From Eledone cirrhosa (Eukaryota): a stretch of DNA of 64,000 bases. Location of the stretch: positions 48,856,001-48,920,000 of the forward strand of contig OZ024747.1 in NCBI GenBank assembly GCA_964016885.1. The letters are read 5' to 3'. Below, in pieces: positions 1 to 64,000 of the stretch. The translations under genes were made by a program, and so were the position numbers. Within the stretch, counting starts at the first letter, position 1, and every line of letters starts with the position of its first letter. The notes beneath the pieces are model-generated. The model had not been told where the DNA came from. It ran no database searches and saw only the letters and a list, made by a program, of their open reading frames with translations.

Positions 1-321
1 TTCTAGGGCATATATGTGTTATAATTGGTATGCATATTTAACAGATCTATGTACAAAATTATACAAAATTATACAAATTATCAAGATTAAATATACATAC
101 CTAACTCATATATACGCCGTCTTCAGAAATAATGAAGACGGCGTATATATGAGTTAGGTATGTATATTTAATCTTGATAATTTGTATAATTTTGTATAAT
201 TTTGTACATAGATCTGTTAAATATGCATACCAATTATAACACATATATGCCCTAGAAACGATCGTTAAATAGTGAACTTTTTTTGTTTAATATAAGGAAT
301 TGTTTGTTCATTATTTGTTTA

Positions 322-327
<6 letters not shown>
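1..327. mobile_element. PLE-type fold-back element: 125-bp perfect inverted repeat carrying a hammerhead motif with a long stem II
   Basis: Arms 1-125 and 133-257 are reverse complements with a 7-nt spacer. The minus arm reads TATTT-CTGAAGA (126-120). The plus arm ends GAAA-CGATCG-T-T-AAATA (255-271). Ends in (TA)n and is cut by the window start. Confidence 0.75.
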
Positions 328-372
<45 letters not shown>

Positions 373-376
<4 letters not shown>

Positions 377-567
377 GAGGAGTTGTGGTAAGGAACCTGA
401 TGGACCATAACGCACCAGAGTACTCAATACTTAGACTTAGGGTAGTAGAGTGGGTAATAGGAGAAAGTATGACCCCGACGGCAGAGCCCAAGTCATTTCG
501 ACGGCTATTTCAGTCCAGAAATAGCCGTCGAAACGGCTTGAGCTCTGCCGTCTGGGTCATACTTTCT

Positions 568-570
<3 letters not shown>
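373..570 (-). mobile_element. Fold-back element, family A, inserted in (TA)n
   Basis: Arms ~458-511 and 518-570 plus a tail. Homologous to 4809-4929, 43455-43715, 46670-46821, 21646-21716, 32338-32416 and more distantly 16140-16300. Confidence 0.8.
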
Positions 571-648
<78 letters not shown>

Positions 649-969
649 TATGTATGTGAATAGTGAAGGGGAGAGCGAAAGAAAGAAAGAGGGTGAAAGA
701 GACAGAGTGTGTGCAACATTCCTGCGGTGTATTCAGATTGTGCAATTCCGGTCGTTCAATCTAAATGTGTAGCCTTGTTGATTGCATGTGCACGGCTGGC
801 AGTGGTGGTGGGGTGCAGCTGAAATACACCCTAGTTTCTGGCGTTATATGAAAGGGTGGGAGAGAAAGAAGAGGTGTAGAGTTACGAACGGAAGGGGAGG
901 TGAGACAGGAGAGGGAGAGAGGAGTGTAACGGATTAGATGAGGCGCTGATGTGGAAAGAGACATAATGA

Positions 970-1110
970 TGATTGTGGTAGCAGAAGTGATGGTGCTGGT
1001 GGTGGTGGTGGTGGTGGTGTCGAGGCTAATGGTGGTAGTGATGATGATGATGGTGGTGGTGGTGGTGGTGGTGGTGGTGGTGGTGGTGGTGTCGAGGCTA
1101 ATGGTGGTAG

Positions 1111-1141
<31 letters not shown>

Positions 1142-1197
1142 GGTGGTGGTGGTGGTGGTGGTGGTGGTGGTGGTGGTGTCGAGGCTAATGGTGGTAG

Positions 1198-1231
<34 letters not shown>

Positions 1232-1410
1232 GGTGTCGAGGCTAATGGTGGTAGTGATGATGATGATGGTGGTGGTGGTGGTGGTGGTGGTGGTGGCGGT
1301 GGTGGCGGTGGTGGTGGTGGTGGTGGTGGTGGTGGTGGTGGTGGCGGTGGTGGCGGTGGTGGTGGTGATGGTGGTGTCGAGGCTAATGGTGGTAGTGATG
1401 ATGATGAAGA

Positions 1411-1444
<34 letters not shown>

Positions 1445-1506
1445 GGTGGTGGTGGTGGTGGTGGTGGTGGTGGTGGTGGTGGTGGTGTCGAGGCTAATGG
1501 TGGTAG

Positions 1507-1540
<34 letters not shown>

Positions 1541-1866
1541 GGTGTCGAGGCTAATGGTGGTAGTGATGATGATGATGGTGGTGGTGGTGGTGGTGGTGGT
1601 GGTGGTGGTGGTGGTGTCGAGGCTAATAGTGGTAGTGATGATGATGATGGTGATGGTGGTGGTGGTGGTGGTGTCGAGGCTAATGGTGGTAGTGATGATG
1701 ATGATGGTGATGGTGATGGTGGTGGTGGTGTTGGTGGTGGTGGTGTCGAGGCTAATGGTGGTAGTGATGATGATGATGGTGGTGGTGGTGGTGGTGGTGG
1801 TGGTGGCGGTGGTGGTGGTGATGGTGGTGTCGAGGCTAATGGTGGTAGTGATGATGATGAAGATGA

Positions 1867-1900
<34 letters not shown>

Positions 1901-2100
1901 GGTGGTGGTGGTGGTGGTGATGGTGGTGGTAGTGGTAGTGGTGGTGTTCTATTGGTGGTTTTCGTTGTGTTGGTGTTGGTAATGGTGATGATGTTGGTGG
2001 TAGTGGCGGATTTGGTGGTAGTGGTGGTGGTGGTGGTGGTGATGATGGTAGTGTGGTGATGGTGACGGTGGTGTTAGGGAATTTGAGGAGGATGGTGGTG
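970..2100. repeat. Compound (GGT)n/(GAT)n microsatellite with a recurring GTCGAGGCTAATGGTGGTAGT unit
   Basis: Direct reading. The poly-V/M ORF 951-1982 is an artefact of this repeat. Confidence 0.9.
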
Positions 2101-3016
2101 ACGCTGAATGAACTGAAGTATCGTGAAATAAAGTGTCTTGCTTAAGAAGGCAACGCGGCTTCGGAAATCGGACTCACTACCTTAAGGTCGTGAGCCGAAT
2201 ACTGTAACCAATATGCCAGGCGCCTTCAATATTTTTAACTTGTTACTTCATCTCGGAATCAAATTATATATATGTATATGTATAAATGTTTGTGTGTGTG
2301 GGGGGGGGATGTGTGTGTGCATGTACGTGTGTGTATGTGTGTGCGTGTGTGTGGTGTGTATGTGTGTGTGTGAGTGCGCGTGTGTGTGTGTATGCGTGTG
2401 TGTAAATAATGGTGCAAATTCAGTTTGTATTTTTTATTTATAACAAGTTCTAGTTTAGATTTATTTATGTCTTCTGGCTGTATCTTTTTAAACCCTGTAA
2501 TTTTGTATGAATTGTGTATGAATTTTGTATGAATTTTGTATGAATTTTTTAAAAAAGCTGTAAAGAAGTTTAGTTCACCTGTTTGTGTTATTTTATTTCA
2601 TTTCATTTTTTGTTTAGTATTGTTTTACATGTGCTCTAGCTCAGCTTTACAACTTTTGCAAATATTCCATTGTTGAACATGATAAATATTCTGGTTTTCA
2701 CATCTGCTATTTCCATCATGTTTAATTCATACAAACAGCAACTCACTACTCTGTAGTCCGCTATTACACTCTTTCAATGTAACATCAAAATCAACCTCAA
2801 CATAAATTCACGATAGTTCTTTTATTTATTTATTTTAAAAATAAGAACCATATTATGTAAGTATGACATCTTCAATATCACGTATTGGATGGAGCAGGCA
2901 TGGCTGTGTGGTTACGATATACATATACATATATATATATATTCGTACATACGTAACTTCTGGTTCAGTCTCACTACATAGTACGTTGAGGAAAATGATT
3001 TCTCCTAAAGCCTCGT

Positions 3017-3260
3017 GAAGGTGCATGACTTAGTGGTTAGAGTATTGGGCTTGCAATTGAGAGGTTGTGAGTTCGATTCTCGGACCGGGTGATACGTTGT
3101 GTCCTTGAGCAAGACACTTCATTTAACATTGCTTCAGTCGGTGGTGTGGAGAGAGGAGGCTGGTGTGTACAGCCGACTGCTAGTCTTCCACAAACAACCT
3201 TGCCCAGGCTTGTTCCTCGGAGGGAAAATACCTAGGTGCAAAACCATGGCCATTTGTGAC
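3017..3260 (+). mobile_element. tRNA-derived SINE family 2 (CORE/Meta-domain-like)
   Basis: A-box-like TGACTTAGTGG, B-box GAGTTCGATTC, then GTGTCCTTGAGCAAGACACTT. Similar copies at 37562, 53161 and 54874-55040(-). Confidence 0.7.
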
Positions 3261-4104
3261 CGATAGGGGCCTCTCTCTAAAAGCTTCGCTCGCATTGAGC
3301 GAAATTGGTTGACGGAAAGACCCGTCTAACCAATGCAAGTAAGGAAAAACAGAAGTAGGAATGAATCGAAATGGAAGGGATAATATAAGTGAGATTATCA
3401 CGGCAATGGTTTGTTCAAATGATTTGTTCAATCGATTTTCTCTGTATCTCACAGAGACGTACAGGTAAAACAGTTCTGACCTATTAGAAAAAAGAGTATA
3501 TCTTGACTTGTTTTACTGGTTTAGCAAGTGACTTCATCTGAGTTGTGTATTGAGAATAAAAACAATCATGGAAGATTAATGACAAGCATTTAAAACACAC
3601 ATACACGCATACACTCATGCACACATACACACTCAACTGTATATACTTGTATTTTATTCATTTTATTTTATTTTGATATATCATTGTACAGGAATAGTTG
3701 CCTAGTTGAGAAGTCCACTCCGCAACCGCATGTTTCCGAATTCGATCTCAATAAGTAGCCATTTGTGATAAGTGTCTTCTATCATAGTATATATACCGTA
3801 TAGACTCGAGTAATCAGTATATGTGCGTGTGTGAGTGTATATATATATATATATATGTGTGTATGTATGTTTGTGTGTGAGAGTGTGTGTATGGATGTGT
3901 GTGCGAGCGTGTTTGAATGTATGTATGTATATATATATATATGTACGTGTGTATGTGTGAGTGTGTACGTATGTATATGCGTGTGAATGTGTGTATGTAT
4001 GTGTGTGCGTGTGAGTTTATATGTATGTGTGTATGTGTATGTATGTGTGTGTGTGTGTGTGCGCGCATGTGTGTATGTGAGAGAGAGCGAGAGAGAGAGA
4101 GAGA

Positions 4105-4197
<93 letters not shown>

Positions 4198-4727
4198 GCA
4201 GCTAGTTCACCCAGTACCGTAATATCTGCACCATCGCCATAGGACGAAAGTCGCCATATAAATACAAATACTTATGTTTGTGTTATCAATTTAATATTTA
4301 CAAGGTATATAGAAATGTAATATTTTCTTAGCAAGCACGATTATTGTAATCTGGGATTGTAATTTTTGGTTGTAAGTTTATATAAGAAACAATATCTTAT
4401 TTTTCTTTTGTATTTACATTACACGAAGCTTAATTCAGAATTTAGGAAAACTATTCTGAGACTGCTGAAGAACGTTTTCTTTAAAATAGTAGCTCTGAAC
4501 TGTAGGAGTATTAACAATACAGAATATTTACAAATGGACGGATAATAAACAAATCGCTTTCCAATGTATATATGTACCGTATATCTATCTATAGAGTACT
4601 AAACTGCACTAAATTAAGTAGAAATTAATTTTGAGGAAAATGGCGATAGTCTGTGTCACTGTGAAATGGTGTAATTATATAAGTTGAATGACACACAAAC
4701 ATAGGTATGTATGTGTGTATGTGTGTA

Positions 4728-5100
<373 letters not shown>

Positions 5101-5224
5101 CGGTAAATATTGATTCAATTCAAATCAAGCACTCGACGTATTTTTTCCACATAGGAAAAATGGAGTATATTTAGAATAAGAAAATGCGAAGTAGTTTCAG
5201 CTGTCAAAGTCCTTTATTGATAAT

Positions 5225-5292
5225 GCTGTGATACATATTTCAAAGACGACAGTGGCCACACGATTCCCAGTGCCATGACATCATCAGACAGC
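5225..5292 (-). ncRNA. Minimal type-I hammerhead motif
   Basis: Minus strand: GCTGT-CTGATGA-(degenerate stem II)-GAAA-TATGTA-T-C-ACAGC. Stem I is GCTGT/ACAGC and the triplet is AUC. Confidence 0.65.
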
Positions 5293-5954
5293 TTCTTATA
5301 TATTAAGGTTACGTTCCCTAGGCAATCCAAACTGAAACGACTAGGGAATGGACAAGGCGCGTGTTCCTGAATCCTTCGCCCGTTCCTTTGTGAGCCCCAA
5401 TTCACCTCCACAGGTTTGCGCAGAAGCAAACTCATCTCAAACCCCAAACTCAACGAAAACTAACCTAGACAGCCCCCCCCCCCTCCTACCAAACAATGAC
5501 CCCCATCCAGGGCGGTAATATGACACGGTTAAAGTTTACTGCTATTCGCCCTGCCAATGGAAGTTGACCGAAACCTAATGGTGGTGGCAGAGTATGAGTT
5601 TCAATAGGCCCCAATACTACCCCTAATTTATGCTTGGACAATAGAGTTGACCATCACCCGCTCAAGAGAATATAAACTTAATTCTAGATATTATGGTTTC
5701 ACAGTGGAAATTATGATTGAAAATTAGAAATTAAAAGTTTAAATCTTGATTGAAGTAAATAAAAATATAAATATATATATATATATAGGTTTGTTGGTTC
5801 ACCACTGGATAGAACTGGTCATTCTGTATGGTCAACCTCGATGTAATATTATGGAGAGCACTCGACGTAATGCAACTCACCCGTCTTCGTTTGTGTTGTT
5901 GGTGGTGCGAGTACGGAATACCTTTTAAGGAATTACACCAGTCCAGCCTCCTGT

Positions 5955-6027
<73 letters not shown>

Positions 6028-6028
<1 letters not shown>

Positions 6029-6295
6029 TGTTATACTTTGGGAGGGTCATTTTGCCAATAAAAAACACACGCACCAGTTGCTTTCACTCCAATTTATTAT
6101 AAATTAAATTCATAAATTTAGGAATTCATAAATTTCCGGTTGGTTGGTTGGTTCCACAACCGGACGGTTGTTCATATATTGTCAAAGTTCTTTCGTCACA
6201 CATTCTGTGACCTCTTCAGTAACTGGGTATTCTTCTCTTTGTTTTGTGCCTCTCCTTTGTTCTGTCCTACGCCATCTTGTTTTTGTGTGTGTTGT
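6028..6295 (-). mobile_element. PLE pLTR fragment, family O, with HHR at 6181-6223
   Basis: Near-identical to 55496-55740 and 62300-62549. Minus strand: CTGAAGA-G-GTCACA/TGTGAC-GAAA-GAAC-T-T-TGAC. Confidence 0.75.
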
Positions 6296-6886
6296 GACAC
6301 AACATTGGTTGAAAGAATATTGGTTAAAAGATAAATTGATTGAAAACGTACTAGTAGATATTAAATGCATCGAATGACGTATCCGTAAAAAAATATTTAT
6401 AGAAAAATATTTGTAGAGTGAAGTTCGTAGAAAAACATTGAAATAAATGGAAACTTAATGACGACATTTTAAAAGAAAGTATTTAAAATAAGAACAAATT
6501 ATTTTTACATGAAATATCTTTTCATTTCATTTACAGGTTTTCTCAGAAAGAGAAATATACTGAAGAGAAATATACTGAAGAGAAATATACTGAAGAGAAA
6601 TATATTGAAGAGAAATATATTGAAATTTAATTTGGATATGTTTTGTATGTGTACTTCTGTGTGTGTATATATATATATGTGTGTGTGTGTATGTGTATGT
6701 GTGTATGTGTGTGTATATGTGTGTGTATGTGGGTGGGTGTGCGTGTATATATATATGTATATATATGTATATATATACACACGTATGTATATATGTGGGG
6801 ATGTGTGCGCGTATATATATATATAAGCATATATATATATGTATATATACGTATGTATGTATATATATGTATATATATATATATAT

Positions 6887-7330
6887 AAAATAAAATAAAA
6901 TAAATAAGTCAAATATTAAAAATTTGGCTTCGTTTATTACTGCTATATATATTTCGGTGACAGCCATCTTTGGCTGTGACCCCTTCAGGGAGTCCGAATT
7001 GGTGTGGTAGAGACAGGTACACATGTTGTTGAGGTGTTTAACTCCGTCAATACTCCGATATTCCCAGTTCCTGGTTGGGTTGCTATTTCTCTGAGGAACT
7101 GGAATCATATGATTCGGACCAATTCGGTCTGCCTGAAGAGGTCACAGCCAAAGATGGCTGTCACTGAAATATATATAGCAGTAATAAACGAAGCCAAATT
7201 TTAAATATTTGACTTATTTATTTTATTTTACATTACTCCGGGGTAACCAAACCAACCTGCGCACTTCGTCGAGTGCTCCAATCTGCATACTGAGGTGTCG
7301 GTAAACAACCAACATATACTAACAAAAAAA
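6887..7330 (+). mobile_element. PLE-type fold-back element between TA/TG tracts
   Basis: Inverted arms ~6890-7003 and ~7118-7230. The 3' tail carries GAGTGCT (7271-7277). Confidence 0.75.
7129..7181 (+). ncRNA. Minimal type-I hammerhead motif
   Basis: CTGC-CTGAAGA-GGTCACAGCCAAAGATGGCTGTCACT-GAAA-TATATA-T-A-GCAG. Palindromic stem III and AUA triplet. Confidence 0.8.
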
Positions 7331-7442
7331 TATATATATATATATATACACACACTTTTACTCTTTTACCTGTTGTAGCCATCCGGCTGAGGCCATGCTG
7401 GGGCACCGCTTTTGTTGGTACCCATTCTATCTCCAACCTGTG

Positions 7443-8452
7443 TTAGAGCAAGAGGGAGTTCGTTGCTGCTGCCCTTAGGTTACCTTCGTACCATGATGTG
7501 GGCTCATCCGTGATCCTGGATAGCAGGGTGTCGAGATGTTTCTTGAAACCATCCACATCTACACCAAGCAGATCTCTCAAATCCCTTGGCAGCTTGTTGA
7601 AGAGGTGAGGGCCTTTGAAACACAGGCTATTGCAATATCTGCTCCTTATTCTAGCTGTGGAAGACGGGACCGTTGGCACCACACAGTGACGTCCTGTTCG
7701 GAGGTTGGCCCAGCTCCCAATGCCCAAGTTTGGTGATAGTCCCTCCAGGATTTTCCATATGTATATCACTCCGTATCTCTCCCGTCTTCGTTCCAAGGAG
7801 GAGAGGTTCAGTTCTTTTAGCCTCTCCCAGTAGCTTGTCTCCTTCATCGTCGCAATCCTCTTGGTGTAGCTTCGTTGGATTGCCTCAAGCTCTGTGGTTA
7901 GTTTGATACTATGGGGTGGCCACAGCTGGGAGCAATAGTCCAGATGGCTTAGGACAAATGTCCTCCATAGTGTCAATTGGTCTCTCGGTCTCCAGAAAGT
8001 CCTCAAGATCCAGCCAGCGAGTCGTCTGCACATTGTTGCCACCCTCACGATGTGTGAAGAAAAAGATACATCGTCACTCATGTCTATTCCCAGGCCTTGT
8101 ATCGGCTTCGACACGTGAATTAGGATCCCTCCAGGTCCAGTGTAGCTGGGTTGTATTGTATTTGTGTCTGCAGGTTGGTATTGTAGGGCTTGAAATTTTC
8201 CAGCATTAAAGTACATGTTGTTGTCCTCAGCCCATCTTGTTGTAAAAGGGCAGCATCAGTCGGGTTTTTGATTGCCTGTGCTACCATTTGTGTCGTCATT
8301 AGCATAGCTAGTGAGGGATGTTGTATGTACTACAGAGGGCATGTCTGAGAGAGCCCCCCAAAACAGTAGTGGTCCTAAGACTGCGTCCTGGGGCACCCCA
8401 CTTGTTATTGATGTTTCCTTTGAGAGGGCCCCATTTGCTGTTAGCTGGGCCT
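7443..8452 (-). mobile_element. CR1/L2-group LINE, 5'-truncated, RT C-terminal half with frameshifts
   Basis: SGVPQDAVLGPLLF, YA(N)DDT, LDYCSQLW and LSSLERRRERY. Paralog at 21778-22550. Confidence 0.85.
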
Positions 8453-8532
8453 GAGTGGCAGAGGCAAAAAGTGGCAACAAATCCACAATTCGGTCTTTGG
8501 AAGACCAAGACGGACGCATGGTACTTGATTCC
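8452..8532 (+). mobile_element. Small L1/Tx1 ORF2 fragment
   Basis: AEAKSGNKSTIRSLEDQDGRMVLD matches AEARRGNEATIRSLVDHDRRMLLD of ORF 28688-29134. Confidence 0.7.
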
Positions 8533-8539
8533 ACCCTTC

Positions 8540-8793
8540 CTGTTTTTGTGCTTCTCCTTTGTTCTGTCCTACGCCAAGATCGCGTAGGACAGAACAAAGG
8601 AGAGGCACAAAAACAAAGAAAAGAATCCCCAGTCACTGTGACGAAAGAACTTTGACAATATATAAATAATCATCTGGTTGTGGAACCAACCAATCAACCG
8701 GAAATTTATAAATTCCTAAATTTATAAATTTATTATAATAAACTGAAGTGAAAGTAACTGGTGCGTGTGTTTCTTATTGGCAACATGACTCTC

Positions 8794-8797
<4 letters not shown>
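8540..8797 (+). mobile_element. Family O pLTR fragment with 5' fold-back; HHR core deleted
   Basis: Arms ~8541-8574 and 8582-8616. GTCAC is joined to TGTGACGAAAGAAC. Ends in (TA)n. Confidence 0.7.
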
Positions 8798-8856
<59 letters not shown>

Positions 8857-8898
8857 AAACTTTGGATCATCACTTCGAATATATATTTATATATATAT

Positions 8899-9699
8899 AA
8901 ATGGAAAAAAATGAAATTTCATTTTTCACTCTTAGTACAGCTGATACTTAAATATAAGTATATATACGTACATACATATATGTATACAGACGTACAATAG
9001 TATGTATATACATACATACATACATGCACACATATGTATAAGTACCTATGGGTTTACCGAACATTTATTATAATGCTCGGTTTGTTTGTAAACAAACAGC
9101 CCGAATTATTAGCCGTAGTGTTCGGCAACATCGTTGCCCTTTTGTTCAACACTGACATTATAATAAATGTTCGGTAAACCCATACGTACATATACATATG
9201 TGTGCATGTATGTATGTATATACATACTAGTGTACGTCTGTATACATATATGTATGTACGTATACATACTTATGTTTAAGTATCAGCCGTACTAAGAGTG
9301 AGAAATGAAATTTCATTTTTTTCCATTTATCGTTTTCGGTACACCCGGCCGACTAACTTACTCGATATGCAAATTAGGCTGCTCAGCCGTAAATATGCAT
9401 AAGGAAATTATATACTTTCAAACGTTCAATCGACTGACAGGAAGGTATACGGTGGTGATGACAGCTAATAAGCTAGAAACTAGTTCATCGTTCCTTTGTC
9501 AGTTGAACAAAAGGGCAACGATGGTTGCCGAACACTGTACGGCTAATAATTCGGGCTGTTTGTTTAGAAACAAACCGAGCATTATAATAAATGTTCGGTA
9601 AACCCATACATACATATATATATGTGTGCATGTATGTATATATATATACATACTAGTGTACGTCTGTATACATATACGTATGTACGGATACATACTTAC
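8899..9699 (+). mobile_element. PLE-type inverted plus partial-tandem pLTR with HHR at 9450-9490
   Basis: 8899-9156 is inverted relative to 9157-9327 and 9498-9699, and those two are direct repeats. CGGTG-GTGATGA-cAGCT/AGCTa-GAAA-CTAG-T-T-CATCG. Confidence 0.75.
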
Positions 9700-10214
9700 A
9701 TATATATATATATATATTGATTGATTGATTATTCCGTAAAACCAGTGTTGACCAAACAGTGACGATCGGTTTACAAACGAATCGAACATTATTATCAATG
9801 TTCGATATAACCTATATATATATATATGTGTGTGTGTGTGCGTGCGCGCGTATATGTGTATGTATGTGCATGTATGTGTCTGTGCATGTGTGTATGTGTT
9901 TGCATGTGGGTGTATGTGTATGTGTTTGTATCTTGGTATATCTGTGTGCCTATTATCCATTATGGATGCTGACTACCATTCATTACTGAAAGAATCGATT
10001 AATAATCACCAGTAAGTGTAGCTCTAATTCTAATTAAATCAACGAGATTCTGTGAAAAAGGTGCCGTTCCAACATCTCATTCGAGAATCTCGCTCACGTC
10101 GCCATGACACCATCACTGGTGAGAGTGTGGAGAGGAGTAAGTGAGAAGATTTTATGATTCTTTCGTGTACAGGAGAAAGTGAAAGCGAAAGTGTTGTGCT
10201 TGACATTCACCTGA

Positions 10215-10250
<36 letters not shown>

Positions 10251-10259
10251 ACGCACGCA

Positions 10260-10328
<69 letters not shown>

Positions 10329-10335
10329 ACGCACG

Positions 10336-10438
<103 letters not shown>

Positions 10439-10966
10439 GACCGTGTGTACATATATATATATATATATATGTATACGTATATGAATTCACGTTAACTTTG
10501 TTTTGTCAGTTCATTAGAGTTCTACAGGGAGTCTTTAACATGTAGATTAGATCTACCTTAGACTAGATATCAATACTTCACAAGTTCAAATCACGCCTAC
10601 GCCATCTTTGCCTTTAATTTTTGCGGGGTTGATAAAATATAGTACCACTCTATAAGTATTAGGTTTGATTTAATTAACTACTCTCTGTACACAAATTGCT
10701 GGCCGTGTGAATAAATTAGAAACCAATGATCTGACTACATTGATATTCCAGTGAGGTGGAATTTAAACTTTGAACGAAATAGAAACAGAGTCTAATCTAT
10801 TGTCCTGAAGTGGAAGTTTATTTATTGATTCTGAAACTCTGACAGGCAAAGGTCATCTCGGAGGATCTTATACTCAAAGCGCAGAGGTCAAAACAAATAC
10901 TGCAAGGTAGTTTATTATTGGAAAATGCGTGAAAACTTTGGTACAGTTAGGTATATTTGAAACAAG

Positions 10967-11103
10967 GAAAAGAATGACTTTACTTGTAGTTGGTTTTCTA
11001 AACAATTTAATTTTATAATTTTACAATTTTCAAAATTGTAAAATTGTAAAATTATAAAATTAAATTGTTTAGAAAACCAACTACAAGTAAAGTCATTCTT
11101 TTC
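10967..11103. repeat. ~63-bp-arm AT-rich fold-back palindrome adjoining (TA)n
   Basis: GAAAAGAATGACTTTACTTGTAG... and ...CTACAAGTAAAGTCATTCTTTTC. Confidence 0.8.
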
Positions 11104-11287
11104 TTTTTTTTTCATATATATATATATATATATATTTTTTTTATTTATTTATAAAATAACACAATCCAAGGGGCTGAAAATGCAGAGAGACGAGAAGGCA
11201 GGCAAAAATTTAGCTGTTGCCAGTCCGGTTGGCCGCCATGTGACTAAAATCCAAGTCTACATCAAATATATAAGAGCCCCAGAGCAA

Positions 11288-11437
11288 ATATTTATTAAAC
11301 TAACAGATTAAAGTTTAAGCAAAGAATCGCTGCCTTCACCCTTAACGGGATCTTCTGAAACTCGTTTCAGAAGATCCCGTTAAGGGTGAAAGCAGCGATT
11401 CATTGTTTAAACTTTAATATGATATTTTAATAAATAT
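11288..11437. mobile_element. Fold-back element with HHR-like variant (CAGAAGA core)
   Basis: Arms 11288-11361 and 11364-11437. CAGAAGA-tCCC/GGGt-GAAA. Confidence 0.55.
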
Positions 11438-11469
11438 ATATATATATATATGTGTGTGTGTGTATACAT

Positions 11470-12457
<988 letters not shown>

Positions 12458-12464
12458 TTTAGAT

Positions 12465-12868
12465 ATGTAATCTGAGTTTTTCGAATATTAATAATAATAT
12501 TCAATTCGTTTGCAATTATGCAAACAAGCCTCATTTTTAAAGCCATGTCAGTAGAATGAGCCTCTCATTCTTGCTCTTGTGCTGGCATGTAAACAGACCT
12601 GCAGACACTAATGTTTCTGGGTATTACCCTTCATCAGTACAGTTCATTGACATGGCTTTAAAATGAGGCTTGTTTGCATAATTGCAAACGAATTGAATAT
12701 TATTATTAATATTCGGTTGCCTTTCATCCTTACGGGGTTGATAAAATAAAGTACCAGTAATGTACTGGGTAATTGCTGGCCTTGTGCCTAAAGTAGAAAC
12801 AATTATTAATATTCGGAAAACTCAGATTATATTTATTGTATTCAGCCATGTAGAGCGAAATTTTTTTT
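12465..12868. mobile_element. PLE-type fold-back element, family H, with HHR on the minus strand (12599-12642) and a SINE insert at 12717-12801
   Basis: Homologous to 14427-15225. The SINE is flanked by duplicated ATTATTAATATTCGG. Confidence 0.75.
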
Positions 12869-13339
12869 ATATGAATATATATATATCGAAGAGTGTTGTA
12901 CCTTGTATCCTTGTTTGGAGCATTATGGAACACATAGAAATATAGTTCATTATAAAAAGTAATGACAATGTAGATTGTACATTAACAATATGATTAACAC
13001 AACCTTAGAATTTGTCCTTAAATTTCATGCTACTATACGAAGGTGTTAAGTAAACCAGAGATAGAGACAAATTATGTTTCCATTTGAATGGTGGCACGAT
13101 GATTAATTAATCACCATGCCAACCTCTCTCTAGTTCTCGCAACACCTTTGTAAAGGAATATTTTTCTCAACTATAACGACTAATTTCATTTTTCCTACTA
13201 TTGTTGTTATTATTGAGGTTTAATGTTTGGTTTACCTTCTATAATGCACTGTATTGTATATACATGCTTTCTGTATCTCATCCAAACACACACATACTCA
13301 TACACACACACACATACACACACACAAACACACACACAC

Positions 13340-13370
<31 letters not shown>

Positions 13371-13463
13371 CGGTATGTGCATACAGACTCGCATAGATAC
13401 ACAAGTATACATACACACACATACACACGAATACATGAATACAGAGTTATATAGGAGGAAAAC

Positions 13464-13524
<61 letters not shown>

Positions 13525-13536
13525 GGAGAGAGAGAG

Positions 13537-13601
<65 letters not shown>

Positions 13602-13948
13602 GAGAGAGATCTTCAACTACATAAATAAATCAATTAAGTGTCAAATCGATTGATTACAGAAAATTTCCGCCGCAGATAAATGTAAATAAAGTTATACAAA
13701 GAACAACGAAGGGAAATTTAAATGAAAGATCGAAGATCGAAGATAGGAATGCGGAAACATAGTCATGTGTCAGAGAAAGACAGACGCAAAGTTAATGAGA
13801 GTCATGTCAATAAAAGAACTTGTTTAAAGTGTCTTGTCTGTTACCTGTCAGTCTGTCTAACTGAAGGAGTACATTAGTGGAGAGCTGCACTACCAATATC
13901 TGTCATACTCTTATATATCGTTTGTTTCGGCTTCTAGCAAGCCACAAC

Positions 13949-13990
<42 letters not shown>

Positions 13991-13993
<3 letters not shown>

Positions 13994-14342
13994 AAAGTTC
14001 TATTTAAAATTGTTGGGATACAACAAGTAAATATTTTTATAACTGATATAAAGCACTCGACAAGTATTTGAAGTAGATATACGATATTAATAAATGGAAA
14101 CTATATTTATAAAACCATATTTATTTCATTATACATATTTCAGGGATACCAAATTAAATTATGGTATGCCTTCATCAGACAAAATACAATATATAACAGT
14201 TTTACAAATAAGCTTTGACGTACCCTTTTAAAATGCAACCATTATTTTTGGAAGCCATCTGGATGACAAAATACAATATATAACAGCTTTGACGTACCCT
14301 TTGAATATGGTTTTATAAATATAGTTTCCATTTATTAATATC

Positions 14343-14345
<3 letters not shown>
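13991..14345 (-). mobile_element. PLE-type fold-back element in (TA)n with HHR at 14124-14184
   Basis: Minus strand: TTTTGT-CTGATGA-AGGCATACCA..TGGTATCCCT-GAAA-TATGTA-T-A-ATGAAA. Arms 14088-14121 and 14305-14345. GAGTGCT in the tail. Confidence 0.75.
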
Positions 14346-15363
<1,018 letters not shown>

Positions 15364-15364
15364 C

Positions 15365-15398
<34 letters not shown>

Positions 15399-15611
15399 TT
15401 GTTTACTCCGGATTAATTTAAAAACAAGAAGTGTAAGTCAACAGGTTATAATTGATTTCGTTTATTCATATTCGCTGTTATATATATTTATCTATGTGAC
15501 CAGTACTTTGCGAAAACAACACCAAACTTCAGCACTGAGCATATACAAAAATTGAAATAACAGAAGTAAACTTTATTCGTTACGTTTTTCTGTTTTTCTG
15601 TTCAAATACTA

Positions 15612-15674
15612 GCTGTCTGATGAGGTCATAAATAACTGTTGAATAATGGTTATCAGCGAAATATATTTAACAGC
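15612..15674 (+). ncRNA. Hammerhead motif inside fold-back element ~15420-15726
   Basis: GCTGT-CTGATGA-...-GAAA-TATATT-T-A-ACAGC. Inverted arm at 15422-15489. Confidence 0.7.
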
Positions 15675-15722
15675 GAATATGAATAAACGAAGTTAATTAT
15701 AACCTGTTGACTTACACTTCGT

Positions 15723-15767
<45 letters not shown>

Positions 15768-16296
15768 AGAGGCACAACAAGTCTTATTAGTTTCACGCTT
15801 TATATGGAAAAGGGGAAAGAAAGTTAGACGTATCGAGCTTTAGCGCTTCTTTGGGAGTACAAATATAGAGACAGAATCACAAATGATAGATACAGAAAAG
15901 TAAAATAAAAAAATAAATAAATAAAGAGAGTAAACGAGACAAACCCTTAGGTAGAAGTGAAAAGTGTGTGTATTAGTGTCAATATTATGTATGAATATAT
16001 GTGTATGTTTAAAGTGTGTATTTTCTAAGGTGTATATATATATATATATAAACGGAAAAAATGAAACGAAATTTTATTTCCCACTCTTAGTACGGCTGTT
16101 ACTTAAATATAAGTATGTACACGTACATACTTATATATGAAAATCAGGGACCCCGACGGCTGACCTCCTGCTGTTTAAACACCTATATCCAGCTGTTGAT
16201 ACGGCAGGAGCTCAGCCGTCGGGGGGTCCCCGATTCTTTCATATTATCCACTCTACTACCGCAAGTATTGAGTATTCTGGTTTTGAATGCATCCGT

Positions 16297-16370
<74 letters not shown>

Positions 16371-16433
16371 ATATATATATATATATATTATAAATATATA
16401 CGTACGCATATATATATGAACACACACACATTA

Positions 16434-16576
<143 letters not shown>

Positions 16577-16877
16577 CAGGGAGAGAGAGAGAGAGAGGGA
16601 GAGAGAGAGTATATTTTCGAGACAACGTACTATTTATTCAACGACAACTTTTATTTTTATATTTCTATATTTCTTCATTTTTTAATGTAATTAATTGTAA
16701 ATTAATATTTAATATTCAGCATTTTCAGTTTTAATCCTTCTTAACAATTATATATTTTGTTATAAAAATATTTTTATGCTTTATGCTGGCTTTCGTGTAA
16801 AAATATAAATATTGTACTAGTAATTGTTTGTAATACTATGTCACGTCCCCGAAGACTGTGTCTTTAAATTCGTTTTG

Positions 16878-18290
16878 TCAGATATATGGCAGTAATATCT
16901 GTCAATTGCCCACCAGATATCTGGCAGTAATATCTGTCAATTGCCCACCAGATATCTGGCAGTAATATCTGTCTACCCTTCAGATATCTGGCAGTAATAT
17001 CTGTCAACTACCCTTCAGATATCTGGCAGTAATATCTGTCAATTGCCCACCAGATATCTGGCAGTAATATCTGTCAATTGCCCACCAGATATATGTCAGT
17101 AATATCTGTCAATTGCCCACCAGATATCTGGCAGTAATATCTGTCAATTGCCCACCAGATATCTGGCAGTAATATCTGTCAATTGCCCACCAGATATATG
17201 TCAGTAATATCTGTCAACTACCCTTCAGATATCTGGTAGTAATATCTGTCAATTGCCCACCAGATATCTGGCAGTAATATCTGTCAATTATTCCCAGATA
17301 TCTATCAGTAATATCTGTCTAGCCTTCAGATATCAGGCAGTAATATCTGTTAATTACTTCTAGATATCTGTCAGTAATATATGTCTATCCTTCAGATATC
17401 TGGCAGTAATATCTGTCAATTGCCCACCAGATATCTATCAGTAATATCTGTCTAGCCTTCAGATATCAGGCAGTAATATCTGTTAATTACTTCTAGATAT
17501 CTGTCAGTAATATATGTCTATCCTTCAGATATCTGGCAGTAATATCTGTCAATTGCCCACCAGATATCTATCAGTAATATCTGTCTAGCCTTCAGATATC
17601 AGGCAGTAATATCTGTTAATTACTTCTAGATATCTGTCAGTAATATATGTCTATCCTTCAGATATCTGGCAGTAATATCTGTCAATTGCCCACCAGATAT
17701 CTGGCAGTAATATCTGTCAATTGCCCACCAGATATCTGTCAGTAATATCTGTCACCTACCCTTCAGATATCTGGCAGTAATATCTGTCAATTGCCCACCA
17801 GAGATCTGGCAGTAATATCTGTCAATTACTCCCAGATATCTGTCAGTAATATCTGTCAACTACCCTTCAGATATCTGGCAGTAATATCTGCCAATTGCCC
17901 ACCAGATATCTGGCAGTAATATCTGTCAACTACCTCTCATATATCTGGCAGTAATATCTGTCACCTACCCTTCAGATATCTGTCAGTAATATCTATCAAT
18001 TGCCCACCTAATATTTGGCAGTAATATCTGTCAATTGCCCACCAGATATCTGTCAGTAATATCTGTCACCTACCCTTCAGATATTTGGCAGTAATATCTG
18101 TTAATTGCCCACCAGATATCTGGCAGTAATATCTGTCAACTACCTCTCATATATCTGGCAGTAATATCTGTCTACCCTTCAGATATCTGGTAGTAATATC
18201 TATCAATTGCCCCCCAGATATCTGGCAGTAATATCTGTTAATTACTCCCAAATATCTGGCAGTAATATCTGTCAACTACCCCTCAGATAT
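16878..18290. repeat. ~35-bp minisatellite (CAGATATCTGGCAGTAATATCTGTCAATTGCCCAC), about 40 units
   Basis: Tandem units with a few variant types and an internal palindrome CAGATATCTG. Confidence 0.95.
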
Positions 18291-19237
18291 TTCTTTCACT
18301 ACAGATAGAGTTGACCTAGAAATTTAACAAAAGTCACTGTAAATGCGATATGGCATCTCTTTCTAGCTGTCATATCAATAACAATTTTCATATAAATGTT
18401 CAATCGATTTCACTGGTTGATCATGCATGAGATAATATAATTTTATTTTTCAAATGAATTCTTCTCAAATGAAGGCAAAATAGGCAATTTTCACAAATTA
18501 AAACAATAACAAAAACAAAAAACAAACAGTACTGAGGATCTTTCTGGTAATGCCATATATGGCACAATATAATTTCTTGCATTAATATTTATTTTATTGA
18601 CAAGGTACGTTAGATGGATTGTCATCGTCTCCGAGTAGACCGGACGGAGAAACCTAATCTTGGACATACTTTTTATATTCGGTTTTACAGCTGGACGTCC
18701 TTCCTTACAGAGTGTAGGGGTACCTTTTATAGTTGCACCAGCACTACCATTTTACAAAATTTTCTGGATGCATTTTCTTGTGGTACCAACATTATTACTT
18801 TATAGAGTGCACTGCGTGCATTTTATCATTGCACAAGCAATAGGAATGTTTGTTATATGCTTAGCCAGACGGATGTATCATACGGATAAAAAAAAAGGCT
18901 AAATAAATCCCCAAAACACTATGTTAACACATTATAAGCATACATCTAGTATCACAGTGTGTATTTAAACTGCGAATATGGGAGTACATTAAAAGCCGTT
19001 AATGATGTGTAAAGGCATTGAAATGTTCCTAACCTGATTGTTAACATATTCGTAGCGAGGCTAAATGTATGTTTTTTACACTTAACCATCATGTATACAA
19101 CTGTATTCTGAATCACGCTGTCTTAATGCTATTGTTAATTATATGGGTCATTTTGCTACAAAAAGCTGAACGAGCAGAAATATGATCAAAGGCGTTCCAA
19201 TTGTGAACATCATTGTCTTTCTTCTTTTTGTTCAAAC

Positions 19238-19268
<31 letters not shown>

Positions 19269-19274
<6 letters not shown>

Positions 19275-19641
19275 AGATAAAAAGATGGTTAAAGGAGTTC
19301 CAAGTATTTTATTACGCGCATTTCAAAAACAAATATCATCATGGGATGATATCTGCGTTTTCATCAGATAAAATAGGGATACATGATATGAGTCTTTAAA
19401 ACTTCACTATTCACAAGTGTTTTTTAAGCTTCATATCATGTATCCCTATTTTATCTGATGAAAACGCAGATATCATCCCATGATGATATTTGTTTTTGAA
19501 ATGCGCATAATAAAATACTTTGAACTCTTTTAACCATCTTTTGATCTTATATTATTTATACTCCAGTCCTACAAACTGTAGAGTGCTACTTATCCGATAT
19601 TTGCATTGCTTTATTGTGCTACAATAAAACTCACCTCCTAC
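19269..19641 (+). mobile_element. PLE-type fold-back element in (TA)n
   Basis: Arms ~19269-19391 and 19431-19554. Tail carries GAGTGCT (19581-19587). Confidence 0.8.
19447..19517 (+). ncRNA. Minimal type-I hammerhead motif; second copy on the minus strand at 19305-19375
   Basis: TATTTTAT-CTGATGA-(long stem II GCAGATATCATC/GATGATATTTGT)-GAAA-TGCGCA-T-A-ATAAAATA. 8-bp stem I and palindromic stem III. Confidence 0.85.
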
Positions 19642-19771
19642 ATATATATATATATATATATTAGTCTGCATTATCCAATTAAGAAGATTGTATTGGTAGT
19701 TCAAAGATGTATGTATGTATACATGTGCATGTATGTTATGTATATATGTGTATGCATATGTATGTATATGC

Positions 19772-20118
19772 GCGGGGACATAGAAATAATCGGGCTGGAT
19801 ACCCGATGGCGCGGTTAAACCACTGGGAGTGAAGGACCTAAGCCTTTGTCAGGGTATTCTTCTAGGAGAAAGCAACTCGGGAAACTGGGATAACTCTGAC
19901 ATAAAACCTGCAGCTCACTAGTTACCGATGATGTTGATCTTTTCTTCTTCGGGTTATGGCTACTGTCGCTCAGAGAGTGGGATTGGCTCAGTGCACAGTC
20001 TTTCCTCACTTAAAAAAAAATCTTCACGCACAGGCATTGCACGATAGAATTAATTAATAATTATTAATAATGGTATATCGTGCAATGGCCACAGTCGATA
20101 ACGAGGGGGCAGCCATCT
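19772..20118 (+). mobile_element. ~350-bp non-autonomous retroelement, probably RTE-derived, family P
   Basis: Copies at 33632-33911(-) and 51612-51972(-). CTAGGAGAA(A/G)GCAACTC resembles RTE 5' regions. 3' hairpin at 20035-20087 and a (TATG)n tail. Confidence 0.6.
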
Positions 20119-21508
20119 ATGTATCTATGTATGAGTCGGTTACTAACATAGATACAATACTCTCTCATTGGAATTTACACATCAACTAAGTAGATATGCA
20201 TGCGGGTGTGTGTGTGCAGGTATGGATGTTATTGTATGTGTGGATGCTATGTTATAGGTTCGTGTGGCACCAAACTCTATAATCTGACAAGCGATTGCAA
20301 TACTCTTAGCAGAGTTTGCAGCCATCATGTATGTATGTATAAACATCATGTAATGAGAAGACGGCAGTGGAATATAAAATAGGCTTAGTAAATTCACCGT
20401 ATTTTTGGACTCCAGAAAATAGTGTAAAAGTAAGAAGGCATATAAGGAAAAAAATGAGCATGGGAAACACAAGCTGATATACATATATATACGTAAGTAT
20501 ATTATGACATATTTTGGTATATGGTAATCCTCACATAACGAGCTGATTCTAACGCAAATTGGTCGTAAAGCGAATTCTCTGCTGCTGATATTTCGATGGG
20601 AAATATTTTTAGTTGTAGATGTTGAATGCAAATGTAGCCCCCTGACCAACAAGGCTGTAGTATAACAGTGGTGTATTTCTTATGGCAAATACACTACTTT
20701 TACACCAGGACCAGCTCAGAATGATGCGAGAGTAGGGATATCCAAGGTCATTATTAAGACGTGGTGTTGAGGGTGCTACAATAACGATCGTAAGTGTAAG
20801 CAGACGTTAAACGAGATGATCATTAAGTAAGGATTGGTTATAATATAAAAATTCCTCTGCGAGTAAGAAGTGTCGAACGTTTCGATGTGCCTTATCGTCA
20901 TATCTGTAGCAATTATCTTTATTAAATGAATTATCGATCTCATTGTTTGATCACGCATGTGATCATTTATATAGTTCAGTGATTACTTATTCGAAAATAT
21001 AACATTGATTTTTTTTTTCTCTCATTTTTTCTTTCTTTTTTTTAGCATCGGCAGAATTCTGCTACACACCCATTTGTCGGAGTTAAATGAATCGATCACT
21101 ACAATCGACCACTATAATCGATCTCTACAATTTACTGGCGTGTTTATATCTTTCCAAAAGGGTTGAAAGTAAAAGTCAAACACATGGTCGATTTGAACTC
21201 AGAATGTAAACAAATGTAACAAAATACCTTAACTGATTTGTCCTGATAATGTTTGATTTTGGTATCATATGGATTCAATATAGCAGTCAATAATAAGCAC
21301 AAAATCTCTTGATAGAAGATCAATAACGTTCACTATAAATTGATTGGAAATTTTAGTCACGAAAGTTCCACTGTTTTTACACCCCTGGCACACAATTATA
21401 ATTCCATCATCCTCTGGTTACAATATAAATACACACACAAACACACACAAACACACACACACACACACATTCTTAGTGCTTCAAAAAGCCGAAACTTCGG
21501 CTTTGTAC

Positions 21509-21580
<72 letters not shown>

Positions 21581-21777
21581 GAGGTTATATTTAATTTGTT
21601 GGGATTCAACAAGTTTAAAAATTTCATGGAGTCCTGAATCTTTTCATATTACCCACTCTACTACGCCAAGTAGCGAGTACTCTGGTGGGTTATGGTCCAC
21701 CTGGTATTTTACCAGAGCCTTTCTGATACATACACAAATGCTCACAAATATAGACCCCGCTCCATATATATATATAA

Positions 21778-22550
21778 CTGGAAAAGTAGGTGAGTGGCTG
21801 CATGACTTTTTAAAGGACAGAAGCCAGACAGTCGCAGCAAACGGGGCCCTCTCAAAGGAAACATCAATAACAAGTGGGGTGCCCCAAGGCACAGTCCTCG
21901 GACCACTGCTGTTTTTGGTGACTCTCTCAGACATGCCCTCTGTAGTACATACCCCCCCCCCCCACACACACACACACTAGCTATGCTGATGACACTAAGG
22001 TAGCACAGGCAATCAAAACCCTGGCTGACGCTGCCCTTTTACAACAAGATCTGGATGCCATATAAAAATGGGTGGAAGACAACAACATGCAGTTTAATGC
22101 TGGCAAATTCCAAGCCCTACAATACAAACCTGCAAACACAAATATGGTACAACACAGTTACGCCGGACCTGGAAGGACCGATATTCCCGTGTCGAAATCG
22201 ATACGAGACCTGGGTATAGACATGAGCGACGATGTATCTTTTTCCTCACACATCATGAAAGTGGCGACAATTTGCAGGCGACTTGCTGGCTGGATCTTGA
22301 GGACTTTCCAGACAAGAGACCGAGACACCATGTTGACACTATGGTGGACATTTGTCCTAAGCCGCCTGGACTATTGCTCCCAGTTGTGGTCACCCCATAG
22401 TGTCCAACTAACCACGGAGCTTGAGGCAATCCAGCGAAGCTACACTAAGAGGATTGCCACAATGAAGGAGATAAGCTACTGGGAGAGGCTAAAAAAACTG
22501 AACCTCTACTCCTTGGAACGAAGACGGGAGAGATACGCAGTGATCTACAT
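21778..22550 (+). mobile_element. CR1/L2-group LINE RT fragment
   Basis: SGVPQGTVLGPLLF, YADDT, LDYCSQLWSP and LYSLERRRERYAVIY. Ends abruptly at the next element. Confidence 0.85.
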
Positions 22551-25500
22551 GATAAAATCTCATACCGGATCGGCCGTCACCCGGGTAAAAAAGAGCCGCG
22601 TCCCTCAGAGAGGAACCAGACTGGGGTCGAAAAATCAGCTAATGGTTCAAACCTTCCCATCACTTCGGAGCTGGAGACCTCCTATAACCGGAATACTCCT
22701 ACTGTTGGCCCTCCATGCTCACCACCAAGAAATCCAAAGAAAAAGAGAGAAAAATGGTCAAGGGAAGATAATAAAGAAGTCCTTGAGGCTTTCTACACTG
22801 CCATGTACAACCCATCAAATACATCGAATACAGAACAGACATATAGCAACTGGAAAAAGAAACATCCCGAAAACAGAGGCTATATTGACAGTAACAAACT
22901 AGCCAATATACGAAGAAATATTGTAAGAAAAAAGTTACTAACTGATATAGAAATTGATCAGATCAAGCTATTAGCACAAAGTCAGCGAAGGGAAAATGAA
23001 ACATGTGTCAGTGAAAACGAGGTAAACTGTAACACTTCGAATCCCAGGGTTGGGGCGGAATCACTGGCAACAGAACAAATTAAAGAAAGGATCGAAAAAG
23101 TGGAGGGAGTGCATGCTCAGGATGAAACTCTAAATGAAAATAATGAGATCGTAAATGATAAAGAAATGAATGAGAATGAACTTGCCAACTTGAAGGATGA
23201 AATTATGATCGAATGGATGAAAATGAAAGAATCTGACATGGGGGAACGAGACACCCTCCCTAAGATCCAGAACTCCAAACAGAACCAAAAGATAATACAC
23301 AAGACTAACATAATTCTCAAAAACATTATCATCACAAACAAACTAAACATTACTGATTTAAATCATCTCTATTATGCATCGGCTAAAGTCACCACTCACT
23401 TATGTGGAGTGAAGATGAAAAAACAAAGGAATTCCCACAAGAAATCTACTTGGCAAGAGAACATCAATCGCCAAATAAACCTTCTCCGATCTGACATAGA
23501 AATTTTAACAAACTATAAAGTAGGTGAACATGTTAAACAAACTAAACTTAGAAAATTGAAAAAAAAGTACAGTATTAAATCAACATGTGACATAGACATG
23601 CTGATAGAAATAATCAAGCAAAAAGTGTCGGCCAAAGCTGCTCGTATAAGGCGCTTTGAAAAACGATCTAGATTCTATAAGGACAATAATATGTTCAAAA
23701 ACAACCAAAGAAACTTCTACAGAAAAATTGGCAAGTCAACAATAACTGCTAAATCAATACCACCCAAGGAGGAAGTGCAAGAATTCTGGGAAAAGATCTG
23801 GGCCGAAGAAAAAGTTCATAACATACATGCCCCATGGATAGACAGACAAATGAAAGATACAGCTCACCTTGAGGAACAAACATGGGAAAATATAACAGTT
23901 GAACAGTTGCGCTTGGCTCTAAGAAAAACCAGCAAATGGAAATCCCCAGGAAAAGACAAAATACAAAACTTTTGGATAAATGCCTTCACAGAGTCTCATG
24001 AGCTGTTAGCCCAACTTTACAATGAAATAGTTAAGGAGCCAGAAAAGATACCTTCATGGCTAGTTAACGGCATTACATTCCTGCTTCCGAAGAATGATGA
24101 GACAAACAATCCCAAAAATTACAGACCGTTAACTTGCTTGACCACAATGTATAAAATTTTAACATCAGTCCTAACTGAATACACATATGATCACCTGATA
24201 ACAAATGACCTATTTCCCATTGAGCAGAAAGGGTGTAAACGAGGCTCATATGGCTGTAAGGATCAGCTTCTGGTTAACAAAATGATACTGGAAGATTGTC
24301 ATAATAGACACAAAAATCTATCGATTGCTTGGATAGATTATAAAAAAGCATTCGATAGTTTGCCACACAGTTGGATTGAAAAATGTTTAGAGATTTTCAA
24401 AATATCCCCCGTTGTCAGGAGGTTTTTGTCATTCAGTATGAAGACATGGAAAACGACACTCCTTTTGAATAGTGAAACAAAATCACTGGAAGCTGGAGAA
24501 GTTAATATTAATTGTGGAATTTTTCAGGGTGACTCTTTATCACCGCTTTTATTCTGCATCGCACTTATACCATTAAGTAAAATGCTCAATGAAACAAAAC
24601 ATGGATATAAAGTCTATGACAAAACCATTAATCACCTGTTCTACATGGATGACCTGAAACTATTTGCAAAAAATGATGAACAATTGCAAGGGCTATTATC
24701 CACTGTGAAGCAGTTCAGTGATGATATTAAAATGGAGTTTGGACTAGATAAATGCGCCAAAGCAACGTTCACCAGAGGAAAGCTGCTGAAGAGTTCAGAC
24801 ATTAATCTTGATCGGGGGAACGTGATAAGAGAACTTGATCAAGAAAAAACTTACAAATATCTAGGTGTTTGTGAAGGAGACGGAATCAAGCACTCGACAA
24901 TGAGGGAAAGGATAAGGAAGGAATGTTACCGCAGAGTAAGAGCAATCTTAAGAACGGAATTGAATGCAAGGAATAGGATCGATGCCATAAACACGCTTGC
25001 CATACCAGTAGTAACCTACAGTTACAATGTCATCAACTGGTCAAGCACAGAGATCCGTAGGCTCGATACAAAAATTCGAAAATTCTTAACCATGCACAGA
25101 ATGCATCACCCTAAGGCAGATATAGATAGAATATATCTCCCTAGGAAAGAAGGAGGACGTGGGTTAATCCAGTTAGACATTGCGTTGAAAACTGCAACAA
25201 TTGGATTATCTACATATCTAAGGGAATCACATGATTGGATGATCAAACTCGTTTTGAAACACGAAAGCATCAAAAGATCATATTCCATAACAAAAGATGC
25301 ACAAAGATACAGTAATGGACTACAAATTTAAGAAGTCCCATTTACTGCTGAAATGGAAATTACAGAAAAAGCAAAGCAGGTAAAAGTAACTGCAAAGAAA
25401 GAACTGCTACAGAAACTGGCTAAGAAATGGCAAGAAAAGCCTCTGTATGGAAAATACCCAGTGCGAGCTAACAATCCTGATGTTGACAAAACTTTAACCC

Positions 25501-26358
25501 ATCAGTGGTTGGCATCCTCTGGACTGAAATCGGAGACTGAAGGACTGATTATATCGGCACAAGATCAGTGTCTGCCAACAAAAAATTACCAAGCCAACAT
25601 AATAAAAAATGGGTGCAGCCCATTATGCCGAGTATGCAAAAAACAACCAGAGACCATTGACCATATAATTTCAATGTGCAGTCCTATAGCTCCAACCGAA
25701 TACCTAAACAGGCATGACAGAGCTGCACAATACATACATTGGATAATGTGTAAGCATTTTGACCTGCCCCATCAAAAGAATTGGTGGGAGCATCAACCAC
25801 CTCCCATACTTGAAAAAGTTCACATCTCAATCTTGTGGAACTTTAGCATCCAAACAGACCGAAAAACAGATGCAAACAGACCTGATATAATATTGAAAGA
25901 CTTTCAAAAGAGGGTATGCCTGCTAATTGATATGTCTGTTCCAATAGACAAGAATGTATCTATAAAAACATTTGAAAAATTGAGCAAGTATAAGGACCTG
26001 GAGATAGAAATTGGAAAAATGTGGAAATTGAGAACTAAAACAATACCAGTGGTTGTAGGCGCTCTGGGAATGATACCTAAGGGGTCTAATGATTACTTAT
26101 CGCAAATCCCAGGAAACCCGCGTATAGGAGAAATACAAAAGATAGTACTAATGGGAACTGCCCATATACTAAGGAAGATTCTGTCAATATAAGTACATCA
26201 CAAGTCTAAACACTAAAGATGCATGTGTGAATATGTATGTTCTTTCTTGAACATGGCGGACCTTGTTGTCTCTTGAGGTCACTGGTTGTGACTTGGTGAT
26301 AACTCGTATGAACATAAAGCAAGATAAATGCAACTGTAATAATAATAATAATAATAAT
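22551..26358 (+). mobile_element. RLE-type non-LTR retrotransposon (R4/Dong-like), near intact, with a (TAA)n 3' tail
   Basis: Single long frame encoding RT and a C-terminal CCHC plus restriction-like endonuclease. Ends in (TAA)n at 26337-26358. Confidence 0.88.
22803..26192 (+). pseudogene. RT-RLE polyprotein interrupted by one in-frame TAA (25329-25331)
   Basis: KSPGKD, NYRPLTCL, WIDYKKAFDS, GIFQGDSLSPLLF and YMDDLK, then CRVC..H..C, RHD, RPDIILKD, IDMSVP and KY. ORFs 22803 and 25353 share a frame, which is also open upstream (KWSREDNKEVLEAFY). Confidence 0.88.
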
Positions 26359-26750
26359 GATTTCTTTATTGGCCACAAGGGCTGACATCAAGAAAAATAT
26401 CACAGACGGAACAGGACGGTACGATGTGGGTTTTGTGCCTGTAAATATTTTTATTATTTATATAAGAAAAGAAAAAAGACATAAAACATATATATATAAA
26501 CAATAAAATGAAAATTGAAACAATGAAAAATTTCCCAATAGGGGGGAAATCTCCGAGGGTTACTCGTGGCGAAAACCACACAAAAGACCACGGCCACCCT
26601 GACTACCAGGGCAAGCGCCCTCTCTCAATTTTTCCATTTCTCAAACTACAGACGTATATTCAGAGCGGTCCCGTTCACTCGGACCATTCTCGCTACATTC
26701 ACCCACCTTTTAACAAACTTGCTAGAAAGCAGCACTTGCCTCTCCGCCCT
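26359..26750 (-). mobile_element. Short 3'-end copy of the L1/Tx1 element, in tandem with the long copy
   Basis: Repeats the ORF2 end and 3' UTR of 26751-27115. AATAAAGAAATC terminus followed by (ATT)n. Confidence 0.75.
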
Positions 26751-29700
26751 GATTTCTTTATTAACCACAAGGGTTTACATAAAGTAGACATTAAGGACAG
26801 TGCAGGACAATGCAGGACGGTACTAATGGGCATTTCTGCGTGTAAAAAACAAAAACAGAGGATGTAACAAAAAAATAACAATGAAAAATTCCCCAATAGG
26901 GGGGAGACTTCGGAGGGACATTAGTGGAGAAAGCCCAGTAAAAGGCCACAGTGGCCCTGACCACCAAGGTAAGTGCCCTCTCCCAGTTTTCCACCTTTAA
27001 TTTACATATACGTACTCAGAGTAGGCCCATTCACTCGGGCCATTCTTGCTTCTCTCACTCATCTTTCAACAAAATGCTGGGAAGAGAGCACTTCCCTCTC
27101 TACTCTGATTTTCCTTTTCAAATGAAATTTGAAAAAGTCAATCAGGGCATCAACGAAGAGGTAAGTGCTCGTCTTCAGCCCTTTCAAACGTGTCCACCAT
27201 ACTATCTCTTTCGCCATGGCCACCAGACAGATAAAAACTGCCTGCCCTTCCCGGCTAAAGGAAGAGGGCGGGGAAATCCTCACGATGGACTCAGCTGATA
27301 GCTGGATCCGTCCTACACGCGACAGCAGGTGTTCGACGTAAACCCACAAGTCAGCAATACTCGGACACTGGACGAGTGCGTGCAGGACGGTTTCGTTGCC
27401 CTGCGCGTATCTCGGACATGCCCGGCTGACGGCACCTCCATGCCTGTAGAGTTTATCCCGAACTGGAAAAGCTCCTCGGTAGCACTGCCAGGCCAGGGAT
27501 TTCTGGAAGTTGTCCATAGGCCCCGGCCCGAAAGTTCTTCCGAAGAGATTGGCTAGTTGATTTTCGTCGAAGCCTAGAGTTTCCCCAAGTACGTCGTCAC
27601 TCTTCCCCTCTCCTAATCCTCTATAGAACGCCAAGGTGGAGTTTTCACCATCACATTTCCCGACTGGTCGAGCGAGGGCTGTGAGCGCCTGAAGATATTC
27701 CAGTCTCCAAGCTCTCCCTCTCGGTCTTCGCTTGACCCAGGACTGCAGCTCCGTCAAGGAGACGAGCTGGGGAAAGACACGTCTAGCAAACGGCGACTAC
27801 ACCTGATCACCGTCGAGGAAGAGGTGGAGATGTCGTAGTCTGCGCATCATCAGCCACGGCATTCCCAACCCTCCACGCAACGGGTGTTGACAGCAGATGG
27901 ACCGCCTGACCATCGGAGCGCGTCCCTTCCACAAAAAGCCAAAGAGCAAACGCTCCAGTGCAGACAGGCGAGGCTTAGGACAAGGCACGACAGTCAGGCG
28001 GTAGTAGATGGAGGATGCGATGTACGCATTCGCCACCTCCGCTCGACCTTTCAGGGATAGCTTCCTCTCCGCCCATTTCTGAGTGAGAGAAGCCACCCTG
28101 CTCGTCACCTCGTCCCAGTTTTTGTCCGTCTGGAGGTCCGCACCGAACCAGACTCCTAGCAATTTAACCGGTCCGTCCGTCCAGCGCCCGACGACGCTGT
28201 TGGACGGCATGGACCTGCCTCTCCAGGTGCTGAGCTGCAGGCCCACCGACTTTTCCTGGTTGATCATTGCTCCTGTCACCGCTTCGTATTCTCTTAGTGT
28301 GGTGCCGATCACCTCGATGTGATTTGGCGTTCGACACCACTACGGTGACATCATCCGCATATGCTGACACGGATCTTCCGCATCCTTGTTCGCGCGGGAC
28401 CCCCCTCAACGTCTCCAGTATGTGCAGTAATGGCTAGAGAGTCAATACGTACAAGAGGGACGAGAGGGGACATCCTTAGCGGACCGAGCACATGATGTTG
28501 AACGGTTCCGAAAGGTGACCGTTCACTCTCACCACAGCAGATGTCGCTGTGCATGACAGCGATCCAGCCTCTGAAGACGGGCCCAAAGCCAGCCGCCCTC
28601 AGGACTGCCGCCAGATAATGATGGTCGACCCTATCGAAAACTTTCGACTGATCTAAATTGATCAAGGACCCACCCGTGCCAGGTTCCCTAGCTACCCTCA
28701 CCAGGCATGAGGTCGAGGTTGTCGTGGATGGATCTGTCGCGAGTGGCGCATGTCTGCGCCTCTCTCACCAGACCACCAACGACAAGCGCCAACCTCTTTG
28801 CTAGCACCTTGGCCAAAATTTTGAACTCTGTGTTTAGCAGAGTTATGGGCCTGAAATTATCTGTTATCCCCCTTGTTCGGAAATTTGCCTCCCGTACTTC
28901 AGCTGCTGTTATCGGCTTTTCGCAACACTCCGCCTCAGAAGTCGAGAGCCGCGGCAGTCCGTCGAGGTAGGCACTAAAGTCAATCCCTCGATCCGGCCCG
29001 CCGCTGCCCCCGAACAGCTGAGCGAAGTGTCGCTGAAAAGCTTCACACATTTGCCCGCGATCGAGTAGCATGCGCCTGTCGTGGTCCACCAAAGACCGGA
29101 TCGTGGCTTCGTTGCCACGACGCGCCTCCGCCACTCGGGCCCATTGAACGGCTTTCGTCCCCTCGTGTCTGAAGCACGCACCCTAGCTCTGACAACGCAG
29201 CCTTCGTGCTTTGCATTGAAGAATTGTCCAAGAGCCAATTTTGCCGTAGGTACGTCGGTCGCAATGCCTTTGCTAAGCGCCTCGTCTAATTTTCTAACTA
29301 GTTCTCCCTCTGCTCTATTTTTCTCTATTGCTAAAGCCTTACTAAACATAATTGACTCTATTCTAATCGCTCTTTTCAGAGCAAACCATCATTTGTTGTT
29401 GACGATGGCCCCCGTCAACTCCCGCTTAGCTAGTTCACTAATCCGGTCTCTGTAGGCCTTGCGCGCTGTTAATAACGCGTTTAGCTTCCAGTAGCCGGGT
29501 CCCTGTCTATAAGCCTATCTAAGTCAACCTCACAGATCACGAATTTGTGGTCCGCGTAGTCGACTATTTTGAAGTGTGGACAGCCTATACTAGACCTATC
29601 TATTTCCATACAAAATACCCTATCTAGATATGATCTAGATGACCCGATACGGTTTGTCCAAGTCCACATTGGCACATTTGGGAAATCCAGACGGTAGCTG

Positions 29701-31165
29701 TCAGACAGTTGAAACCGTCTGAGCAGGTTTGCGAGGCTTTTACACCCTCCTCCCCTATCCGCTAACCACACAGTCCCAGCGTGTATCTAAGATTCCTTTC
29801 CAGTCGCCCACTAACACTAAAGAGCGGGACGTTCCAAGAAAGGTCTCCAGACGCCGGAAGAAATCAGACCGCCCTGCTCCTGTCGGGGCATAGACGGCTA
29901 CTAGCCTCAAAGCTTGCCCGTCTCCACTGTTCACGTCCAACACCACCAACTTACCTTCTCGGTCCAGCAAGATGGCCCGTATGGCGAGATCCAAACCTCT
30001 CCGAAAAATTACAGCAACTCCTCCCCCCGATCCAGGACGCCTGGGAGATGCGTGTACATTGTAACCGCCGAAGATCGGTGCGAAGGCTCGTGCTTCGGAG
30101 ATTCTGGTCTCGCTGTTGGCCACCACATCTATGTTTAGTGACCTGAGGTTGTTGAGCAGGTGGCCCTGCTTCCATGACGACCCCAGGCCACGCGCAATTA
30201 TGCTGCCTATTCCTAGTGAGGTCATATTGAAAAGGAGTGGAAAAAGATGGGAAAGACCACTTACCTCACTTCTCGTAGGGCGAGGGTGGTTTTTCCATCC
30301 TTCTCACTGCTTGTGGCCTCCTCCCGAAGGATGTCGTTATAAATTCTCCTGGAGAGTGTTTGTCGGAAGTCTCCGATGTCTTTTGGGATTTTTTGTTTTA
30401 GTGTCGTGTACGTTTTCTGTGTGATGCGAGTGATTTGTGTGTGTGGAGGTGGTGTTAATTTCGAGGGTGTTGTGTAGTCTTTTTCTGTGATGCTGGTGTT
30501 GTGTTGGATGTAGTGTAATAATTGGTTGTTGTTCAAATTTAATGCTGTGTAGTGTGTATCGTTTTGGTTGTTTGGTTTTGTTTGCGTTTGTTGTGGGTTT
30601 GTTTCTGTTTCGCTTTTTGGTGACTTTTGTGGTGTTGGGGTTATTGATGGTGATGGTGTTGGTGTTTGTGGTGATGGGGTTGGTGATGCTGGTGTGGATG
30701 GTGGCATAGCTGTCCTAACTTTTTTGTTTATTTGTTTATTTGTTTATTTGTTTCCCCCTGCATTTTGTTTTTGGAGGGGGAAGGTAGAGGATTTTTTTCT
30801 TTTTTGGGTTCTTTTTCTTTTTTTCTTTTTTCCTGATACAGTTTCCCACTCCTCGTCGTCACAGTCTGTCTCCAGTTGCGATAGGTCGGGGAGTGGAAAA
30901 TCCTCCACAGGCGTTGGTTTTGGGTGTGGCGTGGTGGATGGTGGAGGCGCTGGTGCTAATTCTGGCGCGGTGGATGGTGGTGGTGTTGGTTTTGCTACTG
31001 TTGCTGGGGTTGTTTCTGCTACAGTTGCTTCTGTTGTTACTGCTACAGTTGTTGCTGCCATTTCTGCTGCTGGTGGTGTTGATGGTTGAGTCACTGGGGT
31101 GAGTAGGCGAGGTGGCCTCAACTTTTTAGCCTGAGGGCAGAAAGCCTTTAGGTGGGTTCCTTCAA
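26751..31165 (-). mobile_element. L1/Tx1-clade LINE, degenerate: ORF1 remnant, APE endonuclease, RT and C-terminal zinc motif
   Basis: APE: ARGL, SET, VYAPT, VGDW, SYLDRVF, DH. RT: RPITLLNTEFKILAK, LDQSKVFDRVDH, SAYADDVTV. C-terminal CP..ETVLHALVQC. Pro/Thr-rich ORF1 with HLKAFCP. Many frameshifts. Confidence 0.88.
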
Positions 31166-31600
31166 TTGGTATTACAACAATGATAGTTATATATATCCTC
31201 CGCATATCCTTTGGTCTAAAGCACGAATTTATTGTTCGGCATTATTCTAGAAACTGTCATAATTGATGTAAAATGGCGTCATTTAATGGCTATTCTTTGT
31301 TTGATGGTATATGAAATGTAAATGTAAATGTATTCTCACATCCCTAGATATCAGCCCTCTGCTACAATGTTGCCACGCAACGATAAATCAATGCTCTAAT
31401 GCTGCTTTCTATATCTCTGATATCCAATATATCACAGATAATTCATTCCTACTCACTTTATTTCTTCAGTGTTTTATGTAACTATACTATACTGCCTTCC
31501 TACCTCCTGTCTTTCTCTCTATATATATATATCATGTTTAATATAGAAATGGCATCTACAGGGATAGTTTTATTCAAAACAAATCATATATATATATATA

Positions 31601-31620
31601 TTAATTCGATATCTCATTCT

Positions 31621-31654
<34 letters not shown>

Positions 31655-31675
31655 AGAATGAGATATCGATTTAAC
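31601..31675. repeat. Palindrome with a (TA)n core
   Basis: TCGATATCTCATTCTCCA-(TA)n-TGGAGAATGAGATATCGA. Confidence 0.8.
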
Positions 31676-31691
31676 ACGTTTATTATTATTC

Positions 31692-32312
31692 GTGGGGTGT
31701 TGGACAGAAAGACCGGTTAAATTACTCGTGGTCTGGTTCGGTCGGGACCTCCAGATGGAGAAAAACAGGAGCGAGGTGACGAGCAGGGTGGCCTCTCTCA
31801 CCCAGAAATGGGCCGAGAGGAGGCTGTCTCTGAAAGGTCGGGCGGAGGTGGCGAATGCGTACATAGCGTCCGTCATCTGCTACCGCCTGACCGTCGCCCC
31901 TTGCCACCGCCCAAATCTGACCAAAATGGAGCGCCTTCTCTTCCGCTTTTTGTGGAAGGGACGTGCTCTCGTGGTCAGACGATCCATTTGCTGTCAACAC
32001 CCGTTGCGTGGAGGACTAGGCATGCCGTGGCTGATGATGCACAAACATGCGCTGAGGCTGCGATATCTCTGGTGCTTCCTTGACGGTGAACAGGTGTGGT
32101 CGCCGTTTGCCAGACGCGCTTTTCCCCAGCTCGTCTCCTTGACGGAGCTGCAGTCCTGGATCAGGAAAAGACCGAGGTATAGCGCTTGGAAACTGGAATG
32201 TCTCCAAGCGCTCACCACTCTCTACCAGCTGGGAACTCTGTGTTCTATAGAGGGCTAGTGGAGGGAAAGAGCGACGACGTTCTCGGGGAGACCCTGGGCG
32301 TCGAATACGATC
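31692..32312 (+). mobile_element. L1/Tx1 ORF2 fragment, diverged and inverted relative to 27590-28200
   Basis: VTSRVASLTQKWAERRLSLKGRAEVANAYIAS and HPLRGGLGMP. Confidence 0.85.
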
Positions 32313-32774
32313 AGCCATCGGAGTCCTGACTCTTTTCCTATTACCCACTCTAACACCCTAAGTATCGAGTACTGCGGCGCGTTATGGTCCACCTGGTAAC
32401 TTACCACATCTTCTTTTATAGAGAACAAGACAAACACAGACAAGAAAAGAAAATTAACAAAAATAATGGTTCTTAATTTAGGCATAAAACAGTAATTTTT
32501 TTCCTTTATGAGTAGGTGGAAATCTGTTTGTCATCGACCCTGGTTTATCGACCACGGAGGGATGAATTCTGAACCCCAGAACAACAAAAAACCGAAGAGA
32601 TATTATCTCGAAAATTAAGGATATTCAAATAAATTTAAGGTAAAAGACTAATTGTCAGCAAGATCTTTTGCATTTGTATTTATATTCTCTATCTATACCT
32701 GCATTGTTCTGGCCTTCTAACTCCAAACGTTTATACCTCACTACGCAATGCTTCAAGTAAACTACAATTTCCTC

Positions 32775-32813
<39 letters not shown>

Positions 32814-33631
32814 TACATACAAATATACACACCCACCCAACGCATGCACCACACGTGCGCACACATGGTGGTGTTGGTGGGAAACTACATGTTGGAAGTC
32901 ATCAAAATCGGAATACTTCCCGTAATGTTTCATTAAACATATCATTTCCTTGGGCTTGTTAGCAACCCCGCAAATTTACTGACAATACCAATTAGACTTA
33001 GATAAAGTGTGGTCTGGATAGTATGTTGGCTGGCTGGTTGGTTGATTAGATGATTAGTTAACTTTAAAATCGCTGTCTCTTTGGGTGGCTGGTTAGATGT
33101 TTAGTTGACTTGCTGATAGGTTACTCGGCTGGTATTTTTGGTTGTTTGGTTAGATGGTTAGTTGGTTAATTGGTTAGTTTGCTGGATGGTGTTTTTCTGG
33201 CTGGCTGGTTGTCAGATGGTTATATGACTGGCTGATTGGCTGATTAGCTGATTGGCTGGGTGACTGGTTGGCTAGGTGACTGTGTGGCTGACTGTCAGGC
33301 TGGCTGGCTGGCTGATTGATTAGTTAGTTGGTTGTTTTGGCTGGTTGGCTGTTTGGTTAGGTGCTTGTTTTGGCAGGTTGTGTGTTGGCTACTCAGTATT
33401 TGGCTGGTTAGACCAGTCATTTGCTTTCATTCTAGTTACGCTTTGTTATTGAATTCTTTTGATGATTTGATATTTTACTTATGATTTTTCTTTTTTTTTT
33501 TTGCAGAAATTAACATCAAAGAAATACGCCCACACAAGCATCATACACATATGTCAACTCATATATACACACAGGACACACACATATGCATACAACCCAT
33601 CCCCACACAGACATACATAATACATACATAC

Positions 33632-33911
33632 ATGATGGTTGCCTCCTCGTTATCGAGTATGGCCATTGTACGATATATCATTATTAATAATTATCAATTA
33701 ATGCTATTGTGCAATGCCGGTGCATGAAGATATTTTTTAAAGTGAGGAAAGACTGTGCACTGAGCTAATCCTACTCTCTGGGCGACAGTCGCTATAACCC
33801 GAAAAGAAGAAAAGATCAAAATTATCGGTAACTACTGAGTCACGGGTTTTATATCGGAGTTATGCCAGTTTCCTGAGCTGCCTTCTCCTAGAGGAATGCC
33901 CTGACAAAGGC
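33632..33911 (-). mobile_element. Family P copy, truncated
   Basis: Reverse complement of ~19840-20118. Confidence 0.7.
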
Positions 33912-34084
33912 AAAATGAGATCTAGCTATGTTTTTGTACCAGAGAGAGCAGAGAGACAGAGGGCAGGAATGATAATTTTATTTCAAATAACAGGCACAAC
34001 ATAACAACTGTGCATGCACAGCTGTTGACATCCGTATTTCGTTTCAACCACAACGCCATGACATAATTTCTTCTAACCGTAATA

Positions 34085-36256
34085 ATGACTTCTGCTAAAA
34101 AGCGCAAAATTGACCAAGTATGTCGTGTATTCCAAGAAGATTGGCTACACAAGTATTCCTTTACCATTGCCGAGAATAACGCGGTATGTTTGCTGTGACA
34201 AGAGACAATCACTGTGTTCAAAGAGTACAATTTAAAGCGACATCACCAAACAAAACATGAGGGTCTTGATCTCAACATGTCCGTTGAAGAACGGAGGAGA
34301 AAGGCATTGGATTTTGTGAGAAAACTGAACAAGCAAAACACTGTTTCCAAAATTATTGTTGCATCATGAAAGTACCGTAGAATCAGGTTTTATTGTAGCA
34401 TACAATCTTGAGAGTTTCTAAAACATTGCACGATGGATTGCGCAAGCACTGTGTACCTTGAAGTGAAAGGTAAATTTGAAAGCATTTCATTATCAAGACG
34501 GACGATTGTATGACGCATTGATGTAATAAGTAACGAGTTGGCTCAACAGCAGATTGTGTGTGGTACTCTGTAGCCCTAAATGAGAGTACTGACATCCAAG
34601 ACACTGCGAAGTTACTCATCTTCATTCGTGGAGTGACTGAGAATGTTCATGTCACAGAAGAGCTCCTTTCACTAAAGCCCATCAAAAGCACAACAGATCA
34701 GGATTTGTTTGAATGTGTGGTCAATTGTGTTAATAAAAATGCTTTATCATGGGATAAGTTGGTAAGCGTGACAACAGACGATTCCCTAGCATTTACAAGA
34801 GAAAATGTGGGCATGGTGAAACTCATTGAAAATAAGATCAGAAAAGACCATGCTGTTCATGCCATGTAGTGTTTCCACTGCATTTTGCACCAAGAGAGCC
34901 TGTGTCACGCTGCACTGAACTTGAAGCATGTGGTAGATCCGATGGTAGGTGTAGTAAACTCTATTAGGGAAAGGGCAATGGATCACTGACAGTTCAAATC
35001 TCTGCCGGAAGACGTGGAGGCTGAGCATTGAGATGTACTCTTCCACAATAACGTGCGGTGGTTGAGCCTGAGCAAAGTGCTGAAGAGAGTATAGGAGTTG
35101 TGACAAGAATTGCTTCTCTTTCTGGACATGAAGGGGGTTTCTTGGGACTTTGGAACAAAAATGTCCTGTTGAGACTGGAGATATGAACTAATGTTTGGAG
35201 TTGACAATTTTGATAAACTGAATGACCTGAATGTGACATTACAACGAAAGGATCTGTTTGCTCATGATATGTACAAGTATGTCAAGTCTTTTTCAGGCAA
35301 AACTTGCTTTGTTCTCCAGGCAAGCAGGTAAAGGCAAGTTCTGCCATTTTTCTTTATTAGGGAAGGAGAAAGTGTCTGCAAACGTCTCCTCACAGATCAT
35401 GCATCAGTTGAAGAGTTTAAAGGAGTTTGAAAGAAGGTTTACAGATTTCAAAAAGATTGAGCCTGAATTCAATTTCTTAACTTTCCCTTTCACTGCTGAT
35501 GTTGATGCAGCATTTGAAGAAATGCAGCTTGAACTAATTGACATGCAAGCAGATCACTTGTTGAAAGAAATGTTTCATTCTGTGCCATTAATAGAATATT
35601 ACTAATTTCTTTCAGATGAAAAAAATCTATGTTTGAGAAGCTTTGCTGCCAGATTGTTTTCTATTTTGGTGTCAACTTACAGAGTTTTTCCTGTCTTAAA
35701 ATAAATAAGTCCAAGAACAGATCTATGATTTCAGACACAAACCTGTATGCAGTGCTGAGAGTTAACCTAGTACCAGATTTTTAAAAATTTGTAACAAATT
35801 GTTGCATTGTTTCATTAAATTGTTCGTTTTGGTATGTTTTGCGATGTACAGACACAAATTAAAAGAAAACTTTGTTTTAAGATTTTTGTATCATTTTATT
35901 TATTTATGTAAAATAATTGTTTCTACTTTTGGTACAAGGCCAGCAAATACCCAGTACATTACTGGTACTTTATTTTTTCGACCCCGCAAAGTTAACCTCG
36001 ACGGGATTTGAACTCAAACCGTAAAGGGACGTACCTATGCTAGAAAGCATGGCGTCCAACCTTCTACTGATACTGCCAATTCACCGCCCTTTATTTATGT
36101 AATATAATGATGCAGTAAATATGTTATATTTTCTAAATTCTAACTGAAGAAAATTAAGGTTACTTTCACATTATATCCAATAATAAATGGTGTGGCCCTC
36201 TGGTGTTCATGGCCTAATCAATGTGGCCCCCAGTCCAAAAGGTTTGCCCACCTCTG
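34085..36256 (+). mobile_element. hAT DNA transposon (Charlie/SPIN/Buster, GTF2IRD2-like), decayed transposase with right end
   Basis: MTSAKKRK..FQEDW..VCLL..NLKRHHQTKH (BED finger), YSVALNESTD, FHCILHQESLC and VRWLS, with many stops. Subterminal GTGGCCC and TIR-like GGTTTGCCCACCTCTG at 36241-36256. Confidence 0.85.
35918..36089 (-). mobile_element. tRNA-derived SINE family 1 (Deu/Nin-domain-like)
   Basis: A box TGGCAGTATC and B box GAGTTCAAATCCC. TSD TTTATTTATGTAA. Confidence 0.8.
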
Positions 36257-36534
36257 CTTTATGTTATTCGTTCTGGCTCTCTGCTCTCTGAGTTCAAATC
36301 CCGCCGAGGTTAACTTTGCCTTTCATCCTTTCTAGTACTGGTGTATATTCTTCCTCTATATCTCTTACTCATTTCCTCTCTCTCACTTTGTATCTTTCTT
36401 TGGAAGAAGAAATCTGCTGTACTCAGGGATGCACTCTGCCAGTCTTAAAATAAACAAGAAACACCGTGTGTCAAGACGCCCCTACGACTCTATCGGGAGT
36501 TACGGGACCATACAAAGCTACCTACCTACCTACT

Positions 36535-36570
<36 letters not shown>

Positions 36571-36721
36571 TGAAATTCTACAGGACTAGAACTGTTTCAT
36601 TCTTTAGAAATCATCATATATATGTATATATATATATCGGAAGCCTTCGTGAGCCAACCCTTTTTTTTAAGTAAAAAGAAATTCAAACACACATACACAA
36701 CACACACACACACACATGCAC

Positions 36722-36835
<114 letters not shown>

Positions 36836-37009
36836 AGCACACAAATAAACATACATATCTTTACTTTCTTTATTCAATAATAAATCTGAATTCTGACACC
36901 CCAGCGAACTAACCATATTCACTGAACCAGAACAATTCTCCCATCCCATTTCTCTTGACCATTATCTTTCACTTATCATAAAATTCTCTAAAAAGGCTAC
37001 AGAATGGAT

Positions 37010-37478
37010 TTCCAAATAAGGGCGCGAAAATTTAATGAAAACTTGTTCACGTGACAGCCATAATTTCATTTATAACCAATCAAATTACACTTATTTTTTT
37101 TAAAAAAGCCTTCGTGAGCCCCTTTTTTCAAGTAAAATGAAATTCAAACACTCATATATGAAAAAAACAACCTGTGACCCCCCCCCCCCTGTTTGAAGAA
37201 CTATTGTATCGCGAACTGGCGCGAAATTTATTATAATTATTGACCAACCAATCAAATTACTTCTCGAAAAACCTGGCATTTCGAGCCACTTTTTCCATAT
37301 AAAACAAGTAACTTTCAGAGACCAACCAGATGTGAGAAAAACCACAGACCCTCCATATAAACTCTACTTTTGAAAAGCAGAAGAACTGCGAAACCGGTAA
37401 AGGAACCAAATAAATATATATATATTTTTTTTTAAATAAGACTCCAGTTGCATTTTCGATTTCATCTTTTTTTCTCTA
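37010..37478 (+). mobile_element. Family R element with a U3-A8 hammerhead variant at 37367-37402
   Basis: Inverted paralog at 60673-61192. CTT-TTGAAAA-GCAG/CTGC-GAAA-CCGG-T-A-AAG. Ends in (TA)n. Confidence 0.7.
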
Positions 37479-37561
37479 TATACATACATATACATATATA
37501 TATATGTACATACATATACATATATACATACATATACATATATATATACGTATATATATAT

Positions 37562-37776
37562 GAAGACGTGTGGCTGAGTGGATAGAGAATTGGATTCGCA
37601 GTCTTGGGGTTGTAAGTTCGATTCCCGTACCGGGCGATACATTATGTCTTTGAGCAAGACATTTTATTTCACGTTGCTCCTTCTACCTGGAGTTGCAACC
37701 GATAGATAGTACTAGCAACTGGAAATACCGACGGAAACATTGTTTCCTCGGTCCGATTTGACGAAAGTCGATCGAT
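37562..37776 (+). mobile_element. SINE family 2 copy
   Basis: TGGCTGAGTGG, AAGTTCGATTCCC and TTGAGCAAGACATTT. Tail shared with 54874-54950. Confidence 0.7.
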
Positions 37777-38876
37777 CCTTTTATATATATAAAGATACAT
37801 TCTTGTCCACCTTGTACACCTGAGTCTTATAAGGTTGTTTTCGTCACCCTAAACATATTTAACTGGCATTCCAAAATATTTTCTGCTTGTACACATGAGT
37901 CATTTAGAACCCTAAACTGCTTTAATTGAGTTTTATTTCATAAGTAGGTAATCCACAATTTAAACGATATTAAAATACCACCATATACCAACTGCAGTTA
38001 TCTAAAGCTACGAAATTTAATCTCCCAATTGTCTATAGTAGACAAGAAGTGTTTCCTATAAATATTTCAATTTACATTATCTTGCTGTCTGTTACTACTT
38101 TATTCTCTTTACTTTAGGTACTTATAGCTCTACATAAGTCGCCCTTACTAGGGCCCTCCATTTACTTTCCTTCTCTTGTTTCTATTTTAGAACTGTGTAT
38201 TATCATCGAGAATCTACATTCTCCGACATCTTCTGATTCTTCGTTTGATACTTTAAAATTATTTAGGTTTACACTTATGACTGTGATTTTGAACTGAGGA
38301 AGATTTTATATCCAAATTGTTGATTGTAAACTCCCTCCATGCACATCTTGTAATTACTCTAAAATGTCACACCACTTATAACTATAATAGATTAGTCTAA
38401 AAAAAAAATCTAATGTCTGTCTCAATCCCAGAGGCTCATCAGGCTGGTACTTATCCTGGTTTCCGTGGCGTGAAGCAACTGAGAGTACATGACTACCCCC
38501 TGGACTGGATGCCAGTCCATCGCAAGGTCAAACCCTCAGCTTCTGTTGGTACACATTTCCAGCTAAGTATACTGGAGTAACATGAAATGAAGTGACTTGT
38601 TCAAGAACACAACACATAACCCAGTCCAGGAATCGAACCAACACCATTAATATTAGTTTGGAGGGAAATATTTTTTCCTCTAGAAGCACATTGGCGTTTT
38701 CATCCGGTGACTTGGGTCGACTAAAGCCATGTGAATGAAGTTGTGTTAAAACCTGTTGGATGTCTTCTGTAATTCAATGCGCAAGTATTGACACTCATTC
38801 CGTCTCATTGACTCCATCTGAGAATTACATTAAAGGCACACGTGTCTGTAGAATATTCAGTCATTTAAGCTATAAT

Positions 38877-39061
38877 TGTTTCTACGTTAGGCACAAGGCC
38901 AGCAATTACCCAGTGCATTACTGGTACTTTATTTTATCGACCCCGTAAGGAAGAAAGGCAAAGTCAACCTCGGCGGGATTTGAACTCAGATCGTAAAGGG
39001 ACGTAACTATGCTGGAAAGCATGGCGTCCGACCCTCTACCGATACTGCCAATCCACCGCCC
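38877..39061 (-). mobile_element. SINE family 1, full length
   Basis: GGGCGGTGGATTGGCAGTATCGG...GAGTTCAAATCCC...GCCTTTC...GGGGTCGATAAAATAAAGTACCAG...GTAGAAACA. Confidence 0.85.
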
Positions 39062-40330
39062 TTTAAGCGTTAATACAAGGTGGACTGTACCAGTAATTCA
39101 AAGGACCAGCATTGTCACACACTGTGTGATGCTGAATCTCCCTGAGAATTACGTTAAGGGTACATGCCTGTAGAATATTCAGTCATTTACGCGATAAAGC
39201 CAGGCGGACTGTACCTGAGAACTACGTTAAGGAGTACACCTTACTGCGAAATACTCAGCAACTTTCATGATAATGAATATACTGTTCAGTTGATGGAACA
39301 TTCATTGTCGAAGCCGAAAAATGTCTAATTTTCTAGACGGATAATATCTTTTATCATGCCATTATTATTTCTCACTAAGATATTAAAATTAATCCCTAAC
39401 TGTCTATAATAGAAACAACTAAATATTCCAACCGTTATGAAAAAAATATTAATATAATATATCTACATTACCTACTCAGGTATTCCTAAAATAACATTAT
39501 AATCGTGAAAAATCAATATTCTCCTTAGATATACACATAGTTATACGGTGTTTAACAACAAGGTCATTTCATTAATTATAAACAAGCAAAGATTTAAATA
39601 ATTTTTATTATCGATTTCTGCCGTCATAATAACTTGTATCATCACCAACACTCCTTACTACTCTATTGCCAGTAATCACGTATCACAACCAACAGCACTG
39701 CTTACCACTCTCTGTTATCATGTGCAGACATATATCCGCTGTCTGCCTCATTTCCTAACGTTGGCCTTTTCCTAATATAAATACTCATTCTCTATCTCTG
39801 TCATAGAATCGAATAGCTCTTAGTCGGTTTCGACGATGAGCGTTCCCGAGAAGTTAACGTATAAATGTCTGATCATTCCACAGACACGAGTATCCTTAAA
39901 ATAATTCTTAATTGTTTCTACTTTTGGCACAAGGCCATCAATTACTCAGTACATTACTGGTACTTTATTTGATCGACCCCGTAAGGATGAAAGGCAAAGA
40001 TTCAAGCTGACACTTTGAGAAAAAGATTAATCCTTTGATTTAGAGGGACAAACCATCTGAGGGGCTTCCAACGTAGCTTCCGTCTACACAGTCATAAGCT
40101 ATGGTAAATGACACTTGCCCAAGATCCTGCGCAATGGGATTGAATATGACCCAGTGATTGCGAAGCCAACTTGTTAAACATTCGGTTATACTATCCGCCT
40201 CTCGCCACAAATCTTTAATATTTTATATATTTGAGTATTTCAATTTATTTTTTAAATGTTATACGTACATATGTGTGTAAATATATATGTATTTATATAT
40301 GCATATATATGCATGTATATATGTGTGTGG

Positions 40331-40553
<223 letters not shown>

Positions 40554-41559
40554 TATAATAAAGTAAGGAGTGCGGGACTGCATCCAGAATAAAAAATGTT
40601 ATCCCGTTTGTAAAATAAGTTGGATTACTTTGAATAAATAATGAATGATTACATAATTTATGTACTAAATTTCGTATTTATAAATAATTTGAAATTGACT
40701 TCTTTTCAAAGTTTCAAATTTCTACACTTCCGGTATATCGTCGCCACCACCATCACTTCAACTACCATATATATATAGAAAGAGAGAGTTTGTGATGAGA
40801 GAGAGATAGAGTGATTATGACTTTCTACATGCTGACGCATATGATTGTGCACATACATACATCTATATGTATGAGTATTTAACTATAATCGCGCAAACAC
40901 AAACTTATAAAAATACACCCTCACGGACATACATTCAGATAAATACACATACTTTCACACAAACACACATTCACATATACATTTACACAAACACACACAT
41001 ACAGTCATGATAGCGTTCGGTGAATTGGAAACGGGAGGGTCAAACAAGTATAAAGTTTTATTTATTTATTAACAACACAGTTTAACTCTTTTTTTTTTAA
41101 ATTCATTTGTATAAAAATTTAATATAATGATTACAGAACGAAAACACTAACAAATATAATATATACAAAGGAAAGGGAAAATGGCTCTTCCAGTGCATCT
41201 CCCTTACCACACTCCGGGGAAACGCCTTCTCCATCCTGTCCACCGGGGCTGTGGGGTGGGGGGCAGCAAGTGGGACCCCATTTGCTCAACATACGGATTA
41301 ATAGGCAAAGTTATAAACTATTATGATAATATAGTTAGCTAACAGAACACGGTAGCAAAAGAGTCACTAACTGTGACGTCCCATTCACACAAATACACAT
41401 ACTTTCACACTACACACTACACACTACACACACACATTCACACATACTTTCACACAAACACATACATACATTCACACAAACACACACATACATTTACACA
41501 AGCACACACATACAGTCATGATAGCGTTCGGTGAATTGGAAATGGGAGGGTAAAAGTAC

Positions 41560-42250
41560 AACTTTTTATTTATTTATTAACAACACAGTTTAACTCTTTT
41601 TTTTTAAATTCATTTGTATAAAATTTAATATAATGATTACAGAACGAAAACACTAACAAATATAATATATACAAAGGAAAGGGAAAGGAAAAAAATAAAG
41701 AAAAAAAATACACAAGCAGGTAATACACACATCTTAGACCCCATAGAATAAAATGCAGGCGAAAGAATTGATAAAAGAGACGCAAAAAAGATAGCAATAT
41801 AGCGAGGAGCACTGGGAAACCTCTCTAATAATTTTTGAGGCAAGCCAGCACGCTCGCAGCGTTACCTAGGGTAATGGCGAGGCTGAGGTGCTGGAACAAC
41901 CAAGTGCCCTCACGAGCATCACCAGTTACTTCTGATTGGCGAGCCGCCAGTGAAGATAAGAATCTCACTGTCAGTAGCCCGACTCCCCCAAACGTCTCGA
42001 ACGCCACAGGCTGTATAATGTAGTTAGCTGTATATACGGTATTTTAGAGGATTTTGTTCCGTTCAGCTGCGGATGCTGTAGCTTTCGCCCTTACCGCTGC
42101 ATCCAGGATGTGGGAAGAAGCAAAAGAGTCATTAACTGTGACGTCCCAGGTAGGGAACAGAATAAGACCACCAAGTCTTTTCCCATCAATTCTGGACAAC
42201 CCAGATGGTTCCAAATTTGAGGTGATGTTTGCCCGGGCCAAAGCTCTTAA
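41560..42250 (-). mobile_element. CRE-clade non-LTR 3' fragment (RLE domain remnant)
   Basis: EPSGLSRIDGKR, WDVTV.DSFA, FETFG and WLFQHLSLAITLGNA. The 3' UTR is duplicated at 41055-41180. Confidence 0.75.
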
Positions 42251-42455
42251 GTGGTAATAGGACAGTGTGTATATGTGCATGCGCGAGTTTGTCGGTGTTC
42301 TTAAATTAGAGACATGTGTGTGTGTCACTGTTTTTAAGTTAGAGACATATATGTGTGTATCCCTTTCCTTCCTTTTACACACACATACATTCACACAAAC
42401 ACACATACACATTGCGTGATGGACGGGTGGACAGAAGTCCCTCAAATTTATATAC

Positions 42456-43040
42456 ATGTGAATGGAGTTCTACTGAAGCAGTTAGAGAAGTTCAAGTATC
42501 TTGGAGCCGTGTTCATGAGGGATGGAATGCAGGAGGCTGAATTAAGTGCAAGAATTGCAAAAGCTGATGCAGTAATGCGCCATCCTCAGCATTCAGCAAT
42601 CAGAAGGGGGTAGGTGTAAAAGCCAAACTCGCTGTCTTCCTGGTATTCCTACCAACTCTTACCGGGAATCATGAATCTTGAGTAATGGCCAAAAGAATAC
42701 AATTGCAAATAAAAGGGTCTTTGGAGTAACGTTACTTGATAAAGTGCATAGCTCAGAGGCCTGGTAGAACCGCTACTTCTCCGAATTGAGAGATCACAAC
42801 TCCGATATTATGAGCATGTGGTTAGAATGTCTCACTAAAGAATCGCTGGACACATTTTACAGGCAAAACCAACCGGCAAGAGACCCAGAGGTAGACCCTG
42901 AGCAAGATAGTTGGATAACATCCATGAGTTGGCTGGTCACGCTTTGGGATCCAGCTACACCAGATAGAGATGTTTGCTTCTGACAGACTCGCTGGACGGA
43001 GTGTTTGAGAAGGACTCTGTCCCCACCACCCTCTCAGAAA
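42456..43040 (+). mobile_element. RTE-clade LINE 3' fragment
   Basis: VNGVLLKQLEKFKYLG, ARIAKA and RPRGRP-like residues, with a (GAA)n tail. Confidence 0.7.
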
Positions 43041-43340
43041 TAAGTGGGTGAAGAAGAAGATATTGTCAATTTACATATATATATTTGCGTATAATACCAA
43101 TATGCACACTACATATGCCTGAAGAAAAACGCTCGAAGGGCGGATTTTCTGCTAGTAAACAATGAAGGAGTAGCCAATCGTCCTTGTTATCTTTTCACTA
43201 TAATACACTCAGTCTAGCTCCAAACCTCGACAGACACTGAAGTGAACCTACACCTCGAGTGCTCATCCGGGTGAACCTACAGTAACTCAAAGTTACACTC
43301 CCTGGATATATATATATATAGACATTCATGTGATCAAATA

Positions 43341-43406
43341 TATTTTATTATACATATTTCAGAGGTACTGAGCTATTTCAACAGTACGTCCTCATCAGAT
43401 AAAATA
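43341..43406 (-). ncRNA. Minimal type-I hammerhead motif in a short element between (TA)n tracts
   Basis: TATTTTAT-CTGATGA-GGAcGTACTG..CAGTACcTCT-GAAA-TATGTA-T-A-ATAAAATA. Confidence 0.8.
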
Positions 43407-43454
43407 AATTGATGTCTCACATACCTTGACTGTGTTATATATATATATATATAT

Positions 43455-43715
43455 AGGAACGAGTAGGACCCCGACGGCTGAGCTCAAGCCGTTTCGACGG
43501 CTAATTCTGGACTAAGTTAGTCTAGAATTAGTCCAGAAGTTTAGTCCAAATCTAGTCCAGAAGTTTAGTCCAAGTTTAGTTCAGAATTAGCCGTCGAAAC
43601 GGCTTGAGCTCAGCCGTCGGGGTTCTACTCGTTCCTATTACCCACTCTACTACCCTAAGTATTGAGTACTTTAGTGCGTTATGGTCCATTTGGTTCCTTA
43701 CCACATTTCCTTCGT
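43455..43715 (+). mobile_element. Family A fold-back element, longest copy
   Basis: Arms 43455-43515 and ~43577-43636, with TTAGTCCAGAAG micro-tandems at the centre. Tail GAGTACT at 43664-43670. Confidence 0.8.
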
Positions 43716-44009
43716 TATATATGTATATATATATATATGTATATATGTATAACCAGGTTTGATGGTCTTTATTCTCTCTCGTTCACGATTTCACCGAACT
43801 TATATTCATGGAAATTTTTGGACTTGACTCGCTCTTCCTCACTTTTCGTTGCTTCACCATCTTTGATGGTTTACACTCTCGCTGTTCCCTTTATTTACAT
43901 GTCCCAACGACTTTTTTTAGCCGTTGCTCGCACCAACCGGAGGTATATGGTCTTTAAAGCGAAGAAATACCGATGAGGGTTGGAAGATCACTGATGAAGG
44001 ACCACTTTA

Positions 44010-44074
<65 letters not shown>

Positions 44075-44336
44075 ATATGTATATATGTATATAGAGATGT
44101 AAAAACACAGTCTTAATAGAGTCACAAGAGGAATATATATACCTACATACACACATACATACACACGTATATATTGTTTATAGAAACATATACATACATA
44201 TATACAAAACATACATACATACAGTACACACATATATAAATATAAATATATATATACATATATAAACATATATACATACATACATACATACATACATACA
44301 TACATACATACATACATACACACACACAGAGACAGT

Positions 44337-44413
<77 letters not shown>

Positions 44414-44569
44414 CCTGGTATGCGTGTGTGTGTTATTCTATCCTTTATATGTTTATTGACAACCACAACAATAACAAGATTCCTAACTGTAACCATAGCA
44501 ACAACACTTCACTCTACATCTCTTACGTGACCATTTCAATCAACAGCTGAAGTACCTGTAAATCTAATG

Positions 44570-45490
44570 TCTTCGCCACCATACCACCACCACCACCACT
44601 ACCATCACTACCATCACCATCACCACCACTACCATCACTACCACCACCACTACCATCACTATCATCACTACCACCACCACCACCACAACAACCACCACTA
44701 TCATCACTACCACCAGCAACACCATCACCACCACTACCATCACAACCACTACCACCACCACCACTATCATCACTACCACCACCACTACCACCACCACCAC
44801 TATCATCACTACCACCAGCAACACCATCACCACCACTACCATCACAACCACTACCACCACCACCACTATCATCACTACCACCACCACTACCATCACAACC
44901 ATCACTATCATCACTACCACCACCACTACCATCACTACCATCACTATCATCACTACCACTACCATCACTACCATCACTATCATCACTACCACCACCATCA
45001 CCATCATTACCATCACCACCATCACCACCACCACCACTATCATCACTACCACTACCACCACCATCACTATCATCACTACCACCACCACTACCATCACTAC
45101 CATCACTACCACCACCACTACCATCACTACCATCACTATCATCACTACCACCACTACCACCACCACTACCATCACTATCATCACTACCACCACCATCACC
45201 ATCACTACCATCACCACCATCACCATTACCACCATCACCATCACTAACTACCATCACCACCATCACCATTACCACCACCATCACCAGAACCACCACCATC
45301 ACCACACCACCACCATCGCAACCACTACCGCTAGCAACATCATCACCACTGCACTGACCACCACCACCACACAATAACAGCCACAACCTCTATTACCACT
45401 CCCACTCCCACCACCACCACTCCCACCACCACCACCACCACCCTCATCACTCCCACTCCCACCGCCACCACCACCGCCACCGCCGCCACT
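44570..45490. repeat. Compound (CAC/CAT/TAC)n microsatellite
   Basis: Direct reading. Source of the poly-His and Gly/Asp/Ser ORFs. Confidence 0.9.
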
Positions 45491-46121
45491 AAAAAAATTA
45501 CCCACAATAATAGCAATAACAATTCAGCAAACACCATCAAATAAAACCACACCTACTGCTGCTGCTGCCACCTACACACACACAGTAACACTACAACCGC
45601 AGCGACAACAACAACAACAATACCAACAACAGGAGCAACAGCAGCAACAGGATACAGCAACAGCAGCAGGTACGGCAGCAGGAACAGCAGCAACAGGAGT
45701 AACAGTAACTACACCGGAAGCAACTGCTGTAGTATTAGTGTATTTTCAATCACCAACATTACTTGCCAATATAATCGTAATCATCATCATCATCATCGTC
45801 ATCATCACCACCATCAACATCAACATCACCACAATTACCACCTCTATAACACCACCAACACTACCAACCACCACTACCGCCCAGCCACCAGTACGGCCAC
45901 CATCACCACCACCGCCACCACCACCATCAGCACCAGAGTCAACAACAGCTGTGACCTAAGATCAGTTAAAACATTCTCATAGAGAGGTGTTCATCATTAA
46001 ATATTCAATCGATAATAGTTTTAATATAACCAATGAGAAGACGGAATATCAGAATAGAATAGTGGAGTAGCAGACTTGATTTTCACCACATACAAACAGA
46101 ACTTAATCCTCACACACACAC

Positions 46122-46167
<46 letters not shown>

Positions 46168-46174
46168 GTATATA

Positions 46175-46270
<96 letters not shown>

Positions 46271-46291
46271 TATATACATATATATATATAT

Positions 46292-46461
<170 letters not shown>

Positions 46462-46490
46462 GTATATATATATATATGTATATATATATG

Positions 46491-46540
<50 letters not shown>

Positions 46541-46565
46541 TATATACATATATATATATATATAC

Positions 46566-46917
<352 letters not shown>

Positions 46918-46918
<1 letters not shown>

Positions 46919-47119
46919 TTAAGTTATTCCGGGTTGAATCGGAGGTAACCACAGTAAGTAAGGTACTCAATACATAGCAGAGTATAAAAGTTTTAATATA
47001 GATGAGATTTTACAGGACTAGAACTGTTTCATTCTTTAGAAATCATCAGGAATGATTCCTGATGATTTCTAAAGAATGAAACAGTTCTAGTCCTGTAGAA
47101 TCTCATCTATATTAAAACT
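46918..47119 (-). mobile_element. Fold-back element with 65-bp arms and HHR core
   Basis: Arms 46989-47053 and 47055-47119. CTGATGA-tTTC/GAAt-GAAACAGT. Fragment also at 36568-36617. Confidence 0.75.
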
Positions 47120-47176
47120 ATATATATATAGTGACGAAACATAAGTCAATTGCATGAACTGATGATCCTTTATTTA

Positions 47177-47230
47177 CTGCTATATATATTTCGATGATAG
47201 CCAGTGAATGGCTATGACCTCATCAGGCAG
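47177..47230 (-). ncRNA. Minimal type-I hammerhead motif, relative of 7129-7181
   Basis: CTGC-CTGATGA-GGTCATAGCCATTCACTGGCTATCATC-GAAA-TATATA-T-A-GCAG. Confidence 0.8.
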
Positions 47231-47290
47231 TTAGTCAGTTCTTAGATATGCCAGCTCTGTGTTTATAGTGTTGATGGTATCAGAGCCTTG

Positions 47291-47340
<50 letters not shown>

Positions 47341-47409
47341 GTGTGTGTGTGTGTGAGGATTAAGTTCTATTTGTATGTGAAAATCAAGTCTGCTACTCCA
47401 CTATTCTAT

Positions 47410-47492
<83 letters not shown>

Positions 47493-47534
47493 ATTATATA
47501 TATATAGTTATGTAATAAACAACATAAGATACTT

Positions 47535-47609
47535 ATTTCATTTACCAAAGGTTTCACGAAGACAGACGAGCCTGGAGCAGACGTCTGACTTCAACCGTCA
47601 CAATGAAAT
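47535..47609 (-). ncRNA. Degenerate hammerhead motif
   Basis: ATTTCATT-GTGACGG-(CAGACG/CGTCTG)-GAAA-CCTTTGG-T-A-AATGAAAT. Stems are intact and the core is mutated. Confidence 0.5.
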
Positions 47610-47706
47610 TTTATTTAAAACAAAACAAATTAAATAATTATCTTATAAAAAGCTCTGTAGCCTACATAGAGCACTCTCTTTTCCTTTACCTTTCCTACGG
47701 AAACAC

Positions 47707-47761
<55 letters not shown>

Positions 47762-48675
47762 ACATATATTACACACACATATATATATATATTTATTTGA
47801 CAACTACATACACACAGACACTAACACACATATGCACACACATACACACACACTCAGAATGGCAAGGGCCGTAACTCTATGCGTCAAAGCATGGCGTCCG
47901 CCCCTCTACCGATAACAAAAAGATATAATTGTTTCTACTTTAGGTACAAGGCCAGCAATTACCCAGTGCATTACTGGTACTTTATTTTATCGACCCCGTA
48001 AGGATGAAAGGCAAAGTCAACCTCGGCGGGATAGTATTTTAATCATGCAAATTGCTACAACTCAAAAAGCTCGAAGCTTAGTTGTTCTTTCACCTCCTTC
48101 CAATTGTTTAATCGCTGTCAACGGATCAGGCAGTCAACTGATCAAGATATCAATACATATATATATATGTATACACACACACACACACACACACATGTAT
48201 ATATATATATATATATACACACACACGTATATATATATGGACCTTCCAGTTTCATTTCCCATTACATACATGTCTGTGTATATTTTAGTTATTCAAAAAT
48301 TATTTTTAAGTGAACATGATGTTTTTAAATATTTTGAAGTGAATGTGACCCAACGGGTCACGGGTGGTCTAGTATACTACTAAAACTCTGTGATTGTTTG
48401 CTTCCTTGATTGTTCGTCTGTAATGTAATACAGACGAAAGGGCGCATAAAGGGGAAATACTTTGAAAAAAAGTTGACTCTGAAATGTGACTTTGACAATA
48501 TATCATCAACCTGCCGGTTATCGAACCAACCAACCAACCGGACATTTATAATAAATTGAAGTGAAAACCAACAGGTGCGTGTGATTTTTAATGGCAGCAT
48601 GACCCTCCCAAAGTATAACAATATATATATATATATATATGTGTGTGTATCTATATATCTATAGCTACTATATAT

Positions 48676-48875
48676 NNNNNNNNNNNNNNNNNNNNNNNNN
48701 NNNNNNNNNNNNNNNNNNNNNNNNNNNNNNNNNNNNNNNNNNNNNNNNNNNNNNNNNNNNNNNNNNNNNNNNNNNNNNNNNNNNNNNNNNNNNNNNNNNN
48801 NNNNNNNNNNNNNNNNNNNNNNNNNNNNNNNNNNNNNNNNNNNNNNNNNNNNNNNNNNNNNNNNNNNNNNNNNNN
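48676..48875. other. Assembly gap (200 N)
   Basis: Run of N. Confidence 1.
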
Positions 48876-50166
48876 ATTTTCCATCACACTAGTTTTATTA
48901 AGGCATTACACGAAATAAAAATTGTTGATAGAGAAATAATCTATTCATATACTCTTTTACACTTTACCTGTTCCAGCCATCCGGCTGAGGCCATGCTGGG
49001 GCACCGCCCTTGTCATATATAATGGGTTTTGATTTAGGCACAAGGCCAACAATTTTAGGGGAGTGGGGAAAGTCGATTAAATAGACCGGGGTGTATACCT
49101 AACCTCGGCGGGATTTGAATTCAGATCGTAAAGGGTCATAAATCTATGCTGTAAAAAGCATCGTGTCCTCTACCGATACTGCCAATCCACCAGCCTTAAT
49201 CTATGCATATATAATGCCAATCACTGAATCTATAACAAGATATTATGTATAATCCTAATCACCCCTAACATTAAATTAAACAAATATTTTTTAGAGAAAT
49301 AATTAGATAATTTATTCATATGTAATTGTTCCCAATCTTATTTTATCGTAAAATCCTTAAACAATATTCCAAAGTGTGTGGAACTCAGACATATTTTACG
49401 GACGCTCCCAATTTTAATGATACATTAAATAAAATAAAAATCGTTCCAGAGAAAAACTCTGTTCTACATATTAAAAAAAGACATATAATGAGTTTTTATT
49501 AAGTTTTATAAATAAAAAAAAAAGACCATTTATCTCACTGAGCCCATTTTGAGAAACCGTGTTGTAAAGAATTAGTTTCAACGAACTACTCAGAGTTTGA
49601 AATTAGAAAGTTCGATAATTTCCATGGACATCTATGTGCCCTTAATTCTTAATGGTGTCGTAGAGGTGTTATCATGACATATGGTTCTTGGGTATTCAAA
49701 CTTGACGATGCTTACCCTTCTTCAAGTCGGAATAAAGCCGTCTTCCTCCAAAGAAATACAGAAAGTAGGGAGAAAGGGAGCGAGTGTGATAGAAAAGTGA
49801 AAAAGAGAGAAAGGAATTGGCCCCAGTAATTAACTGGTACTTTATATATTGACTGCGAAAGGATATAAGCAAGTTTGACCTCGATGGGTTTTGTACTCAG
49901 AGCGCAGGTATCCTGAACAAATACCGCAAACCATTCTATCTGACATTCTAACGACCTCAACCAATTGGGACCTTCTATAATTTCTAAACTGAATGACCAC
50001 TAAATAATTATTTAGTCCAGTACTATACCCTCAAGTGTATATATACATATATATAGATATATATACATATATATATATATATTTGTGTGTGTGTGTAAGG
50101 TTTAACAAAATTTACCTTACGCCTCCAATAAGTTGTTACACGCACACACAGCCTCACCCCCCCCCC

Positions 50167-50207
<41 letters not shown>

Positions 50208-50447
50208 GTATGCAACAGAAAGTGAAGTAAACGTTCTTACGTAAATTAAGACCGGTGATGTATAAATCCCCTGGAGTTGATTAAAACACTTACCTGGAAA
50301 AAACGAAAAAATATTACAGCATTACAAAATGATTTATAGTTGAAGAATATTAGACATACAAAAATTATGTGTGCATATATATATATATATATAGTGAAAG
50401 AATGAAGAGTAACATGGTTGGCTGTACAACAAGGGGCTTTATTTCAG

Positions 50448-50558
50448 GTATTAACAATTGTTTCATTGATCAGGTGAGTCTAGAGGCCGCTAATCGCTCG
50501 AAGTTGCGTCACTCGATCTCTATTACATTATTTAGCTGTGATCAATTCCTCGGAATAC
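50448..50558 (-). ncRNA. Hammerhead variant (CCGAGGA core, long stem II loop)
   Basis: GTATT-CCGAGGA-ATTGATCA...TGATCAAT-GAAA-CAATTG-T-T-AATAC. Confidence 0.7.
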
Positions 50559-51398
50559 AAAAATAATTTATACATGGCAAGATATATAGAGAGAAATAGC
50601 GTATAATCAAAACAATAACATCAATAATAAAAAATATATGATAAATAGGTAAAGAAGTTACAGATGTAAAAAGTAAAAGATAAGAAAAAAGATACAGTAA
50701 AAAAGTAAGAGAATGGAAAAATAATAGAAATATAAAGAAATAAGGATAAGTGAGAGCATATAAGTACAGAATATGATAGTGGTGGTGGTGAGTAAGTGTG
50801 CGTATAAGGATTCTGTGGTGGGTTTAGTGCTAACATGGAAAGTCATATTCGAAACATACATAGATACGTGTAGAGAGTCTGAGGTAGTGACAGATAAAAG
50901 AAAAAGCAATAAATTAGAGATTAATTGGGAGATACTAGTATGAGACCCAAAGGCTAAGGGTCGATGGTGAAGGGAGGTTTGACAAATGTTTTGCTGATTG
51001 TCTTGTCTTAATGGGGTTGATGCGGTTTCAGGGAGAGAGGGTGAAAGAGATGTTAAGAGATTTATGATCTAGTGACCAGTCGGCCGCTTGACAGCTAATA
51101 GCGGTGTGATGGTATGTATTCCATACGTTAAAATCCAGGTGGTTCAGTTCTAATTTTGGGATTGCTGGCTCGAATCACTGTGGTTTAAAAAGCATAAGAA
51201 TTCCCGCGAATTCGGTATATTACTATGGAAACATCTTGTTGAGTCAAACAAAGCCGTACGTTGAAACTATCCACGACGCAGAGTACTCACAACCTCTAAC
51301 TGGATTACCTATAACGATAACTTGTTATCCCATATATATATATATTTATATATATACAAACAGACAGGCGCACATGCACTCACAAATAAACATGTACA

Positions 51399-51523
<125 letters not shown>

Positions 51524-51611
51524 ATAGTATTTTAGTTATATATTATTTTGAGTGCTTGAAATCGTATCTACAACCCTTGTTTTCACGAGCAAAACAGAAG
51601 AACTGCATACA

Positions 51612-51972
51612 TGATGGCTGCCCCCTCGTTATCGAGTATGGCCATTGCATGATATAAGATATAACATTATTAATAATTATCAATTAATTCTACCGTGCAA
51701 TGCCTGTGCGTGAAGATTTTTTTTTTTTTAAGTGAGGAAAGACTGTGCACTGAGCCAATCCCACTCTCTGAGCGACAGTAGCTATAACCCGAAAAGAAGA
51801 AAAGATCAACATCATCGGTAACTACTGAGCCGCGGGCTTTATGTCGGAGTTATCCCAGTTTCCTGAGTTGCCTTCTCCTAGAAGAATGCCCTGACAAAGG
51901 CTAGGGGTCCTTCACTCCCAGTGGTTTAACTGCGGGATCGGGTATCCAGCCCGATTATTTCTATGTCCCCGC
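51612..51972 (-). mobile_element. Family P copy
   Basis: Reverse complement of 19772-20118. Confidence 0.7.
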
Positions 51973-52176
51973 ACATATATACACATATGCATACATGCAT
52001 ATACATACATATATACACATGTACATACATATTTACACATTTTTCTGGGTGGCGGTTGAGTCTTATGAGTCCTTCCGCCCTTTGTCAGGCTTTGTTTTTT
52101 GTCCTGCAGGGTGTCCCGAATCACCCTCCTCACCAAGTAAACTTGGTGAGGAGGGTGATACATAAATACATACATA

Positions 52177-52325
<149 letters not shown>

Positions 52326-52350
52326 TTTGCTCCAGTGTTGTTGAGCGCTT

Positions 52351-52400
<50 letters not shown>

Positions 52401-52787
52401 GCGCGTGAGTGTATGTATATAAGAAATATAAATAAAAGAGGAAGCAAATCGATATAGGAGATCGATATATTAATATACACTGGGAGATTGAGCGTAATAG
52501 ATCATATATGTTAGAAGGTATTATATATATAAAAGATGACTAACTGTAACAGATCAATAGCAGTAATAAATCAATGAAAATAATAGGACACTATATATGA
52601 GAAGGCACAATGAATAACAGATCAATAGAAATATGAGATCAATAGAAGAAAATGAATGAGACGCGGTGGTACCATTAAGGCCAACTCGGCAGTTGCATAG
52701 GGCGCAAACCTCACGAAGCGCTTTACTGAACCTTAAAAAATCCCAGTTTTATACCAAATTATTTTATCAAATTAAATATATGATAAT

Positions 52788-52974
52788 TGTTTCTACGTTT
52801 GGCACAAGGCCAGAAATTACCCAGTGTATTACTGGTACTTTATTTTATCGACCCCGTAAGGATGAAAGGCAAAGTTAACCTCGGCGGGATTTGAACTCAG
52901 AATGGCAAGGGCCGTAACTCTATGCGTCAAAGCATGGCGTCCGACCCTCTACCGATACTGCCAATCCACCGCCC
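52788..52974 (-). mobile_element. SINE family 1, full length with 15-bp TSD
   Basis: TSD TAAATATATGATAAT at 52773-52787 and 52975-52989. A and B boxes present. Further copies at 54117-54292(+), 54545-54733(-) and 63369-63554(+). Confidence 0.9.
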
Positions 52975-53160
52975 TAAATATATGATAATATCCCGCGATC
53001 AATAAATAATTCGCTAAACATTTTTGCGGTGTAGAAGTGTTGTTAAAATATCTAAAGTGGTATGGAGAGTCGTATGGTGTAATACACCGTAATGTAGTGA
53101 ATGTGTAGTGTGTTGTGGAAAATATAGGTTTAGCAATTAATTACTTATGGAAGTCAATGT

Positions 53161-53452
53161 GAAGGTGCGTGGCTTTGTGGTTAAGGTATTCGGCTCGCAA
53201 TCAGAAGGTCATGAGTTCGATTCCCGGTAAAATCTTTGAGCAAAACAATTTATTTCCCATTGCTCCAGTTTACTCAGCTGGGAAAAATGAGTTGTACCTC
53301 TAATAAGAAGAGTCAGCCAAGTCAGATTCTGTGTCACGCTGAATTTCCACGAGAACTACGTTAATACGCATGTCTGTGGAATGCTCAGCCACTTGCAGGT
53401 TAATTCATGAGCAGGCTGTTCCGTTGGTCGGATCAACAGGAACACTCGTCGT
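53161..53452 (+). mobile_element. SINE family 2 copy
   Basis: TGGCTTTGTGG, GAGTTCGATTCCC and TTGAGCAAAACA. Confidence 0.65.
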
Positions 53453-55056
53453 TGTTTTATTGTGGTGATGTCAGACAATAGATTCATCAATTTATCAAAC
53501 TGAAGAAGGGGCCGCACTATGTAGAGTTAGCTAACTTAGGGTAGTAAATACCCAGGAACACCTGTACAGTTAGCTAGCTTAGGTCATCAAGGTGTCATCT
53601 CTGCTAACGGCATATTATAAATAAAAGAACGATTCAAGTAATAGAGCAGTATAAACGACAAATTATCATAGGTAATAGAACAGTAAAATGGACATAGCAC
53701 TCTACGTAACAACTCTATAAGTAAGAGAGAGCAGAGTACTCTATATAACAAAGCAGTATTATAAATGTTGGATAATTTCTATAAAAGACAATACTATATA
53801 TAACATCGGATAGAACACTTTGTGGTATTCGTTTCGGCTTTCCGCTCTCTGAGTTTCAAATCCCGCCGAGGTCATCTTTGTCTTTTCTCCGATTAAGGTC
53901 GATAAACAAAGCACCAATCTAATACTGGAGTCGATATCTTTCTCACTTCCTCTCACTCTCTATCCTTTTCTGGAAAAAATCTGCTGGATTTAAACCTGGG
54001 GGGGGGGGGGGGGGTTAAATAATACCCTAGAAACGCCGTATGTCTGTCAATACGGCTCTCCTACAACTGCCTCGGGAGGCACGGGTCATGCAGACGTATA
54101 ACAGAGCAGCACTAGAATTGGCAGTATCGGTAGAGGGTCGGACGCCATACTTTCCAGCATAGTTACGTCCCTTTACGGTCTGAGTTCAAATCCCGTCGAG
54201 GTTAACTTTGCCTTTCATCCTTACGGAGTCGATAAAATAAAGTACCAGTAATGCACTGGTTAATTGCTGGCCTTGTGCCAAAAGTAGAAACAACTATAAC
54301 TAATGTGGACACAGCACGGCTGGATGAAAGAAAATTTCACATATTGCGTCCTGCTGAATATCCCATAAAATCCGGTTACGGGCACGGGTGTTTGTCGAAT
54401 GCTTACCTATCTATATATGTTAATTTCGAACAAATAGAACAGTCATCGTCGAAACTGACGGAAATCCATTCCATTCTATTCCACTTGAAGTAGCAGCAAC
54501 ATAAAAACAAAGAGCGTTGTAAGTAGTAAAAGGCTGTAAATAATTGTTTCTACTTTTGACACAAGGCCAGCAATTATCCCAGTGTATTACTGGTACTTTA
54601 CTTTATCGACCCCGTAAGGATGAAAGACAAAGTTAACTTCGGCGGGATTTGAACTCAAATCATAAAAGGGCCGTAACTCTTTGCTGCAAAGCATGGCGTC
54701 CGACCCTCTACCGATACTGCCAATCCACCGCCCTTAGAGTGTGAAAGTCTGGAACCTGGAGGCGAGGCCGGTGTTTAACATGGTTACGGCGGTGTGGAGT
54801 GACGGAGAGTGACACTCGCATTTCTTATTACAAGCACATTAAAAAACAACAGCATACACACACCTATATATCGACAGTCGATCGACTTTCGTCAAATTGG
54901 ACCGAGGAAACAATGTTTCCAATTGCTAATACTCTCTATCGGTCGGTAGAAGAAGCAACGTGAAAGTGTCTTAACACATAACACATTGCCCGGTCCAGGA
55001 ACCGATCTCACAACCTCACCAATGCGAAATCCAATTCTCTAACCACACAGCCAGTG

Positions 55057-55210
<154 letters not shown>

Positions 55211-55257
55211 CGTATGTGTATATATATATGTGTATATATTTATAATGTATATATATA

Positions 55258-55347
<90 letters not shown>

Positions 55348-55390
55348 GTATATATATATATGTATATATATATATATGTATATATATATT

Positions 55391-55421
<31 letters not shown>

Positions 55422-55460
55422 ATATAGGTATGTATATATATATATGTGTGTGTGTGTGTA

Positions 55461-55499
<39 letters not shown>

Positions 55500-55624
55500 A
55501 TGCTTTGCGAGAGCCATGTTGCCAATAAGAAACACACGCACCAGTTGCTTTCACTCCAATTTATTATAAATTAAATTTATAAATTTAAGAATTTATAAAT
55601 TTTCGATTGGTTGGTTCATATAGT

Positions 55625-55667
55625 GTCAAAGTTCTTTCGTCACACATTCTGTGACCTCTTCAGTGAC
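55625..55667 (-). ncRNA. Minimal type-I hammerhead motif in PLE pLTR
   Basis: GTCA-CTGAAGA-G-GTCACA gaatg TGTGAC-GAAA-GAAC-T-T-TGAC. Confidence 0.75.
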
Positions 55668-55866
55668 TGGGGATTCTTTTCTTTGTTTTTGTGCCTCTCC
55701 TTTGTTCTGTCCTACGCCATCTTGTTTTTGTGTGTGTTGTGTGCTTAGTTTGCGCATGTGTTACATCCGGGTGTCTGTGTGTGTTTATATTTGTTTATTT
55801 ATTTGTTTATTTACATGTTACTGGTTGGTTGTTTGTTCTATGTGCGTGTGTGTTTTCATTTTGTCC

Positions 55867-56430
55867 TTAATTGTAAGTTATGATGTTGCTATTCCATTCA
55901 TGTTTTCTATTTAATTTTGGTTGGAGTTCTTTTATGTTTATTGCCTCAGTGATTTGTCTAAACATTGCGTCTTTTCTGTGTGTAGATTCTATTTTTATTT
56001 CTATGTTCTCTAATTTGCCCTTATGTTCTATTTTAGCATGTTGGTGGAGTACAAAGATTCTTTTCTATCTTGAAGTTCTCGCCAGTGTTCATTTAACCGT
56101 TCTCCTACACTACGAGCTGTCTCACCTATGTACAATATATTCTTATCTTTACATTGTCCTTCAGTACATCTTATGCTATATACTACATTTCTACTTTTAC
56201 AGTTAATATGGGGGCTTAGTTTACAGATTATACATTTCTTATCTATGCAGGGAAGTCTTTGGAAAGGGTATGTATTGCTAATGAGTGTTTTTATGGAGGT
56301 ATCTGGTCTTTCTACTATCTTAATATTAAGTTTATGTTTATCTAGGGGCCCTTCTAAATTTGTTAGCTAGGGGTTGTATTGATGAATATTACACTCTGGT
56401 ATTTATTGCTATCATACCATGAGTTTATTC
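55867..56430 (-). pseudogene. PLE Cys-linker plus GIY-YIG endonuclease, frameshifted
   Basis: [66 protein letters not shown] / H..H..RQITEAINIKELQPKLNRKHEW..stop. Not in the ORF track. Confidence 0.85.
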
Positions 56431-56497
56431 TATTAACCTTATTCATAGTCCCTATAGAAAGACCTAGGAATGTATATATGTATATATATATATACGT

Positions 56498-60097
<3,600 letters not shown>

Positions 60098-60455
60098 AAT
60101 CGGCTGTTTGATTTTTTCTGTTTGTCTGACTGACGGTCGATCGGTGGAAACCACCACATATTCGTTGAATCGGAAATATCTTTCGCGATTTTTTATGGCT
60201 TTTTTCGTGACAATACCTACATTTTTTAGCACTAAATTATTAATAACAATATACAGTATTTGCCGACCTATTGAACGCCCCTTCGCATAAGACGGTCCCT
60301 CTTATATTATATTTTATGTCATATTTTGACGTTTATAGGCATTTTTTTATGTACCACGTCCAATAACTGCGGTTTTTCACTCTTCCCGGGTGCTCTAGAA
60401 ACAGAATACCCGGGGACAAATAATTCAACTTTATTTTATGTGTGTGTGTGTGTAT

Positions 60456-60526
<71 letters not shown>

Positions 60527-60626
60527 ACCCCCCACTCTCAAGTGTGAAGCTAATATTAACATTTGTACTCCCTCTTCGCTTCCACATTGTTTTTTTTTTG
60601 TTTTGTTTTTTCTGTTTACTGTCTCA

Positions 60627-60672
<46 letters not shown>

Positions 60673-60673
<1 letters not shown>

Positions 60674-61192
60674 GGGAAAAAAGATGAAATCGAAAATGCA
60701 ACTGGAGTCTTCTTTTTTTTAAATATATATCCATTTGGTTCCTTTACCGGTTTCGCAGTTCTTCTGCTTTTCAAAAGTAGAGTTGAGATGGATGGTCTGT
60801 GGTTTTTCTCACATCTGGTTGGTCTTTGAATGTTACTTCTGTTTTATATGGAAAAAAGTGGCTCGAAATGCCAGGTTTTTAGAGAAGTAATTTGGTTGTT
60901 TGGTGTATAAGTAAAATAAATTTCGCGTCAGTTCGCGTTACAAAGTTCTTCAAACAAAGGGGGGAGGCTCAGGTTGTTTTTTCCTATATGAGTGAAGTTT
61001 CGTTGGTTGATGCAGTCACGTTGGTTGATGCAGTTCATCAGCTTTTGCGCCAGTTTGTGTTTGAATTTCTTTTTACTAAAAAAAAAAGTGACTCACGAAG
61101 GCTTTTTTTATGAATCTAATTTGATTGGTTATAAATGAAATTATGACTGTCACGTGAACAAGTACATTAAATTTCGCGCCCGTATTTGGGAA
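60673..61192 (-). mobile_element. Family R element; HHR variant at 60742-60777
   Basis: Reverse complement of 37010-37478, flanked by (TA)n. Confidence 0.7.
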
Positions 61193-61214
61193 TTTATTTT
61201 GTAGTCTATATATA

Positions 61215-61326
<112 letters not shown>

Positions 61327-61495
61327 TCTATATATATATACATATACACACACATGCAAGACAATGAAGTGAAAGCCAATATGAACACGTCCACATGAAA
61401 GTGAGCAGTGTATCGTGTGATTAACTTTTATTGATGATAATGTATCAGAAGCCAATCTTTTCCCTATCTCACATGCTATGATTCACACACACACA

Positions 61496-61537
<42 letters not shown>

Positions 61538-62094
61538 TGTGTGTGTGTGTGTGTGTGTGAGCATGACAGATTAATTCTATTTGTATTTCAAAGTGCGAGG
61601 GACACACTATGCCACGTCCCTGGAAATTACTTTGAATGTACACGTGTTCTTAGAATGCTCGGCCACCCACATGTTAGTTTTACAACAACAATTGGAACAT
61701 TTATCCCCAAAAGCACTTTCATTCAATTCCAATAAACATTTCACTCCCATCAATTCTAATGTAATTAGATGAGCGCAGTTTTAATTTCGTTCTTTTTATT
61801 TGTATTTGTAGACAATGAATTCAAATTTGCCATCACAGCAATTTGACAATTCGGAGGTTCCCAACCGAACAAAAATAAGATTTATTCGCCTACTATAATA
61901 TTTCCGCTTTGTTAAGGAGTGTACATTTGCACGAAACCAGAGATCTCAGCGTCCGGAAGGAATTGTTAATATATTTTCGTTGTTCTTTCTTTACACACAC
62001 ACTCACTCACATACATACAGTCTTACACACACACAGATACACATACGGTTTCACACATGCACATACCCCCCTCGCCCCGTATATATATATATAT

Positions 62095-62549
62095 ATTTTG
62101 TCCTTAATTGTAAGTTGTGATGTTGCTGTTCCATTCATGAATGGAACAGCAACATCACAACTTACAATTAAGGACAAAATGAAAACACACACACACATAG
62201 AACAAACAACCAACCAGTAACATGTAAATAAACAAATAAATAAACAAATATAAACACACACAGACACCCGGATGTAACACATGCGCAAACTCAGCACACA
62301 ACACACACAAAAACAAGATGGCGTAGGACAGAACAAAGGAGAGGCACACAAACAATGAAAAGAATTCCCAGTCACGGAAGAGGTCACAGAATATGTGACG
62401 AAAGAACTTTGACAATATATAAACAATCATCTGGTTGTGGAACCAACCAACCAACCGGAAATTTATAAATTTATTATAATAAATTGAAGTGAAAGCAACT
62501 GGTGCGTGTGTATCTTATTGGGAACATGACCCTCCCAAAGTATAACAAT
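62095..62549 (+). mobile_element. Family O PLE pLTR with a perfect 43-bp loopless 5' fold-back
   Basis: Arms 62095-62137 and 62138-62180. The HHR core is mutated to CGGAAGA (62375-62381). (TA)n on both sides. Confidence 0.85.
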
Positions 62550-63069
62550 ATATATATATATATATATATATAACTTTGTTAATTTATCAGCGGATTTCGC
62601 CTAATCAATAACCAATCGATCGACAGAATTAGACTCCAGTCCGTGCCGGCTATGGCTGTTTGTGACAGCCAGCACAGTAAAGCGATTAGCAACTGGAATC
62701 TCTACGCATCACAATGCTGTCCCCTGATTGGCTACCGATTTATAAATGTACGTGATGGTAGGAGACGAAAATTCAAATAGTGCGATAGTAACTATGGTAG
62801 TTCCTACAACCTTTTCCGGACATTAAATTCCAACCAGCGAATTAATTTGTTTTGCAAGATTTCATATCTGAAAACGTGTGTTCAAACAGATATTGTTATA
62901 CATTGGGCGGGTCATGCTGCCAATAAAAACACACACACACACACCTGTTGGTTTTAACTTCAATTTATGATAAATTTCCGGTTAGCTGGTATCCGCTTCC
63001 GCATATTTTGTATCTATCTCTATAGTTAATTTAGCTAGCAATCAATATTTATCATTGATTAACCAACAG

Positions 63070-63246
<177 letters not shown>

Positions 63247-63247
63247 C

Positions 63248-63345
<98 letters not shown>

Positions 63346-63580
63346 TATATATATATATATATGTAAAAGGGCGGTGGTATGGCAGTATCGGTAGAGTGTC
63401 AGACACCATGCTTTGCAGCATAGAGTTATGGCCCTTTGTGTTCTGAGTTCAAATCTGCCGAGGCTAACTTTGCCTTTCATCCTTACGGGGTCGATAAAAT
63501 AAAGTACCAGTAATGCACTGGTGTAATCACTGGCCTTGTGTCAAAAGTAGAAACCATATATATAGGAGAAACAATAGTAT

Positions 63581-64000
63581 CACTGATGATGTCAAAGGTG
63601 TTTGGCACTGATGATGTCAAAGGTGTTTGACACTGATGATGTCAAAGGTCTTTGACACTGATGATGTCAAGGGTGTTTGACACTGATGATGTCAAAAATG
63701 TTTGACACTGATGATTTCAAAGGTGCTTGACACTGATGATGTCGAAGGTGTTTGACACTGGTGATGTCAAAGGTGTTTGACACTGATGATGTCAAAGGTG
63801 TTTGACACTGATGATGTCAAAGGTGTTTGACACTGATGATGTCAAAGGTGTTTGACACTGATGATATCAAAGGTGTTTGACACTGATGATGCCAAAGGTG
63901 TTTGACATTGATGGTGTCAAAGGTGTTTGACACTGATGATGTCAAAGGTGTTTGACACTGATGATATCAAAGGTGTTTGACACTGATGATGTCAAAGGTG
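63581..64000 (+). repeat. 25-bp minisatellite (CACTGATGATGTCAAAGGTGTTTGA)n, ~17 units, running off the window
   Basis: Direct reading. Each unit is CTGATGA plus the hairpin TGTCAAA-GGTG-TTTGACA. Confidence 0.95.

What the first reader, a model, noticed from the sequence alone, without database searches (positions are those of the whole stretch)
55496..56470. Hidden GIY-YIG endonuclease remnant ties the HHR elements to Penelope-like retroelements
Seen: a frameshifted minus-strand frame missed by the ORF track reads C-x4-C-x2-C...C, then VVY..YIGETARSVGERLNEH..E..LNRKHEW, followed directly by the pLTR with an HHR. The same pLTR occurs without the ORF at 6028, 8540, ~48480-48620 and 62095. Known: a Cys-rich linker before GIY-YIG is typical of Neptune-like PLEs. 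The exact clade is inference.
Basis: partly seen in the sequence, partly recalled or inferred. Interest (0 to 1): 0.75.

Follow-up and report, generated by a model that had tools for sequence, protein, structure and literature searches.

The report
Broken Penelope retroelement of unusual lineage
This is the broken tail end of a Penelope-like jumping gene (a nuclease remnant plus a predicted hammerhead ribozyme) sitting in a TA repeat, ordinary in itself, but its closest full-length relatives carry a reverse transcriptase with an extra ~70-residue insert that may mark a lineage outside the described Penelope clades.

Summary
Observation confirmed; clade call corrected. 55496-56470 (minus) is a 5'-truncated Penelope-like element (PLE) between two (TA)n tracts. 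It holds the post-thumb segment, a Cys linker and a GIY-YIG endonuclease with CCHH, split by two frameshifts, then a 371-nt 3' end with a minimal hammerhead motif. Its 5' tip is a 17-nt inverted duplication. Five more 3' ends lie in the window; one keeps an intact hammerhead. No RT lies upstream here, but relatives place a telomerase-like RT N-terminal of the nuclease, and other copies in reads continue the frame upstream.

The nuclease geometry is Nematis-type, not Neptune-type (7-residue linker spacer against 25-27). The relatives' RT fits neither: motifs A to B span 129-135 residues (60-63 in the canonical rows of Craig 2021), with G-x-x-I-G in motif B. This may be an unclassified PLE lineage, but no reference tree could be built and Repbase/Dfam were not searchable. 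The scan noted PLE ends with minimal hammerheads in two other genomes; no sequence look-alike was found.

The parts
55496..56470 (-). 5'-truncated, decayed Penelope-like element copy
56454..56470 (+). 17-nt inverted duplication at the 5' junction; matches the opposite strand of the family's upstream sequence in 16 of 17 positions
   Evidence: window sequence compared by eye with the X1 loose-end consensus behind 56449 and the variant at 56445
56369..56449 (-). post-thumb coding piece (S-W-Y...Y-x-S-V-x-F...T-P)
   Evidence: tblastn with P0194, 17 of 27 identical; 12 of 150 homologues hit this frame
56201..56249 (-). Cys linker C-x4-C-x2-C, 7-residue spacer, C (Nematis-type geometry)
   Evidence: Craig 2021 Fig S2 text
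56055..56186 (-). GIY-YIG core: VVY, two Cys of CCHH, YIG, catalytic R and H
   Evidence: Pfam PF01541
55867..56064 (-). endonuclease C-terminal half after the second frameshift: H..H, catalytic E and N, EW, stop TAA 55869-55867
   Evidence: 42 of 150 homologues hit this frame
56345..56366 (-). first frameshift: 23 nt where P0194 has 11 codons; other copies differ here by indels
56052..56056 (-). second frameshift; other copies differ here by a 1-nt indel
55496..55866 (-). 371-nt 3' end (pLTR-type region) finishing in ATAACA
55625..55667 (-). minimal type-I hammerhead motif: helix I 4 bp, CUGAAGA, extra G, helix II 6 bp, GAAA, 2-bp helix III, triplet CUU; predicted cut between 55629 and 55628
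   Evidence: consensus features in PMC4209133; not found by Rfam at gathering score
55134..55495 (.). (TA)n tract at the 3' junction
56473..56645 (.). (TA)n tract at the 5' junction
6029..6296 (-). 3'-end copy with intact hammerhead (G-U wobble keeps helix I), followed by (TA)n
8541..8797 (+). 3'-end copy with 36-nt 5' inversion, hammerhead core deleted, followed by (TA)n
62095..62547 (+). 3'-end copy with 45-nt 5' inversion, starts in the last ORF codons, hammerhead core U4 changed to G, TA tracts on both sides
48489..48620 (+). divergent-subfamily 3' end without recognisable hammerhead core, followed by (TA)n

Best explanation
This is the dead, 5'-truncated 3' end of a Penelope-like retroelement with a C-terminal GIY-YIG nuclease, likely inserted into a TA repeat by target-primed reverse transcription. 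Shown: the coding remnant, its two frameshifts, the hammerhead motif, the shared 3' terminus, the variable 5' ends, 5' inversions in 3 of 6 copies, and TA flanks. Inferred from the family literature: an intact master's RT-nuclease protein nicked AT-rich DNA, began copying at a fixed point of its RNA (the common 3' end), stopped early and resolved the 5' junction by fold-back. The short copies are the same event stopped earlier, not a separate element. The hammerhead would cut the RNA only as a dimer or with protein help (untested here). By homology the family belongs to a lineage that joins a Nematis-type nuclease to an RT with a ~70-residue insertion between motifs A and B.
For: GIY-YIG with CCHH and R/H/E/N. 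All three coding pieces hit the same homologues (P0003 summed E 8e-38). 104 of 118 longer relatives of hit P0071 match the element and none matches elsewhere in the window. In 51 of 89 proteins with RT motifs A and B a YIG-like motif lies downstream, in 0 upstream, 38 not parsed. The model of P0194 ranks 15 telomerase chains first (Z 10.1-11.4, rmsd 3.6-4.7, 268-372 aligned). In runs from 3 studies the family is multi-copy over 29 of 30 bins, other copies carry indels at both frameshift sites, and loose ends continue the frame upstream. 5 of 6 copies end at the same base and the sixth 9 nt short; 5 of 6 are followed by long (TA)n. A-to-B span is 129-135 in 69 of 69 aligned relatives.
Against: No RT is present in this copy or window, and no laid contig piece was shown to reach the RT core, so the RT features come from relatives at 50-63% identity over short stretches (P0194: 27 and 80 aa), not from this family itself. 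The 118 RT-bearing proteins were selected by similarity to one hit, so they are not independent; among the 150 unbiased hits only 8 reach RT motif C (7 have G-x-x-I-G, none has G-x-x-M-G). Support for the longer indel at 56366 is thin (44 of 185 reads, 3 starts, one run). Two copies (6029, 8541) have no TA tract at the 5' side. Helix I is only 4 bp and position 17 is U; the hammerhead region folds no better than shuffles (z -0.5).
Confidence: 0.9

Rival explanations
1. It is an ordinary Neptune-clade element.
For: Cys linker before a C-terminal GIY-YIG, CCHH, hammerhead, TA targets; Neptune is paraphyletic and diverse in Craig 2021, and only 4 nuclease rows and 2-3 RT rows of it could be read.
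Against: Linker spacer 7 against 25, 25, 27, 25; E-to-N 12 against 16; relatives' A-to-B span 129-135 against 60; motif B differs.
Confidence: 0.15
2. It is a Nematis-clade element (or sister lineage) whose RT later gained the insertion.
For: Linker C-x4-C-x2-C plus 7 residues equals 3 of 3 named Nematis rows; E-to-N 12; both have a lengthened stretch between RT motifs 1 and 2 (12-14 residues here; about 15 in Nematis by hand count).
Against: Nematis RT rows have an A-to-B span of 63, G-x-A-M-G and K-T-H-K; relatives here have ~131, G-x-x-I-G and K-D-H-K. E-to-N 12 is also Poseidon-like, so it is not diagnostic.
Confidence: 0.3
3. The short hammerhead copies are a separate non-autonomous, retrozyme-like family amplified from a fixed ~377-nt unit that starts at the stop codon.
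For: In run X17 about 31,000 reads leave the alignment at 55864-55872 with mixed flanks, and 73 reads (4 starts) join 55872 to 55496 head to tail. A 2026 preprint derives retrozymes from PLE pLTRs.
Against: The five short copies in the window start at five different places and none is tandem; X17 is a reduced-representation library, biased by a cut site; other PLE subfamilies sharing the 3' end could give the same loose ends.
Confidence: 0.2
4. A stand-alone GIY-YIG gene or chance open frame next to a repeat.
For: Pfam score is only just above cut-off; the first word-based search found nothing.
Against: 702 homologues, RT upstream in long ones, colinear match in three frames, PLE-type junctions.
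Confidence: 0.01

Closest known systems
Nematis clade of C-terminal EN+ Penelope-like elements (as printed in Craig et al. 2021, PMC8557442, Figs S1, S2, S7)
   Same: Short Cys linker (C-x4-C-x2-C, 7-residue spacer, C), CCHH, E-to-N 12 residues, C-terminal nuclease.
   Different: Relatives' RT has an A-to-B span of 129-135 (63 in Nematis), G-x-x-I-G for G-x-A-M-G, L-R-K-D-H-K for Y-K-T-H-K, and a W-Y...V-F-V-x-x-T-P post-thumb segment.
Neptune clade
   Same: Cys linker before a C-terminal GIY-YIG, CCHH, hammerhead, microsatellite targeting.
   Different: Neptune has a 25-27 residue spacer, a 16-residue E-to-N stretch ending G-L-N, and an A-to-B span of 60.
Hydra clade
   Same: C-terminal nuclease, K-D-H-K in RT motif 1, (TA)n targets, hammerheads often with U at the cleavage site (File S2).
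   Different: Hydra lacks CCHH, has a C-x-C-x5-C linker, no IFD and M-G-S-Y-D-G in motif B.
Naiad/Chlamys and telomerase RTs (insertion in fingers, IFD)
   Same: An insertion at the same position between RT motifs A and B.
   Different: Nuclease is C-terminal and a hammerhead is present; the span (~131) exceeds Naiad (84) and is near human TERT (118) by hand count. Homology of the insert to the IFD was not shown.
Minimal hammerheads of metazoan PLEs (Cervera and de la Pena 2014, PMC4209133)
   Same: Short helix I, extra base before helix II, G10.1-C11.1 pair, vestigial helix III.
   Different: Loop 3 region is not a clean palindrome; helix II is 6 bp rather than 7-8.

Membership tests
C-terminal EN+ PLE | GIY-YIG with CCHH (two Cys between GIY and YIG) | tested here: met
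C-terminal EN+ PLE | Conserved catalytic R, H, E, N | tested here: met
   56099, 56087 (H of EH at 56090), 55947, 55911 (N of LN at 55914)
C-terminal EN+ PLE | Telomerase-like RT upstream in the same ORF | tested here: inconclusive
   absent from this truncated copy; present in relatives; reads extend only into the thumb end
C-terminal EN+ PLE | Hammerhead motif in the 3' repeat | tested here: met
   sequence and pairing only; activity not testable
C-terminal EN+ PLE | 5' truncation with adjacent inverted copy | tested here: met
   3 of 6 copies inverted
C-terminal EN+ PLE | Partial tandem pLTR-ORF-pLTR in full-length copies | not testable with these tools
   no genome held; no long piece listed
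Neptune | CX2-5CxxC linker before the nuclease | tested here: met
Neptune | Long linker spacer (25-27 aa) and 16-aa E-to-N stretch as in the 4 printed rows | tested here: not met
   7 and 12 against hand counts
Neptune | RT groups with Neptune RTs in a tree | not testable with these tools
   no reference sequences available to the tree tools
Nematis | Reduced linker (7-aa spacer), E-to-N 12 | tested here: met
Nematis | Canonical RT fingers (A-to-B 63, G-x-A-M-G, no IFD) | tested here: not met
   tested on relatives only: 129-135 in 69 of 69; no G-x-x-M-G in 268 proteins screened, of which 122 reach motif C
Nematis | RT groups with Nematis RTs in a tree | not testable with these tools
   as above
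Naiad | Nuclease N-terminal to RT | tested here: not met
   stop codon and 3' end follow the nuclease; 51 downstream, 0 upstream in relatives
Hydra | CCHH absent, C-x-C-x5-C linker | tested here: not met
Penelope/Poseidon | No Cys linker | tested here: not met
Non-LTR retrozyme | Tandem units each with a hammerhead | tested here: inconclusive
   none in the window; 73 reads with 4 starts in one run

The most novel reading that the evidence does not exclude
The element belongs to an undescribed, deep-branching ninth clade of Penelope-like elements, present in octopods, sea cucumbers and many unnamed metagenome records, that joins a Nematis-type C-terminal nuclease and a hammerhead to an RT with a conserved ~70-residue insertion at the telomerase IFD position, the first C-terminal-nuclease PLE lineage defined by an IFD-sized insert.
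Probability: 0.35. Interest if true: 0.65.

Novelty: new variant of a known kind. Interest (0 to 1): 0.4.

Why it matters
The locus itself is routine: PLEs cover 6.83% of the Octopus vulgaris genome in 190 families (PMC13282606 supplement), and hammerheads in PLE ends are known since 2014. The value lies in the relatives. Craig 2021 state that canonical PLE RTs lack the insertion in fingers that telomerases, Naiads and Chlamys carry. A widespread C-terminal-nuclease lineage with a larger conserved insert at that position would change the PLE clade scheme, bear on whether the insert is ancestral to PLEs and telomerase or gained repeatedly, and supply long open-frame RT-nuclease proteins for biochemistry.

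Tried and rejected
No genome is held, so no search for intact copies. Rfam found nothing at gathering score in the window. The first word-based protein search of longer proteins found nothing; the exhaustive phmmer did. Sequence search of solved structures with P0071 found nothing; the profile reached only two bacterial defence RTs around motifs B-C. A tree of 46 linker-nuclease rows placed the element near P0003 without starred support; it held no named clade references and the length filter dropped P0194, so it says nothing on clade. A search with the insert alone returned 3 proteins of the same lineage among 116 candidates; the Atlas gave unnamed clusters for the A-to-B region and generic RT, HTH_animal, DUF8422 and GIY-YIG labels for P0194. 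No RNA holder was listed. No covariation count was obtained for the hammerhead; six window copies, two intact, are too few. Rejected: Naiad, Hydra, Poseidon (membership table); assembly artefact (family and indels seen in runs of 3 studies); a fixed-length non-autonomous family inside the window (five different 5' ends).

Full report
Observation. The minus strand of 55496-56470 lies between two TA tracts (55134-55495 and 56473-56645). The 111-residue central piece hits Pfam GIY-YIG at 23.1 bits, cut-off 22.6, and 702 proteins at E<=0.001 among 1.84 billion representatives, best 3.9e-27 at 50% identity. Laying the 150 listed hits back on the window gave matches in three minus frames: 150 of 150 at 56366-56013, 42 at 56064-55816 and 12 at 56467-56357. 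So there are two frameshifts, and the coding remnant runs from the end of the RT thumb through a Cys linker to a GIY-YIG domain with CCHH and the R, H, E, N residues, ending at TAA 55869-55867.

The 3' end and its copies. The 371 nt after the stop codon recur at 6029-6296, 8575-8797, 62136-62547, 48489-48620 and 62894-62990. Five of six copies end at the same base, the sixth 9 nt short, and five of six are followed by long (TA)n. Their 5' ends all differ. Two carry long 5' inversions (8541-8576, 62095-62139). The element's own first 17 nt match the opposite strand of the family's upstream sequence in 16 positions (one search compared by eye), making 3 of 6. A minimal hammerhead descriptor after Cervera and de la Pena 2014 hit only 55663 and 6219, against 0.01 hits per simulated window and 0 of 5000 simulated 3' ends; I allowed U17 after seeing the site, although U at this position is common in published PLE hammerheads (File S2). 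The other copies have the core deleted, mutated or absent. Rfam found nothing, and the region folds no better than shuffles.

Other copies in public data. Sixteen runs from 12 studies hold part of the stretch; four were laid (3 studies; the best may be the window's own source). In X1, 13,056 contig records cover 29 of 30 bins. Other copies differ by a 1-nt indel at 56345 (497 of 675 reads in X17; all depth in X4 and X5), by a longer indel at 56366 (44 of 185 reads, 3 starts, X17 only) and by a 1-nt indel at 56053-56055 (33 contigs in X1, 7 in X4, 3 in X5). The first two sum to the 10-nt shortfall against P0194 (23 nt for 11 codons). In 14 of the 40 substitution rows shown, at least 95% of X1 depth differs from the window (124 rows not shown). 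The breaks are therefore likely private to a decayed copy. Loose ends beyond 56449 (X1) and 56425 (X5, median 138 nt) read on as thumb-end sequence like P0194, but no listed piece reaches the RT core.

The relatives. The closest labelled proteins are P0003 (source label Octopus bimaculoides, uncharacterised) and P0194 (Octopus vulgaris, 'reverse transcriptase domain'; 63% and 50% identity over 27 and 80 residues); sea cucumber proteins also appear. The window's own origin was not determined. 104 of 118 longer relatives of hit P0071 match the element and none matches elsewhere in the window. The model of P0194 (69 sequences, pLDDT 84, pTM 0.84) ranks telomerase chains in the first two Foldseek rows and the first 15 VIA rows (Z 10.1-11.4, rmsd 3.6-4.7, 268-372 aligned; next a group II intron RT at 10.0). 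This is the RT type expected of PLEs.

Clade. Craig 2021 give the Cys linker to Neptune, Nematis and Naiad. Hand counts from the text of their Fig S2 give a spacer between CxxC and the next Cys of 7, 7, 7 in Nematis and 25, 25, 27, 25 in Neptune; E-to-N is 12 in Nematis and Poseidon, 16 in Neptune. The element has 7 and 12. Among homologues the spacer is 6-11 (mode 7) in the 87 of 150 that parsed, and E-to-N is 12 in 108 of 165 parsed proteins, the element's own piece included. The nuclease is thus Nematis-type. The RT of the relatives is not. From the Asp of motif A to the first Gly of motif B there are 129-135 residues in 69 of 69 aligned proteins with 29-99% pairwise identity; hand counts from Fig S1 give 61 (Penelope), 63, 63 (Nematis), 60, 60 (Neptune), 84 (one Naiad), 118 (human TERT), 122 (one Chlamys). 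The insert holds nine positions conserved in at least 90% of rows and is modelled at pLDDT 87-97. Motif B reads G-x-x-I-G in 110 of the 118 and in 7 of the 8 unbiased hits that reach motif C; none has G-x-x-M-G. Motif 1 reads L-R-K-D-H-K, like Hydra. Against over-reading: these RTs are relatives, not this family; the 118 were picked by likeness to one hit; I saw only 2-4 rows per clade; Neptune is paraphyletic; and inserts at this position occur sporadically in Coprina and in two rotifer Penelope families.

Mechanism. Shown: anatomy, breaks, junctions, copy family. Inferred from Frangieh 2024 (a Poseidon element nicks AT-rich DNA, starts reverse transcription at fixed internal sites, and has a protein-assisted hammerhead that is dispensable for insertion in vitro), Arkhipova 2013 (palindromic inverted junctions read as self-priming) and Craig 2021 (linker proposed to aid TA targeting): an intact master inserted cDNA at TA sites from a fixed 3' end, with early termination and fold-back at the 5' junction. 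The short copies are the shortest products of the same process. A retrozyme-like 377-nt subfamily remains a lead from one reduced-representation run.

Literature seen. PMC8557442: abstract, sections 3, 6, 11, 12, 17, 22, passages, and supplement parts 1, 2, 53-55, 57-59 plus one term search (file cut when stored; tree and clustering figures not visible, and they may include this lineage). PMC4209133 and PMC11167929: parts 1-2 of 4. bioRxiv 10.64898/2026.07.22.740005: part 1 of 5 and passages; it lists eight clades; supplements closed. PMC3846280, PMC8967140: passages. PMC13282606: passages and one supplement row. Arkhipova 2006 was not read. Nine searches returned no title or abstract describing such a lineage, and the motif-B strings were absent from the held Craig supplement, which prints few canonical rows. 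Repbase and Dfam could not be searched. Two earlier notes of this scan describe PLE ends with minimal hammerheads in other genomes (unchecked); no sequence look-alike was found.

Verdict. A real but ordinary PLE remnant; 'Neptune-like' is not supported in the strict sense. The point worth following is the long-insert RT lineage. Interest 0.4; probability that it is an undescribed clade 0.35.

Noticed in passing
window 22449-26192 (+): Nearly intact non-LTR retrotransposon ORF (960 + 286 aa) broken by one in-frame TAA at 25329-25331; RVT_1 E 6e-29. Its C-terminal CCHC and PD-type motifs suggest Dong/R4 (recalled, not tested).
   Followed up: partly
window 6891-7245, 15416-15690, 14150-14351, 19262-19560, 14538-15165, 12465-12715, 47166-47230, 43398, 5287, 61041: About a dozen further CUGANGA...GAAA hammerhead-like cores, several in fold-back pairs next to (TA)n, forming at least two small families (7133/47226; 15011/14693/12637) unrelated to this 3' end by blastn; likely ends of other PLE families.
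   Followed up: partly
window 56655-60096: 57-nt satellite, about 59 copies, built on an 8-nt subunit, directly beyond the 5' TA tract.
   Followed up: no
reads of run X17 on window 55864-55872 and 55496: About 31,000 reads leave the element right at the stop codon with mixed flanks, and 73 reads join 55872 to 55496 head to tail (377-nt unit): possible retrozyme-like subfamily.
   Followed up: partly
window 27059-30303 (-): Decayed LINE with AP-type endonuclease and zf-RVT hits; L1/Tx1-like by recall.
   Followed up: no
window 48346-48500: Several short hairpins directly upstream of the divergent 3'-end copy, one followed by GAAA as in a hammerhead helix II but without the CUGANGA core; an N gap lies at 48676-48875.
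   Followed up: partly
window 11902-12458 (-) and 34534-35605 (+): DNA-transposon-like ORF remnants (HTH_32 hit for the first; mariner-like and hAT-like by recall).
   Followed up: no
protein P0110: One nuclease homologue of 311 aa is fused to a protein kinase domain (Pfam E 4e-18), perhaps a chimeric gene call.
   Followed up: no
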